Below, one piece after another: positions 1 through 64,000 of a stretch of DNA of 64,000 nucleotides. Under the pieces are notes generated by a model. That model made no database searches. It saw nothing but the letters and a program-made list of their open reading frames with translations, and was not told the origin of the DNA. Both the position numbers and the translations under genes were made by a program. The stretch's first letter is position 1. Each line of letters begins with the position of its first letter. Source of the DNA: Oceanispirochaeta sp. (GTDB lineage: Bacteria > Spirochaetota > Spirochaetia > DSM-2461); the NCBI GenBank assembly GCA_963663385.2, contig CAXXXD010000003.1:1312001-1376000 (forward strand), written 5' to 3'.

Positions 1-2
1 TG

Positions 3-257
3 GCCTCTCATGTGAACGTGAGTCCGAATCATTTCAGCACGATCTTCTCACAGGAAACAGGAGAGACGTTCATCGAGTACCTGACGTCAGTTCGCATAGC
101 TAAAGCCAAACAGCTGCTCCAAAATAATAAGATGAAGTGTTCTGATATTGCCTTCGAAGTCGGATACAGCGATCCACATTATTTCAGTTTTATTTTCAAG
201 AAGAATACCGGAGTATCTCCCAGGGTATTCAGAGCGTCTGTCCAGACTTCGAACTGA
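3..257 (+). CDS. AraC-type HTH C-terminus, probably of a two-component response regulator (5'-truncated by the window edge)
   Basis: AraC signature: VSPNHFSTIFSQETGETFIEYLTSVRIAKAKQLL...IAFEVGYSDPHYFSFIFKK..GVSP. Confidence 0.85.
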   Translation, partial: ASHVNVSPNHFSTIFSQETGETFIEYLTSVRIAKAKQLLQNNKMKCSDIAFEVGYSDPHYFSFIFKKNTGVSPRVFRASVQTSN

Positions 258-264
258 CAAATCA

Positions 265-1338
265 TTAATTTACGGTCTTAGCCTTGCCCTTCAGCCAGGG
301 AGGCAGGGTGATTTTAATGTTTTTTTTGTCACGCATCGACATAACAACGCTTTGCAGGACGATAAAGAGATACAGCAATAGTCCGCTTATTATCGCCTGG
401 TAATTTGACTGGACACCTCCCGCCCTGATCAGTTCATTGATTATCAGAAGGGTCAGTGTGCCTATTGGCGCACCAAGCAGGTTACCCACACCGCCGTTGA
501 GCAGAGTGCCACCAATGATGGCCGAAGCTATGGCTTTCATTTCGAATCCCACCGCATTTCCGATGTTACCGGCTCCCGTGGTCATGATAAACACAAAGCC
601 TGAGATTCCGGCGGTCAGTCCGCATATCACGTAGGTGAAGAATTTCGTTCTTTTCACATTGATGCCTAGCATTCTGGCACTGTGTTCATTGCCGCCCACA
701 GCGTAGACATTGCGCCCGAATCGGGACCATTTCATAAAGGCAGCAAGGAAAACAACAAGGATCACGACAACGATCACACCCGGTTTTATCTCCAACGGGA
801 TGAAAACTCCCAGTCTGTTAACACGTCCAAGCCAGGGAACCACAATATCAAAATCCCTCAGGGAAACGAATTCGGGCCTGGTTACATTGATCGGATCTTT
901 ATGGAGTGTTGTAAGCAGTCCCTTTCCCAGAAACAATCCGGATAGTGTAATGATAAACGGCTGTATCTCAAGATAGGCGATAAGATATCCCTGCAGGAGA
1001 CCGAAAGCGGTACCGATGCTCACCGCCAGAAGCAAGGATCCTCCAATGCTCCCACTCTCCGATTCCAGCAATACGGCACAGGCCATGGTGACCAGTCCGC
1101 ACACCGAACCGATTGAAATATCAATACCTCCTCCGATCATAACAATACACAACCCCAGGGTCATGATGATCAGCGGAGCATTCAGGCTGAACAGATCAAA
1201 GAAGGTCTGAAACTGCATGAAACTGCCCGGGAAGCTAATAACGGCAGACACATACATCAGTACGAATATACCTGAGGCAATTAAAAAAAGAAGATTGGAA
1301 TTCGATAGTCGGGTTTTGGCTTTGGTATGAGATTCCAT
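265..1338 (-). CDS. Sugar ABC transporter permease (YjfF/RbsC-like)
   Basis: GGIDISIG and FGRNVYAVGGNEHSARMLGINV motifs; multiple TM segments; start reassigned to MESHTK (ATG at 1338), just after the upstream stop. Confidence 0.9.
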   Translation of the reverse strand: MESHTKAKTRLSNSNLLFLIASGIFVLMYVSAVISFPGSFMQFQTFFDLFSLNAPLIIMTLGLCIVMIGGGIDISIGSVCGLVTMACAVLLESESGSIGGSLLLAVSIGTAFGLLQGYLIAYLEIQPFIITLSGLFLGKGLLTTLHKDPINVTRPEFVSLRDFDIVVPWLGRVNRLGVFIPLEIKPGVIVVVILVVFLAAFMKWSRFGRNVYAVGGNEHSARMLGINVKRTKFFTYVICGLTAGISGFVFIMTTGAGNIGNAVGFEMKAIASAIIGGTLLNGGVGNLLGAPIGTLTLLIINELIRAGGVQSNYQAIISGLLLYLFIVLQSVVMSMRDKKNIKITLPPWLKGKAKTVN

Positions 1339-1339
1339 A

Positions 1340-2416
1340 CTATTCCTCCGTTGCTGTTTCAGTTGTGCTTCTCTGGGAAACAGTTTTAAAAACACCCCAG
1401 TTACTGACTCTCTCAATGTTTTTCCTGGCAAAAGATCTGACAACAGGTGAGGCAACGACCATGAGGATGATAATGAAAACCGCTTTGAAGGCGGGAATCG
1501 TCTCGGGTAATACCTCCAGTCTGAGTAAGGTTCTGTTTAACACCTCGATTGTGTAGGCTCCGAGAATAGAACCGGTGATGCTGAATTTGCCGCCGATCAG
1601 TGAGTTTCCGCCGATAGCTACGGCTAGTATCGCGTCCATCATGATCAACTTGAGAAGATTGACACTGTCGTGTCGGCCCGCTTTGTTTACAGCAATGAAT
1701 CCTGCAACAGCGGTACAGACTCCCATTATTAAAAATGTCAGGAATATGATTTTTTTCGGGCTGATACCGTTCAGTCGTGCCGCACCGGGATTTATTCCAA
1801 CAGACTCCACATAAAGCCTGAGATTCGTCGTCTTAAGCACCACGGCGAAGATCGCAATAAAGACGACGGTCAGGATTATAGACGTCTGAATCGGGACGCC
1901 CGGTATGACCGTGCCGATTTGATTCGATATATCGTTCGCCAGTATGGGTGATAGTTTTCCGTCGATCATAAAAGCGATGGATCTGCCGCCCGTAAACAAT
2001 ATGAGAGTTGCCACCATGGGTTGAACATTAAATACCGAAACCAGGACGCCGTTGAAGGCTCCCACTAGTAGTCCGGTCAAACAGCTTAAGAGGAATGCTC
2101 CCACTATAGTGAAAAGAGTGACATCCCCGCCTGCTTTCAGGACGAACATGACAAATACGGCGGATGTAATGGTGGATGCCACACCGACGCTGATGTCCTG
2201 CCCCTGTGAGGCCGCAGTCACCAGGGTCATGCCAATCGTCAGAATAACCAACTCAGAGGCACCGAACAGGATATTCGGTATGTTCCCGTATAAGGCTCCG
2301 TTGACCACGGTGATGCTGAAATAATCAGCCCCTTTGATCAGATTTATAATAATAAGCAGTACCATTACAGAAAGGGGGAGGAACAGATGAGAGGCGTGTG
2401 ATCTTATCTTACACAT
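1340..2416 (-). CDS. Sugar ABC transporter permease (YtfT-like)
   Basis: GQDISVG, ESVGINPGAARLNGI and DAILAVAIGGNSL motifs; hydrophobic. Confidence 0.9.
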   Translation of the reverse strand: MCKIRSHASHLFLPLSVMVLLIIINLIKGADYFSITVVNGALYGNIPNILFGASELVILTIGMTLVTAASQGQDISVGVASTITSAVFVMFVLKAGGDVTLFTIVGAFLLSCLTGLLVGAFNGVLVSVFNVQPMVATLILFTGGRSIAFMIDGKLSPILANDISNQIGTVIPGVPIQTSIILTVVFIAIFAVVLKTTNLRLYVESVGINPGAARLNGISPKKIIFLTFLIMGVCTAVAGFIAVNKAGRHDSVNLLKLIMMDAILAVAIGGNSLIGGKFSITGSILGAYTIEVLNRTLLRLEVLPETIPAFKAVFIIILMVVASPVVRSFARKNIERVSNWGVFKTVSQRSTTETATEE

Positions 2417-2418
2417 AA

Positions 2419-3921
2419 TTACTCTCCTCCCTGGGCTATTTTTTGCATGACATCGTTTTCTGTTATATCTATTCCACTGAGTTCCCCTACAATTTCACGA
2501 TCCTTCATAACGATCATCCGGGAACAGGTTCGGATCATTTCTTCGATTTCTGAAGAAATGAATGTCAGACTCATACCTTCTTCGGCAAGTTTCACCACCA
2601 GCTTCTGAATGTCCACCTTGGTTCCCACATCGATTCCCCTTGTGGGTTCATCGAGAATAAGATAATCAGGGTGTGTGAGGAGCCAGCGGGCCAGAATAAC
2701 CTTTTGTTGATTGCCTCCGGATAGAGTTCTGATCGGTGTCTCGGAGGAGGGTGTTTTGATTTTTAATCTCTTTATGTACTCATCCGCGAATTCTTCAGCC
2801 TGCTTCCGCGAAAGTGGTCTGAAAAAACCTTTCAGAACCTGATAGGCCAGTATGATATTGTCGCGCACGGAAAGCTCTGCCACAATGCCGTCTCCCTTGC
2901 GATCCTCGGGAAGATAGCCTATTCCCTGTTTCATGGCTTGGATGGGCGCTTTGATCTTTGTTTTTTTACCTTTCATTCTAATCTCACCGCCCGTCACCTT
3001 GTCAGCAGCAAAAATGGCACGGACACTTTCGCTGCGTCCCGAGCCGAGAAGCCCGGCGAAGCCGTTCACTTCTCCTTTTTGTATGGTGAAGTTGAAGGGC
3101 CTGACTCCTGCATCGCTGGAAATTTCTTTTGCTTCATAAACGGGCACGTTGGAACCGGATTCAGGCGGCTCATGTTTTTTTATCTTGGTGACATCATCAA
3201 GATTTTTCCCCATCATCTTCGCGATGAGTTCAATTTGGGGAAGAGACGATGTTTCATATTCACCGATCAACCGTCCATTGCGCAGCACCGTGATCCTGTC
3301 TGAGATTTCGTAAACCTGCTCAAGAAAATGAGTTATGAAGATAATTCCAACGCCCCGGGCTTTGAGCTGGCGCATGAGATCGAAAAGCTTCTTCACTTCG
3401 TCTTCGTCAAGGGAGGAGGTGGGCTCGTCCAGAATAAGAATCTTGCAGTCCATATCCACCGCACGGGCAATAGCTATCATCTGCTGGATCGCCAGGGAAC
3501 AGCTGGTCAGCTCCTGGGTCGGACTCGCGGGAATCCCGAGTGAACCGAGCAGTTGCGCCGCCATTTCGTTCATATGCTTCCAGGAGACAAAGGGATTACG
3601 GCCCCGGCCGATAAACATATTCTCCGCCACCGTCAGATTGGGACAGAGGGTTATCTCCTGATAGACGGTGCCTATCCCTGAGTCCTGGGCTTCCTGGGGT
3701 GATTTAAAGTGAATCGGGGTTCCATCAAGGACAATACGTCCGGCGTCCTTTTCATAAACCCCGGTAATGACCTTAATCAGTGTTGATTTGCCCGCTCCGT
3801 TTTCGCCCATTACAGCGTGGATTTCTCCCCTGCGGAGTGCAAAGTCAACAGCATCCAGAGCTAATACTCCGGGAAACGATTTGCTGATACCTTCCATTTC
3901 GAGTATATACACAGGCTCCAA
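2419..3921 (-). CDS. Sugar ABC transporter ATP-binding protein with two NBDs (YtfR/RbsA-like)
   Basis: Walker A GENGAGKST, ILDEPT twice, LSGGNQQKV; TTG start with AGGAGG upstream. Confidence 0.95.
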   Translation of the reverse strand: MEPVYILEMEGISKSFPGVLALDAVDFALRRGEIHAVMGENGAGKSTLIKVITGVYEKDAGRIVLDGTPIHFKSPQEAQDSGIGTVYQEITLCPNLTVAENMFIGRGRNPFVSWKHMNEMAAQLLGSLGIPASPTQELTSCSLAIQQMIAIARAVDMDCKILILDEPTSSLDEDEVKKLFDLMRQLKARGVGIIFITHFLEQVYEISDRITVLRNGRLIGEYETSSLPQIELIAKMMGKNLDDVTKIKKHEPPESGSNVPVYEAKEISSDAGVRPFNFTIQKGEVNGFAGLLGSGRSESVRAIFAADKVTGGEIRMKGKKTKIKAPIQAMKQGIGYLPEDRKGDGIVAELSVRDNIILAYQVLKGFFRPLSRKQAEEFADEYIKRLKIKTPSSETPIRTLSGGNQQKVILARWLLTHPDYLILDEPTRGIDVGTKVDIQKLVVKLAEEGMSLTFISSEIEEMIRTCSRMIVMKDREIVGELSGIDITENDVMQKIAQGGE

Positions 3922-3955
3922 TCCAAGTCCTCCTTGATGCTATACAGACTAATCA

Positions 3956-3993
3956 CGGTGCGTTTTGCAAAGACTTTTCCGCACAACGCACCG
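3956..3993 (-). other. Intergenic stem-loop between the SBP and ATPase genes (likely mRNA stabiliser or attenuator)
   Basis: cggtgcgtt...aacgcaccg 9-bp inverted repeat with extra inner pairing. Confidence 0.55.
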
Positions 3994-4033
3994 CACATAC
4001 AAAATTTCAATTGTAAACTGTACTATTCCGCGA

Positions 4034-5020
4034 CTATCTTGTAATCACGCCCTTGCCGGGGTCAGCATTGATTCCCCACTGGTCAATGATATCGTCGGTT
4101 ATCGTATCGGTAGTGACCAGCAGTTCTTTCTGATATTGTATACCACTGGGAATGTTTCCGCTTTCAATCCACTCGGCAATCTGAGCTGCCTGGCGGGGAT
4201 TACACTGCATATTGGCATTCCAGTAACCTTCCTGAACATTTCTGAGTGCAAAACGGTTAAAGTCAAAACCGATTACCTTAACCTTGCCATCCTTGCCATG
4301 GGTGATGCCGGCTGCTTCGAGGGCCTGAACAGCGCCTTGAGCCATACCGTCGTTCTGTGCATAGATGACATTGAAGTCCTTACCTGCTGCAATAGCCGCT
4401 TCAACAACTTTGCGGGCCTCTTCAAGACTCCAGCTGTCACCACCAGTTCCATCGGCCACTATATTGAGTCTATTTTCATCTGCGGCTTTAAGTACGGCAG
4501 CACTGCGGCCTATTTCTGCCGCGGAACCCAATTGCCCCCGAATAAGAACCAGATTGGTTTTATCCATATCCTGGTCCAAAACCCATTCTGTCGCCATATT
4601 ACCTTCATATTCCATATCAGAGACAAGAGCTGCCTGATAGTTTGATGGATCTGTATCAATTAAACGATCAAAAAGAATAACCTGAACACCCGCATCTTTT
4701 GCTGACTTCAGCGTGTCGTCCCATCCTGATGCGTTGGCCGCCGAGATCAGAAGATAGTCCACTCCGTCTCGAATATACCCTTTGGCCGCAGCGATCTGCT
4801 CACTGTTGTCGCCGGTATTGGTCTGCTTTGCGTCATAACCTTTGTCTTCAGAGAAGACATTGTTCATGGCATCAACATTGGCCTGTCGGTAGCCGGATTC
4901 TTCCGGCGGCAGGTTAACAATACCAACTTTAATCAGATTGGATTCCTGCTGTCCTCCGGCAAACAAAACTACCGGACCTAATACAAGTAATACAACCAGG
5001 ATAAATAGAACTTTTTTCAT
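4034..5020 (-). CDS. Sugar ABC transporter substrate-binding protein (YtfQ-like, periplasmic binding protein type I)
   Basis: Signal peptide MKKVLFIL...LFAGGQQE; ESGYRQAN, VILFDR and IYAQNDGMAQGA motifs; ATG at 5020 with AGGAGG upstream. Confidence 0.9.
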   Translation of the reverse strand: MKKVLFILVVLLVLGPVVLFAGGQQESNLIKVGIVNLPPEESGYRQANVDAMNNVFSEDKGYDAKQTNTGDNSEQIAAAKGYIRDGVDYLLISAANASGWDDTLKSAKDAGVQVILFDRLIDTDPSNYQAALVSDMEYEGNMATEWVLDQDMDKTNLVLIRGQLGSAAEIGRSAAVLKAADENRLNIVADGTGGDSWSLEEARKVVEAAIAAGKDFNVIYAQNDGMAQGAVQALEAAGITHGKDGKVKVIGFDFNRFALRNVQEGYWNANMQCNPRQAAQIAEWIESGNIPSGIQYQKELLVTTDTITDDIIDQWGINADPGKGVITR

Positions 5021-5481
5021 GTAATCCCTCCTTAGGGTACAAAGTCTCGTAAATGAGATCAAAAATAATATTTCAGGCTAAGTTCCAATAGAGAGATTAC
5101 CTCTCACTATTATTTTCCGGGAACAACGGGTTTTACCCAGTCTGAATTTTTTTTAATCAGTTTTTGCTGCAGCTTCGCATTGCGTATATTGCATCTTATG
5201 ATCTCCCATTTCAGAAGTACATGAGGTCTTTTATCAGTTTTTGTATAAAATCTTCGCTATTTATAATTTGAAGGAAACGATGATGTAAAAATGTGAGCTT
5301 TATTACGCAAATCTTTCAATTTTTTCCGATTAGCAGTTCTGTAAAGAAAGAAACAGAACATGAAGGTATCTTAGTCTATAGGCGCTTTTTCTATTATTTT
5401 ATTATTTTCTGCAATGGAAGAGGTATGATTTTACTGTATGTTAGTATTTTAAAGAGATTGTAATTCACTTACAAAGAAAAA

Positions 5482-5567
5482 ACCGGCCGCTCACAATACT
5501 ACTGCCTCAAATGTACAACGATTTTTAGTGTACACCTTCGTGTTACAGTAGTAATGATTGCGCCGGT
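5482..5567 (-). other. Long imperfect hairpin followed by a U-tract, downstream of tRNA-Thr (terminator or small structured RNA)
   Basis: Nested inverted repeats accgg/ccggt, tactactg/cagtagta and tgtaca/tgtaca; the A-run at about 5477-5482 reads as a T-run on the minus strand. Confidence 0.5.
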
Positions 5568-5616
5568 CTTCCGGTAGCCTTATAGCTTAAATTATTACTA
5601 AATAAGCATTTATTTA

Positions 5617-5688
5617 AGCCAAAAGTGGGAATTGAACCCACGACCTACGCTTTACGAGAGCGTTGCTCTACCCCTGAGCTATTTTGGC
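5617..5688 (-). tRNA. tRNA-Thr(CGU)
   Basis: Reverse complement GCCAAAA-TAGCTCAGGGGTAGAGC-A-ACGCT-CTCGTAA-AGCGT-AGGTC-GTGGG-TTCAATT-CCCAC-TTTTGGC-T folds as a cloverleaf; anticodon CGT; CCA not encoded. Confidence 0.97.
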
Positions 5689-5705
5689 AATAAATAACGG
5701 ACTCA

Positions 5706-5733
5706 ATTATACATTGTTAAAAATATTATGCAA
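5706..5733 (-). promoter_or_regulatory. sigma70-type promoter of tRNA-Thr
   Basis: TTGCAT-16 nt-TATAAT on the minus strand, 17 nt upstream of the tRNA. Confidence 0.65.
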
Positions 5734-5827
5734 TAGGGTTGCCCCAGAAAAAGTACGACCGAAGGAATTCTTCTCTGGGCACATCCAGCGGCAGTTATAG
5801 CTGGGATTCCTTTCCTCTTAAATTTAC

Positions 5828-5852
5828 AGCCAAAAGTGGAATTTGAACCAAC
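5828..5852 (-). repeat. Degenerate direct repeat of the tRNA-Thr 3' end (att-like)
   Basis: agccaaaagtggaatttgaaccaac vs agccaaaagtgggaattgaacccac (5617-5641): 22/25 identical. Confidence 0.8.
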
Positions 5853-5923
5853 TCTATTACCTTTTGATTTGATAACTATTCAACAGTTCTATTAAAAGCC
5901 CTAATTTGCTATAACTATAATCA

Positions 5924-7168
5924 ATGAAACAACTCCGCTCCATCCACTCCAATATCTACTGGGACTACAGCTTCTCATTTTTCTCTTTCTTCAACCTGAC
6001 CCACGGCCTGTGGATGATCTACCTCGCGGGGTTCAAGCATTTCAGTCTGCTTCAGCTTGGGATGCTGGAGGGGATTTTTCATCTGACATCCTTCCTGATG
6101 GAAGTTCCCACAGGAGCGGTTGCGGATATCTGGGGAAAAAGAATAAGCCGCATAGCAGGGCGCTATCTTTTTATTCTCAGTCTGATCATCCTGTTCTTTG
6201 CCGACTCTTTTCTGGTTCAAGCCCTGGGTTTCGTACTCTGCGCCCTGAACTATAACCTGGAATCAGGTTCAGGAGATGCCCTGGTCTATGATTCGGTCCT
6301 GCTGCTGAAAGAAGAAAAGCACTACATGTCTATTAAGGGAAAGAAGGAATTCCTCTATCAGCTCTCAAGTATCCTGGCTTTTCTGCTGGGAGGCTATCTT
6401 GCCGTCAGAAGCTATCCCCTTGTATTCCTTGTAACCGCTCTGTTCAGCATCCTGTCCCTGGCAAATGCCTACTTTTTTACTGAACCGGTTTTTGAGAAAC
6501 AGAAGGAAGAAGGCCATGCCAGACCGGGAAAAGAGGCTTTCCGTTTCAGTACAATCATTACCTCTATTGTAAAACAGACAGCGGACAGCCTGGGAATAAT
6601 AATTAAACGCCCCCGGATCGCCTTTCTAATAATCTTTTCGGAGCTGATATTCACCTTTACCACCAGCATGTACTTCTACCTGCAGAATTACTGGAAGTCC
6701 GGAGGACGGACAGAGTGGTATATGGGGATCGTATTTGCCCTGCAGGCGGCTCTATCCGGTATCAGCAGTGTGATATCACCCGGGATAGAAAAAAAAGCGG
6801 GTGAGCGGAATATTCTGATCTATCTGCCGGCTCTGCTGCTTGTCTGCCTGGGAGGAATTGCCCTGACACCCTGCGAATCCTTTTTCTATATTATGACAGG
6901 ATTTCTGGAGGGGATCCTTCTGGTGGCTATCAGCGACTATATAAACAGGATGATCCCCAGTGAAAACAGGGCAACTATCCTCTCTTTCCAGAGCATGTCT
7001 TTCAGCTTCTTTATGATCATACTTTTTCCCCTGATGGGATTTCTGGGAGATACCTACAGCCTTAAGCTGACCTTCCTGGCGATATTCCTCACAGCACTCC
7101 TGGTGTATATGCTGTACACACTCCGGTTTGTCCGTCAACTGCGGACAAAAGAATCCTCGCCCACCTGA
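5924..7168 (+). CDS. MFS transporter
   Basis: MFS motif A variant EVPTGAVADIWGKRIS, SGSGDALVYD and IPSENRATILS; about 12 TM segments. Confidence 0.9.
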   Translation: MKQLRSIHSNIYWDYSFSFFSFFNLTHGLWMIYLAGFKHFSLLQLGMLEGIFHLTSFLMEVPTGAVADIWGKRISRIAGRYLFILSLIILFFADSFLVQALGFVLCALNYNLESGSGDALVYDSVLLLKEEKHYMSIKGKKEFLYQLSSILAFLLGGYLAVRSYPLVFLVTALFSILSLANAYFFTEPVFEKQKEEGHARPGKEAFRFSTIITSIVKQTADSLGIIIKRPRIAFLIIFSELIFTFTTSMYFYLQNYWKSGGRTEWYMGIVFALQAALSGISSVISPGIEKKAGERNILIYLPALLLVCLGGIALTPCESFFYIMTGFLEGILLVAISDYINRMIPSENRATILSFQSMSFSFFMIILFPLMGFLGDTYSLKLTFLAIFLTALLVYMLYTLRFVRQLRTKESSPT

Positions 7169-7746
7169 TGGAACTTCATGGACTTAAGATACTTCTGATG
7201 CTGTCTGGTTCCGCCCCGGCTGTGGAATTCCACAAACTCATCCGGATTCAGATGACCCGCCACATAATCAAAGAAGAAACGGGCGTTCTGCTTGTCCCTG
7301 TACTGGGGAACAGCATAATCCATAAGGATTTCATACTTTCCCTTGCTCTCTTCCCGGAAGATAACAAGAGAGACGGGGAGAGCATTACGAAGGATGACAA
7401 AAGCCCGGGAATCATCCGGGGGGGGAAACTGGGCATCCGGAATAAACGCCCTTATATCATCCCTGTGGAATTTTAAAAAATGGATAAGGTACTGGGAATC
7501 CACCGTATGCAGTTCAAGATAATCGAATTTGTCCTTTTTTTTCTGCTCCTGAAGTAGAAAATAGATATCGATCAGGGCAATAAAGATGTTAACTCCGAAC
7601 ACCGGCCAGGCGGAAATTATCAGCCCGTACCAGGAAAAGCTGACGGCTCCGATAAAATTCATCAAACGAAGCCATTTAATATTTTTCTGCATTAAAGAGA
7701 TTGCAATAATAATTGAAGATATTGTACCCAACAGTTCTACCGGCAT
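7135..7746 (-). CDS. Membrane protein, YgjV-like N-terminal TM bundle plus a soluble C-terminal domain
   Basis: ELLGTISSIIIAISL...WLRLMNFIGAVSFSWYG N-terminus; GGGAG RBS. Confidence 0.7.
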   Translation of the reverse strand: MPVELLGTISSIIIAISLMQKNIKWLRLMNFIGAVSFSWYGLIISAWPVFGVNIFIALIDIYFLLQEQKKKDKFDYLELHTVDSQYLIHFLKFHRDDIRAFIPDAQFPPPDDSRAFVILRNALPVSLVIFREESKGKYEILMDYAVPQYRDKQNARFFFDYVAGHLNPDEFVEFHSRGGTRQHQKYLKSMKFHQVGEDSFVRS

Positions 7747-7762
7747 GGAACTCTCCCTTTAT

Positions 7763-7797
7763 AAAAAAATAGCGGCTATCTGTAAACAGCCACTATT
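7763..7797 (-). terminator. Rho-independent terminator after dapL
   Basis: Minus strand aatagtggct-loop-agccgctatt followed by a T-run. Confidence 0.7.
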
Positions 7798-7816
7798 CAT
7801 TATAATAGATTTAATT

Positions 7817-9040
7817 CTATTTTAAAGCTTCAGAGATACGAACCATAGCTTTTTCAACATTTTCCAGACTGTTAAAAGCGCTTATACGGATATAGCCCTC
7901 TCCGCATTTGCCAAATCCCGTTCCAGGTGTTACAACAACCCCTGCTTCATTCAGAATCTTGTCAAAGGTGGCCCAGCTGTCGGTACCGGTCCTGACCCAG
8001 ATATAGGGAGAGTTTGTCCCGCCGGTGCAGGCAAACCCCGCTTCGGTCATGGCTTTAAGGATAATAGCGGCATTATTCAGGTAGTAGTCGATCAGCTCTT
8101 TCACCTGCTTTTTCCCTTCGGGGGAATAGACGGCGGCCGCAGCTTTCTGTACCGGGTAGGACACACCATTGAATTTGGTGGAGTGTCTTCTGTTCCACAG
8201 GTCTTTCAGCTTGTATTCTTTTCCTTCGGAATCCCAAACCTTACAGGCTTCGGGGATAACGGTGTAGGCACATCTTGTACCGGTAAATCCGGCTGTTTTG
8301 GAATAGCTTCTGAATTCAACAGCTACTTCCTCTGCTCCGGGAATTTCAAAAATGGTATGGGGAATGCTGTCATCCCGTATAAAAGCAACATAAGCCGCAT
8401 CAAAAAGGATAAGAGCCTTATTGGCTCTGGCATAGTCAACCCATTCCTTCAGCTGCTCTTTTGTTGCTGTGGCGCCGGTGGGATTGTTAGGAAAACAGAG
8501 GTAGATCAAATCCGCATCCAGTCCTTCCGGAGAAGGAACAAATCCGTTAGCCTCGTTTCCTTCCATATAGGCCAAGCCCTCATAGCGCTGATCCTTTGCA
8601 TTACCGGTTCGCCCGGCCATAACATTGGTATCCACATAGACAGGGTATACAGGATCGGGAATCGCTACTTTTATATCCTTTGAAAAAAGTTCCTGAAAGT
8701 TTCCCGTATCACATTTGGCACCGTCACTGACAAATATGTCATCGGCAGAAATATTGACCCCCCGGCTACTATAATCGTTTTCGGCAATCAGCTCTCTTAA
8801 AAAGGCATATCCTTTCTCCGGTCCGTACCCTTTGAAAGAGTCTTCTGAGGCCAGTTCGTCAACGCCCGCATGAAATGCTTTAAGACAGGCTGAGGGAAGG
8901 GCTTTTGTAACATCCCCGATGCCCATTTTTATAAGTTCCTTTCCAGGATTGTTTTTCTGGAAGTCCGCTACTTTTCTGGCAATCTCAACGAACAGGTATG
9001 ATGCCTGTAATTTAGTGTAATTTTCGTTTATTCTGATCAT
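7817..9040 (-). CDS. dapL: LL-diaminopimelate aminotransferase
   Basis: [32 protein letters not shown] and PLP-lysine [13 protein letters not shown] motifs. Confidence 0.95.
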
Positions 9041-9082
9041 AATGAGATTTATTATACAGATTCTTCGTTATTTTTCTATCTC

Positions 9083-10081
9083 TTATTCGCCGGTCGGATA
9101 ATTTTCCAGCAAAATTTGTTGTATTTTGGTCAAATTTTTCCGTATTTTCTTCTGTTCCCGTTTCAGGCTGAAATTCATAAGGTATGAGGCTGGCTTTGCT
9201 TTTTTTCTGATCAGCTGATCAGGGAAACTCTGAAGAGCCTGGGGCGTATTGGATTCATTGATAAACTGTTCTATGGGATTTAACGGAAATAACCACTCTT
9301 CCCGTCCCATTAAGATAAGAGCATCAAAATCGTTTTGAACCTGATGATCCATGGCAATGTCATTTTGCGTTAAATAAAGTTTACCGAAAGGCGAATCATC
9401 CAGGGGTATTCCGCTATACTGATAGAGGGACCATTGGTGGATCATCATATAATAGAGAGCGCCCTGAAAGGGGAGTTCCATTCTTCCCTTACTGTTCCAT
9501 ACAGGATTATGAATCAGGATTTTATTACCTTTGGCTGTTCCATTATCAGCAAGGTATATCTCCTGACTTATGTACCGGATAAAGGAACTCTCCTCTTCTG
9601 CTCCGTACCCGGTAATGCCGCTTATTTTCCAGTCCAGCGGTTCTGGATAATGACTGATGAAATCTCTCAGATAATCAAGATAATCCGCATATTCGGTATA
9701 CCCCGTACGGGATGGATCAGATAAGAAAAGCAGATCTTTCGCTGTGTATTCCGATTCATCCCCGGAAAAAAAACAATCCAGGATGGTTTGATCCACACCG
9801 CTCAGAAACCACAACTCCATAGTCATTTTATTCATATCTGCCAGTACCGGAACAAGATAGGTTAAAAGCTGCAGGTCTCCTCGAAGACCGCGGGTTCCAA
9901 TAATAGTGATTTTATCCGCTTCGACGGACTGTTTTCTTATCAGGCCTCCGGGGGTTAGATAACTATATTTCAGAAAGGTTGTTAATTCATCCTTCATTTC
10001 AGAAGAGGGCGGAACAATTTCCTGATTGAAGCAGGACCAGAAAAGAGGTATACAGAGACTGAGTATCAGATATTTTTTCAT
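9083..10081 (-). CDS. Hypothetical lipoprotein
   Basis: Long ORF within the operon; lipobox-like MKKYLILSLCIPLFWSC. Confidence 0.7.
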   Translation of the reverse strand: MKKYLILSLCIPLFWSCFNQEIVPPSSEMKDELTTFLKYSYLTPGGLIRKQSVEADKITIIGTRGLRGDLQLLTYLVPVLADMNKMTMELWFLSGVDQTILDCFFSGDESEYTAKDLLFLSDPSRTGYTEYADYLDYLRDFISHYPEPLDWKISGITGYGAEEESSFIRYISQEIYLADNGTAKGNKILIHNPVWNSKGRMELPFQGALYYMMIHQWSLYQYSGIPLDDSPFGKLYLTQNDIAMDHQVQNDFDALILMGREEWLFPLNPIEQFINESNTPQALQSFPDQLIRKKAKPASYLMNFSLKREQKKIRKNLTKIQQILLENYPTGE

Positions 10082-10083
10082 AA

Positions 10084-10485
10084 TCAGGTTATTTTCAGAT
10101 TCCTTTTATCCAAGAGTTTCAGCAGACTGTTCACATCCTCCGGATTCATATGTATCCGGACAGGTTTAAAGTCCCTTGAATGGATTTTCAGACTGTGATT
10201 TGAAAGCGTTTCTACGGATGTTATTCTTTCTATAAAATGCACTTCCGGCTTCTGATAATAATGGAGATTCAGAATAAGTCTGTCTCCATCCAGGGTCACA
10301 TAGGGAAGGTGATTGCTGATGACAATCAGTATTATAATTATTACCAGACCAATGAAGTACAGAATAAAATCCAGTTGATTGTAGCGGATAATAAGAGGTC
10401 GCAATCCCATTACAAACGGGATGAGAAAGAGAAAATTGAAAGCTCTTGCAAGCCTGTGCTTTCTGAAAACCTCTCGTTTCTGCAT
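10084..10485 (-). CDS. Hypothetical membrane protein (2 TM plus a small soluble domain)
   Basis: Tightly packed in the operon; AGGT RBS; two hydrophobic helices. Confidence 0.7.
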   Translation of the reverse strand: MQKREVFRKHRLARAFNFLFLIPFVMGLRPLIIRYNQLDFILYFIGLVIIIILIVISNHLPYVTLDGDRLILNLHYYQKPEVHFIERITSVETLSNHSLKIHSRDFKPVRIHMNPEDVNSLLKLLDKRNLKIT

Positions 10486-10491
10486 TTATAC

Positions 10492-11610
10492 CTACTTCAG
10501 CTCATCCGGATTCAGCTGCAATAGCTCGGGATGAACAAATAGTCCGTTTTTCCGAATCAGTACATCATCAAAATAGATCTGCCCGCCCCCGAATTTTTCG
10601 GTTTGAATAGCTACCAGGTCCCAGTGAATGGATGATGTATTTCCATTGTCGGCTTCATCATAACAACGTCCGGGAGTAAAATGAAAGCTTCCTTTGATTT
10701 TTTCATCAAACAGGGTGTTTTTCATGGGATTTTCGATATAGGGGTTTACACCCAAAGCAAACTCGCCGATATACCGGGCCCCCTCATCCGTATCGAGGAC
10801 TTTATTGATCCTCTCCGTATTGTTTGATACGGCTTTAATAATTTTACCGTCCTTGAATTCAAAACAGATATTTTCGTAGGTAACGCCCTGGTATACGGCC
10901 GGACAGTTATAAGCCAGAGTGCCATTGACAGACTCCCTGAGTGGCGCTGTATACACTTCACCGTCCGGAATATTCACCTTCCCGTCACATTTAATGGCAT
11001 TCATCCCCTTGATGGAGAATGAGAGATCCGTTCCCGGACCGGTAATCCGCACCTTGTCTGTGGATTCCATAAAATTGACAAGTTTATCCATGGCCCGTGA
11101 CATTTTAGCGTAATCCAGGTTGCTTACCTTAAAATAAAAGTCTTCAAAACCGTCAAGACTCATTCCGGCGGATTGAGCCATGGAGTTGTTGGGATAACGC
11201 ATAACAACCCAGCGCGTATTTTTCACCCGTTCTTCCCCATGAACGGGTGTCATGAAATGCTCCATATAAAGATTCATTTTATCTCCGGGGACATCGGCGG
11301 TCCCTGTACTGTTATCAACAGCGCCGATTCCCACATAGGCATCCATCTCTTTCATTCGGGTCAACTCGGTACGGGCCATAAGCTCCAGCTGTTCCACAGA
11401 AATCTGACCTAACAATTCTCGTTGTATCCTCTCGTTGGTATAAGATACAAAGGGTAATCCTCCCACCTTATACACCTGTCTTACAATTTCGAGCATAAGG
11501 GGCTCACAGGTAATCCCGCTGGCATGAATAAGGACTTTCTCCTCCTTCTTCAGAGCCAGGGAGTAGCTCACTATATTTTCAGCCAGCTCTATCAGTCTGG
11601 GATCTCTCAT
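10492..11610 (-). CDS. Aminopeptidase, M29 family (AmpS/AmpT-like)
   Basis: NIPDGEVYTAP, GARYIGEFALG, LFDEKI.GSFH and SSIHWD motifs. Confidence 0.92.
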   Translation of the reverse strand: MRDPRLIELAENIVSYSLALKKEEKVLIHASGITCEPLMLEIVRQVYKVGGLPFVSYTNERIQRELLGQISVEQLELMARTELTRMKEMDAYVGIGAVDNSTGTADVPGDKMNLYMEHFMTPVHGEERVKNTRWVVMRYPNNSMAQSAGMSLDGFEDFYFKVSNLDYAKMSRAMDKLVNFMESTDKVRITGPGTDLSFSIKGMNAIKCDGKVNIPDGEVYTAPLRESVNGTLAYNCPAVYQGVTYENICFEFKDGKIIKAVSNNTERINKVLDTDEGARYIGEFALGVNPYIENPMKNTLFDEKIKGSFHFTPGRCYDEADNGNTSSIHWDLVAIQTEKFGGGQIYFDDVLIRKNGLFVHPELLQLNPDELK

Positions 11611-11639
11611 TTCCGCACCTCCAATATAATCTCAATCTG

Positions 11640-12968
11640 TTAAATCTTCTGATATAATCCGATTATCTCTCCAGCCAGAAAAAAAGACCCGGCAACCAGC
11701 ACCGGAGAATCCGGTGCACTTTCGAGAATGGTTTTAAAAGCTTCTACAGGATCTTCAATCAAGCTCACATTATCATGAATCCCGTCAAATATACTTTTGA
11801 CCTTTCGGGGATTACTCTTCTTAAAATACCCGGGGGTTGTGATAACAATACGTTTAAATGCCCGGCAGGCTATTGCAGCCATCTCGTCTGCATTTTTATC
11901 ATCCCCACAGGCAAAAAGAAGGATACCCTTTCCATCCTCTTCCAGACGGAAAAAGTCATGAATAGCCATACCCAGCGAGCGGGGTGTATGAGCCCCGTCA
12001 GCAGCAATCAGGGGATGACGGGATAAAATCTGCATCCGTCCCGGCAAAAGGGCATGGGAAAATCCCTTTATCCAGACATCAGGATTCTCCCCGGGGAACA
12101 GTGTTTCCAGGGCAGTCAGAGCCGCAGCAGCATTAGAAAGCTGTATTTCTCCAATCATCCGTAAAAAAACAGAAACTTTCTCACCACCGGCCTTTCTGAA
12201 TAAATCGCCGCTGGTTCCATCTCTGGAAAGCGTTCCGTTCATAATATCAAAACAATCGGGAATATACTTAAAAGCCGCATTCCTCAAGGCGGCCGTTTCC
12301 TTTAATACACTTAGAGCCTCATCCTGCTGAGAAGCGAAAATAACAGGGGTCTCCTGTTTTATAATTCCAGCCTTTTCACCGGCTATTTCTCTAATAGTAT
12401 TCCCCAGCCAGTTGGTGTGTTCCTTTTCTATGGGAGTAATAATGCAGAGTTCGGGAAACAGAGTATTGGTTGCATCAAGCCGTCCGCCCAAACCAGTCTC
12501 GACAACAGCCCAACGACATTCCTGTGCTTCGAAAATAAGAAAGGCGAGGAGAGTCAGCAATTCAAAAGTTGTAGGATCATTTCCACCGGGAAGATTCCTG
12601 TCCGGATAGTTTAAGAGAACATTATGCATACGGTTTATCTGATTAAGGTAAACCGTATCATCTAGTAGGGCCAGATTAATCCTTATCCGTTCCTGATAGC
12701 AGAGCAGGTGAGGGGATGTATATAATCCTGTCCTGTACCCTTTTTCCTGCAGCCCCGAGGCAACAAGGGCTGCAGTGGAACCCTTTCCCTTTGAACCGGC
12801 CAGATGGATACTTCTAAATTTATTCTGAGGATTCTGAAATAGTTCCAACAGAGTGAACATCCGGTCCGGACGATAGAAACGTTTTACTTCATCCGCTTTC
12901 TTTTCAAGGTTTGTATAGGATTCAATCCACCTGAAACCATCTTCCAGTTTGTCAAAGGCTTCTTTCAT
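11640..12968 (-). CDS. folC: Folylpolyglutamate synthase / dihydrofolate synthase
   Basis: IHLAGSKGKGST, GLYTSPHL, ETGLGGRLDATN, EKAGIIK and DGAHT motifs. Confidence 0.95.
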   Translation of the reverse strand: MKEAFDKLEDGFRWIESYTNLEKKADEVKRFYRPDRMFTLLELFQNPQNKFRSIHLAGSKGKGSTAALVASGLQEKGYRTGLYTSPHLLCYQERIRINLALLDDTVYLNQINRMHNVLLNYPDRNLPGGNDPTTFELLTLLAFLIFEAQECRWAVVETGLGGRLDATNTLFPELCIITPIEKEHTNWLGNTIREIAGEKAGIIKQETPVIFASQQDEALSVLKETAALRNAAFKYIPDCFDIMNGTLSRDGTSGDLFRKAGGEKVSVFLRMIGEIQLSNAAAALTALETLFPGENPDVWIKGFSHALLPGRMQILSRHPLIAADGAHTPRSLGMAIHDFFRLEEDGKGILLFACGDDKNADEMAAIACRAFKRIVITTPGYFKKSNPRKVKSIFDGIHDNVSLIEDPVEAFKTILESAPDSPVLVAGSFFLAGEIIGLYQKI

Positions 12969-14260
12969 TTGCGTTTTTTCAGGGCATCACCGTGGGTTTC
13001 AAAACCTTCATAATCGGCCAGAGCTGTTACATGGTCTTTCATGCCTTCCAATCCTTCACCTGTAACATAAACAACAGAGGAGTACTTTATAAAATCTCTG
13101 ACCGAGACTGCTGAATAGGTTTTGGCATTTCCCCCCGTTGGAAGTACAGCATTGGCTCCTACGGAATAGTTGGCAATAGAGAAGGGCGTATTATCTCCCA
13201 GAAGTATCTCTCCCGCATTTTTTATCAGAGAAAGAGTCTGAAAGGGCTCTTTTGTCTGCAGCTGAAGGTGTTCCGGTGCAAACTGATTAACAACATCAGC
13301 TCCCTCATCAAGGGAATCACAGACGATAATCCCTCCATAGCCCTTCATAACATCCTGAACGAAGGTTCTGCGGGGTTCACTCAGAGTTTCTGTCAACCGG
13401 ATTATTTCCCGTTCCGTTTTCTCTGCCAGTTCATCAGAGTCTGTAACCAGCAGGGCGGAAGAATCAGAGCCATGCTCTGCCTCAATCAGCAGATCCAGAG
13501 CTACTTTACAGGGATCCGCCTCACTGTCTGCCAGTATCATGGACTCGGAAGGCCCCGCAGGCATTCCGATATCAACTTTTCCGGATAAAAGCCGTTTAGC
13601 TGCGGTAACATACATACTGCCAGGACCATTCAGTTTCATAACGGGTTTAATAGTTTCCGTACCATAGGTGAGTGCTGCTATGGCATGGGCACCCCCGATC
13701 TTGTATATCTCCTCAATTCCGCAGAGTTTAGCCGCATAAAGGCAGGCCGGATCGACTTTCCCGTTCTCATCAGGAGGAGTAACAATGCTGATTCGGGGAA
13801 CTCCCGCCACTATCGCAGGGATGGCCAGCATATAAAGCATGGAAGGGAAATTTCCCCTGCCTCTTGGAACGTACAGCCCGACAGATTCAATGGGAGAAGC
13901 CTTTTCTCCCGCCAGAACACCCGGTCGTATTTCTACCATATTCATGGCTTCGGGTTTCTGAACAATATGAAAGCGTTTAACATTTTCTATGGAATAGGAT
14001 AGCGCCTGTTTCACCTCATCACTTACCAGGAATTCAGCCTCGGCAAACTCTTCTTTGCTGACCCTGAGCGTCATATCGGCAGGAGTGTTATCAAACTGAT
14101 TGTTATATCTGAGAAGAGCTTTATCTCCCTCGTCTTTTACTGTTTTAATGATAGTATTAACAGATTCCGATACAGCATGGATATTCAATTCAGAACGGGC
14201 GAATATCTGTTCCCGGTCACTTTGCTGCATCTCTTTCCAGTAGTATTTATTTACTTTCAT
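12965..14260 (-). CDS. hisD: Histidinol dehydrogenase family protein with divergent active-site residues
   Basis: VGLYVPRG, GGAHAIAALTYGT, AGPSE, EAEHG, APEHL and VLPTGG motifs. Confidence 0.85.
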   Translation of the reverse strand: MKVNKYYWKEMQQSDREQIFARSELNIHAVSESVNTIIKTVKDEGDKALLRYNNQFDNTPADMTLRVSKEEFAEAEFLVSDEVKQALSYSIENVKRFHIVQKPEAMNMVEIRPGVLAGEKASPIESVGLYVPRGRGNFPSMLYMLAIPAIVAGVPRISIVTPPDENGKVDPACLYAAKLCGIEEIYKIGGAHAIAALTYGTETIKPVMKLNGPGSMYVTAAKRLLSGKVDIGMPAGPSESMILADSEADPCKVALDLLIEAEHGSDSSALLVTDSDELAEKTEREIIRLTETLSEPRRTFVQDVMKGYGGIIVCDSLDEGADVVNQFAPEHLQLQTKEPFQTLSLIKNAGEILLGDNTPFSIANYSVGANAVLPTGGNAKTYSAVSVRDFIKYSSVVYVTGEGLEGMKDHVTALADYEGFETHGDALKKRK

Positions 14261-14275
14261 ATTTTAGAACATCCT

Positions 14276-14620
14276 TTAAACCATAGTCAGTTCAATCCGG
14301 TTTCCCAAACGAATCGTATCGCCATTTTGTATTTTTACATACTTATCTGCCTTGAGGAGTTTACCATTTATATAAGTTCCATTGCTACTGCCCCGGTCTT
14401 TAATAAAGTAACTGCCCCGTATTTGTTGAACTTCCACATGAAATCTGGAAACCATACTGTCATCTATGACAAAATCGTTTTCCTTGGCACGTCCTATTGT
14501 CAAGCGGCTGTGCATCTGAATCTCTTTACCATTAAACAGAAGACATCGCATATTCCTGGTGCCGAGTTTTTTCAGTCTCTTTCCTACCGGACTGTCCTGT
14601 ACAATAGTTTCATCTTTCAC
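14276..14620 (-). CDS. Stand-alone FHA domain protein
   Basis: TIGR, VSRFH and D.GSSNGTYING FHA motifs; GTG start with AGGAG RBS. Confidence 0.9.
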   Translation of the reverse strand: MKDETIVQDSPVGKRLKKLGTRNMRCLLFNGKEIQMHSRLTIGRAKENDFVIDDSMVSRFHVEVQQIRGSYFIKDRGSSNGTYINGKLLKADKYVKIQNGDTIRLGNRIELTMV

Positions 14621-14753
14621 TCAGGATACTCCTTTGATCTATACTATGATAATATAATATAATTCTAGAAATTTTAAGGAAGAGTTTTCATCTACATAGA
14701 TAGTCTCAACCTGCCGATAATATTTAGAATAGATTCTATACTGGGAGGATTGA

Positions 14754-15188
14754 ATGAAAGCGAATGCTGATTTCCCCACAATTAACAAAAAAAGACCAGA
14801 TGGATTAAACGCTGCCGGTCTGCCTTATAAGGTCCTTATCATAGACGATTCCATTTTTGTAAGGAAACAGATCAGTCAGATTCTTACTTCTGAAGGTTTT
14901 GAAATAGTAGCCGAAGCCGGAGATGGTGTCGAAGGTATTGAAAAATTTAAAGAATTGTCTGGCGAAATAGATGTGGTCACCCTGGATATAACAATGCCCA
15001 GGATGGACGGGGTAACCGCGTTGGAAAATATAATTAAAATCAATCCTGACGCGAAAGTTGTAATGATAAGTGCGCTTGGAAAACAGGATCTTGTAAAACA
15101 GGCTCTTATTGCCGGTGCAAAAAACTATATTATCAAACCTCTGGACAGGAAAAAAGTACTGGAACGTCTTACGGCTGTTCTGGATTAA
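14754..15188 (+). CDS. cheY: CheY-like single-domain response regulator with an N-terminal extension
   Basis: VLIIDDS, TLDITMPRMDG, VMISALG and YIIKP motifs; GGAGG RBS. Confidence 0.85.
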   Translation: MKANADFPTINKKRPDGLNAAGLPYKVLIIDDSIFVRKQISQILTSEGFEIVAEAGDGVEGIEKFKELSGEIDVVTLDITMPRMDGVTALENIIKINPDAKVVMISALGKQDLVKQALIAGAKNYIIKPLDRKKVLERLTAVLD

Positions 15189-15192
15189 ACAG

Positions 15193-15882
15193 TTACCGAA
15201 TCTCTGTTGAACACCCTTTTTCCAGAAATCTCGTCCTGTATTGAATAAGGAGAGATTCAGGAACCTCCGGCATTTCATTATAGGTCTCGGAAAGGCAGTG
15301 ACCCGGTTTAAACCCTGTAATTATATGGTTTTCCACTCCTTTAAGATAGTGCGCCATTTCCGGTACATTATCCAGAGAGAACAGCTGGGGGACTATGGTT
15401 GTTCTGATTTCATAGGGAATGTTTCCATTTTTCAGGATCCCAATGGATTGAATGATTCTTTCCGCCGAAGATTCGTCTCCGCCCAGTTCTGAATACCTGC
15501 GGGGAAGGGTCTTCAAATCCATAGCTACATAATCCACTTCCAGATCTGCCAGGATACGGGGGCTTAATCCATTAGTGTCTATCTTAACAGGCAATCCTGT
15601 TTCTTCCCGGATCTGTCTAATAAGGTCCGGTGTACCCGGATATAAAAGTGGCTCCCCCCCTGATAATACCACCCCTCCCAAAAGGGGAGCCCTGAATTTT
15701 ACATATTCAAATACTTCATTCCTGAGAAGCAGTCCTTCGGTCCTGCCGTAAGCCAGGTCTGGATTATGGCAGTAAGGACATCGCAGATTACAACCGGGGA
15801 AAAATATTACAGGGGCAATTTTTCCCGGATAATCAATCAGCGAGGTCTTCTGAAGACCGAATCGAACTGGAAGTTTCATCAA
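15193..15882 (-). CDS. nrdG: Anaerobic ribonucleotide reductase activating enzyme (radical SAM)
   Basis: SLIDYPG, GCNLRCPYCHN (CxxxCxxC), SGGEP and KIDTNG motifs; in the nrd operon; start may be ATG at 15879. Confidence 0.92.
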   Translation of the reverse strand: MMKLPVRFGLQKTSLIDYPGKIAPVIFFPGCNLRCPYCHNPDLAYGRTEGLLLRNEVFEYVKFRAPLLGGVVLSGGEPLLYPGTPDLIRQIREETGLPVKIDTNGLSPRILADLEVDYVAMDLKTLPRRYSELGGDESSAERIIQSIGILKNGNIPYEIRTTIVPQLFSLDNVPEMAHYLKGVENHIITGFKPGHCLSETYNEMPEVPESLLIQYRTRFLEKGCSTEIR

Positions 15883-15883
15883 T

Positions 15884-16396
15884 TCAGGCGGTGGCTTCGG
15901 AATTGATGAAACGAGTTTCTACATCTTTCGGATTACCCGTTCTGTAAATTTCATTTCCTTTCTTATCAAAAAACACGACTGTAGGGGCTGAGAAGATATT
16001 GAGTCTGGAAGCTTCTTCCATCCCTTCATCGGTATCAACATTAAAAGACTGAGCCTTCACACCCATAGATTTTAAAATTTCCTTCATGGGAGGGCAATTG
16101 GGACAGGTGGTTCTGAAAAAATAGGTATATGAGTTAAGAGAAGAGTCAGTAACATCTTCAACGGATTCGTAACTTACTTCGCCGGTCTGATTAACTTCTT
16201 TAATATCCCTACCGGTTATTGTAGAAAAGGGTACTCTTACTTTAAATTCTCCCCGTTTACCCAGGTTCCAGTTTCTGACAGATCTGTAATAGCCGACGAT
16301 TCTGGAATATACTTCAGTTTCCATGCCCTCTACCAGTTCCATTTCTTTTTTCAAAGAAAGGATCTCTTCATCGATTGCTTTGATCTTCTCTAACAT
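15884..16396 (-). CDS. Stand-alone NrdD glycyl-radical domain fused to a CxxC thioredoxin/glutaredoxin-fold domain
   Basis: EVYSRIVGYYRSVRNWNLGKRGEF (Gly35 matches the class III RNR radical motif); C98-P-N-C101 and SAPTVVF; own GGAGG RBS and TAATG overlap with the nrdD stop. Confidence 0.9.
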   Translation of the reverse strand: MLEKIKAIDEEILSLKKEMELVEGMETEVYSRIVGYYRSVRNWNLGKRGEFKVRVPFSTITGRDIKEVNQTGEVSYESVEDVTDSSLNSYTYFFRTTCPNCPPMKEILKSMGVKAQSFNVDTDEGMEEASRLNIFSAPTVVFFDKKGNEIYRTGNPKDVETRFINSEATA

Positions 16397-18510
16397 TATT
16401 TTCTTCCTCCCTCGGTCATTAACTGAGCTTTTTTCTCTTCCAGAGTTTTTATTTTGTTCTGTATTTTTTTTCTTTCTTCCTCCCGGCAGAGGGGACAGGA
16501 AAAGTGTTCGCCACTCAGATAGCCGTGAACCTTACAGATTGAAAATGTAGGCGAAATGGTAAAGTAGGGCAACTTATAATTATGGGCTATTGTTTTTACG
16601 AGTTCCATACAGGCTCTCCAGTCCTTAATAGCTTCACCCAGGAAACCATGAAAAACAGTTCCTCCCGTATAGAGCGTCTGCAGATTATCCTGCAAATCCA
16701 GAGCTTCGAAGATGTCCCGTGTATAATCAACAGGAAGCTGTGATGAGTTTGTATAGTAGGGATTATCATCGGTTCCCGAAGTAATAATATCCGGATAGTG
16801 CTTCTTGTCATGCCTGGCCAGTCTGTAGCTTGTACTTTCAGCAGGTGTGGCTTCCAGGTTAAAGAGGTCTCCCGTCTGCTCCTGATAATCAGCCAGACGA
16901 TCGCGCATGTGATTGAGGATCTCCGCTGAAAAAGCCATGGCTTCGGGATCGGTTATATCCTTACCCAGAAAATTCACCATACTCTCATTCATTCCATTAA
17001 GCCCGATGGTACTGAAATGGTTGTTCAGATGCTTCAGGTAACGACGGGTATAGGGAAACAGTCCCGCATCAAGAAGCTTATTAATAACCTTCCTTTTTAC
17101 AACCAGAGACTCTTTGGCAAGATCCATTAATTGATTCAGTCTTTCATAGTATTCTGATTTGGAACGGGCCAGATAGCCGATACGGGCCAGGTTTATGGTA
17201 ACAACACCGAGTGACCCGGTGAACTCATCCGAACCGAATAGACCACCGCCTCTTTTCCGCAGTTCCCGCTTATCAAGCTGCAGCCGGCAGCACATGGAGC
17301 GTACATCTTCGGGATTCAGGTCGGAATTGATAAAATTCTGGAAGTAGGGTGTTCCGTATCGGGCAGTCATTTCGAACAGGAGTCTGGCGTTTTCCGATTC
17401 CCATTCAAATTCCCTGGTTACATTGTATGTCGGAATAGGGTAGGCGAATCCGCGGCCATCCGCATCTCCCTGAATCATCAGCTCAATAAAAGCTTTGTTG
17501 ATCAGATCCATTTCCTTCCGGCATTCACCATAGGTAAAATCCTGTTCCCTGCCGCCGACAATAGCTTTTCTTTCAACAAGATCATGCGGTACATTCCAAT
17601 CGAGAGTAATATTGGTAAAAGGAGCCTGACTTCCCCAGCGGGAAGGTGTATTCACTCCGAAAATAAAACTCTGAATACACTGTTTAACAGCTTTGTAATT
17701 GAGCTTATCCACTTTAACAAAGGGAGCAAGATAGGTATCAAAACTGGAAAGCGCCTGTGCGCCGGCCCATTCGTTCTGCATTATTCCCAGAAAGTTTACA
17801 ATCTGAAATATAAGGGTGGAAAGGTGACTGGCCGGTTTTGATTTGATTTTCTCCGGAACACCGCCTAAACCTTCTTCAATCAGCTGCCGGATTGACCAGC
17901 CGGCACAATAACCGCTGAACATGGAAAGGTCATGAATATGCATGGCTCCGGTTCTGTGAGCCTCGGCAACACTTTTTGAATAAATATTCTTAAGCCAGTA
18001 ATTGGCTGTGATTGTTCCTGAATTATGAAGGATAAGACCTCCGAGAGAGAAATTAACATTGGCATTTTCATTTACCCGCCAGTCGGACTGAGAAAGATAC
18101 CCATCCATTGTTTCGTCAATGTCCAGCATCAGTTTTCTGGTATCACGAATTGCTTCATGTTTAGCTCTGTACAGTATGTAGGCTCTGGCGATTTCCACTT
18201 CATTATTTTCAATCAGAACAGTTTCAATCAGGTCCTGAATTTCCTCTACAGCCGGAGCCGAATTCGGGTGTCTGTCCGACATAAAAACAATAAGTTTTGC
18301 TTCTGTGCTTTTTGTCAGCGATTCCGTCAATTCGGGATCGCTTCCACGGGCTGCGGTAACAGCTTTTGCAATTGCGTCCTTTATCCGTGCCCTGTTGTAG
18401 GAAACAACACTGCCGTTTCTCTTCACAACACGGCGTATTATTGCTTCTGTAGGCGTCGGAACGTTATCCTCTATACCGAGGAACGAACGCCATTCATTCT
18501 GAGTGTCCAT
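16396..18510 (-). CDS. nrdD: Class III (anaerobic) ribonucleoside-triphosphate reductase large subunit lacking the C-terminal glycyl-radical motif
   Basis: N-terminal ATP cone (VVKRNG), HIHDL, GYCAGWS, finger loop RSMCCRL, LEATPAE, YYTNS, YTGGT and Zn motif CKVH...CPLC. Confidence 0.95.
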   Translation of the reverse strand: MDTQNEWRSFLGIEDNVPTPTEAIIRRVVKRNGSVVSYNRARIKDAIAKAVTAARGSDPELTESLTKSTEAKLIVFMSDRHPNSAPAVEEIQDLIETVLIENNEVEIARAYILYRAKHEAIRDTRKLMLDIDETMDGYLSQSDWRVNENANVNFSLGGLILHNSGTITANYWLKNIYSKSVAEAHRTGAMHIHDLSMFSGYCAGWSIRQLIEEGLGGVPEKIKSKPASHLSTLIFQIVNFLGIMQNEWAGAQALSSFDTYLAPFVKVDKLNYKAVKQCIQSFIFGVNTPSRWGSQAPFTNITLDWNVPHDLVERKAIVGGREQDFTYGECRKEMDLINKAFIELMIQGDADGRGFAYPIPTYNVTREFEWESENARLLFEMTARYGTPYFQNFINSDLNPEDVRSMCCRLQLDKRELRKRGGGLFGSDEFTGSLGVVTINLARIGYLARSKSEYYERLNQLMDLAKESLVVKRKVINKLLDAGLFPYTRRYLKHLNNHFSTIGLNGMNESMVNFLGKDITDPEAMAFSAEILNHMRDRLADYQEQTGDLFNLEATPAESTSYRLARHDKKHYPDIITSGTDDNPYYTNSSQLPVDYTRDIFEALDLQDNLQTLYTGGTVFHGFLGEAIKDWRACMELVKTIAHNYKLPYFTISPTFSICKVHGYLSGEHFSCPLCREEERKKIQNKIKTLEEKKAQLMTEGGRK

Positions 18511-18533
18511 TTACTCACCCCTCCCCAATGGGT

Positions 18534-19010
18534 TTACTTTTTATGATTTAGAGATTCATTATTAAGAGTTTCAATTACTTTTACAAATTCTTCCACGTTT
18601 TCAAAATGCCTGTATACAGATGCAAATCGAACATAGGCAACTTTATCCAGATCGAATAACTGGGTCATAATCATTTCACCCAGTTCCTCAGAGGAGATTT
18701 CATGAGATGACTTTCCTCTGAGATTAGCTTCATCCTCAATATCATGAAGGATACTGTCCAGCATAATCTGAGAAATCGGCCTCTTTTCTACGGCTCTCTG
18801 CAATCCCCTTTCCAGCTTTTTCAAATCGAAAGGCTGACGGGTATTGTCTTTTTTGACAACCATCAGAGGAATTTCTTCTACTTTCTCATAGGACGTAAAT
18901 CTATAGCCGCAGGAAGCGCATTCCCGTCTTCTGCGTATGGAAGTACCGCTTATATTCTGCCTAGACTCTATTACTTTATCATCTAAATTGCCGCAAAGGG
19001 GGCACTTCAT
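18534..19010 (-). CDS. nrdR: Transcriptional repressor NrdR
   Basis: MKCPLC...DKVIESR...IRRRRECASCGYRFTSYE Zn ribbon, ATP cone and VAYVRFASVY; start set at MKCP. Confidence 0.97.
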   Translation of the reverse strand: MKCPLCGNLDDKVIESRQNISGTSIRRRRECASCGYRFTSYEKVEEIPLMVVKKDNTRQPFDLKKLERGLQRAVEKRPISQIMLDSILHDIEDEANLRGKSSHEISSEELGEMIMTQLFDLDKVAYVRFASVYRHFENVEEFVKVIETLNNESLNHKK

Positions 19011-19022
19011 TTCCATCTCCAT

Positions 19023-19096
19023 ACCCCACATATGGGGCCCTATATAATGTGCTTCAAAGTTGTTTTTTTAATATAACACACCACATATGGAAAAAC
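19023..19096. promoter_or_regulatory. Tandem NrdR-box-like sites overlapping the nrdR operon promoter
   Basis: accccacatatggggc (19023-19038) and acaccacatatggaaa (19078-19093) share the core ccacatatgg, 55 bp apart; the second overlaps a minus-strand TTGTTT-17-TATATT promoter. Confidence 0.75.
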
Positions 19097-19197
19097 AATG
19101 TACATAGCAAGGTTTTTTGAAAAAATATATTAAACATTGATTATTTATTTGTCCTGTGTATACTTAGGAGATTGATAAAATAAATACGGGGGTAGAA

Positions 19198-20847
19198 ATG
19201 CCGTTATATCTAAAAAACAATACAATTAATGAGTTTCATAAAAAAACGGTCGAATCTTTTCAAAATCGCCCATTTCTGTACTTTGTAGATGAAGATCCCA
19301 TTTCCTACAGTGAATATGAACAGAGAGTCGAACTGCTTAGAAAATTCCTGATTCAGTCAGGACTGAAAAAGGGGGATCGTGTTTCAATACTCGGTCCTGC
19401 TTCACCCAACTGGGCCATTTCATTTATGGCTGTAATGACAGCCGGAATGGTCAGTGTTCCCATAATGGAGGATTTTCCCATAGCAGATATTGAGCATATA
19501 ATTTCCGATTCAGGTTCAAGAGCCTGTATGATTGACCCCGGTATAATGAAACGGTATAACATGGAAACTCTTGCCGATCTAAGCCTCTTCTCTTTGAAGG
19601 ATTTTTCAAAACTGCAGGATCTTGATATGCCCTATAATAAGGAAGATGCATCCATTTTTCTTAAAGATCCTTCCGAATCTGACTGCGAACCGGATGAACA
19701 CTTCTGTTACACAACCAGCCCGGAGGATATAGCGGAACTCCTTTATACATCAGGTACAACAGGTCATTCAAAGGCGGTTCTCCTTACTCACAACAACCTT
19801 GTTACCAACTTGTACGAAGGAACAGATCTGATTGATGCCTGTTTTGATGAAAATACAATACTTCTGTCCCTTCTGCCCATGGCCCATTCCTATGGTTCAA
19901 CATCAGCCTTTCTTTCTATCATGTATAAAGGGCCCCGCATCTGTTTTCTTAAAAGAAAACCAACTCCCGAATACCTTCAGAAAGTACTTGGATCAGTCAA
20001 ACCTACGGTTCTGGGAGGAGTTCCGCTCATTTTTGAAAAGATTTACCAGAAAAAGATCCTGCCCATCATCAACGGAAACAGATTCCTGAAAAAATCAATG
20101 ATTTTCCCCCCTTTCAGAAAACTCTTTCATTATATTGCAGGCCGCTCTATCCTGCAGTTTTTCGGAGGAAAGATAAAATGTATTATTATTGGCGGAGCCA
20201 CTTTCAGTAAAAGTGTTGAAACATTTATGAAAGAAGGGAAGATTCCCTATGTTCTTGGTTACGGCCTAACCGAAACATCACCGCTTCTGACATTTTCTTC
20301 CCTGAAAAACGCCCGTTTCGGTTCTGTTGGACATGCCGTACGAAATACAGGGATTCGGATTGTAAATAAGGACAGTGACAATATCGGAGAAATTGAAGTG
20401 ACCGGACCACAGATTATGAAAGGGTATTACAAGAAACCGGAAGAAACAGCAGCTGTATTTTCTGAAGACGGCTGGTTTCAGACAGGAGACAGAGGTTTTC
20501 TGGATAAGGACGGGTACCTTTATATCAAGGGTCGCAGCAAAAATGTGATTGTCGGGAATTCGGGGGAAAATATCTACCCGGAAGTTATTGAAACCCTCCT
20601 GAACTCCTATCCCGCTATTGAAGAATCTTTGGTTTTTATGAAAGATGAAACCCTTCAGGCTCTGGTATATCCCGGGAATTACGAGAGTGATAAAAATATA
20701 ACTGCCGAACTGGAAGAGATCCGCCGGGATATCAATAAGCGTCTGCCCTCCGCATCAAGGCTTAACATCCTGCAACTTCAGGAGAAAGAGTTTATAAAAA
20801 CACCTACAAAAAAAATAAAACGGGCTTTTTATATTGATAATTATTGA
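19198..20847 (+). CDS. Long-chain fatty acid-CoA ligase (AMP-binding enzyme)
   Basis: LYTSGTTGHSKAV, GYGLTETSP, GWFQTGDRG and GRSKNVIV..GENIYPE motifs. Confidence 0.92.
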   Translation: MPLYLKNNTINEFHKKTVESFQNRPFLYFVDEDPISYSEYEQRVELLRKFLIQSGLKKGDRVSILGPASPNWAISFMAVMTAGMVSVPIMEDFPIADIEHIISDSGSRACMIDPGIMKRYNMETLADLSLFSLKDFSKLQDLDMPYNKEDASIFLKDPSESDCEPDEHFCYTTSPEDIAELLYTSGTTGHSKAVLLTHNNLVTNLYEGTDLIDACFDENTILLSLLPMAHSYGSTSAFLSIMYKGPRICFLKRKPTPEYLQKVLGSVKPTVLGGVPLIFEKIYQKKILPIINGNRFLKKSMIFPPFRKLFHYIAGRSILQFFGGKIKCIIIGGATFSKSVETFMKEGKIPYVLGYGLTETSPLLTFSSLKNARFGSVGHAVRNTGIRIVNKDSDNIGEIEVTGPQIMKGYYKKPEETAAVFSEDGWFQTGDRGFLDKDGYLYIKGRSKNVIVGNSGENIYPEVIETLLNSYPAIEESLVFMKDETLQALVYPGNYESDKNITAELEEIRRDINKRLPSASRLNILQLQEKEFIKTPTKKIKRAFYIDNY

Positions 20848-23051
20848 GGATCGACTATTGATTGATAAGTGACCTCCTTGCGCAATATCATGGATGATTT
20901 AATTTCAACCGGTTCCTTTTCAAGCTTAAGAGTATAGGGTGATTCCCCGTATTGGAGGATTACAGAAAAATCCGGCTTTGAATCTTTCGCAAATATCATG
21001 GCTATGGAGAGAGGATTTGGCGGATTAATCCCTATAAAAATATTGGCTGTTTTTTCCCCGGGAAGGATTTCGTATGGGAACTCGCAGTCATAGAACACTA
21101 TCGGTTCTTTCGAGGTTACCTGAACCTGAATCGATTCGGGAGGAAGAACAGCCGAAATATCAAGTCTGATTGCTCTCCTGTCCAGGAAAACATCACTGCT
21201 GCTGGTAATCTTCAATAGATCATTTTCAATTTCTCCCCGTATTTTTAACTCTTTATCCACATCTTCCAGATTCAGAATATTGGCAGAGAGAATCAACTGA
21301 CCATCCCCGATACGGCCGTTACTGTAGATGCTTATCTCCCTTACTCCGTTATCAAGATTCTGTATATCCTGCATCACGATCCCCTGGGGTAATTCTTCTG
21401 TATAAGGCTGTAAAATCATAATCCTGTAGATCAGGTATATTGTTACAAGGATCCATAAGATCGTACTGACAGCAGCTCGAACTTCATGACGGCTTTTTTC
21501 ATAGTGATGATGATAAAAACTCAGGCTGGTTATCATTGAAGTAAAAGGCAGGGAAAACACTGTCAGAATCAGATTCCCCCTCACTCTGGACAGTAACAGA
21601 AAATTGTACAAATCAGGATAGGGTTTCTTGAAAATAAAAAAAAGGAAAAAACCTACCGGCAGCAGGGAACAATAGAGAAAAATATTTTTCCGGGTTTTGC
21701 CCCGGGCCATTACAAATAAAATGGTAAAAACAAGAATCCATAAAAAAAACAGGCTCAGGCTTATATTGAGGAAAGTCCCCAGAAGGACATTGATCAGAGC
21801 AAAGAAAAAAGCCATATATGAATAAAAATGCGGACTTTTAGGAAAGGGTAATCCCCTCATCATGCTCAGCACAAACCTTGTAAGCATAAGAATGACTGAC
21901 ATCTTTAACAGAAAAAAGAGAAGCGGGTAGTAAACAACAAGCTCTGTCAGATTCCTGAAAACAAGGATTTCCTCAATTAACAGAGTAGAAAGAAGAAAAA
22001 ACTGAAAAGTCAAATATACCAGAACCGGAACAGTCCATATCTGATGACGGAATTTCCGGAAATTCAGATAAACACGCCTTTCCTGAAAGAGAGGTATAAC
22101 AATCGAGAAAGCAAAAAACATCAGAAAAACGGAAATTATTTTCTTTTCACTAATAAATCTGTAGTCAGAATCCGGGAAGTGGATAAATATGTAATTTTTT
22201 TCCCATTCATCCGGAATTCCCTCTGAAAGGGATTCCAGAAAAAGATTAATAAAAACCAGATGGTTTTTTATCAGAGAACGTTCATCACCGTATTCAACTT
22301 TTTCTCCATATCCGGAAAGGGATACTGCCGGAATATCTTCAGACAGGAAATAGGATACAGGATGATATAATCCAGTGCTGATGCGGGTTTTATCGAGCAA
22401 TATAGCAGGGATATCCAGAAATTGCGGAATCCCGGATTTCTCAGCAGCCTTTAGAATCCTTTCCATATACCAGCCGGGAGCCGAATAGCCTGCAATACAC
22501 CCGTTTACTTCAACCTTTCTGATCAGGGAATCAATAGAATAGTACAGAACGATAGAGGGACTGTCAAAGGAGAAGTCTTCAAGAAAGTTCATGGAACCCA
22601 GAGGATGATCCGGTCGGCTGTCAGCTCCTGTAAAAAGCAGGGTAACCGATAGAGGCGGAGATTCGGCCGCCCAGTATCTGATCAGTCCGAGAGCAAGTGA
22701 AATGTTCCAGGTAGATTCAGAGGAAGTAGAATTTAGAGGGACAACAAGAATAAACCGGTCCCGGATCTGTCCCGGGATATGCACAATAAGATTGGATGAA
22801 AATGAATGGTCAGTATCCAGTTTATCCAGAGATGAAAAAGAATAATCCAGATTCAGGGACTGAACCTGTTCGGTTATATATTCCAGTAGTTTTTTTTCAT
22901 TGGAAGAACCTTCGCTAAATGGGTAGAAAGATTTGAAATGTATCTGCGAATCCATTACATATCGGATAGTATCCGGAGAAGGGTTCTGCGCCGAAAAAAC
23001 AGATAAAGGCAGAAGAAATAATAAGATAAGGAGTATTTGGCCCTTCTTCAT
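20841..23051 (-). CDS. Large membrane protein with a degenerate M28 peptidase-like N-terminal domain and a multi-TM region
   Basis: Signal peptide; EGSSNEKKLLEYI, NLIVHIPG and TLLFTGAD resemble the M28 fold; roughly 8-9 TM helices follow. Confidence 0.65.
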   Translation of the reverse strand: MKKGQILLILLFLLPLSVFSAQNPSPDTIRYVMDSQIHFKSFYPFSEGSSNEKKLLEYITEQVQSLNLDYSFSSLDKLDTDHSFSSNLIVHIPGQIRDRFILVVPLNSTSSESTWNISLALGLIRYWAAESPPLSVTLLFTGADSRPDHPLGSMNFLEDFSFDSPSIVLYYSIDSLIRKVEVNGCIAGYSAPGWYMERILKAAEKSGIPQFLDIPAILLDKTRISTGLYHPVSYFLSEDIPAVSLSGYGEKVEYGDERSLIKNHLVFINLFLESLSEGIPDEWEKNYIFIHFPDSDYRFISEKKIISVFLMFFAFSIVIPLFQERRVYLNFRKFRHQIWTVPVLVYLTFQFFLLSTLLIEEILVFRNLTELVVYYPLLFFLLKMSVILMLTRFVLSMMRGLPFPKSPHFYSYMAFFFALINVLLGTFLNISLSLFFLWILVFTILFVMARGKTRKNIFLYCSLLPVGFFLFFIFKKPYPDLYNFLLLSRVRGNLILTVFSLPFTSMITSLSFYHHHYEKSRHEVRAAVSTILWILVTIYLIYRIMILQPYTEELPQGIVMQDIQNLDNGVREISIYSNGRIGDGQLILSANILNLEDVDKELKIRGEIENDLLKITSSSDVFLDRRAIRLDISAVLPPESIQVQVTSKEPIVFYDCEFPYEILPGEKTANIFIGINPPNPLSIAMIFAKDSKPDFSVILQYGESPYTLKLEKEPVEIKSSMILRKEVTYQSIVDPQ

Positions 23052-23128
23052 ATGCCAAGAATAGGAAAAACTAATCCATTGGGTCAATACAGTTTATTAT
23101 AAAAAGGTTTTTATGATAGTATATTGCA

Positions 23129-23638
23129 ATGGAATTGTTATCAGAGATTCATAATAGATCAACAGCTAAAGAATTTTCAGAAGGTGCTGTAGACGAGGCA
23201 TCTGTCCATCGCATCCTCAAAGCGGGAAGGATGTCCCCCTCTGCCAAGAACAGACAGGCCTGGCGCTTCCTTGTTATACAAGACAGGGAAATGCGGAAAA
23301 AAATGATGGAAGCCTCCTATGGAGATGAAAGATTCCTTCAGGCTCCACTGGCAATAGCGGCTTGCACCACGAATATAGGCTACAGAATGCCCAACGGGGA
23401 ACTCTCTTATCCTGTTGATATTAGTTTTGCCGTTTCTTTTATGATGCTTCAGGCAGAACATGAAAATCTTGGTTCAGCTATTATAACAACGTTCCAGCAG
23501 GATAAAATTAAAAATCTATTAACAATTCCCTATTCTATGAAAGTATTGATGATTCTTCTTATAGGACAGAAGGGCGAGATTTCCGAACAAAAAGTCAGAC
23601 TTCCTGAAAATAGAGTTGTAGCATACGATCATTGGTAG
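23129..23638 (+). CDS. Nitroreductase family protein
   Basis: IHNRST, AGRMSPSAKNRQAWRF and LQAEHENLGS motifs. Confidence 0.9.
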   Translation: MELLSEIHNRSTAKEFSEGAVDEASVHRILKAGRMSPSAKNRQAWRFLVIQDREMRKKMMEASYGDERFLQAPLAIAACTTNIGYRMPNGELSYPVDISFAVSFMMLQAEHENLGSAIITTFQQDKIKNLLTIPYSMKVLMILLIGQKGEISEQKVRLPENRVVAYDHW

Positions 23639-23708
23639 TATAATTTAGTTTTACATTATTTCCGACATTCCATAATGCCGGAAAAGAAAAATAAGTAGGA
23701 GAATATTC

Positions 23709-24794
23709 ATGAATCATGCATTAAACTTTTACGCAGGACCTTCTGTTCTGCCTCTGGAAGTACTGGAGAGTCTCCAGTCAGAAATGGTCGACTATAAAGG
23801 AACCGGCCTTTCACTGGTAGAAACCAGTCACCGTTCCCCCGAATATGATGAAGTTCATATGGGAGCAATTAATCTGATGAGGGAACTCTTTTCTGTTCCT
23901 GATAATTACAAGATACTTTTCCTCGGCGGCGGGGCAACCATGCAGTTCTCCATGATCCCTCTGAATTTCCTGTCCGGTGGAAAAAGCTGTGATTTTACGC
24001 TTACAGGAGCCTGGTCAAAAAAAGCTTATGAGGATGCCTGTAAAATCGGAAATGTCAACATAGCTTTTGACGGAAAGGATGACCGCTACTGTTCTCTGCC
24101 CGATGTAAAAAACCTGAAAGCTTCTGAAGGTTCATCCTATTTCCATATGACCTCCAATGAAACAATCGGTGGAATCCAGTGGAAAGACTTCCCCGATACG
24201 GGAGATGTACCCATTATCTGTGATATGTCCAGCGATATCCTGAGCCGGCCTGTTCCTTTTGAAAAATTCGGAATGATCTATGCGGGTGCTCAGAAAAACC
24301 TGGGGCCAAGCGGATTGGCGGTTGTTATTATCAGAGATGATATGCTTAACCGCTGTCCTGACAATATCACAGCCTACCTGGATTACAGGATTCATGCCGA
24401 CAAGGACTCCCTTTACAATACACCCCCGGTCTTCCCCATCTATGCCATGAGCAAAGTGCTGCAAAAGGTTAAGGCTGACGGCGGACTTGAAGGTGTCATG
24501 AAACGGAACAGTGAAAAGGCTGGAATGCTCTACGATGTGATCGACAGCAGTAACGGTTTTTATAAGAATCCGGTAGAAAGCTCCGTTCGTTCCGAAATGA
24601 ATGTTGTATTTACCATGGCAAACGAAGACCTGGAAAAGAGATTCATTGCCGAAGCAAAAGCTAAGAGGATGATGGGCCTCAAGGGCCACAAGAGTGTAGG
24701 CGGATGCCGCGCTTCCATCTATAATTCGCTAGCTGTAGAACATGTCGCCGCTCTGGCCGATTTCATGAAAGAGTTCCAGAAGAAAAACAGCTGA
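23709..24794 (+). CDS. serC: Phosphoserine aminotransferase
   Basis: NFYAGPS, SHRS, NETIGG, DMSSD, YAGAQKNLGPSG, NTPP and GGCRASIYN motifs. Confidence 0.97.
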   Translation: MNHALNFYAGPSVLPLEVLESLQSEMVDYKGTGLSLVETSHRSPEYDEVHMGAINLMRELFSVPDNYKILFLGGGATMQFSMIPLNFLSGGKSCDFTLTGAWSKKAYEDACKIGNVNIAFDGKDDRYCSLPDVKNLKASEGSSYFHMTSNETIGGIQWKDFPDTGDVPIICDMSSDILSRPVPFEKFGMIYAGAQKNLGPSGLAVVIIRDDMLNRCPDNITAYLDYRIHADKDSLYNTPPVFPIYAMSKVLQKVKADGGLEGVMKRNSEKAGMLYDVIDSSNGFYKNPVESSVRSEMNVVFTMANEDLEKRFIAEAKAKRMMGLKGHKSVGGCRASIYNSLAVEHVAALADFMKEFQKKNS

Positions 24795-24826
24795 AAATAC
24801 AACTGAGGCAATCCAAGGAATAGACA

Positions 24827-25267
24827 ATGGTAATTGATGATCTAAATAAAGGTATACTGAAAGAGTTGAAAGACGGGCGAAAGTCCTACAAACTGATTGC
24901 GGAGGAGCTGGATGTAACGGAAAATACTGTACGCTCCAGGGTCCGAAAAATGCAGGAAGACGGGATTCTCGATATTTCAGGCTATGTCGATGTAGATCAG
25001 TTTGATGGTCTTCAGATTATCATGATCGGTATCCGTACCAGTTCGATGGACTATATTGCCAAAGGTGAAGAGATCAGCAAATTGAAAGGGGTCATTTCCG
25101 TCTCTGTTGTAACAGGACGGTTTGACCTTATTGTTACGGTACAACTGAATGAGGAACTTCAAATGCTGGATTTCCTGAAAAATGAACTGGCCAAAGTTGA
25201 AAGCATTGAAGCCATTGAAACGTATTTGGTGTATAAGGGATTCAACCTGAAAACCCCATATCTTTAA
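24827..25267 (+). CDS. Lrp/AsnC family transcriptional regulator
   Basis: N-terminal HTH (DGRKSYKLIAEELDVTENTVRSRV) and RAM-domain VTGRFDL. Confidence 0.9.
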   Translation: MVIDDLNKGILKELKDGRKSYKLIAEELDVTENTVRSRVRKMQEDGILDISGYVDVDQFDGLQIIMIGIRTSSMDYIAKGEEISKLKGVISVSVVTGRFDLIVTVQLNEELQMLDFLKNELAKVESIEAIETYLVYKGFNLKTPYL

Positions 25268-25293
25268 AAAGACCCAAAAAAGAGGAATACAAA

Positions 25294-26598
25294 ATGAACT
25301 CTGCCAAGGAAAAACTCGCATCCTGCGGGATGGCTGTTCCGGAAATTCTGATGCCGGAAAAGGGGATTGATCACTCCAAGTGGGCCGTTATAGCCTGTGA
25401 TCAGTTTTCTTCAGATAAAGAGTACTGGGAGAAGGTAAAACAGCATGCTTCCGGCTCTCCCTCAACTTTGAACATGATCCTTCCTGAATGTTATCTGGAT
25501 GAATCGGATACAAGAGTTCCTGAAATCAACAGAACCATGAGATCCTACCTTGAAAAAGGGATTCTGAAACAGGCTGGCAAAGGTTTTGTCTACATGGACC
25601 GTTCAACTCCCTGGGTATCCTCCAGAAAGGGATTGATTGTAGCTCTCGACCTGGAAGACTATAGTTATGAGAAGGGCGTGGAATGCCAGATACGTCCTAC
25701 AGAAGGTACTGTTCTGGAGAGGCTTCCTGTACGGGCAGCCATCAGAGAAAATGCCGTTCTTGATATACCCCATATTCTTGTGCTTTTTGATGACCCGGAA
25801 GACAGGGTATTCTCCCTTTTGGAAGAAAGCAAAGCAAATATGGCTGAACTCTATAATTTTGAAATCCCCCGGAAGGGCGGTCATCTCAAAGGTTTTCTGG
25901 CTGATGATTCAGAACTGTTGGAAAAACTGTCTGATCTTTTCATTGAACTCAAGGAGAATAGCGATTTTCTGTTTGCAGTGGGTGACGGGAATCATTCTCT
26001 GGGCGCAGCCAAACAGCTTTGGGAAAAAATTAAAAAAGAGGGCGGGGAAGATATTATGAATCATCCTGCCAGGTGGGCTCTTGTAGAATTGGAAAACATC
26101 CACGACAAGGGCTTGAATTTCGAACCTATACATAGAGTTCTTTTCAATCTGGATACGGAAGGCTTCCTAACCGAATTGAAGGGATTTTCCGGATTTTCTG
26201 TTCAGGAAACGGAAAATGAAGATTCAATGAAAGAGATGGTAAACCGCTTCAGCAGTAAAACAGGTGTTTTTGGAACAGGTATTCTGCTTAACGGAAAATT
26301 CTATGTTCTGGAAATGTCAAACAATACCGTATCCCTTGCATCGGAAGCTTTTCATACATTTCTTGACCCATGGCTGAATGAGAATTCCGGAATTGAAATT
26401 GATTATATACACGGGGACGATGCATTAAAGGAACTTTCATCAGGCAAAGGGAATATTGGATTTTACCTTCCTGGTATTGATAAATCCACATTTTTCTCAC
26501 AGATCAGCCAAAAAGGGCCTATGCCCCGTAAAACCTTTTCAATAGGTGAAGCAGAAGAAAAACGGTACTATCTGGAATCCCGTAAAATCATCCGCTGA
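25294..26598 (+). CDS. DUF1015 family protein
   Basis: KWAVIACDQF, IRPTEGTV.ERLP.R, FAVGDGNHSL, FEPIHRV and PRKTFS motifs; next to serC. Confidence 0.8.
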   Translation: MNSAKEKLASCGMAVPEILMPEKGIDHSKWAVIACDQFSSDKEYWEKVKQHASGSPSTLNMILPECYLDESDTRVPEINRTMRSYLEKGILKQAGKGFVYMDRSTPWVSSRKGLIVALDLEDYSYEKGVECQIRPTEGTVLERLPVRAAIRENAVLDIPHILVLFDDPEDRVFSLLEESKANMAELYNFEIPRKGGHLKGFLADDSELLEKLSDLFIELKENSDFLFAVGDGNHSLGAAKQLWEKIKKEGGEDIMNHPARWALVELENIHDKGLNFEPIHRVLFNLDTEGFLTELKGFSGFSVQETENEDSMKEMVNRFSSKTGVFGTGILLNGKFYVLEMSNNTVSLASEAFHTFLDPWLNENSGIEIDYIHGDDALKELSSGKGNIGFYLPGIDKSTFFSQISQKGPMPRKTFSIGEAEEKRYYLESRKIIR

Positions 26599-27338
26599 TG
26601 TTTTACCTTTCCAAAGTATTAGCTTATCTACTCCTGCCCCCGGGACTTTTTATTCTCCTGGGGGCATTCATTTTTTCAATTAAAAGGGAAAATACCAGAG
26701 TTCGAAAAGGCAGTCTCCTATTTCTCCTTTTCCTTATCTATTTTTTATCCACCCGGTTTATCAGTGATCCTCTGCTGAGTTCTCTTGAGAACCGTTACTC
26801 CCGGCCCTATCCGGCTGAAAAAAAGGCCTGCTGTATTGTTATACTGGGTGGAGGTTCGATCAACAGGAGCGAAGGAAGCACTCCGGCTCCCGATGCGGCA
26901 GTCAGGCTTATGGAAGGTTATGTTTTGCACCGGCAAACCGGTCTTCCCCTTATTTTTTCCGGCGGGAATGTACTTAACGGAGACAGCTGGCCATCCGAAT
27001 CGGAGACGGCAGCCCGGCAACTCCTGAGTCTTGGAATGGATAAATCAAAACTCTTTATGGAGACAGAAAGCCGTAATACTTATGAAAACGCACAGCTTAT
27101 TAAAGAGAAATTCAAACCGGAAACTCTTTATCTGGTAACATCCGCCTATCATATGCCACGATCTGTTGCCGTATTTGAAGATCTGGAGATAAACGTGATT
27201 CCCTTTCCCGTTGATTTTAAAGTGGAGCAAACAGACTATAGAATTCTGGATTTTCTTCCATCCATAGGATCTCTTGAGAAGAGTTATCATGCCCTGCATG
27301 AATACATGGGCATGATCTATTACAATTTGCGCTACTGA
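26598..27338 (+). CDS. YdcF/ElyC-like (DUF218) membrane-anchored protein
   Basis: IVILGGG, FSGG, SRNTYENA, LVTSAYHMPRS and LHEYMG motifs. Confidence 0.9.
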   Translation: MFYLSKVLAYLLLPPGLFILLGAFIFSIKRENTRVRKGSLLFLLFLIYFLSTRFISDPLLSSLENRYSRPYPAEKKACCIVILGGGSINRSEGSTPAPDAAVRLMEGYVLHRQTGLPLIFSGGNVLNGDSWPSESETAARQLLSLGMDKSKLFMETESRNTYENAQLIKEKFKPETLYLVTSAYHMPRSVAVFEDLEINVIPFPVDFKVEQTDYRILDFLPSIGSLEKSYHALHEYMGMIYYNLRY

Positions 27339-28591
27339 TCTTCCCGGGTATCTGACAGAGCAGCCAGCCTTTCGGAAAGCGCCGGATGGCTGTAATGAAA
27401 AAAACTGTATGCGCTATGAGGTGTCAGATTACTCATATTATCAAGCCCCAGCTTTTTCAGGGCACTCATCATGGCGTCTCCCCCCCCGCAGGCTTCTTTG
27501 GCAAAACGGTCCGCTTCATATTCATGTTTTCTTGACCAGCCATTGCCTAGAGGGGAAAGAAAGAAAGAGAAGGGAGAGAGGCATATACTCAATATAATCA
27601 GGATAGCATGGTAACCGGGTTCAGCATAACCGAACGCACGGTAGAGGGTATTCCAATTCATTAAAAGACTTAGAACATAAAATCCTACAGCCATCATAAA
27701 CACCGAGAGGATCAGTCTTTTTACTATATGTTTTTTTCTGTAGTGTCCGATTTCATGAGCCAGTACGGATTCAAGTTCATCCACACTTAGTGATTCCACA
27801 AGAGTATCAAATAATACGATTCTCTTGACCCGTCCAATTCCGGTAAAATAGGCGTTTGAATGAGAGGAGCGGCGGCTGCCATCCATCAGATAGATACCGC
27901 TTGTCTTGAATCCTGTTCTGTGGGCTAATGAATTTAAACGTTCCTTTAACTCTCCGTCCTCAAGAGGAGTGAATTTATTGAATAGAGGGGCAATAACAAG
28001 TGGATAAAGGATAAATACAATCAATTGGAGGACTGTAATAAACAGGGTGGCATATAACCACCAGAACGAACCCGTTTTATCCATAAAGAAAAACAAGCCC
28101 AGGAGCATGGGAACAGCAATAACAGGGGTGATAAGCAGCTGCTTCGCTGTGTCTGAAAGGTAGGTTCGAGCTGTCATCTTGTTAAAACCGTAAAACTCTT
28201 CTATATAAAACTGTGAGAAAAGTGAAAAAGGAAGGGACACCAGGGAAAAAATAATGGATACAAGAAAAATATAAACAATATTGTACATGTATCCGTCCCT
28301 GAAATAAAAACTGAGCCATGTATCAAGATGCCCGAGAAAACCCGTAAGAACAACAATCAGCAAAAATGAAGAGGAGACGAATCCTGAAAGAAGTGAAAAT
28401 TTTCCTTTTTCAAGATTATAGGATACAGTTGCTGCATATTTTTCCTCGGAAAAAAGTCCCTTGAAAAGAGCGGGAATATCATTCCTGTTTTTAAGGATGT
28501 TATTAAGGTTCAGAATGGATAGAAACCACGAGACAATAAATTCCATAAAAAAAAGAACCAGATAAATGGCAAGTAAGTTTTTCTCGTTCAT
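27332..28591 (-). CDS. M48 family metalloprotease (Ste24/CAAX prenyl protease-like)
   Basis: PLFNKFTPL, NAYFTG.G..KRIVLFDTL, HEIGH (HExxH), EYEADRF and YSHP motifs; start MNEKN with AGGAG RBS. Confidence 0.93.
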   Translation of the reverse strand: MNEKNLLAIYLVLFFMEFIVSWFLSILNLNNILKNRNDIPALFKGLFSEEKYAATVSYNLEKGKFSLLSGFVSSSFLLIVVLTGFLGHLDTWLSFYFRDGYMYNIVYIFLVSIIFSLVSLPFSLFSQFYIEEFYGFNKMTARTYLSDTAKQLLITPVIAVPMLLGLFFFMDKTGSFWWLYATLFITVLQLIVFILYPLVIAPLFNKFTPLEDGELKERLNSLAHRTGFKTSGIYLMDGSRRSSHSNAYFTGIGRVKRIVLFDTLVESLSVDELESVLAHEIGHYRKKHIVKRLILSVFMMAVGFYVLSLLMNWNTLYRAFGYAEPGYHAILIILSICLSPFSFFLSPLGNGWSRKHEYEADRFAKEACGGGDAMMSALKKLGLDNMSNLTPHSAYSFFHYSHPALSERLAALSDTREDQ

Positions 28592-28622
28592 TTTACAACT
28601 CCTTCGAACTCTGAAATAAAAG

Positions 28623-28648
28623 AAAAAAAAACCCTGCCGCAGCAGGGG
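28623..28648 (-). terminator. Rho-independent terminator after the 64-aa gene
   Basis: ccctgc-tgcg-gcaggg followed by a T-run of about 9 on the minus strand. Confidence 0.8.
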
Positions 28649-28667
28649 ATTAACGATAAAATGAATT

Positions 28668-28862
28668 TTAAAGAGCTGCAATAGCTTCTTTCATTTTACC
28701 TTTAGCAACAGCAGAATTACACTGTTTGCAGATAGTTACTTTTTTTCCGTCAAAATCCTGTTCGTAAACAGTTTTAATGGATGTTCTTTTACAGAGAGGA
28801 CAAGTTCCTCTTCCGCTTTTTACCTGATCACGTATTCCACTGCCTCTGTGAGCTTTAGACAT
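28668..28862 (-). CDS. Small basic Zn-ribbon-like protein (64 aa)
   Basis: AAGGAG RBS and own terminator; CPLC...CKQC; K/R/G-rich N-terminus. Confidence 0.8.
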   Translation of the reverse strand: MSKAHRGSGIRDQVKSGRGTCPLCKRTSIKTVYEQDFDGKKVTICKQCNSAVAKGKMKEAIAAL

Positions 28863-28946
28863 ACTATCTCCTTAAAGCACAAGTGCCGGTTTTAACTTAA
28901 AGAACTATAAAGACTGTATTGTAAAAAGTCAATCCTGCCGGCCAGA

Positions 28947-30230
28947 CTAAAAATATAAAACAGAAGTAATCATCATCTCGGACTCCGTTGAATCGTCAAT
29001 GTTGATTCCCCAGTCCAGATTAATCTGAACGTTCGGCAGGGGCGCCGGGTAAACAGTTAAGGATAGCCCGGCAGTATAAAGAACTTCATCTCTTGTGAAG
29101 ATTTTATTATCATCGCTGACAAAACCCATATCAATAAAAGGAGACAAGTGTAAATCTCCTGCAGTCGGGATCTTCACAACGGGAATAACAAAATTCTGAT
29201 TCCAGAATAAACCTCTTGTACCGGTTAGTTTATAATCCAGTATCCCTCTGATTCTGTCTCCGGAGTTTTTCCGGTAACCATTGTAATAGTAGAAGTAGGA
29301 TAAACGGCTGTTATAGTTCAACACAGGAGTATAGACATATGTCTTCAGTATACCGTCAAACCAGACAAGATAATCCCTCTCTTCCGAAAGGTAGTCAATA
29401 CCGTTTTCCAGGGATACTGTAAATCCCTGACGGAGATTCCCTATCCAGTTTACCTGATCATACAGCAGCATATGACTGATCGACGGGATTATCCCCTCCT
29501 CAATATAATATTCATTCTCTTTTTCTGTATCATTCGTTTCAAATTCATAGGAAAAAGGAAGATAAACGCGCGGCGATATAATATAATCCATTTCCTTTAG
29601 AAGATGCAGGAGAAAGCTGACTTCGAATTCTGATTTGGCATAGGAATATTTAAGATTGATTTCATCCTCTTCATCAACGGATTTAACCTCTTCCCAGATT
29701 TGGGAAATACAGAAATCCAGATCAAAAGATCCGACACGTACACCGGTCAACCCGGTAGTAATTTCCGATTTAACTGGTGAGTAGTAACCGGACAGACTTA
29801 AATTCGTCAGGGTTCCCGCAAAGTTGTTATAGTACATACTTAATCCGGTAACCATTCCCAGATTGGAATCATAGGTATAGATAGGAATGGGGTAAATGTT
29901 CCAGGCTTCCTTCATGGATACAGCAACTTCTACTTCCGAATACCCTCTGTCATCACTTAATACGGTATAACCGGTAGTAACGGATTTGAAAACTTTTTTA
30001 CCTATCAGGATCTGCTTTTGTTCTCTTAAATAGGATTCCAGTTCCCAACGGTCATCGAATATTTTATGATACTTCCACTTTAAAATGGAATTCAGAGCGG
30101 CAGATTGAATGTTTCCGTCCATATAGTAGACAACACGGCCTATTTTATATTTTTCACTACTCTCCGGGTAACAGAAAAACAAGGAAATGAACAGTATAAT
30201 AAACAGGCAGATTCTTTTTTTCACAATCAC
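28947..30230 (-). CDS. Putative outer-membrane beta-barrel protein (Omp85/BamA-TamA-like)
   Basis: Signal peptide, POTRA-like N-terminus, YNNFAG, RIRG and FIDMG motifs, alternating aromatic strands, C-terminal Phe. Confidence 0.65.
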   Translation of the reverse strand: MIVKKRICLFIILFISLFFCYPESSEKYKIGRVVYYMDGNIQSAALNSILKWKYHKIFDDRWELESYLREQKQILIGKKVFKSVTTGYTVLSDDRGYSEVEVAVSMKEAWNIYPIPIYTYDSNLGMVTGLSMYYNNFAGTLTNLSLSGYYSPVKSEITTGLTGVRVGSFDLDFCISQIWEEVKSVDEEDEINLKYSYAKSEFEVSFLLHLLKEMDYIISPRVYLPFSYEFETNDTEKENEYYIEEGIIPSISHMLLYDQVNWIGNLRQGFTVSLENGIDYLSEERDYLVWFDGILKTYVYTPVLNYNSRLSYFYYYNGYRKNSGDRIRGILDYKLTGTRGLFWNQNFVIPVVKIPTAGDLHLSPFIDMGFVSDDNKIFTRDEVLYTAGLSLTVYPAPLPNVQINLDWGINIDDSTESEMMITSVLYF

Positions 30231-30496
30231 TTCAGAACAGAGAAGGGTCTCTCCGCAATTGATTCTTCCTTTATCTCTTCTATCAGCAGAACTGTCTGAA
30301 AAGGAATCATCACATGATCTGTTTTCCCGAAGGTATTTTTCAAATCATCTTCTGTCGGATCAATTATCAGACTGTTCCTGCTGGAAAAAACCAGATCCTT
30401 GATCGAAACAAAGTAAGGGTGCGTTAAATCGAGATTACGTGCTTTAAGAATAACATCCTTTTTCTGCCATGTGAAATGTACTTTGTACAGAGACAA
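30227..30496 (-). CDS. Small conserved protein (DUF1820-like)
   Basis: LYKVHF...SLIIDPTEDDLKNTF...MIP pattern; TTG start with GGAGG RBS. Confidence 0.7.
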   Translation of the reverse strand: MSLYKVHFTWQKKDVILKARNLDLTHPYFVSIKDLVFSSRNSLIIDPTEDDLKNTFGKTDHVMIPFQTVLLIEEIKEESIAERPFSVLK

Positions 30497-30606
30497 TCCG
30501 ATCCTCCCTTATTGTTAGGATATAATTCAAAGACAGAATATTAAAAAAAAACACTCTTGAAAAGAGTTATATTGCAGGTCGTCCGGAATCCGATTAAGAT
30601 AAAAAG

Positions 30607-31383
30607 ATGATTGAAGCAATAGGATGGCATATCAGAAATAAAATACAAGGTATGTCGTATGCGTTTAATTTTTTTCTGTTCCTTTTAAAGGAAACAGTCC
30701 ACTTTCCCTGGAACAAGAGAGTGGGGTTTAAAGTACTTATTATGCAGATCTATTTTACCGGAGTGGAAGCACTTTCAGTGGTGGCCCTTATTTCACTCGG
30801 GATTGGAGCTGTAATAATAATCCAGGGAGTATCCATTCTGCCCATGTTCGGCCAAGGTTCATTGATGTATTCCATTCTTATAATGATTATCACAAGAGAA
30901 CTTGGACCGCTTCTTACGGCATTTATAATTACAGCCCGGTCCGGTAGTGCCATTACAACAGAATTGGGGAATATGGTTATTTCCCATGAAATGGAAGCCT
31001 ATATGTCCATCGGTCTCCACCCGATTTCCTACCTTGGTGTACCCCGGTTATACGGAGTGGTGCTGGCCATGCTCTTTTTAAATATATACTTTAACCTTTT
31101 CGGTCTCCTTGGTTCCTATCTTGTTGCCTCCTTTATCCATAGCCTTCCCTTTGATGATTATCTTTTTAACCTTATACAGGCATTGACTATGGAGGATATC
31201 GTATCTGCCCTTCTGAAGAGCATTGTCTTTGGTGTTATTGTGGCAGTCGTATCAATCTATTACGGGTTTGATGTCAACAGGGCTGTTACCGAAGTTCCCC
31301 AGAAAACCATAAAATCCATCAGTTCCAGCATTACCCTCTGTATTATTGCAGATGCGATAATTGTTGTACTGACAAGGATGTAG
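30607..31383 (+). CDS. mlaE: MlaE family ABC permease
   Basis: RELGPLLTAFIITARSGSAITTELGNM...E.EA...GLHP..YLGVPR. Confidence 0.92.
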   Translation: MIEAIGWHIRNKIQGMSYAFNFFLFLLKETVHFPWNKRVGFKVLIMQIYFTGVEALSVVALISLGIGAVIIIQGVSILPMFGQGSLMYSILIMIITRELGPLLTAFIITARSGSAITTELGNMVISHEMEAYMSIGLHPISYLGVPRLYGVVLAMLFLNIYFNLFGLLGSYLVASFIHSLPFDDYLFNLIQALTMEDIVSALLKSIVFGVIVAVVSIYYGFDVNRAVTEVPQKTIKSISSSITLCIIADAIIVVLTRM

Positions 31384-31392
31384 GAGCCCCCT

Positions 31393-32157
31393 TTGAACTG
31401 GAATAAAGTACCTGTCGTCCTGGACAAGATATCAGTAATAGATAACAGGAATACAATAATTGATAAAATTGAACTGAATATTCATCCCGGCAAGGTAACA
31501 GTTATGATGGGTCCTTCCGGATGCGGAAAGTCTACTGTGCTAAAAGCGGCGGCCGGGCTGATTCCCATTACAAAAGGTTCTGTTAACTACGGGGATATAA
31601 AGCTGTACAAACTGAACCAGAAGGATTTTGCCAGAGTTCAGAAACATACGGGTTTTATGTTTCAGGATGGAGCCCTGTGGCAGAACAAAAGCATTTACGA
31701 AAATTTATCTCTCCCTCTGGTAATCGCAGATCCGGATATGAACAAGAATCTGGTGGAGGAGAGCGTTATGAACAGCCTGAAATCTTTTAAGATGGAAAGG
31801 GAAAGACTGAGCCGTCCTGCGGCCCTCTCTGCGGGAGAGAGAAAAATCATTTCCTTTCTGAGAGCAATTATTTCGGACCCCCAGATTATTTTCATGGATG
31901 AACCGACGACCTATATCGACCGTAAAAGTTCGCTTCTCCTTATCCAGGAGATGTTCCGCTTTAAACGGGAAGGGAAAACCGTCGTTATAGTCACCCATGA
32001 CTTGACTCTGGCAAAGAGTATTGCCGATTATTTCGTTTTCTTACACGAGGGTAGAATTGTTGTAAACGATACGATGAATGCTGCCATGAATACGGATAAT
32101 GAACTGTTAATGGCTTTTATAGAAGATCAGGCAATAGCCGATGATAGAAAAGAGTAG
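31393..32157 (+). CDS. mlaF: MlaF-like ABC ATP-binding protein
   Basis: GPSGCGKST, FMFQDGAL, LSAGE, FMDEPT and VTHD motifs; lies between mlaE and mlaD. Confidence 0.88.
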   Translation: MNWNKVPVVLDKISVIDNRNTIIDKIELNIHPGKVTVMMGPSGCGKSTVLKAAAGLIPITKGSVNYGDIKLYKLNQKDFARVQKHTGFMFQDGALWQNKSIYENLSLPLVIADPDMNKNLVEESVMNSLKSFKMERERLSRPAALSAGERKIISFLRAIISDPQIIFMDEPTTYIDRKSSLLLIQEMFRFKREGKTVVIVTHDLTLAKSIADYFVFLHEGRIVVNDTMNAAMNTDNELLMAFIEDQAIADDRKE

Positions 32158-32194
32158 GATATTTAATTTTGCATATAACAACAGGAAGTAGCAT

Positions 32195-33238
32195 ATGAAA
32201 TTCGGATTCAGACATGCCGACAAGTTTGTAGGTTTGTTCGTTCTTGTGGCCATCTTGTTCATCACGGCATCAGTGGTGGTGACAGGAGTCAATAAACGGT
32301 GGTTTGCCCGGGAGTATGAGTATTTTACCCGTTTCAGGAGCGCCGAAGGACTCAGTGTCGGAATGGAGATAAAGCTTAGGGGATTCGGAATAGGAAAAGT
32401 CAGAAGACTGACTCTGAATGATAAAAATCAGGTAGATATCACTTTTACGATTTATGACAGTTATATAGATAAAATTGTCGAAAATTCAATGATCGAACTG
32501 GCGTCCAACCCGCTGGGACTGGGAGGAGGATTGAATTTCTATCCGGGCAGGGACTCTAAAGAGATAATCCCTGAATACAGTTTCATCCCCTCCAATCATA
32601 CGAAAGAGGGAAAGGAGCTTCTCAGTTCAAAAAAACTGGATATGCCGGAAGGCGCTGATGCCATGGGTGCGATAATGGAGAATATAAATCCCATCCTGAG
32701 CGATGTTGACAGCCTGCTCACATCCATGACAAGCCTTCTGACAACCCTGGATAGTGCTCTTATGGGTAATCAGAACAGTCCTGTAGGGGGAATGCTTCTG
32801 AACCTGGAAGATACGACAGCCAACATTAATACAATCCTGCCTGTGGTAGAAGCCATTATGAAGGATGTGGACAGCATGACCGGTTCTCTGTCCGTATTGA
32901 TGAAGGAACTGGAAGATCCTACCGGACTAATCCCGAAACTGATAGATCCGACAGGAACCTTCGATACAATCCTTCATGATGACAATGTTCTCTTTGATCA
33001 GCTGATTGTTCTGCTAAATGACGTCCATAACAACCTTGCCAACCTGACTGTTATTACAGGAGATCTACGGGGTATTACTCCCGAGCTGAATGCTGTTCTT
33101 GATGAAGCGACAGGAGCCTTGCGTGAGGGGGAGAAAGTACTGGAAGGGCTCTCCAACAATCCTATTCTCCGTAAGGGGATCAGTACAGAAGTTGACGCCT
33201 CCTATCAGCACGGAACCCTGAGGGATGAGGAGTTCTGA
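32195..33238 (+). CDS. mlaD: MlaD/MCE domain protein with a long helical C-terminus
   Basis: N-terminal TM (VGLFVL); MCE motif AEGLSVGMEIKLRGFGIGKV. Confidence 0.88.
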   Translation: MKFGFRHADKFVGLFVLVAILFITASVVVTGVNKRWFAREYEYFTRFRSAEGLSVGMEIKLRGFGIGKVRRLTLNDKNQVDITFTIYDSYIDKIVENSMIELASNPLGLGGGLNFYPGRDSKEIIPEYSFIPSNHTKEGKELLSSKKLDMPEGADAMGAIMENINPILSDVDSLLTSMTSLLTTLDSALMGNQNSPVGGMLLNLEDTTANINTILPVVEAIMKDVDSMTGSLSVLMKELEDPTGLIPKLIDPTGTFDTILHDDNVLFDQLIVLLNDVHNNLANLTVITGDLRGITPELNAVLDEATGALREGEKVLEGLSNNPILRKGISTEVDASYQHGTLRDEEF

Positions 33239-33240
33239 AA

Positions 33241-34137
33241 ATGAAACAATATAGTATTATCTACCTGTTCCTGACACTGGTTTTTATCAGCTGTTCTTCC
33301 ATGCCCAAGGACGAGAAGGTTCAGAATGTTACAGCCACCCGGTCTCTTGGAGCACTTCATATTGAAAGAGGAAACAATGAATACAGGTGGAACAACTACG
33401 ATTCCGCTCTTTCTCTCTATTCCAAGGCTTTGACTCTATCTTCTTCTGTTGACTGGGAGGAGGGGATTGTCCGCAGCATGGTTCAGATAAGCCGAACCAT
33501 GGATCAACTGGGAGAAACAGAGAAGTCTCTGATCTATGCAGAAACTGCCGCAGCTTTCAGGATAGCACAGGAGTCTGAAACGCTTAGAGTCCTGACCCTG
33601 AACCGGCAGGCGGAGTGGTATTTTTATCAGAATAATACAGCTGAAGCTCTCAAGTTCCTGAATGAATCCATTAAAGTCGGTAAAAATATTAAATCGGAAG
33701 AGATTGGAGAGTCCTGGCGGATTAATGCGGCCATTCACAAAAAAAAGAAAGACTATGATACTGCTCTTACTGCAATTGAAGAGGCTGTTGAAATAGACAG
33801 GAAAGGGCTCTTCCTTGGAGAGCTGGCCAGCGATTACTATATCAGAGCATCAATTCTATCCCTTTCCGGAAAATATTCCGAAGCTATTGAATCGATGGAA
33901 CAGGCTTTAGAGAAAGATAAATTTATTGAAAATTCCGCAGGAATTGCCATGGATTTATACGGTTTGGGTCAAATTCATAAAAAAAACGGTGATTCGGAAA
34001 TAGCTTTGGACTATTTTAAACGTTTATACCTTGTATACAAGGGGGCTAATGACGGAACAGTTCCGGAATTCCTTATAGAATCCCTTAATGACCTGTCCAT
34101 TGAAACTGATTGGCTTCCTGAAATTGACATGCCTTAA
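33241..34137 (+). CDS. TPR-repeat lipoprotein
   Basis: Lipobox VFISC; repeated TPR-like helices (YDSALSLYSKAL, YSEAIESMEQAL). Confidence 0.8.
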   Translation: MKQYSIIYLFLTLVFISCSSMPKDEKVQNVTATRSLGALHIERGNNEYRWNNYDSALSLYSKALTLSSSVDWEEGIVRSMVQISRTMDQLGETEKSLIYAETAAAFRIAQESETLRVLTLNRQAEWYFYQNNTAEALKFLNESIKVGKNIKSEEIGESWRINAAIHKKKKDYDTALTAIEEAVEIDRKGLFLGELASDYYIRASILSLSGKYSEAIESMEQALEKDKFIENSAGIAMDLYGLGQIHKKNGDSEIALDYFKRLYLVYKGANDGTVPEFLIESLNDLSIETDWLPEIDMP

Positions 34138-34206
34138 GATATTGTAACAAAAAAGCATATTCTATAGTATTACGTTAACACAAATACTTATAAAAAGGAT
34201 AGAGAT

Positions 34207-36366
34207 ATGCTTGGATTTATCGTAATCGTTGTAATCGGTGCATTGGCTTTTGCCGCACTGAATTACAGCGCGGTGAAGAAAAAAGACGCCGGTACAGAAC
34301 AGATGCAGACTATTGCCGGTGCAATTGAAGAAGGGGCGGACGCCTTTCTGCGGCATGAGTACAAACTGATTTTCAAAATCGTTGTCATCATTGCTGTTCT
34401 TCTTCTGGTCGTTGTATCCTGGTACGCCAGTGTTTCCTTTATCATCGGAACCATTATGAGCGCCAGTGCCGGATGGATCGGGATGAAAATCGCGACTATT
34501 TCAAATGTCAGGGTTTCCAACACTGCGAAGGAGACAAAGAGTATCGGCGCCACTCTGAAAGTAGCTTTTCAGGGTGGTAGTGTAATGGGACTATCAGTAG
34601 GAGGTTTTTCCCTTCTTGGCCTGGCCATTATCTACTTCGTATTCGGAATACTTCTTGGACAGACAAAACCTGATCATCTGGTGATAGTAACAAATTGGCT
34701 GGGTATTAATGATATCCCCTTTACCATGACGGTTTCAGGTTATGCTCTTGGTTGTTCCATCATTGCCATGTTCAACCGTGTTGGAGGCGGTATCTATACA
34801 AAAGCAGCCGATATGGGCGCCGATCTTGTTGGAAAGACAGAGGCCGGTATCCCCGAAGATGATCCCCGTAACCCTGCAACCATTGCGGACAATGTGGGTG
34901 ATAATGTGGGTGATGTAGCCGGTTTGGGATCCGACCTGCTGGAAAGTTTTGTAGGTGCGGTAATTTCCGCCATGGTTCTGGCATCCTATATCTACTTCTC
35001 TTCCAGTCATTCCGCAAATCCTGTATCCGGTGAGCTTGTCGGGACATTGATCACTTACCCAATCGTATTTGCTTCTGCCGGTCTTGTTTCCTCCATGCTG
35101 GGTATTTTCATTCTCCTGAAAAGTAAAGTTTCCGATAAACCTCATAAAGAACTGAATAAGGCAACCTTTATAGCAGCAGGATTGACGATCCTTATCAACG
35201 GAGTCCTCACCTGGATGATTTTCAACGGGATTGATGTATCTGCCGCAGGCTTTATGCTGGGCGCCCTGTCTCCCTGGATATGTGCTGTTCTTGGTGTTGT
35301 CAGCGGAATCCTGATCGGACAGATGGCAGAACGTTATACCAGCTATGATTTCAATCCCACCAAGGGAATTGCTGCAGCCTCCAAGGAGGGGCCTGCTCTT
35401 ACTATTACTCAGGGTATGGCCGTCGGTATGAAATCCGTTATTGCTCCTGTAATAACTCTTGGTGTAGCCATTATTGCCGCTCATTCCGTTGCCGGACTCT
35501 ACGGGGTTGCCATGGCAGCTATCGGAATGCTTTCATTCGTAACCATGACTGTATCCGTAGATACCTACGGTCCCATTGCGGATAATGCAGGCGGTATCAG
35601 CGAAATGGCTCATCTGGATCCCGAAGTCCGTGAAATCACAGACGAACTGGATGCCGTAGGAAATACGACAGCGGCTATTGGTAAAGGGTTCGCTATCGGA
35701 AGTGCCGCTCTGGCCGCACTCTCCCTGTTTGCCTCCTACCTGTATGCTCAAGCCGGTGAATCCGCTGCAGATGGAATCAACCTTGTTCTGAATATGATCA
35801 ACACCATGACCCTGGCCGGAGCCCTGGTAGGAGCAGCCCTTCCGTACCTGTTTTCCGGAATCCTTATTGAATCAGTGGCAAATGCAGCCAGAAGCATGGT
35901 TCAGGAAGTACGCCGTCAGTTCTCTGAAAAGCCTGGTATTCTGACAGGTGACGATACCCCTGATTACAGGGAGTGTATTTCCATCTCCTCCGCAGGTGCA
36001 CTTAAAGAGATGAAAATTCCCGCACTGCTTTCTGTTGTAATGCCACTGGCAAGCGGTTTCATCTTTGGTCCCGAATTTGTCGGCGGTCTCCTGATCGGTA
36101 CAACCCTCAGCGCTATTATGCTGGCTCTCTATACAGCCAATGCCGGTGGTGCCTGGGATAACGGCAAAAAATATATTGAAAACGGCCACTACGGCGGAAA
36201 GGGCTCTGATGCCCATAGCGCTGCTGTTATCGGTGATACTGTTGGAGACCCCCTGAAAGATACTGTTGGTCCTTCTCTGGATATACTGATAAAGATAATG
36301 TCTGTCATCTCCCTGATTTCCGTTTCCATATTCGGAAAATTCAACCTTTTTTCACTGTTGTTTTAA
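34207..36366 (+). CDS. hppA: Membrane-bound pyrophosphatase, K+-dependent, probably Na+-translocating
   Basis: GGGIYTKAADMGADLVGK, EDDPRNPATIADNVGDNVGD, GNTTAA (K+-dependent Ala variant), DLLES, GGAWDN and GDPLKDT motifs. Confidence 0.95.
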   Translation: MLGFIVIVVIGALAFAALNYSAVKKKDAGTEQMQTIAGAIEEGADAFLRHEYKLIFKIVVIIAVLLLVVVSWYASVSFIIGTIMSASAGWIGMKIATISNVRVSNTAKETKSIGATLKVAFQGGSVMGLSVGGFSLLGLAIIYFVFGILLGQTKPDHLVIVTNWLGINDIPFTMTVSGYALGCSIIAMFNRVGGGIYTKAADMGADLVGKTEAGIPEDDPRNPATIADNVGDNVGDVAGLGSDLLESFVGAVISAMVLASYIYFSSSHSANPVSGELVGTLITYPIVFASAGLVSSMLGIFILLKSKVSDKPHKELNKATFIAAGLTILINGVLTWMIFNGIDVSAAGFMLGALSPWICAVLGVVSGILIGQMAERYTSYDFNPTKGIAAASKEGPALTITQGMAVGMKSVIAPVITLGVAIIAAHSVAGLYGVAMAAIGMLSFVTMTVSVDTYGPIADNAGGISEMAHLDPEVREITDELDAVGNTTAAIGKGFAIGSAALAALSLFASYLYAQAGESAADGINLVLNMINTMTLAGALVGAALPYLFSGILIESVANAARSMVQEVRRQFSEKPGILTGDDTPDYRECISISSAGALKEMKIPALLSVVMPLASGFIFGPEFVGGLLIGTTLSAIMLALYTANAGGAWDNGKKYIENGHYGGKGSDAHSAAVIGDTVGDPLKDTVGPSLDILIKIMSVISLISVSIFGKFNLFSLLF

Positions 36367-36401
36367 TCAGCAGCATACTATATTTGAATTAGGAGTCTAT
36401 T

Positions 36402-37172
36402 ATGGCATTACATTATTATATGACAGTTTTTCCCATGGAAGCATTGGTTGCGTCACAGCTTGAACCCGAACACTTCGCCTCGTATATGGCTCTGGGTGAT
36501 AAAAAAGCTGCAGCGGAACAACTGATGTTTGTAGAAATTGAAGGCGGTTTCGGTAAATACTTTGACTGGGAATTTGCTGAAAGAAAGTGTGTTCCCCATT
36601 CTGACGGGCGTCCAAAAAACTCCCTGTACCTGAGCGTTTATCGGGTCCTCGAAAATATTCAACTTACAGCAATGGGCAGTCTTTACCTTGTTACCAAGGA
36701 CGGACGCTCTCTGGTTCTGGAGAAGAAGGGGTATTCTGCTCCGGCAAACTGGAAAGGATATGCACTCTACAGAGAGTACTGTCCCATGTCTCCTCTGGCC
36801 GTCAGCTCGCTGGATCCCAAAAAATACGGCGAGCATATGACTGAGGAAAATAACAAAGTCCATGTTCCAACACTGTTCTTTGCGGATCTTAAACTGGGCA
36901 ATGTGGATAATATTGAAGAAAGCGGCAACGTAGGACAAATCTATGACAAGAATCTGGAGCATCTCCAGAGCTGTGTTCATGCCCTTCAGGCAGGAAAAGG
37001 GAAAATGACTAAGATTGTCGACCGGTCAAACTTCAATTCCTCTTTTTATCAGATTATCGATAATGGTCTTTATATATCCAGCGGGGATGACATTATAATG
37101 TATCCCATGCCTTCACGGGATGAGCTGAAAAAGATCGATTACGACTGGGGACGTTCCGCCCTGATTTTTTAA
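36402..37172 (+). CDS. Hypothetical protein of unknown function
   Basis: 256-aa ORF with AGGAG RBS, followed by a terminator; no family recognised. Confidence 0.8.
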   Translation: MALHYYMTVFPMEALVASQLEPEHFASYMALGDKKAAAEQLMFVEIEGGFGKYFDWEFAERKCVPHSDGRPKNSLYLSVYRVLENIQLTAMGSLYLVTKDGRSLVLEKKGYSAPANWKGYALYREYCPMSPLAVSSLDPKKYGEHMTEENNKVHVPTLFFADLKLGNVDNIEESGNVGQIYDKNLEHLQSCVHALQAGKGKMTKIVDRSNFNSSFYQIIDNGLYISSGDDIIMYPMPSRDELKKIDYDWGRSALIF

Positions 37173-37220
37173 CATTATAGGGTGCTGGTTTCACCAACCA
37201 GTGCTCTCTGAACTGATTCG

Positions 37221-37250
37221 AATCCCGGCAATACTCTGCCGGGATTTTTT
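37221..37250 (+). terminator. Rho-independent terminator
   Basis: aatcccggca-atactc-tgccgggatt followed by a T-run. Confidence 0.85.
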
Positions 37251-37313
37251 ATTTTAAAGAATAAGAAAATTTGTTATATTAACTAAGGAACAAGCTAAAT
37301 CGGGGGGGGGTAT

Positions 37314-38423
37314 ATGGAGATACATAAAGAGCTGGTGTTTATCAGGAATTTGCTGCTGCTTTCGGTAGGAATCGGGGGACTGGTTATAATGAAAACCCTC
37401 TCAGGAATTCTTCTTCCTCTCGTACTGGCTATGATGCTCTCTATCATTTACCTCCCGGTAGTTATGTATCTTGAATCCAAGCATATCCCGGGGAAACTGA
37501 TTGTGCCCATAATAGCCATTGGAACTCTGGGCATTATCTATTCAGTTACAAATATTTTTATCGCCACTATTACAGATATCATCGGGCAAATGGATTTTCT
37601 TATAGAAAAGCTGACTCAGAAATTCCTCTTAATCGGTGATCTGGTTTCCAGGATACCCTATCTGAAGCTGGATACACAGGTCCTTCTTGAAGGGCTGAAC
37701 TCCCTCCTGAGCAGGGACGCCATCACAACCTCAGCATCTTCCATTGTCAAGGGGGCGGGGAATTTCGGGTCCTCCTTTCTGATGTTCACGCTCTACTTTC
37801 TCTTTCTCCTCCCGGGCATTTCACATTATAAAAACTATGTGAAATACGTTGGAGGGGATAACCTTACGCTTCTGGATGATATAGAGACACTCCAGAAGAA
37901 CGTTTCCACCTATATGGGTATTAAAACGGTTATAAGCCTGACAACAGGTATTATTGCGGGTGTATTCTGCAGCATTATGGATTTAAAGTTTGCCTTTTTC
38001 TGGGGGTTCCTCACCTTTATCCTGAACTTTATACCTTCCATCGGATCAATTATCGCAACAGTAATCCCTTCCATTTTTGGTTTAATCCAGTTCGATTCCT
38101 TCCAGCAGATACTGCTTCTCTTTGCCTTACTGGGGGTAAATCAGATCATTATCGGTAACGTTATTGATCCTAAAGTAATGGGGAACAGGCTTCGTCTTAA
38201 CACGGTAACAGTACTCTTCGGCTTGGTTTTCTGGGGAGTTATCTGGGGTATTCCGGGTATGCTTATGTCAGTTCCCCTTTTGGTTACGGTAAAACTGCTT
38301 CTGGAAAAATCCCATGCCTGGAGTATCGTAGCGAGGGTTATGGGTTACCCGGAAAGAACGAAACATCCTACCGATTCCAGACTGAAATGGCTGAAAAAAA
38401 GGAATGGAGACAAAAAAGCCTAG
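37314..38423 (+). CDS. AI-2E family transporter
   Basis: LNFIPSIGSIIA, GNVIDPKVMG.RL.L and FWG.IWGIPGMLMSVPL motifs. Confidence 0.9.
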   Translation: MEIHKELVFIRNLLLLSVGIGGLVIMKTLSGILLPLVLAMMLSIIYLPVVMYLESKHIPGKLIVPIIAIGTLGIIYSVTNIFIATITDIIGQMDFLIEKLTQKFLLIGDLVSRIPYLKLDTQVLLEGLNSLLSRDAITTSASSIVKGAGNFGSSFLMFTLYFLFLLPGISHYKNYVKYVGGDNLTLLDDIETLQKNVSTYMGIKTVISLTTGIIAGVFCSIMDLKFAFFWGFLTFILNFIPSIGSIIATVIPSIFGLIQFDSFQQILLLFALLGVNQIIIGNVIDPKVMGNRLRLNTVTVLFGLVFWGVIWGIPGMLMSVPLLVTVKLLLEKSHAWSIVARVMGYPERTKHPTDSRLKWLKKRNGDKKA

Positions 38424-38481
38424 ATTGAATTTTTCCTGTTCTTTGATTATGATGATGGCATCTTTTTGACAGGAGTCAACC

Positions 38482-39495
38482 ATGACCATCGATTCTCTCT
38501 ATGAGAAACTTAATAAGATTAAATTCGGAGAGATGCCTGAAGAGCATCTACGTTCTCTTTGCGAACGCTTCTTTCCAACCATACGCGAAATTGAAGAGTT
38601 AAAAAAAGAAACCGATACGGTCATCCTGGCTCATTCCTATGTAAAATCCAACATTATCTACTCCGTATCCGACTATGTGGGAGATTCCTATGAACTGAGT
38701 AAAAATGCCATGGAAGCGGAACAGAAGCGGATTATTTTTGCAGCAGTCCGCTTTATGGGAGAAACAGCCAAAATTCTGAGTCCCCAGAAGGATGTGCTGA
38801 TCCCCGGAACAAACCCGGCCTGCACACTGGCTGACAGTATTACAACCGAAGATATGCAGAAGCTCAGAAAAGAATACCCGGACTACTCCTTTCTCTGCTA
38901 TATCAATACTACAGCCGAAGTAAAGGCTGAGTGCGATGCCTGTGTTACCTCGGCCAATGTCTACGATATTGTTGAAAAATATCCCTCTGATAAAATCTAT
39001 TTTGTTCCTGACCGTTTAATGGGGCAGAATATTATTGAGGAGATGGAAAAACGCCGGATAAAGAAGGATATTAAGGTCTGGAGCGGTTCCTGCTATGCTC
39101 ATGAAGAGTATACCCCGGAAATGATTGAAGCACTCAGAATGAAGTACAGCGATCTGACTGTAATGGTTCATCCGGAATGCTCTCCCCAGGTCCTGCAGCA
39201 GGCGGATTTTGTAGGCAGTACCTCGCAGCTCTATAATTATATTAAGGACCTGAACCGGGGTCATTTTCTTATGCTTACCGAATGCGGACTTATATCCAGA
39301 ATTGAAGCTGAGATGCCCGAAAAGATGTTTGTCGGGACATGTGCCCTCTGCAAATATATGAAGTCCAATACCCTGGATGACATATTAAGGGTTTTAAAGA
39401 ATCCCCTTCCATCGGATTATGTAGAGATAGATGAGGATATCAGGCGAAAGGCTCAAATAAGCATTAACAGGATGTTTGAAATCGCCGAATCCTGA
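38482..39495 (+). CDS. nadA: Quinolinate synthase
   Basis: ILAHSY, VGDS, VRFMGETAKIL, CTLAD, YINT, CVTSAN, HPEC, GSTS and CKYMK motifs. Confidence 0.95.
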   Translation: MTIDSLYEKLNKIKFGEMPEEHLRSLCERFFPTIREIEELKKETDTVILAHSYVKSNIIYSVSDYVGDSYELSKNAMEAEQKRIIFAAVRFMGETAKILSPQKDVLIPGTNPACTLADSITTEDMQKLRKEYPDYSFLCYINTTAEVKAECDACVTSANVYDIVEKYPSDKIYFVPDRLMGQNIIEEMEKRRIKKDIKVWSGSCYAHEEYTPEMIEALRMKYSDLTVMVHPECSPQVLQQADFVGSTSQLYNYIKDLNRGHFLMLTECGLISRIEAEMPEKMFVGTCALCKYMKSNTLDDILRVLKNPLPSDYVEIDEDIRRKAQISINRMFEIAES

Positions 39496-39679
39496 TCCGT
39501 AATTAAACTTTTAGGAGTGGGGATCCCGCCTCTAGGCAGGGATTTCCATCACCGGTGTTTCCATGCAGCAGGATAGAACAGCCTGTACCGGAACCGTGAT
39601 GAAGAATATTCCCGTTTTCCCTTTGACAGTCGGGTAGGGTTATTGCTGAAAAAATAACAAATAAGAGCCGGTCCCTCTG

Positions 39680-40111
39680 TCATTGTTCATGAACCAGTTT
39701 TCCTTTTATCCTGTTAAGCAGAGTAGAGCTATAGTGCTCCCTTTTGTATGGAGGCAGGCGTTTAATATGAATTTTCATATGATGCTCCTTCAACCATTGT
39801 CTGAGATTTTCTTCCAGAGCTGTCTGATCATGCCCCAGACAGATAATGTCCGGCTGAACCTCCTTAAGGATTCCATAGGTTCCTATTTCTTCATCAGCCA
39901 GAAATGCATCATAAACAAGGGGATGGTTTTTTATACTCTGTAAGCGCCTGCTTTCATTATGAAGGGGAGTCTTATGTTTGAATCCCTGTACAAATTTATC
40001 TCTCGCAACTATAACAATAAGGCATTTGCCATGTTTAGCTGCCTTTTCCAGGAAAAACTCATGCCCCGGATGAATATTATCAAAAGTACCGAATACTAAT
40101 ACATATTTCAT
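39680..40111 (-). CDS. Stand-alone cytidylyltransferase-family nucleotidyltransferase (archaeal RibL/FAD synthase-like)
   Basis: FGTFDNIHPGH (HxGH), IVARD, PDIICLGHDQ and YSST motifs; start set at MKYVLV. Confidence 0.8.
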   Translation of the reverse strand: MKYVLVFGTFDNIHPGHEFFLEKAAKHGKCLIVIVARDKFVQGFKHKTPLHNESRRLQSIKNHPLVYDAFLADEEIGTYGILKEVQPDIICLGHDQTALEENLRQWLKEHHMKIHIKRLPPYKREHYSSTLLNRIKGKLVHEQ

Positions 40112-40515
40112 GAATAAACCTTTCTTAACAGAGGGTATAATACCAGAAACCCGAACCATAAGAAAGCCCTGATATTCCTCAAAAATGTGACTGCGAATAT
40201 ATAAATGAAAGGAGAATCATGGAAAAGAAAAAAAAATGGTGATTTTTTTGTAGAGAAAAAATAGTGAAATTGTTAAAAGAAACCGGCATTTACTAGTTAT
40301 TGCCCTCATTAATTCCTGTCCAAACCTTATAGAAAACTGTTATTTGTTTATTTTTCATTCTATAAACTGACAATTTAAGTGTTGTTTGACTTTAAAGTGA
40401 GCATACCATGAAGATCCTGTGAAGGGTCATGAATGTTCACTATTTGTCATAACAGGATCAGAAGGGTTATATTGAAATCAGATAAAAACAGAAAATTATT
40501 TTTGGGAGGATATAT

Positions 40516-41067
40516 ATGCAAGTACTGAAAGAATCCGTTAGACAGAGGATCGTAACATCAGCCCGGAAAGAGTTCCGGAAAAAAAGTTTTGAGAAAGCAT
40601 CAATGAGAGCCATCGCTTCATCCGCCGGGATGACAGTCGGCAACCTCTACCGCTACTATAAAAACAAGGAAGACCTGTTCGGCTCAATCATAGAACCCCT
40701 TTATAAATCCCTTCAGGGATTAAAGAAGGAAATACAGACTGTGGAAGGAGACAAGATTTCCTGGCTTCTGACTCAGCTGAAGGATTTACAGAAAGAGTAC
40801 AGAATTGAATGGCTGATTCTGTCAGCCGGATCTCAGGGCTCCAAATACGAAAAAGCCCTGGACAATGTTTATGCTCTGCTTCAGACTACAATCAAGGAAG
40901 TCCTGACAGAAAACAACAAACAGTCCAGCCTGGCAGCTCCGGTTGCGTCTGCCATTCTTCACGGTTTGAGAACAATTCTTCAAACCGAAAAGAAGAACTC
41001 TCCCGAAGTTGTGGATGAGTTCCTGCAGTTCATGATGTCAGATATGATCAAAAGAGTAGCTTCATAA
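40516..41067 (+). CDS. TetR/AcrR family transcriptional regulator
   Basis: HTH ASMRAIASSAGMTVGNLYRYYKNKEDLF; GGAGG RBS; candidate promoter TTGTCA-18-TATATT at 40444-40473. Confidence 0.92.
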   Translation: MQVLKESVRQRIVTSARKEFRKKSFEKASMRAIASSAGMTVGNLYRYYKNKEDLFGSIIEPLYKSLQGLKKEIQTVEGDKISWLLTQLKDLQKEYRIEWLILSAGSQGSKYEKALDNVYALLQTTIKEVLTENNKQSSLAAPVASAILHGLRTILQTEKKNSPEVVDEFLQFMMSDMIKRVAS

Positions 41068-41104
41068 AGTTTCTAAATATTACAGAAAATATTTAAACTA
41101 TTGC

Positions 41105-41132
41105 AAAACCGGCCTGTAAGGCCGGTTTTTTT
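41105..41132 (+). terminator. Rho-independent terminator
   Basis: aaaaccggcc-tgtaa-ggccggtttt followed by further Ts. Confidence 0.85.
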
Positions 41133-41145
41133 CTGCCCTTGAATT

Positions 41146-41310
41146 GCCTCCCTCCAAAGGAGGGAGGCCGAATTGATGTCTCCCCTTAGTCAACTATAAA
41201 GAGGGGCCAGGAGCGCTAACTGGTAAAACCCTCTCCCCTTAATCCCCCTGGTCGTATGCTTCGTTTACTGCTCGGGAATGTAACCTTCCTCTCCCAGAGG
41301 GAGAGGGGGT
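41146..41310. repeat. Cluster of REP-like purine/pyrimidine-skewed palindromes
   Basis: gcctccctcc-aaa-ggagggaggc (41146-41168) and cctctccc-aga-gggagagg (41288-41306), with related half-sites between them. Confidence 0.6.
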
Positions 41311-42474
41311 ATTATATAAAAGAGCCGATATAGCATGCATCGCTGCTCCCAGGGGCAGCACGCTTTCATCCATATTGAAGCGGGAGTGGTGGAGGGGGTA
41401 ACTGCTGTCGTCACCACCGCGGCAGCCCAGCCAATAGAAAACCCCGGGGATTTCTTTCAGGTAGTAACTGAAGTCTTCTGCGGTCATCCTGGGCTCTTCC
41501 AGCCATAGAGGAACCGTACAGCCATCAAACTGTCCTGCCTGATTAATAATAAAAGCGGCCATCTCTTTGTTATTGATAACAGGTGGATATTCCGGTTGGA
41601 TATCCAGGTTATAGTTTCCTCTGTAGCGCCTGCAGAACATATCCAGAGTTTCCTTGATTTCTGCTCTTATCTGTTCCCGGATTTCTTCGGAAAAAGTTCT
41701 TATGGTTCCGGATAAACGAACATCCTCGGCAATAGCATTGGGACGGGTTCCCCCTTCAATACTCCCCAAAGTAATTACCGCGGGATGTACAGGATCAATC
41801 AGGCGACTTACTATAAACTGAAAGGAGTTGATTATCTGGGCTGTAATGGCAATGGGATCTACCGACTGATGGGGCAGACCGGCATGGCCTCCTTTGCCTT
41901 TAACTGTAATAAAAAAGTTATCTGTCGAAGCCATGGCCCGGCCTTCGTTGACGGCAACCGTACCGGTAGGCAGGGACGGATCCAGGTGGACGGCAAAGAT
42001 CCCTCTTACTTCAGAAAGCAGACCGGACTGCATGATGGGCAGGGCTCCGCCGGGACCTTCTTCCCCCGGCTGAAATACCATATAAGTATCCTGTGGCAGC
42101 TTTTTTGCAGAAAGGAGTTTGGCAGCCCCCAGGAGCATGCTCATATGCCCGTCGTGTCCACAGGCGTGCATAACCCCTTCTCTGGTTGAACAGTAGGAGA
42201 TCCTGTTGGCTTCGGGTATCTCCAGGGCATCCATATCAGCCCGGAGAGCTATTGGTGCACCGTCGGGGTTCCCCGGAATCCGGGCGATTACGCTGTTCAC
42301 GGGGCAGTCATCCAGTATTTCTATGTCCCAGTCCAATAGCAGGGTTCTTATGGTCGCGGCAGTATGCCTTACATCCAGACCCGTTTCAGGATGGCTGTGA
42401 AAAATCCGTCTCCATTCTATCAGGGAAGCCTGTAGTTCAAGGGCTTCATCCAGAATGCTTTTGTTGAGTTTCAT
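41239..42474 (-). CDS. M20D family amidohydrolase
   Basis: FHSHPE, LRADMDAL, MHACGHDGH, FQPGEEG, GKGGH, AEDFS and PLHH motifs. Confidence 0.93.
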   Translation of the reverse strand: MKLNKSILDEALELQASLIEWRRIFHSHPETGLDVRHTAATIRTLLLDWDIEILDDCPVNSVIARIPGNPDGAPIALRADMDALEIPEANRISYCSTREGVMHACGHDGHMSMLLGAAKLLSAKKLPQDTYMVFQPGEEGPGGALPIMQSGLLSEVRGIFAVHLDPSLPTGTVAVNEGRAMASTDNFFITVKGKGGHAGLPHQSVDPIAITAQIINSFQFIVSRLIDPVHPAVITLGSIEGGTRPNAIAEDVRLSGTIRTFSEEIREQIRAEIKETLDMFCRRYRGNYNLDIQPEYPPVINNKEMAAFIINQAGQFDGCTVPLWLEEPRMTAEDFSYYLKEIPGVFYWLGCRGGDDSSYPLHHSRFNMDESVLPLGAAMHAISALLYNTPSPSGRGRLHSRAVNEAYDQGD

Positions 42475-42604
42475 ATAATTGTCAGTATAGAAGTTGTGAC
42501 TTTCCGCTTCAAGAGGAGTATTGTTAATACGCTTATAGACAGTAATCAGCCAATTATGATATTTTTACACAGCACTTAACAAGGTTATTTACGGAGAAAA
42601 TCAC

Positions 42605-43411
42605 ATGCTTCAGCAGGTTTTAAAAAATAGCAGAAAAGTTGTTATCAAAATCGGATCCAATACGCTTTCCAAACCTGACGGAACCATTAATCATGATTTT
42701 TTCAAAGGTCTTGCCTACCAGATAGCGGAGCTTAAAAAGGCGGGCAAACAGGTAGTCGTTGTAACCTCCGGAGCCAGAATTGCCGGTGTATCCACACTGG
42801 GAAAATGGAAAAGAAAGGGTGATATGCATTACAAGCAGGCACTCTGTGCCATCGGGCAGGTAGAGCTGATGGATTCCTACCGCCGGGTGCTGAAAGAGTA
42901 CGATATTCTGATTGGCCAGATCCTGCTGACAGGAGATGACTTTTCCGACCCGAACCGTACCCTGCGTATCCGCAATACCCTGTTCACCCTCCTGGATGAA
43001 GGTGTTGTCCCCGTTATCAATGAAAACGACTCTGTCAGTGTTGATGAGCTGGAACAGGAGGTCAGGATCGGAGACAACGATAACCTGGCCGCTCTGACTG
43101 CGGAGCTGTGGAATGCGGATCTGCTTTTTGTTATGAGCGATATTGACGGTGTATTTGATAAAGACCCCACTACAGCGAAGGACGCACAGCTGCTGGAGGT
43201 GGTTCATGACTCGGACAAGGTTCTCAACTCCATAGAAGTGGGGGAGAAGGGCTCCTTTGGCACCGGCGGGATTGTTACCAAGATCGATGCGGCCCGGAAG
43301 GTCAATGAGTACGGGATTCCCATGATCCTGGCAAACGGGAAGCAGCCTGAAATAATTCTCCGTCTGCTGAACGGCGAACTGAGGGGCACTGTTTTCCTGC
43401 CTCGGGAATAG
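42605..43411 (+). CDS. proB: Glutamate 5-kinase (no PUA domain)
   Basis: VIKIGSN, VTSGA, QALCAIGQ, PVINEND, GDNDNLAA and GTGGIVTK motifs. Confidence 0.95.
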   Translation: MLQQVLKNSRKVVIKIGSNTLSKPDGTINHDFFKGLAYQIAELKKAGKQVVVVTSGARIAGVSTLGKWKRKGDMHYKQALCAIGQVELMDSYRRVLKEYDILIGQILLTGDDFSDPNRTLRIRNTLFTLLDEGVVPVINENDSVSVDELEQEVRIGDNDNLAALTAELWNADLLFVMSDIDGVFDKDPTTAKDAQLLEVVHDSDKVLNSIEVGEKGSFGTGGIVTKIDAARKVNEYGIPMILANGKQPEIILRLLNGELRGTVFLPRE

Positions 43412-43622
43412 ATCAACCGGTGTTCCTGATGGAAAAATCTTGTTTATCTCTTACAATGGTAAACCTGTTGCTTTTGAATATTACATAGAAAATTCACCAG
43501 CTTATTACCAATACACTCCCTGAATCCATGATCATAAGAAAACATTGTACCAGACAACCCTATCGGCTTGCAGGTAAATTGGATCTTATGAAGCTATCGC
43601 TGAGGTAGTGTCAGTGAATAAC

Positions 43623-45428
43623 CTACTGAACCGTACTCTCATACTGCAGCTTGTAAAGACTGTAATACAGATCTTTTTTAGCGATCAGTTCCTCATGGGT
43701 CCCCTGTTCCACCAGTTCCCCCTGGGACAGGACAAGGATTCTGTCCGCCTTTTGAATCGTACTGATCCTGTGGGCGATCACAAGAGACGTTCTGCCTTTT
43801 AGCACGGTTTCAAGGGCCTTCTGTACCAGCTTCTCCGTTTCCGAATCGATATTGGCCGTAGCTTCATCCAGAATCACCACATCCGGATTATGGGCCAGCA
43901 CCCGGGCAAAAGAGAGCAGCTGCCTCTGGCCCGCCGAAAGATTGGAACCCCTCTCTTTAACGGGGGAGTCATACCCCTTTTCCATATCCTTTATAAAGTG
44001 ATCGGCCTGAACCTGCTCGGCCGCCTCCCGGATCTTTTCAAAAGGGATATCCGATCCCAGAGCGATATTCTCAGCAATGGTCCCCGAAAACAGAAATACG
44101 TCCTGCTGCACAGCCTGTATGGTGCTCCGGAGAGTGCTCAAGGGGTATTCCGTTATATCCACACCGTCCAGACAGATACGACCGGCCTGAATATCCCATA
44201 GGCGGGCGGCCAATGAAGCAATGGTTGTCTTGCCCGCCCCCGTATATCCCACAATAGCAATTGTTTCGCCCGGCTCTGCTGTAAAGGAGACATTCCTCAG
44301 GACATAATCCTCCTTTTTATAAGCGAAACTGACAGAGTCGAATTCAATTCGCCCCCTGACCGAATCGGGCAGGGCTTTCTGCCCCGAATCATCCAGAGAC
44401 TCTTTCTCATCCAGAATCTGAAAAATCCGTTCTCCCCCGGCCATGGCGGACTGCATAATGGTGAATTTCTCACTCAAATCCATAACGGGCCGGTAGAACT
44501 TCTGAATCAGGTCGATAAACGCAATCAGAACCCCCAGGGTCAGAATGCCCCTGTTATACATACCCCCCCCGAGGTATATGACCACTCCCAGAGTAACAGA
44601 AGTAAACAGATCGACCAGAGGCCGAAAAACGGCAAAGACATACATTTCCGCCAGGCTGGCTTTTAACAAATTTTTATTATTTTCATCGAATTCCCGGCGG
44701 GCCCGTCTCTCCTGACCGAAAATCTGTATAACCTCCATGCCGCCGATATGTTCGGACAGAAAACCGTTTACTTTTCCGATCCAGTGACGCTGATTCCGGT
44801 AAGCCGTTCTGGCCAGCCTGCGGAAGACTATTGTGGCAATAAGGACGGGAGGAATAGTGGCAATGGTTATCAGAGCCAGAGAGGGATCCAGTATATAAAG
44901 AGTTACCAGCACACCGCCCATCATGGCGATATCCTTTAAAACAGAAATGGTTACAGAAGTAAAAAACTCATTTATGGTTTCCACATCACTTGTTATCCGT
45001 GAAACCAGATTTCCGACGGGAGTATCCCCCAGATGCCCCAGAGACTGATCCATAACATGGGAGAGCATTCTGATCCTCAGATCTTTCATCACCCCCTGGC
45101 TGGTCCAGGACATGGTGTACATCTGAAAAAAGGAAAATATCAGAATAATTCCCAGAAGTAGAAAATAGAAAAGAGTATTGATTCCAAGGCCTCTTAGATT
45201 CACCGCCTTAACAGTTTCATCCGCCCAGTCTGAAAGGATATACTGATCCATGGTCTGCTGCAGCAGAACCGGAAGAGCCAGCTCGGCCACGGTGGAAATC
45301 AGCAAAGCAATACCCGCAACCAGAAACCAGATTTTATAGGGACCGGCCATGCGGAACAGCCGGCTGACAACCCGATGGTTGTATTCGCTCAAACTGTCAT
45401 TGCTCTTTTCAATATTCAGTTTTTTCAT
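43623..45428 (-). CDS. ABC exporter, fused permease and ATPase (second subunit of a heterodimer)
   Basis: TM domain; GYTGAGKTT, LSAGQRQL, LDEAT and IAHR motifs. Confidence 0.92.
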   Translation of the reverse strand: MKKLNIEKSNDSLSEYNHRVVSRLFRMAGPYKIWFLVAGIALLISTVAELALPVLLQQTMDQYILSDWADETVKAVNLRGLGINTLFYFLLLGIILIFSFFQMYTMSWTSQGVMKDLRIRMLSHVMDQSLGHLGDTPVGNLVSRITSDVETINEFFTSVTISVLKDIAMMGGVLVTLYILDPSLALITIATIPPVLIATIVFRRLARTAYRNQRHWIGKVNGFLSEHIGGMEVIQIFGQERRARREFDENNKNLLKASLAEMYVFAVFRPLVDLFTSVTLGVVIYLGGGMYNRGILTLGVLIAFIDLIQKFYRPVMDLSEKFTIMQSAMAGGERIFQILDEKESLDDSGQKALPDSVRGRIEFDSVSFAYKKEDYVLRNVSFTAEPGETIAIVGYTGAGKTTIASLAARLWDIQAGRICLDGVDITEYPLSTLRSTIQAVQQDVFLFSGTIAENIALGSDIPFEKIREAAEQVQADHFIKDMEKGYDSPVKERGSNLSAGQRQLLSFARVLAHNPDVVILDEATANIDSETEKLVQKALETVLKGRTSLVIAHRISTIQKADRILVLSQGELVEQGTHEELIAKKDLYYSLYKLQYESTVQ

Positions 45429-47167
45429 GACAGTTCATCCTTCTCCATGGATTGAAGAGTATAAATCCGTTTATACAGACCTTCCTGTTTAACAAGTTCT
45501 TCGTGGGTCCCGTACTGATCGATTGCGCCGGCATCCATAACCAGAATATGATTTGAAACCTGGAGGGTCGAGACCCTGTGGGATATTATTATATTGGTCA
45601 TTCCGGCCCGTTTTTGCATAAACTCCCTGAGTATAAACTCTTCGGTTTTTGTATCGACTGCAGACAGGGCATCATCCAGAATGAGTATCTGCGGATCTGC
45701 CAGCAGAGCCCGGGCAAAGGCGATACGCTGCTTCTGACCTCCCGAGAGGGTAACACCCCGTTCTCCTGCCTGAGTCTCCAGCCCGAGAGGAAAGTTTTTC
45801 AGGTCTCTGTCCAGAGTGGATATACGGATCGCTTCATTCAATTCTTCTTCTGATGCATCAGGTTTGGCATAAAGGATATTCTCCCGGATTGTGTGGGAAA
45901 AGAGGATGGTCTCCTGGGGGACCATGGAGATGGAAGCCCGGAGCTCAGATAAACTCAGGGAATGGATAGGGCTGTCGTTATATAAAATCTCACCCTCCCT
46001 GGATTCCAGGATACGGGGCAGCAGCCGGATAAGGGTTGTTTTCCCGCTGCCTGTTTTGCCCAGAATCCCAAGGGTTTCTCCCGCTTTAACTTCAAGTGAA
46101 AGATTATCTACTACCCTGGTGTCTGTCCCGCTGTATTTAAACGCCAGGGAATCTATAGTAAGTTTTTCAAAGAGAGGTACAGCCAGAGGAGATTCTGTGT
46201 TAGAGATTTCCGGTTTGGCATCAAGGATATGATTAATCCTTACAAGAGAAGCCGCACCTCTCTGAATCAGGTTTACTGTAAACCCGGCTCCCAGCATGGG
46301 CCAGATCAGCATCCCCAGATAGGACATAACAGCCACAAAGTCCCCGGGATTTAAATCCCTGTTAATCACCTGACGCCCTCCGAAATAAAGAAGGAGACAG
46401 ACTGTTACACCCGAAAGAAAGGAGACAATGGGAAAGATCAGCCCCCAGATACGGACAAGGGACATATTGGCTTCCCAGTATTCGTCGTTATCCCGGGAAA
46501 ATTCCTTCAGAAAATGCTCTTCCTGCGTAAAAGTCTTGATAACACGAATACCGCTAAGAGTTTCCTGCACCCTCTCGCTCAAAGCAGAGTACCCGTCCTG
46601 TACCCGTTTAAAGCGGGTACCCAGTACTTTTCCGGCAAATAGCACAATTATAGTAATCAGAGGCAGGGGTATAATGGTGACCATAGCCAGATGAGGGTAA
46701 TTGCCTATAAGTATGATCAGTATGGCCAGAGCCATAAAAAGACCGTCTATAAATGCGACAAAAGCCATGCCGCTGGCCATTCTAACAGCTTTCATATCAT
46801 TGGTCATCCTGGCCATCAGATCGCCTGTTTTATTCTTACCGAAAAAAGTGGAACTGAGATCCAGCAGGTGGTAGAAAACATTCCGGCGGAGCTCTATTTC
46901 AATCCGCCGGGAGGCGCCATGAATAAAAAAACGCCAGAAAAAACGCCCCATGGAAACAACAAGGGCAACCAGAACCATATGCAGCATCAAAATACGAATT
47001 GCTTCCAGTTCAAAATGACCGGTCGAAATGGCATTAATGGCATTTTTAATAAATTGCGGTATGTAGAGCAAACCGGCATCCGTTATAATCAGACAGAGGA
47101 TTCCGGCAATATAATAGGGTGTATACTTTTTTAGATAGGGGAGTAGAGTTCTGTATTCTTTCAACAT
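45425..47167 (-). CDS. ABC exporter, fused permease and ATPase (first subunit of a heterodimer, degenerate site)
   Basis: [24 protein letters not shown] and LDDALSAVD (catalytic E replaced by D, typical of heterodimers). Confidence 0.92.
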   Translation of the reverse strand: MLKEYRTLLPYLKKYTPYYIAGILCLIITDAGLLYIPQFIKNAINAISTGHFELEAIRILMLHMVLVALVVSMGRFFWRFFIHGASRRIEIELRRNVFYHLLDLSSTFFGKNKTGDLMARMTNDMKAVRMASGMAFVAFIDGLFMALAILIILIGNYPHLAMVTIIPLPLITIIVLFAGKVLGTRFKRVQDGYSALSERVQETLSGIRVIKTFTQEEHFLKEFSRDNDEYWEANMSLVRIWGLIFPIVSFLSGVTVCLLLYFGGRQVINRDLNPGDFVAVMSYLGMLIWPMLGAGFTVNLIQRGAASLVRINHILDAKPEISNTESPLAVPLFEKLTIDSLAFKYSGTDTRVVDNLSLEVKAGETLGILGKTGSGKTTLIRLLPRILESREGEILYNDSPIHSLSLSELRASISMVPQETILFSHTIRENILYAKPDASEEELNEAIRISTLDRDLKNFPLGLETQAGERGVTLSGGQKQRIAFARALLADPQILILDDALSAVDTKTEEFILREFMQKRAGMTNIIISHRVSTLQVSNHILVMDAGAIDQYGTHEELVKQEGLYKRIYTLQSMEKDELS

Positions 47168-47231
47168 TCTGTAAATATAATAAAAAAAAATGGCTCCGGG
47201 TCTTAATCACCGGAACCTTTTAATCTTTTTA

Positions 47232-47963
47232 TTACAGAATATGTTTCAGAAACTTTTTGGTCCGTTCCTCTTTGGGGTTGTCAAAAACTTCTGAAGGAGT
47301 TCCCTCTTCAACAATCTGACCTTCATCCATAAAAACGACCCGGTCCGCCGCAGCTCGTGCAAATCCCATTTCATGGGATACTACCATCATGGTCATCCCG
47401 TCCTTTGCAAGGGCCATCATAACATCCAGAACTTCCTTTACCATCTCCGGATCAAGAGCTGATGTAGGCTCGTCAAAGAGCATAACCTTGGGATTCATGG
47501 CCAGGGCTCTGGCTATGGCAACCCGCTGTTTCTGTCCACCCGATAACTGACCGGGAAAAGATTTTTCCTTTTCGGAAAGTCCTACCTGGTTCAGAAGCTT
47601 CCGGGCATTTTCCTCAGCCGCTGCTTTATCCACTTTTTTAACATGCCGGGGAGAGAGGGTAATATTATCCAGAACAGTCAGGTGGGGAAACAGGTTAAAA
47701 TCCTGAAAAACCATTCCCACTTCCTCCCGGATCTTTCGTATATCCGAATTGGGATCGGTTACACTGTCTCCGTCAATAGCAATATCTCCGCTAGTGAGAA
47801 CTTCCAGACGGTTTACACTCCTTAAAAGGGTGCTCTTCCCGCTTCCCGAGGGACCGATTACCAGAACGACCTCGCCTGTCCTGACTTCCAGGCTGGCTCC
47901 GTTTAGAGCCTTTACCACACCAAAATCCTTAACGGCGTTTTTTATTGAGATCCTATTTTCCAT
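47232..47963 (-). CDS. Polar amino acid ABC transporter ATP-binding protein (GlnQ-like)
   Basis: [26 protein letters not shown] and [11 protein letters not shown] motifs; start MENRIS. Confidence 0.95.
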
Positions 47964-48753
47964 TAACAGCCATCCTTTCTTCCATAATGGCAACCAATCG
48001 GGAGAGGAAGAGAGTAAGCACAAGGTAAACCAGGGCTACCATTGTATAACTTTCAAAATACAGAAAGGAAGTAGACGCAAATTCCCGTCCTCTGCGCAGC
48101 AGATCTGCGATAGCCAGAACGGAAACAAGAGATGAATCTTTCAGAAGGGCAATGAACTCATTACCGATAGCCGGAAGGATAACCCTCATTGTCTGAGGCA
48201 GGATAACAAGACGCAGGGCCTGTCCTCTGGTCATACCCAGAGCAATGGAAGCTTCCATCTGCCCTTTGGGAATGGATTGAATCCCCGCCCGGAATATCTC
48301 GCCCATATAGGCCCCGTAGCAGACGGCCATGGCAATTACTGCTGCGACCATCCCCTGGATATTCAGGAATTTCCCCAGGGCAAAATAAATATAGAATAAC
48401 TGAACCAGCAGAGGTATACCCCTGATCAGTTCGACGTATATTGTTGCCACACGGTTAAACGCGGTAATCCGGGAGATCTGCCCCAGACCGGTTAATAAAC
48501 CAATCAGGGTAGCGCATATAATAGCCATTACAGTTACCTGGAATGTTACAAGGATTCCATCAGGAAGGAATTTCATAATACGCCAGTAGGGATCCGGCTT
48601 AACAACAGGAAGCAGTATTAATAGAGCAATAGCACCTATAAAAGTAATCTGCCACGACGAGAACAGGCCCTTATTGCCTTTGGCAGGAATAAGGGCGCCA
48701 TCAGTGACTTCTATACGAGTATGGCTATTGCCATGATCGTTTAGCGAAGCCAT
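47953..48753 (-). CDS. Polar amino acid ABC transporter permease
   Basis: [34 protein letters not shown] and LLKDSSL motifs. Confidence 0.95.
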
Positions 48754-49487
48754 TTATTAACCAGCTCGTCCCGTTTACCCGATGCTATAACAGCTTCGAG
48801 AGCGCTGTTCAGTTTATCTAGAACCTCAGAATTTCCTTTTTTAACGGCGATTCCGTAAAATTCATCTGTAAAGGGTTCCCCTACAATTTTCAGCTTGCTT
48901 TTATAGTTGTCATTACCCAGAACATAGTCTGCAGCAATGGGACTGTCACCAACTACAGCATCAAGATTGCCATTAGCCAGATCTTCTACAGCCAGACCAA
49001 GTTCATCGTAGTTTTTCAGAGTAATACCACCTGCTTCACTAATAGCGATTGCACCGGTGGTACCAATCTGGGCACCAACTTTTTTACCTTTAAGATCTGC
49101 CAGTGTTGTTACACCGTTTGTATCTTTTGAAACGATAACAACCTGACCGGCGTTAATATAAGGTGATGTAAAGTCCATTGTATTCTTTCTTTCTTCCGTA
49201 ATTGTTACAGAAGAACATACAGCATCGTAATTTCCGTTTGCCAGTCCGGCAAAAATCCCATCCCATGCAGTATTCTGAACTTCAATTTCAAATCCGCCGG
49301 CTTCTGCCATGGCATAAAGCATATCGATATCAAAACCGACAATTTCTTTATTTTCGTTAACAAATTCCATGGGAGGCCAGGTACAGTCTGAACCGATGAC
49401 AATTTTATTACTGTCTTTTTTTTCACATCCCACAAAGAGAGAGAGAGCCGCGACAATCAGAGTCATCATAACAACGATTTTTTGCAT
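48741..49487 (-). CDS. Polar/basic amino acid ABC transporter substrate-binding lipoprotein
   Basis: Lipobox LFVGC; WPPMEF, GFDID, ITEER, GAQIGTTG and YGIAVKKG motifs. Confidence 0.93.
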   Translation of the reverse strand: MQKIVVMMTLIVAALSLFVGCEKKDSNKIVIGSDCTWPPMEFVNENKEIVGFDIDMLYAMAEAGGFEIEVQNTAWDGIFAGLANGNYDAVCSSVTITEERKNTMDFTSPYINAGQVVIVSKDTNGVTTLADLKGKKVGAQIGTTGAIAISEAGGITLKNYDELGLAVEDLANGNLDAVVGDSPIAADYVLGNDNYKSKLKIVGEPFTDEFYGIAVKKGNSEVLDKLNSALEAVIASGKRDELVNKWLR

Positions 49488-49935
49488 TTTTTTCTCCAGC
49501 AAATAGTATAAACTTAAATATTTCTATATTTATACCAATTATTTACATAAATGAGTAGTAAAAAATACAATATCTTTACTTCTTTTACAGGAGAATCAGA
49601 GATTTCAATTATCAGCAAAATTATAAAGGGGGATAGTCAGGGTCTTCTTACATTACTACTGAAAGAGTAATTAAAAAGTCACCCTGAATATGCCATCTGC
49701 ATTTTCTCAAAACAGAATTCCAGCAGGATGCTAATATTCAGACATTAATGAATAAACTTAAAAATCACATATAACGTATATGTCAGGTATAATTATTCTT
49801 TCGATTTCCACAATCCTTTAAATTTCCAGTATATTCCGTTTAATTTAAGATTAAACTGCAATAATCATTTTTGAGTTGTCTGACCTGTTGAACTTTTCAG
49901 TTTTTCCATGATATGTTGTCGCCATAACAGATAAG

Positions 49936-50002
49936 ACTCATATATTTCCGATAATATGGTTTGGAAGTTTCTACAGGTTACCGAAAATAACCAGCTATGA
50001 GT
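49936..50002 (+). ncRNA. Purine riboswitch aptamer, guanine-type (C at the discriminator position)
   Basis: P1 ACTCATA/TATGAGT, L2 AATATGG, J2/3 GTTTCTAC, L3 CCGAAAA; discriminator C at 49995; upstream of purL. Confidence 0.93.
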
Positions 50003-50102
50003 TGATAATTCCTCTAAGCCGTTTATCCGGAATGTATGTCCTGTTTTAACAGAGTCTTTATCCGTTAAATTTACAATCTCCTTCAGGAGGAGCGCACCGC
50101 AG

Positions 50103-53100
50103 ATGAGCGATTTTTTCCGGATATTTGTGGAAAAAAAGCCTGGACACAATAGTGATTCCACGGCCTTGACCGATGATTTGAAAACAACCCTTGGGACAAG
50201 GGGATTATTGCGGGCCCGTATAGTTAATATATACGAATTGACGGGTCTTGAGGATGAAGCCTGCTGGAAGGTGACAAACTCAATTTTTTCCGAAGCCACT
50301 GCCGACCAGGTGTACACAACTGCACCGACCGAGGGAGTGGCTGATTTTTTTGGTATTGAATACCTGCCCGGTCAGTTCGACCAGAGGGCCGATTCTGCTG
50401 CTCAGTGCATCCACCTGATATATCCTGAATGGTCAGGTGTAGTGCGCAGCAGCAGGATGATCCTTCTGGAGGGCTCTATCAGCCCCGACGAACTGGTTAG
50501 AATCAAGAGTTACTGCATAAACCCGGTTGAATCCCGCGAAAAAGATATGAACAGTCACTCCCTGTTTGATCTGGGCTCCAAAGCCGAGGCTGTACCGGAA
50601 CTGGAGAATTTTATTACCCTTTCCGATACAGACCTTGATTGCCTGCGTATTGAGATGGGTCTTGCCATGACAACGGAGGACCTGAAGTTCTGCAGGAACT
50701 ATTTCCGCAATGAAGAAAGACGGAATCCCGGAGAAACGGAGATTCGGGTTCTGGATACCTACTGGTCGGATCACTGCCGCCATACAACCTTTGAGACAGA
50801 ACTGAAGGATATTACCATCCCAGCCGGTGCTTTTCAGCAAACCCTGCAAAACAGTTTAGATCATTACCACTCCATCAGGGAGAAACTGGGCCGGACGGAA
50901 AAGCCCCTTACTCTTATGGATCTGGCTACCATATCCGGAAAAAGGCTGAGAGCTGAAGGCCTTCTGGATGATTTGGAGGTTTCCGAGGAAATTAATGCCT
51001 GCAGCGTTCGCATTAAAGTTGATGTGGACGGCAGAGAAGAGCCCTGGCTCCTTATGTTTAAAAACGAAACACACAACCACCCGACGGAGATTGAGCCCTT
51101 TGGAGGGGCATCAACCTGTATTGGCGGCGCAATAAGAGATCCGCTATCGGGACGATCGTATGTCTATCAGGCTATGCGGATTACCGGAAGCGGTGATCCC
51201 ACGGAATCCCTTGAAGACACAATGAAAGGAAAGCTGCCTCAGAAATACATCAGCCGGACTGCAGCTCACGGCTATAGTTCCTACGGTAACCAGATTGGCC
51301 TGGCAACTTCTTTTGTCAAAGAAATCTATCATCCCGGCTATAAAGCCAAAAGAATGGAAGTCGGAGCGGTTGTCGGAGCGGTACCCGAATACATGGTCAG
51401 AAGGGAAACTCCAGCCCCAGGTGATACCATTATTCTGATAGGGGGAAAAACAGGTCGGGACGGCTGCGGCGGCGCAACCGGGTCTTCCAAGGAACACACC
51501 ACAGAATCCCTTCAGACCTGCTCGGCGGAAGTTCAGAAAGGGAATGCTCCCGAAGAAAGAAAAATCCAGCGGCTTTTTCGAAATCCTGCGGTTACTGAGC
51601 TTATAAAAAAATGTAATGACTTTGGTGCCGGAGGCGTCTCTGTCGCAATAGGTGAACTGAGTGACGGACTTGTAATCAATCTGGATAAAGTTCCTGTCAA
51701 ATATACCGGTTTGAATGGAACCGAGCTCGCCATTTCCGAATCACAGGAGAGAATGGCGGTAGTAACCGCTCCCGAAGATGCGGAATCCCTGATTCAGATG
51801 GCAGCGGAAGAAAACCTGGACGCCACTCTTGTTGCCCATGTCAGTGAAGAAAAAAGACTTGTCATGACATGGCAGGGGAATACCCTGGTAAACCTGAGTC
51901 GTGCTTTTCTGGATACAAACGGTGTCCGTTCCGAAAATGCCGTTTCCCTGCCTGAAGTAGATCTTTCCCGGAACCCCTTCAACCGGGAAGTTCCCGGCAA
52001 CAACAATGATGAAAGATTTCTGAATAATCTGAAGGATTTAAATGTCTGCTCCCAGAGAGGGCTTACAGAAATGTTTGATGCCTCTATCGGTTCCGCTACA
52101 GTACATATGCCCTATGGCGGATCAAATCAGCTTTCAGAATCGGATGTGTCCATCCATAAACTGCCCGTTCCTTCAGGAAAGACGGAAACCTGCAGTTTCA
52201 TGGCCTATGGATATGATCCGGACATTTTCAGCTGGAGTCCCTTCCACGGGAGCATTTACAGTGTTGTCTGCTCTCTGGTTAAGCTGGCTGCTTCAGGAGG
52301 CTCCTGGAAAACAGCAAGGCTTAGTTTTCAGGAGTACTTCAAACGCCTTGGAAAAGATCCTGAAAACTGGGGGCTTCCTTTTGCCGCGCTTCTGGGGGCA
52401 ATGGAAGCTCAGGAGAAAATGGCTGTCCCAGCCATCGGCGGCAAAGACAGTATGTCGGGATCGTTCCATGACATACACGTCCCCCCGACGCTTATCTCAT
52501 TTGCCGTTACAACCGGAAAAATCTGTCGGACAGTTTCCACGGATTTTAAAAAAACCGGCAGTACAGTTTATTATATGCCCCTTGCTGTTGACAAACAGTT
52601 CATACCGGTTTGGGACACCCTGAAAGAAAACCTGAACTATTATGAATCCAAGGTTTGGGAACAGGCTGTTCTATCCGCTTCCGTACTGAAAAAAGGCGGA
52701 ATAGGTGAAGTTCTCTTTAAAATGGGGATAGGGAATGGAATAGGATTCCGGGGCGGGAATGTCAGTGTTCCCTTATTTGACAGTCTGCCTGGAGGAATTG
52801 TATTTGAATCGTCTGATAAAAAACTTCAGCTGGAATATTCCAATCTTGTGGTTCTGGGAGAGACCTGCAGAGAGCCCTCTATCATATGGCTGGATACGGA
52901 AGTAAGCCTGAAGTCCTGTCTGAAAGCCTGGAAGGAACCTCTGAATTCCGTTTTCCCGGATTATAGGGATGAAAAGGTTTCAACGCCTCTTGTTCAGGAT
53001 TTTTCAGCACCCCTGTGCAAAGGATCTGCCGGACAAAAGGCTGTCCCCCTTGTCTACATACCTGTATTCCCCGGAACCAACTGCGAATATGATACAGCAA

Positions 53101-53837
53101 GATCCTTCAGAAACGCCGGAGCGGATACGGATTTAACGGTTTTCCGGAACAGAGACAAGAGCGACGTTATTTCATCCTTGAATGAGATGGCAGATCATAT
53201 CAGAAAGGCACAGATTCTGATGCTTTCCGGAGGGTTCTCTGCAGGTGACGAACCGGAGGGATCGGGGAAATTCATTGCAACGGTACTGAAAAACCCGGCC
53301 ATTGCCGCTGCTGTGGAAGACCTTCTTGAAAGGGACGGGTTAATCCTGGGAATCTGTAACGGATTTCAGGCTCTTATCAAGTCCGGATTACTACCGTACG
53401 GCCATGTAATGGATATACCCGAATCAGCACCGACACTTGCCAGGAACAGTATAAACAGGCATATATCACGCATGGTAACCACCAGGGTATGCAGTATCGG
53501 ATCCCCCTGGACATCGCTGATGAAAACCGGAGACTGCCATCAGATAGCCATTTCTCACGGAGAAGGACGGTTTACAGCTCCTGAAGCATTTATCAGAGAG
53601 CTGGAAAAGAAGGGTCAGATTGCCTTTCAGTACTGTAATGCCGCAGGAGAAGCCGACATGAATCCGATTGTAAATCCAAACGGATCGGATTTCGCAATTG
53701 AAGGCATCACATCCCCCTGTGGAAAAATCATGGGAAAGATGGGACATACTGAACGCTATACATCAGATAATTTCCGGAATATTCCCGGTGTAAAATACCA
53801 GCCCCTGTTTAAATCGGGTGTGGAATACTTTAACTGA
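50103..53837 (+). CDS. purL: Phosphoribosylformylglycinamidine synthase, large fused type
   Basis: EYLPGQFDQRADSA, WSDHCRH, KNETHNHPT, SESQERM and GGKDSMSG motifs; glutaminase domain LGICNGFQ, SHGEG and GHTER. Confidence 0.97.
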   Translation: MSDFFRIFVEKKPGHNSDSTALTDDLKTTLGTRGLLRARIVNIYELTGLEDEACWKVTNSIFSEATADQVYTTAPTEGVADFFGIEYLPGQFDQRADSAAQCIHLIYPEWSGVVRSSRMILLEGSISPDELVRIKSYCINPVESREKDMNSHSLFDLGSKAEAVPELENFITLSDTDLDCLRIEMGLAMTTEDLKFCRNYFRNEERRNPGETEIRVLDTYWSDHCRHTTFETELKDITIPAGAFQQTLQNSLDHYHSIREKLGRTEKPLTLMDLATISGKRLRAEGLLDDLEVSEEINACSVRIKVDVDGREEPWLLMFKNETHNHPTEIEPFGGASTCIGGAIRDPLSGRSYVYQAMRITGSGDPTESLEDTMKGKLPQKYISRTAAHGYSSYGNQIGLATSFVKEIYHPGYKAKRMEVGAVVGAVPEYMVRRETPAPGDTIILIGGKTGRDGCGGATGSSKEHTTESLQTCSAEVQKGNAPEERKIQRLFRNPAVTELIKKCNDFGAGGVSVAIGELSDGLVINLDKVPVKYTGLNGTELAISESQERMAVVTAPEDAESLIQMAAEENLDATLVAHVSEEKRLVMTWQGNTLVNLSRAFLDTNGVRSENAVSLPEVDLSRNPFNREVPGNNNDERFLNNLKDLNVCSQRGLTEMFDASIGSATVHMPYGGSNQLSESDVSIHKLPVPSGKTETCSFMAYGYDPDIFSWSPFHGSIYSVVCSLVKLAASGGSWKTARLSFQEYFKRLGKDPENWGLPFAALLGAMEAQEKMAVPAIGGKDSMSGSFHDIHVPPTLISFAVTTGKICRTVSTDFKKTGSTVYYMPLAVDKQFIPVWDTLKENLNYYESKVWEQAVLSASVLKKGGIGEVLFKMGIGNGIGFRGGNVSVPLFDSLPGGIVFESSDKKLQLEYSNLVVLGETCREPSIIWLDTEVSLKSCLKAWKEPLNSVFPDYRDEKVSTPLVQDFSAPLCKGSAGQKAVPLVYIPVFPGTNCEYDTARSFRNAGADTDLTVFRNRDKSDVISSLNEMADHIRKAQILMLSGGFSAGDEPEGSGKFIATVLKNPAIAAAVEDLLERDGLILGICNGFQALIKSGLLPYGHVMDIPESAPTLARNSINRHISRMVTTRVCSIGSPWTSLMKTGDCHQIAISHGEGRFTAPEAFIRELEKKGQIAFQYCNAAGEADMNPIVNPNGSDFAIEGITSPCGKIMGKMGHTERYTSDNFRNIPGVKYQPLFKSGVEYFN

Positions 53838-53857
53838 AAGACTGTGAGGAGTTTAAT

Positions 53858-54337
53858 ATGAAAGGTGCCATTATATTCGGAAGCCGTTCCGACCTGGACA
53901 AAATGAAGGGAGCGGCAACCTGTCTGAAAGAATTCGGAATCGGGTATGAAGCCCATATCCTGTCGGCACACAGGGTACCCGAGCGTCTGGAGGAAGTCCT
54001 GAACAAGCTGGAAGGCGAAGGCTGTGAATTTATTATTGCCGGTGCAGGGCTGGCCGCCCATCTCCCCGGGGTTATAGCTTCCAAAACAATCCTGCCTGTT
54101 ATAGGGGTTCCATTAAATGCCGCATTTGAGGGCATGGATGCCCTGTTTTCTATTGTTCAGATGCCCAAATCCATCCCTGTGGCAACAGTAGGTGTAAATA
54201 ATTCCTACAATGCGGCCATGCTGGCTGTTCAGATTCTGGCTGTAAAATACCCTGAGCTGAAACAGAAACTGATAAAATTCAGAACTGATATGAAAGCAAA
54301 ATTCATTGAAGATAATTCGGAAGGTGTTGAACTTTGA
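53858..54337 (+). CDS. purE: N5-CAIR mutase / AIR carboxylase
   Basis: GSRSD, SAHR, AGAGLAAHLPG, PVIGVP and SIVQMP..IPVATV motifs. Confidence 0.97.
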   Translation: MKGAIIFGSRSDLDKMKGAATCLKEFGIGYEAHILSAHRVPERLEEVLNKLEGEGCEFIIAGAGLAAHLPGVIASKTILPVIGVPLNAAFEGMDALFSIVQMPKSIPVATVGVNNSYNAAMLAVQILAVKYPELKQKLIKFRTDMKAKFIEDNSEGVEL

Positions 54338-54365
54338 TTAAACTGATCTGGAGAGAGCATTAAAT

Positions 54366-55739
54366 ATGAATGATGATAAACTACATGAAGAGTGCGGGGT
54401 TTTCGGTGTCTATTCCAATAAAGACTGTCCTGCGGCTGAAATTACCTATCTCGGTCTGCTGGGTTTGCAGCACAGGGGGCAGGAGAGTGCAGGAATAACC
54501 ATAATCAATGATGAGGGTATGACAACCCGCAAGGGAATGGGACTTGTTTCTGAAGTGTTCCGCGATAACGCCATCAGGGAACTGAACGGCGGAAACATGG
54601 CTATCGGGCATGTCAGATATTCCACCACTGGAAACAGCAACCTGACCAATGCGCAGCCCCTGGAGGGGCATTGCCGTATGGGATCACTGGCTGTCGCTCA
54701 CAATGGAAACCTTGTTAACTCCGATATTATCCGGGAACTGATGGAAGACGGCGGCGCTATTTTCCAGACAACAAGCGATACGGAAGTTATTCTCAACATG
54801 ATAGCCAGAGGGGCTTCCAAAGGAATTGAAAAAGCCCTGAGGAGTACGGCCAAAGCCATTAAGGGCTCTTATGCAATTGTTCTGTTTATTGACAATAAAC
54901 TGATAGGTATCCGGGATCCTCACGGAATCCGCCCCCTCTGTCTGGGAAAGATGGAGGACTGCTGGATCCTTTCATCGGAATCCTGTGCACTCAATACGGT
55001 AGGCGCCGATTATATACGGGATCTGGAACCGGGAGAGATTGTTGTCATTGATGAGAATGGTGTGAGTTCACTGGGACATGATGAAACCAGCAAGCTTTCC
55101 ACCTGTATCTTTGAATATATCTATTTTGCCAGACCCGACAGTCAGATTGACGGTATCAATGTGTATGAAGCCCGGAAAAGATGCGGAGCTGAGATTTACA
55201 AAGAGAATCCTCAGGAGGCGGATGTTGTTGTTCCTGTACCCGATTCGGGTATATCTGCTGCTCAGGGATACTCGGAAGCATCAGGTATACCCTTTGAAAT
55301 GGGTTTTATAAAAAACCGTTATATAGGGCGAACGTTTATTGCACCTTCCCAGGAAATGAGAGAAAAAGCTGTTTCCGTAAAACTGAATGTAATCAAATCC
55401 ATTGTAGAAGGTAAGCGGGTTGTACTGATCGACGATTCCATCGTAAGAGGAACCACAAGCCGGCACCTTGTTTCCCTGATCCGGAAGGCGGGAGCCAGAG
55501 AGGTTCACCTACGAATTGTATCTCCTCCGATTCTCTACTCCTGCTATTTCGGTATCGATACCCCTACATCAGAGGAACTGATAGCCAGTGGTAAAAATAC
55601 CAGACAGATTTGTGAACAGATAGGCGCCGACAGCCTTGCCTATATCAGCCTTGACGGTTTAAACAGGGCCCTTGGAGAAGAAAGAGGGTACTGCAACGGT
55701 TGTATGACAGGCAACTATCCCCTGTCACCTAATAATTAA
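54366..55739 (+). CDS. purF: Amidophosphoribosyltransferase
   Basis: Propeptide then CGVFG; QHRGQE, GHVRYST, HNGN, CIFEYIYFARPDS and DDSIVRGTT motifs; C-terminal CNGC. Confidence 0.97.
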   Translation: MNDDKLHEECGVFGVYSNKDCPAAEITYLGLLGLQHRGQESAGITIINDEGMTTRKGMGLVSEVFRDNAIRELNGGNMAIGHVRYSTTGNSNLTNAQPLEGHCRMGSLAVAHNGNLVNSDIIRELMEDGGAIFQTTSDTEVILNMIARGASKGIEKALRSTAKAIKGSYAIVLFIDNKLIGIRDPHGIRPLCLGKMEDCWILSSESCALNTVGADYIRDLEPGEIVVIDENGVSSLGHDETSKLSTCIFEYIYFARPDSQIDGINVYEARKRCGAEIYKENPQEADVVVPVPDSGISAAQGYSEASGIPFEMGFIKNRYIGRTFIAPSQEMREKAVSVKLNVIKSIVEGKRVVLIDDSIVRGTTSRHLVSLIRKAGAREVHLRIVSPPILYSCYFGIDTPTSEELIASGKNTRQICEQIGADSLAYISLDGLNRALGEERGYCNGCMTGNYPLSPNN

Positions 55740-55758
55740 GAAATCAGGAGAATAGCGG

Positions 55759-56760
55759 ATGATTACATATAAAGATTCCGGAGTAGATAAGGAAGAGGGA
55801 TACAGGGCTGTTGACCTGATCAAATCCAAAGTGGCTGAAACACATAACGGGAATGTTCTGACGGGCCTGGGAAGCTTTGCCTCCCTTTACGCCCTGAAAA
55901 ACTATAAAAATCCCGTTCTGGTTTCTGGAACAGACGGGGTGGGAACCAAACTGGCTCTGGCTTTTCAGAAGAAAGTGTACGACACGGTTGGCCAGGACTG
56001 CTTTGCCATGTGCGCCAACGATATACTATGCCAGGGGGCCAAACCCCTCTTCTTTCTGGATTACCTGGCATGCGGGAAACTGGATGCTGAAGTTTCCAGT
56101 CAGCTTGTCATTGGAATGGCGGAAGCCTGTAAAGCAGCGGACTGCAGTCTGGTGGGAGGAGAAACCGCTGAGATGCCCGGTTTTTATAAAGACGGTGATT
56201 ATGATATGGCCGGTTTCTGTGTAGGGGTTGTTGAACAGGACAGGATTATCAACGGAACCACTGTCAAAGAGGGGGATATCCTTCTCGGGCTGGGTTCCAA
56301 CGGTGTACACAGCAACGGCTTCAGCCTTGTCCGCAGACTTGTGGATAACCCTGATGAAGATTTCCAGGGGAGTCCGGTTTACCGGGAGCTTCTGAAACCG
56401 ACCAGAGTTTATGTTTCCTCTATTCTATCCGCACTGGATCAGTTCAGGGATGGGATACATGGTATGGCTCATATTACCGGAGGCGGTCTGCCCGAGAATC
56501 TCCCCCGGACGATTCCCGAAGGACTCTGTGCTGAAGTAGATAAAACATCAGTCCCCGTCCTCCCCATCTTCCGTTTCCTTGAAAAGAAGGGTGTTCCCGA
56601 GGATGAGATGTGGGGAACCTTCAATATGGGAATAGGTTTTGTTCTTGTTGTAGATCCCGCTAAAGAGAAAGAGATCAGCCGCCATCTTGTCGAATCCGGG
56701 GAATCTGTTCATATCCTGGGAAAAATTACAACCGGCGATAAAAAGATATGTTTAAAATAG
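55759..56760 (+). CDS. purM: AIR synthetase
   Basis: TYKDSGVD, GTDGVGTK, GGETAEMPG, HSNGFSL, HITGGG and TFNMG motifs. Confidence 0.97.
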   Translation: MITYKDSGVDKEEGYRAVDLIKSKVAETHNGNVLTGLGSFASLYALKNYKNPVLVSGTDGVGTKLALAFQKKVYDTVGQDCFAMCANDILCQGAKPLFFLDYLACGKLDAEVSSQLVIGMAEACKAADCSLVGGETAEMPGFYKDGDYDMAGFCVGVVEQDRIINGTTVKEGDILLGLGSNGVHSNGFSLVRRLVDNPDEDFQGSPVYRELLKPTRVYVSSILSALDQFRDGIHGMAHITGGGLPENLPRTIPEGLCAEVDKTSVPVLPIFRFLEKKGVPEDEMWGTFNMGIGFVLVVDPAKEKEISRHLVESGESVHILGKITTGDKKICLK

Positions 56761-57332
56761 CTGTACTTGTATCCGGCGGAGGCAGCAACCTCCAATCCAT
56801 TATTGATGCGATAGAAAAAAAAGAGCTGATGGCTGAAATCTCAATAGTCATTGCCGACCGTCCGGCGGGCGGGTTAAAGAGGGCGGAAAAACATAGGATT
56901 CCCTCTGTACTTCTGGACCGCAAAAAGTATGGAAGTGATCTGAGTCAGGTTATATCTGATAATATTCCCGACGATACGGATTTGATCATACTGGCCGGTT
57001 ACCTTTCCATCCTTTCCAGGGATTTTATCAGGATATGGCAGGGGAAAATAATCAATATACACCCTGCGCTCCTTCCGGATTTCGGAGGAAAGGGCATGTA
57101 CGGCATGAATGTACATAAGGCTGTTATACAGGCAGGACGTACTGAAAGCGGTTGTACCGTGCATTATGTAGATACAGGAATCGACACAGGACATATTATC
57201 CTGCAGCGGACTGTAGATGTAAAACCCGATGATACTCCGGAAGATCTGCAGAAACGGGTTCTTGACCAGGAACATATACTACTGGTTGAAAGTATCGCCT
57301 ATATTATTGAGAATAAGAATCCTCGACCCTAG
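56748..57332 (+). CDS. purN: GAR formyltransferase
   Basis: VSGGGSNLQ, LAGY, INIHPALLP and GCTVH...DTG motifs. Confidence 0.97.
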   Translation: MFKIAVLVSGGGSNLQSIIDAIEKKELMAEISIVIADRPAGGLKRAEKHRIPSVLLDRKKYGSDLSQVISDNIPDDTDLIILAGYLSILSRDFIRIWQGKIINIHPALLPDFGGKGMYGMNVHKAVIQAGRTESGCTVHYVDTGIDTGHIILQRTVDVKPDDTPEDLQKRVLDQEHILLVESIAYIIENKNPRP

Positions 57333-57433
57333 GATCGAGGGATTCTTGTTCGGTAAAGTCGCCGCTGTCAGCGGCATAATTCGGGTTGAATCACGAGGCA
57401 AAGCCTCGGGGTATTTAGCCTTATTCCGAATAA
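57311..57433. repeat. Palindrome cluster (REP/PATE-like) between purN and purH
   Basis: About 16-bp stem at 57311-57351; gccgct-gtc-agcggc; cgaggc-aaa-gcctcg; ttattc-c-gaataa. Confidence 0.6.
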
Positions 57434-57495
57434 AGTGTCTCGGCAGAAGTGAAGGCTCACTACGTGCAGCACTATAAATTAACAGGAGAAAAACA

Positions 57496-58992
57496 TTGAA
57501 ACGAGCATTGATAAGTGTTTTTAAAAAAGACGGGATTCTGGAATTTTCACAATTCCTGAAAAGTCAGGGATGGGAGATCCTGTCGACGGGGGGAACCTAC
57601 AGACATCTGAAAGAGAATGGCCTGGAACCGATTGAAGTCTCCGCGTCCACAGGTGCTAAAGAGATGCTCGACGGCCGTGTAAAAACCCTCCACCCCATTA
57701 TTCACGGGGGAATCCTGGCCATCCGCTCCAATGAAGAACATATGAATACCCTGAAGGAAGAAAAAATTGAAACCATCGATATGGTTGTGGTAAATCTCTA
57801 TCCTTTCTTTGATGAGGTGGAATCGGATAAATCCTTCGAAGAGAAAATTGAATTTATCGATATCGGCGGACCTACCATGCTCCGTTCAGCAGCAAAGAAT
57901 TTCAATGATGTGACGGTTATCTGTGATCCTTCGGACTACGGGAGTGTGCAGAAAGAGATGGAAAAGGGCGATGTTTCTTTTGAAACGAAAAAGAAACTGG
58001 CCGGAAAGGTTTTCAACCTGACCGCAGCCTACGACGGAGCTATCAGCCAGTTTCTGCTGGGAGAAGGATCTACTCCCGAGTACTTTCACACATCCTTTAA
58101 AAAGGTTATGGATCTTCGTTACGGAGAAAATCCCCATCAGAAAGCCGCCTACTACGCCAAGACATGGGGAGAAGGCGCTCTTAAGGATTTCAAACAGCTG
58201 GGAGGCAAGGAACTTTCCTTCAATAACATCCGGGACATGGACGTAGCCTGGAAAATTGTCAATGAATTTGAAGAACTGGTCTGCTGCGGCCTGAAACACT
58301 CCACTCCCTGCGGTGTTGCACGGGGTACTTCAGCGGCAGATGCTTATGTTAAAGCCTATGAGTGCGACCCCATGTCTATTTTCGGAGGGATCGTAGCCAT
58401 TAACAGGGAAGTAACCGCAGAAGCGGCGAAAGAGATGGTCAAGATATTCCTTGAGATAGTTATTGCCCCCTCTTTTTCTGAAGAGGCCCTGGATATTCTT
58501 AAAAAGAAAAAGAACCTCCGTATTATACAGTGTGAGAAAGCTCCGGCCGATTCCCTGGAAATTGTAAAGGTTGACGGCGGTATCCTTGTGCAGGATGCGG
58601 ATCACTCCTTTTCAACTGATTTCGAGGTTGTAACGGACAAGGCACCTTCTGATGATCTGAAGGATGACCTTATTTTCGGGCAGAAAGTTGTTAAACATGT
58701 CAAATCCAATGCCATTGTTGTTGTAAAAGAGGGAATGGCTACCGGTATCGGAACGGGCCAGACAAACAGAATCTGGGCGGCACAGCAGGCTATCGAAAGG
58801 GCCGGAGACGGTGTTATCCTGGCATCAGATGCGTTCTTCCCATTTGATGATGTGGTTACACTCTGTTCCGAAAAAGGGATTCAAGCCATTATTCAACCCG
58901 GAGGATCCATGAGGGACGAAGACTCGATCAAGGCATGTAACAAATATGGGATCCCCATGATTTTTACAGGAATGCGTCACTTCAAACATTAA
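57496..58992 (+). CDS. purH: Bifunctional AICAR transformylase / IMP cyclohydrolase
   Basis: [47 protein letters not shown] and RHFKH motifs; TTG start. Confidence 0.97.
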
Positions 58993-59019
58993 GATTCACC
59001 ATAGAACGGAGCAGAGACA

Positions 59020-60273
59020 ATGAAAATATTAGTAACAGGCAGCGGCGGACGGGAGCATGCTCTTATCCGTGCCCTGAACCGGAACAGCGCTGTTGATCAG
59101 ATCTACTGTGCCCCAGGCAACGGCGGGACGGCCGGAGAAGAAAAATGTCTGAATGTTCCCCTCACAGATCCCCGGGAACTGGCTGATTTTGCCGAGAAAA
59201 ACGGAGTGGATCTTGCGGTACCGGGTTCGGAGGATCTTCTGGTGGCGGGTATTGCCGATCTTTTCTCCGCAAAGGGCATTGCAGTACTCGGTCCCGGAAA
59301 AAATGCGGCCCGCCTGGAAGGCAGTAAATGCTTTGCCAAGGACTTTATGCTGAAATACGGGATAAAAACGGCCTCCTATAAGAATTTCACCTCCTATGAG
59401 GAAGCTTATTCCTGGCTTGATCACTGCCCTTATCCGACAGTTCTTAAAGCTGACGGCCTGGCTGCCGGAAAAGGCGTTCTAATCTGTCAGAACAGGGAAG
59501 AGGCTAAAAGGGGATTGAAGGAACTGATGGTGGATAAACAGTACGGAGATGCCGGTACCAGCATTGTAATTGAAGAGTTTCTGCAGGGTGTGGAAGCCTC
59601 GATTCTTTCCTTTTATGACGGGAATACCATACTACCTCTGCTCTCAGCCAAGGACCATAAAAGAATAGGTGAAAACGAAACAGGTCCCAATACGGGAGGC
59701 ATGGGCGTTATCGCTCCCAACCCTCATGTAAGCAGTGAAGTAAATGAGATGTTTATACGGGATATTATGAATCCGACCCTGAAAGGTCTTAAAAAAGAAC
59801 AGCTGACCTTTTCCGGGATAATTTTCTTTGGCCTTATGATAACTGACAGGGGAACCTACCTTCTTGAATACAACCTCCGGATGGGAGATCCTGAAACACA
59901 GGCGGTTTTGAACCTTCTGGATTCAGATCTCCTCACCCTTATCCGGGCCTGTACCGAGGGTCGTTTATCAGAAACAACGCCGGAATGGAAGAAAGGATCG
60001 GCCTGCTGTGTCGTTCTTGCATCGGGAGGATACCCGGGATCCTACAATAAGGGATACGAAATTTCGGGGATAGGTAAAACGGACTGTTCTGTTTATATAG
60101 CAGGTGCACAGGATAAAAATGGTACCCTGATAACCAGCGGGGGAAGGGTTCTCAATGTAGTTGCAACCGGTTCGACACTGGATGAAGCCAGAAAAAAAGC
60201 CTATGACAATATTGATAAGATCAATTTTCAGAATAAAGTATACCGCCGGGATATAGGCGGAACTGTAATATAA
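59020..60273 (+). CDS. purD: Phosphoribosylamine-glycine ligase
   Basis: GSGGREHA, LEGSK, KADGLAAGKGV, GPNTGGMG, EYN.RMGDPE and GGRVL motifs. Confidence 0.97.
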   Translation: MKILVTGSGGREHALIRALNRNSAVDQIYCAPGNGGTAGEEKCLNVPLTDPRELADFAEKNGVDLAVPGSEDLLVAGIADLFSAKGIAVLGPGKNAARLEGSKCFAKDFMLKYGIKTASYKNFTSYEEAYSWLDHCPYPTVLKADGLAAGKGVLICQNREEAKRGLKELMVDKQYGDAGTSIVIEEFLQGVEASILSFYDGNTILPLLSAKDHKRIGENETGPNTGGMGVIAPNPHVSSEVNEMFIRDIMNPTLKGLKKEQLTFSGIIFFGLMITDRGTYLLEYNLRMGDPETQAVLNLLDSDLLTLIRACTEGRLSETTPEWKKGSACCVVLASGGYPGSYNKGYEISGIGKTDCSVYIAGAQDKNGTLITSGGRVLNVVATGSTLDEARKKAYDNIDKINFQNKVYRRDIGGTVI

Positions 60274-60350
60274 AACAGATTTATTCAATTAACAACCGAC
60301 AGACCGCCCCGGTCTTGCAGCAATAATGCTGATCGGGGTAGTTTTTTCAT

Positions 60351-61100
60351 ATGAAGAAGATCCTTTCCTTTACATCCAGAAAAATAAGCCGCGCCCTGTT
60401 TGAATATGAAATGATCCGGCCGGGAGACCGGATCCTGACAGCCGTTTCAGGAGGTAAGGATTCCATGATCCTTTCCTATTTCCTGAATAAAATGATGAAA
60501 TCCTTTCCTGTTCCCTTCAAAGCGGATTTCATTCATATCCGGTCCGAGTTTTCAGATCCTGATGAGAATGATTTCCTGAAAAGAAAAATGGAAGAGTGGG
60601 GGATTCCCCTTATTGAAATACCACTTATCCTTGAAGAGCATTTAAAATCCGGAAAAAAGATGAGCTGTTACCATTGTGCCAGCATCAGACGGAAAACCCT
60701 TTTAAGATATGCCGTCCGGAAAGGATACAGCAGCCTTGCTCTGGGACATCATATGGATGATATTCTGGAATCTGTTCTTATGAATATGATTTTTAACAGC
60801 GAACTATCCTCCATGGTTCCCCATCTACTGTATGAAAATGGCCCTCTGCGTCTTATCCGGCCACTATCTCTTCTTTCTGAAAAACATCTACGGGAAGCTG
60901 GAGGTAAAATGGAACTAATCAGGGAATCCTGCCAATGCCCTTATGAAGGAAAATCCAGAAGAAAAGATATGAGAAGAGCTCTTGATCTTATGACTTCTGA
61001 CAACCCGTCTCTTAAAAACAACATGTTTAACTCTCTCAGTCGGTTGAAAACAGAATTTCTTCCCCCGGGAGCACTGAAGAATGTATATAAAAGAGATTAA
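60351..61100 (+). CDS. ttcA: tRNA 2-thiocytidine biosynthesis TtcA family ATPase
   Basis: PP-loop SGGKDS; CYHC..RR, ALGHHMDD, IRPL and CPY motifs. Confidence 0.85.
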   Translation: MKKILSFTSRKISRALFEYEMIRPGDRILTAVSGGKDSMILSYFLNKMMKSFPVPFKADFIHIRSEFSDPDENDFLKRKMEEWGIPLIEIPLILEEHLKSGKKMSCYHCASIRRKTLLRYAVRKGYSSLALGHHMDDILESVLMNMIFNSELSSMVPHLLYENGPLRLIRPLSLLSEKHLREAGGKMELIRESCQCPYEGKSRRKDMRRALDLMTSDNPSLKNNMFNSLSRLKTEFLPPGALKNVYKRD

Positions 61101-61491
61101 AATACGGTGAATTTAAATTATAGTACCACCCAATTTAACAACATATTTGTATGATTTAAGACTTTTTCCGATTAATCATATTTAAGTATTAAAAATAGAA
61201 CTACAATCTTAGTCAATTTTAATTATTCCCATTAGAAAATCACTTTTTTTTAAACGATGTTTTTTGCAAGTAATAACATTTTAAAAAACGTATTATGTAG
61301 AACGGGGAGACTCTTTCTACATAATACAAAAAAAAAAGGTCAGATATCACAAATATCGTATTTTATGAGATAAACATCGGTTTTAACAGGAAAAAATATC
61401 AACAAAAACTCAACATTGACAATTTACCTGTTTAATTCTATAAAAAATTAAACTAATATTAGAATTGTTTTAAATACTCAAAGGAGAAAGT

Positions 61492-62610
61492 ATGAAAAAG
61501 TTTTTAGTTGTTCTTCTGATTACGTCTGTTCTTCTGGGTGCTTTTGTATCCTGTAAGAAAGAAAGCGACACAATTAAAATCGGTGTAGCCGGTGCCCATT
61601 CCGGAGACCTTGCATCTTATGGTTTACCCTCAGTAAAAGCTGCCGAACTTGTAGTCGATATGTACAACGCCAATGGCGGTGTTCTGGGTCGTCAGGTTGA
61701 ACTGGTCATTGAAGATGACGTATGTAAACCCGAAGTTGCTACAAATACTGCTTCCAAACTGGTTGGTGACGGTGTAGTAGCTGTTGTCGGTCATATCTGC
61801 AGCGGAGCAACAAAAGCGGCCCTCAGTATTTATAAGGATGAAAATATCATTGCGATTTCTCCTTCCGCAACGAATCCTCCCCTTACAAAAAGCGGAGATT
61901 ACCCCAACTTTTTCAGAACCATTGCTCCGGATGATGCACAGGCTGAAGTTGAGGTTAATTACGCTGTAGAAACACTGGGGCTGAAAAAAATTGCTATCCT
62001 TCATGACAAAGGTGACTATGGTAAAGGATTTGCCGAATTCTGCAAGTCCATGCTCGAAGCCAAAGGTAATGTTGAAATCCTGATGTTTGAAGGCATTCAG
62101 GTTGGTGCAGTAGACTATTCTGCAATCATTAATAAACTTGCCGCCTCCGGTGCGGAAGGTGTAATCTTCGGTGGTTACCACCCGGAAGCTTCCAAACTGA
62201 TCAGTCAGATGAAAAAGAAAAAACTTGACCTTGTTTTCATGTCTGAAGACGGTGTTAAGGATGATACATTCATCAAGGTTGCCGCTGAATACGCGGAAGG
62301 TGTCTATGCTACCGGTCCCGTTGATACAACATCCAATCCCATGGCTGTAAAAGCAGCTGCAGACCATGTTGCCAAATACGGGGAAGAACCCGGAGCGTTT
62401 TTCCTGAATGCTTATGCCGCCACCGTTGCCATACTGAATGCTATCGATAAAGCAGGATCTACTGATTTTGATGCTGTAAGCGCAGCACTGAGAAGCGAAT
62501 ATGTTGAAACTCCTCTTGGAAAAATCAGTTTTGATAAAGCAGGAGATGCCATTGGTGTAGGTTTTGCTGTATATCAGGTTCAGAATGGAGCTTTTGTTGA
62601 ACTGAAGTAA
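61492..62610 (+). CDS. livK: Branched-chain amino acid ABC transporter substrate-binding lipoprotein
   Basis: Lipobox FVSC; NANGGVLG, EDDVC, VVGHICSG, SPSATNP, FFRT, HDKGDYG and FGGYHPE motifs. Confidence 0.9.
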   Translation: MKKFLVVLLITSVLLGAFVSCKKESDTIKIGVAGAHSGDLASYGLPSVKAAELVVDMYNANGGVLGRQVELVIEDDVCKPEVATNTASKLVGDGVVAVVGHICSGATKAALSIYKDENIIAISPSATNPPLTKSGDYPNFFRTIAPDDAQAEVEVNYAVETLGLKKIAILHDKGDYGKGFAEFCKSMLEAKGNVEILMFEGIQVGAVDYSAIINKLAASGAEGVIFGGYHPEASKLISQMKKKKLDLVFMSEDGVKDDTFIKVAAEYAEGVYATGPVDTTSNPMAVKAAADHVAKYGEEPGAFFLNAYAATVAILNAIDKAGSTDFDAVSAALRSEYVETPLGKISFDKAGDAIGVGFAVYQVQNGAFVELK

Positions 62611-62808
62611 TACCAGTAATTTAATAAAGGGGCCATGCAAAGGGGATTTTTGTTAGTTATACGGCATTGATGATCTGTTTTTTAATTGTCAAAATTTTTA
62701 AGCAGACCGGTATTTACCGGAAGATCAATCAGGGTAAACTTAACAGATCTACACTTTTGCATTAGCTCCTTTTGTTGATTAATAATTTCGGTATTTAAAA
62801 AAAAGGAG

Positions 62809-63729
62809 ATGGATTATTCCATGAATTTCGAATACTTTTTTTCACTTTTTCTTGGTGGTTTAACAAGGGGTAGTATTTATGCCCTGATAGCACTTGGTTA
62901 TACCATGGTTTACGGGATCATTAAACTGATCAATTTTGCCCATGGTGAAATTTACATGATCGGAGCTTTTACTGCTCTGATTATCGGGGGAGCGTTAACC
63001 CTTACAGGTTTAAACCCTGTCCTGATTTTTATATTTGCAGCGCTGGCAGCTGTTATCTATTCTGCCGCCTATGGTTTAACTATGGAAAAACTGGCCTACA
63101 AGCCCTTGAGAAAAGCTCCCAGGCTTTCCGCTTTAATCAGTGCCATAGGTATGTCCATTTTCCTGCAGAATTATGTTCTGCTGGCTCAGACTTCAGATTT
63201 TCAACCTTTTCCAAATCTTCTTCCCGAATTTAATTTTCTCAAACCGGTCGAAAATTTTCTGACAACAACACAGTTTCTCATACTCGTGAGCACAACAGTG
63301 GTTATGATACTTCTTACTTTCCTTATAAAATTTACCAGAATGGGAAAAGCAATGAGAGCTACCTCACAGGATAAGGATATGGCTCAACTGGTTGGCATTA
63401 ATGTTGACCGTGTAATTTCCCTTACTTTTATTATAGGATCGGCTACTGCCGCATTGGGCGGTGTTCTGATCAGCTCCCATATCGGACAGATTAACTTCTA
63501 TATCGGATTTATTGCCGGTATCAAGGCTTTTGTCGCTGCCGTTCTTGGCGGTATCGGAAGTATCCCCGGTGCTGTACTTGGCAGTTTTGTACTGGGGCTG
63601 ACAGAGAGCTACGGTACAGGATATATATCCAGTGATTATGAAGATGCATTTGCCTTTATCATTCTCATTCTTATCCTGATTTTCAAACCCTCCGGTCTTC
63701 TGGGAAGAAAAGAGAATGAAAAAGTCTGA
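62809..63729 (+). CDS. livH: Branched-chain amino acid ABC transporter permease
   Basis: YALIALGYTMVYGIIKLINFAHGE, GKAMRA and KAFVAAVLGGIG motifs. Confidence 0.95.
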   Translation: MDYSMNFEYFFSLFLGGLTRGSIYALIALGYTMVYGIIKLINFAHGEIYMIGAFTALIIGGALTLTGLNPVLIFIFAALAAVIYSAAYGLTMEKLAYKPLRKAPRLSALISAIGMSIFLQNYVLLAQTSDFQPFPNLLPEFNFLKPVENFLTTTQFLILVSTTVVMILLTFLIKFTRMGKAMRATSQDKDMAQLVGINVDRVISLTFIIGSATAALGGVLISSHIGQINFYIGFIAGIKAFVAAVLGGIGSIPGAVLGSFVLGLTESYGTGYISSDYEDAFAFIILILILIFKPSGLLGRKENEKV

Positions 63730-63750
63730 TCAGACAAAGAGAGAAACATT

Positions 63751-64000
63751 GTGATTAGTTTGAAAAAAATAAAAAAAGCAGCTTTGACAGCATTATGGTT
63801 TATGTTTCTGACATTTCCCCTGATGGTGATGAAAGTTAATACAATAGAAAACACAGTTATCTGGCGTTGGAAAAATCTGGCATATGTAGGTGTAGGTGCT
63901 TTCTTTTTTTCCATGATATGGGAAGATCTTCTTAAAAGAAGAGACGAAGGATCAGGCAGGAAAAAGGACGACACCCTGAGTGCACGGGTCGCAAAACACT
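63751..64000 (+). CDS. livM: Branched-chain amino acid ABC permease LivM, N-terminus (truncated by the window edge)
   Basis: Open frame from GTG 63751 (MISLKKIKKAALTALWFMFLTFPLMVMKVNTIENTVIWRW...) directly after livH; not in the supplied ORF track. Confidence 0.75.
   Translation, partial: MISLKKIKKAALTALWFMFLTFPLMVMKVNTIENTVIWRWKNLAYVGVGAFFFSMIWEDLLKRRDEGSGRKKDDTLSARVAKH

Follow-up and report, generated by a model that had tools for sequence, protein, structure and literature searches.

All five solved NrdD sequences that we found, which belong to ribonucleotide reductases (RNRs) of class III, are single chains of 605-743 aa. The one-chain NrdD/NrdG systems of T. maritima (4COI/4U3E), P. copri (8P23) and phage T4 (1H78) share with the Oceanispirochaeta locus analyzed here the barrel, ATP cone, HxHD motif, double-cysteine finger loop, active-site Glu, Zn knuckle, glycyl-radical (Gly) loop, activase and NrdR context. 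The Oceanispirochaeta enzyme differs from them in that its Gly loop is on a separate gene product, two helices are added and a redoxin domain is fused. Small Gly-radical proteins likewise complete a large enzyme in trans in the case of pyruvate formate-lyase (PFL), whose autonomous glycyl radical cofactors are GrcA/YfiD in E. coli and, in phage T4, Y06I. However, YfiD, whose N-terminus is disordered, mends an enzyme that is complete when first made, whereas the large chain of the split NrdD is loop-less from the start. The small chain of the split enzyme is obligatory, carries a putative docking helix and a redoxin domain, and matches PF13597 rather than PF01228, the PFL-type family of YfiD. 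A natural two-chain RNR, NrdJa/NrdJb, is also known in P. aeruginosa, where the small C-terminal chain performs dithiol re-reduction; this enzyme is of class II with a B12 radical located off the small chain, and the available text of its description reports no coiled coil (PMC4520616). The class III RNR of Neisseria bacilliformis shares the double-cysteine finger loop and Glu and is reduced by thioredoxin, but it is a one-chain enzyme served by free thioredoxin and, in the available account, has SCCR where MCCR occurs here (PMC9669993). A literature search, mostly outside subscription papers, retrieved no published description of a two-chain NrdD of the helix-docked kind proposed below.

The window, a 64,000-nucleotide stretch of Oceanispirochaeta DNA, contains a minus-strand operon with the order nrdR-large chain-small chain-nrdG. 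The first gene (18534..19031, possibly starting a few codons further downstream) encodes the RNR transcriptional repressor NrdR, with its Zn ribbon and ATP cone (TIGR00244, 185 bits against a cut-off of 124.65). Three putative NrdR-box-like sites lie on the upstream side of the operon (19024..19093; matches at 19093, 19052 and 19038), identified with a pattern that we take to be that of the box. The last gene, nrdG (15193..15882), adjoins the small-chain gene and encodes the cognate radical-SAM activase (TIGR02495 NrdG2, 175.6 bits, cut-off 131.15).

The large NrdD chain (704 aa, 16396..18510; PRK08270, 1087 bits) matches positions 1-531 of the 562-position NRDD profile (E 1e-175). It comprises an ATP cone (residues 27-119, 18154..18432; PF03477, 70.6 bits), a 10-stranded barrel, a Zn knuckle (C659xxH662...C672xxC675, 16486..16536) that is invariant in 97 related tails, and a C-terminal helix with a proposed docking role (residues 676-704, 16399..16485). 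Its closest solved structure is T. maritima 4COI (E 1.2e-36), and comparison with that NrdD indicates that HxHD (191-194), C202, E553 and the double-cysteine finger loop MCCR (406-409, 17284..17295), which aligns with SCCR of T. maritima, are all retained. E553 aligns with T. maritima E495, the proton donor proposed in the available text of PMC9669993. The NRDD barrel, finger-loop Cys, beta-A Cys and HxHD that characterize class III RNRs are thus present, and so are the Zn site and Gly loop, but these two are divided between chains in place of the canonical layout with Gly loop and barrel on the same polypeptide. The small chain (170 aa, 15884..16396) begins with an N-terminal helix of proposed docking role (residues 2-23, 16328..16393), followed by the glycyl-radical loop (residues 28-50, 16247..16315), a flexible linker and a redoxin domain. 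The loop supplies NRDD positions 532-561, complementing the large chain, is invariant in 97 rows, and contains Gly35 (codon 16292-16294). The extents, lengths and motifs that the first-pass annotation gave for both ORFs agree with the sequence and the NRDD profile. Its placement of the glycyl-radical domain on a separate chain holds from the Gly loop onward, but not for the Zn knuckle, which is part of that domain in one-chain NrdD and here remains on the large chain.

The junction itself (16394..16410) reads as annotated at first pass, with a GGAGG ribosome binding site (RBS), a 9-nt spacer and a TAATG stop/start overlap. Public contigs from three studies (X1, X2 and X6; contigs, not raw reads), among 4 sequencing runs examined out of 14 listed, cross it without insertion or deletion. 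X1 and X2 possibly derive from the same source as the window DNA, while X6 represents another strain, since it differs from the window by 8 substitutions. The RNA run X11 yielded a small share and does not reach across the junction. Searching the 5.3-Mb genome by tblastn recovered no second NrdD piece, and the small chain is single-copy. Matches to this chain occur in 46 of 61 related genomes, the named close relatives being spirochaetes, and its 321 homologues range from 93 to 298 aa. A set of 159 loci, most of them retrieved by searching with the small chain or NRDD, was sorted by layout. Of these, 120 (the window genome and some duplicates included) are split and have the helices, hereafter helix-type, so that the conserved two-gene nrdD pairs proposed for a search at first pass were indeed found; 20 are split without long helices, 5 are fused and helix-less, 7 are cores with no loop found nearby, and 7 could not be scored. 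None of the 120 helix-type loci is fused. Several genomes had seemed from open-frame lengths to hold fused forms; in-frame stops occur in most of these, and the true fusions are all of the helix-less type. RBS scores were circular, as starts had been chosen by RBS, and were not used.

These observations make it virtually certain that the locus encodes a real, conserved two-chain class III RNR. The chance that the split reflects faulty sequencing or assembly, or a gene recently turned into a pseudogene by a frameshift, is negligible: a single A added at the junction would join both frames, as recognized at first pass and confirmed here, and coverage comes from contigs, but none of the three studies shows an indel, the 120 split loci have many junction geometries, and the helices are confined to split forms. 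It is scarcely more credible that programmed frameshifting, read-through or splicing yields a single polypeptide. This idea could be argued from the TAATG or ATGA overlaps at 26 of the 120 helix-type loci, and from phage nrdD genes, whose splits are attributed to introns, inteins or unexplained breaks in the available text of PMC3653736. Against it, intergenic gaps at these loci range from -26 to +346 nt with all three frame offsets (55/33/32), the window junction has no space for an intron or intein, and neither an intervening element nor a conserved slip site was seen in the junction sequence, the 120 loci or the complete genomes. Moreover, in the complete genomes G075, G099 and G133 the core and the small gene are separated by 603, 527 and 549 kb, respectively. 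The G075 small gene encodes 95 aa with the helix but no redoxin and precedes an nrdG-like ORF, and its distant core keeps the tail helix.

To place the split in an evolutionary context, we built a midpoint-rooted FastTree phylogeny of 158 cores, tails excluded. NrdD occurs in 83 of 151 genomes of the phylum, and among the matches listed at least 68 core matches, counted manually, end at NRDD position 525-539. All 98 helix-type cores in the tree form one clade (support 96), within which lie 4 one-chain sequences, 3 of them constituting a Rectinema-type group. Helix-less one-chain NrdD nested in this clade include P0126, P0127 and P0130. The nested forms suggest either that the chains were fused again and both helices lost, or that the base of the clade is poorly resolved. 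Cores of the helix-less split type fall in a clade of their own (99), within which the fused members are nested. In this second lineage (L045-L049, L051, L070, L073, L076, L077, L079, L083, L097-L103) the core ends in CPVHGY...CxxH and a short tail, and the small gene encodes 45-60 aa; its fused members (L052, L054, L055, L058, L059, L201) have variable linkers. A third split, outside the FastTree set, affects an MGCR-type NrdD, where a Gly-loop gene of 56-58 aa sits between core and nrdG (L062:2752-2928, L063:1054-1224). In all, no fewer than three separate lineages of the phylum have a split at the same place.

The first-pass annotation had also proposed that the chains dock through coiled coils. 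AlphaFold predicts both end segments as helical (pLDDT about 89-91 overall; 89 for residues 2-21 of the small chain), and we compared the helices in 97 non-redundant pairs (<80% identical over the helices), numbering large-helix positions from C675 (+n) and small-helix positions by residue. Both lie at a constant distance from their anchors, the last Zn Cys and the Gly motif, respectively. In the large helix, positions +8, +12 and +15 are 98-99% aliphatic, +22 is 78% aliphatic and +19 is K/R in 95% of pairs (I683, I687, L690, L697 and K694 in the window), whereas small-helix positions 5, 8, 12, 15, 19 and 22 (I5, I8, I12, L15, M19, V22) are aliphatic in 72-100%. When these core positions are matched across the chains, the two numbers always add up to 27, which corresponds to an antiparallel register, and the heptad cores share this common register as a coiled coil would. 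A Fourier test on a hydrophobicity scale gave p 0.52 for the large and 0.028 for the small helix; a test on aliphatic fraction gave p 0.023 and 0.0006, values to be read with caution because this version was picked afterwards.

The strongest helix-helix covariation joins +16 and 16, i.e. E691 and K16, followed by +18/3, +1/18, +9/2 and +11/11. At E691/K16 the charges are -/+ in 71 of the 97 pairs and +/- in 10, the other 16 contain a neutral residue, and like charges never occur. On the tree, charge changes at the two positions coincide in 6 of 6 cases, which is unique among 828 charged inter-chain column pairs (93 rows); the runner-up among the remaining 827 reaches 4 of 6. Restricted to well-supported branches there are 5 independent pairs (sign test p 0.0625), and the other charge pairs, with 2-4 independent pairs each, fall short of significance. 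Plain MI-APC over 21,717 inter-chain pairs, which across whole chains is dominated by relatedness, ranks E691/K16 third after two pairs of phylogenetic appearance. The anti-correlated pairs +11/11, +18/3, +1/18 and +4/18 match the antiparallel and not the parallel register; e-e' and g-g' contacts are typical of antiparallel coiled coils. Complex prediction for the helices alone (large 672-704, small 1-31, 97-row alignments) scored 0.18 against a mark of 0.32, in a run without controls, and is counted on neither side of the docking question. The helices are absent from 59 longer relatives save P0122, a deletion chimera missing half of the Zn site, and a weak search of these same 59 matches turned up no one-chain ancestor with both helices as a hairpin.

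Thus, the fixed heptad cores, the repeated charge swap and the lack of helices in longer relatives favor the docking proposal, and we regard helix-mediated docking of the two chains as likely. A less favored explanation is that the chains are held together chiefly by the Gly loop and its strand, with the helices serving self-association or NrdG recruitment. The second split lineage functions without long helices, each helix could instead self-associate, and the available text of PMC13450708 has the YfiD N-terminus helping activation and not catalysis. We nevertheless consider this explanation unlikely, as the helices are gained and lost jointly and their inter-chain charge swaps covary.

One feature overlooked at first pass is the redoxin domain of the small chain (residues 87-169, 15890..16138), a glutaredoxin/thioredoxin domain with C98-P-N-C101 and the downstream P138 (PF00462, 31.8 bits, cut-off 22.9). 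It is predicted with a pLDDT of about 90 behind a disordered linker and has a thioredoxin fold (Foldseek hits to thioredoxins, E 1.6e-5, prob 1.0); none of the named redoxin subfamilies in NCBIfam reaches its cut-off. The Cys pair is invariant in 43 rows, and a CxxC occurs in 120 of 120 helix-type loci, a count biased by the query; helix-type small chains without a redoxin exist. One-chain NrdD-redoxin fusions also exist (P0129, P0143 and P0149), which indicates that redoxin fusion was an event separate from the split. The genome encodes a thioredoxin reductase. Based on the fusion and on PMC9669993, of which part was available, the most likely role of the tethered CPNC domain is to return the active-site disulfide to its reduced state, with thioredoxin reductase feeding it. 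In the same available text, Burnim et al. describe MCCR enzymes as possessing the parts for formate or thioredoxin use; such enzymes may employ formate in place of redoxin (PMC9669993). This possibility and the helix-type small chains that lack the domain are points against the redoxin route.

Overall, there is good reason to expect an active two-chain class III RNR docked by an antiparallel coiled coil, whose binding, orientation, radical site and electron path we infer from the gene structure, conservation, domain content and covariation described above. In this model the break in the gene falls after the Zn knuckle and before the Gly-loop strand, with a three-heptad helix at each new end. 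Large-chain positions +8/+12/+15/+19/+22 would face small-chain positions 19/15/12/8/5, and an E691-K16 salt bridge would form within a coiled coil that replaces the covalent connection, only a few residues long, found in one-chain NrdD. NrdG would install the radical on Gly35, whose loop would enter the barrel and turn a thiol of the MCCR finger loop into a thiyl radical, after which the CPNC domain would reduce the active-site disulfide again with electrons from thioredoxin reductase.

Observations on phages bear on the purpose that the split might serve. Of 80 viral loci collected, 75 were scored: 23 have one-chain NrdD, 30 a short protein without a helix score, 21 a short protein with helix lacking a nearby core, and 1 such a protein with a core. 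Four of the 21 (L260, L279, L280 and L283) were discarded on inspection, leaving 17, which include two near-duplicate pairs. In 15 viral records searched whole, chosen mostly for a helix and no nearby core, the small piece stands alone without a core in 14, including all 8 chosen at ≥90% completeness, three of which have terminal repeats. No NrdG scored above cut-off in the 5 phage records tested. One viral locus (L214:3495-3995) encodes a full 166-aa helix-loop-CPNC protein among phage-like genes. The phage helices retain the core, with K16 in 12 of 18 rows. Phage-borne Gly-radical spare parts have been described in the available text of PMC8683613, and the phage solo small chains resemble T4 Y06I. 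In addition, several cellular genomes carry extra helix-less solo Gly-loop genes off the operon (L085, L088, L090-L092, L094-L096), several of them in what by eye are prophage-, Mu-like, plasmid- or conjugation-like surroundings.

The presence of phages with only the small piece suggests that this piece can be swapped. From the unlinked small genes and phage solo copies it is plausible, at somewhat under an even chance, that the small chain is exchangeable after oxygen damage. Oxygen might cut at Gly35 and an intact copy displace the helix stub, thereby reviving the 700-aa core, and phages might plug such a cartridge, which would bring both radical and reductant, into the host core so that dNTP synthesis continues; we hold this fuller scenario, too, to be nearly a toss-up. 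Another reading, compatible with the two-chain docked model since it concerns purpose alone, is that the split is neutral fission and the complex practically permanent, with no exchange after oxygen damage. The small chain is present in a single copy and apparently co-translated 1:1 with the core, reversion seems tolerated given the one-chain forms nested in the split clade, and cleavage at Gly35 would leave a docked helix stub that could block a new subunit. Another RNR, carrying NPCGE as well as a Zn finger at its C-terminus, is encoded elsewhere in the genome (G000:C3:1520350-1522635; L290:1851-4136); by motif it is an oxygen-tolerant class II type that could act as back-up. On the other hand, splits have recurred at the same place in separate lineages, and solo copies in genomes and core-less phages make sense only if the site is refillable. 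Neutral fission appears a serious contender, though somewhat less likely than not.

If true, the exchangeable cartridge would for the first time extend spare-part systems beyond formate lyases, and it would be one built in by design. A 2026 review, in its available text, has spare parts known for formate lyases only, leaves other glycyl-radical enzymes open and calls NrdG access to the buried glycine poorly understood (PMC13450708). The split NrdD makes the first point directly testable with two recombinant proteins, and its free Gly-loop chain offers a natural handle on the second. There are also consequences for annotation, as the small genes are currently labelled hypothetical, glutaredoxin or whole RNR, and the phage solo copies would form an overlooked auxiliary gene class. 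In the Oceanispirochaeta genome itself the 4 PF01228 matches all lie within frames of 793-823 aa, which encode PFL-like enzymes in one piece, and none of them is a short GrcA.

A profile of helix plus loop matches 2,260 proteins of 32-125 aa, among which there may be fragments. In P0010 and P0169, NrdD pieces are joined to radical-SAM sequence, which could represent small-chain/NrdG fusions or assembly errors. Phage genes for the helix-bearing small chain alone are found on viral contigs L210-L240 (e.g. L220:3462-3725), several with altered residues after the WN motif. Finally, one phage (L216, G212) has an NrdD of the split helix type, with an in-frame interruption of about 320 codons in its core that is perhaps an intein.
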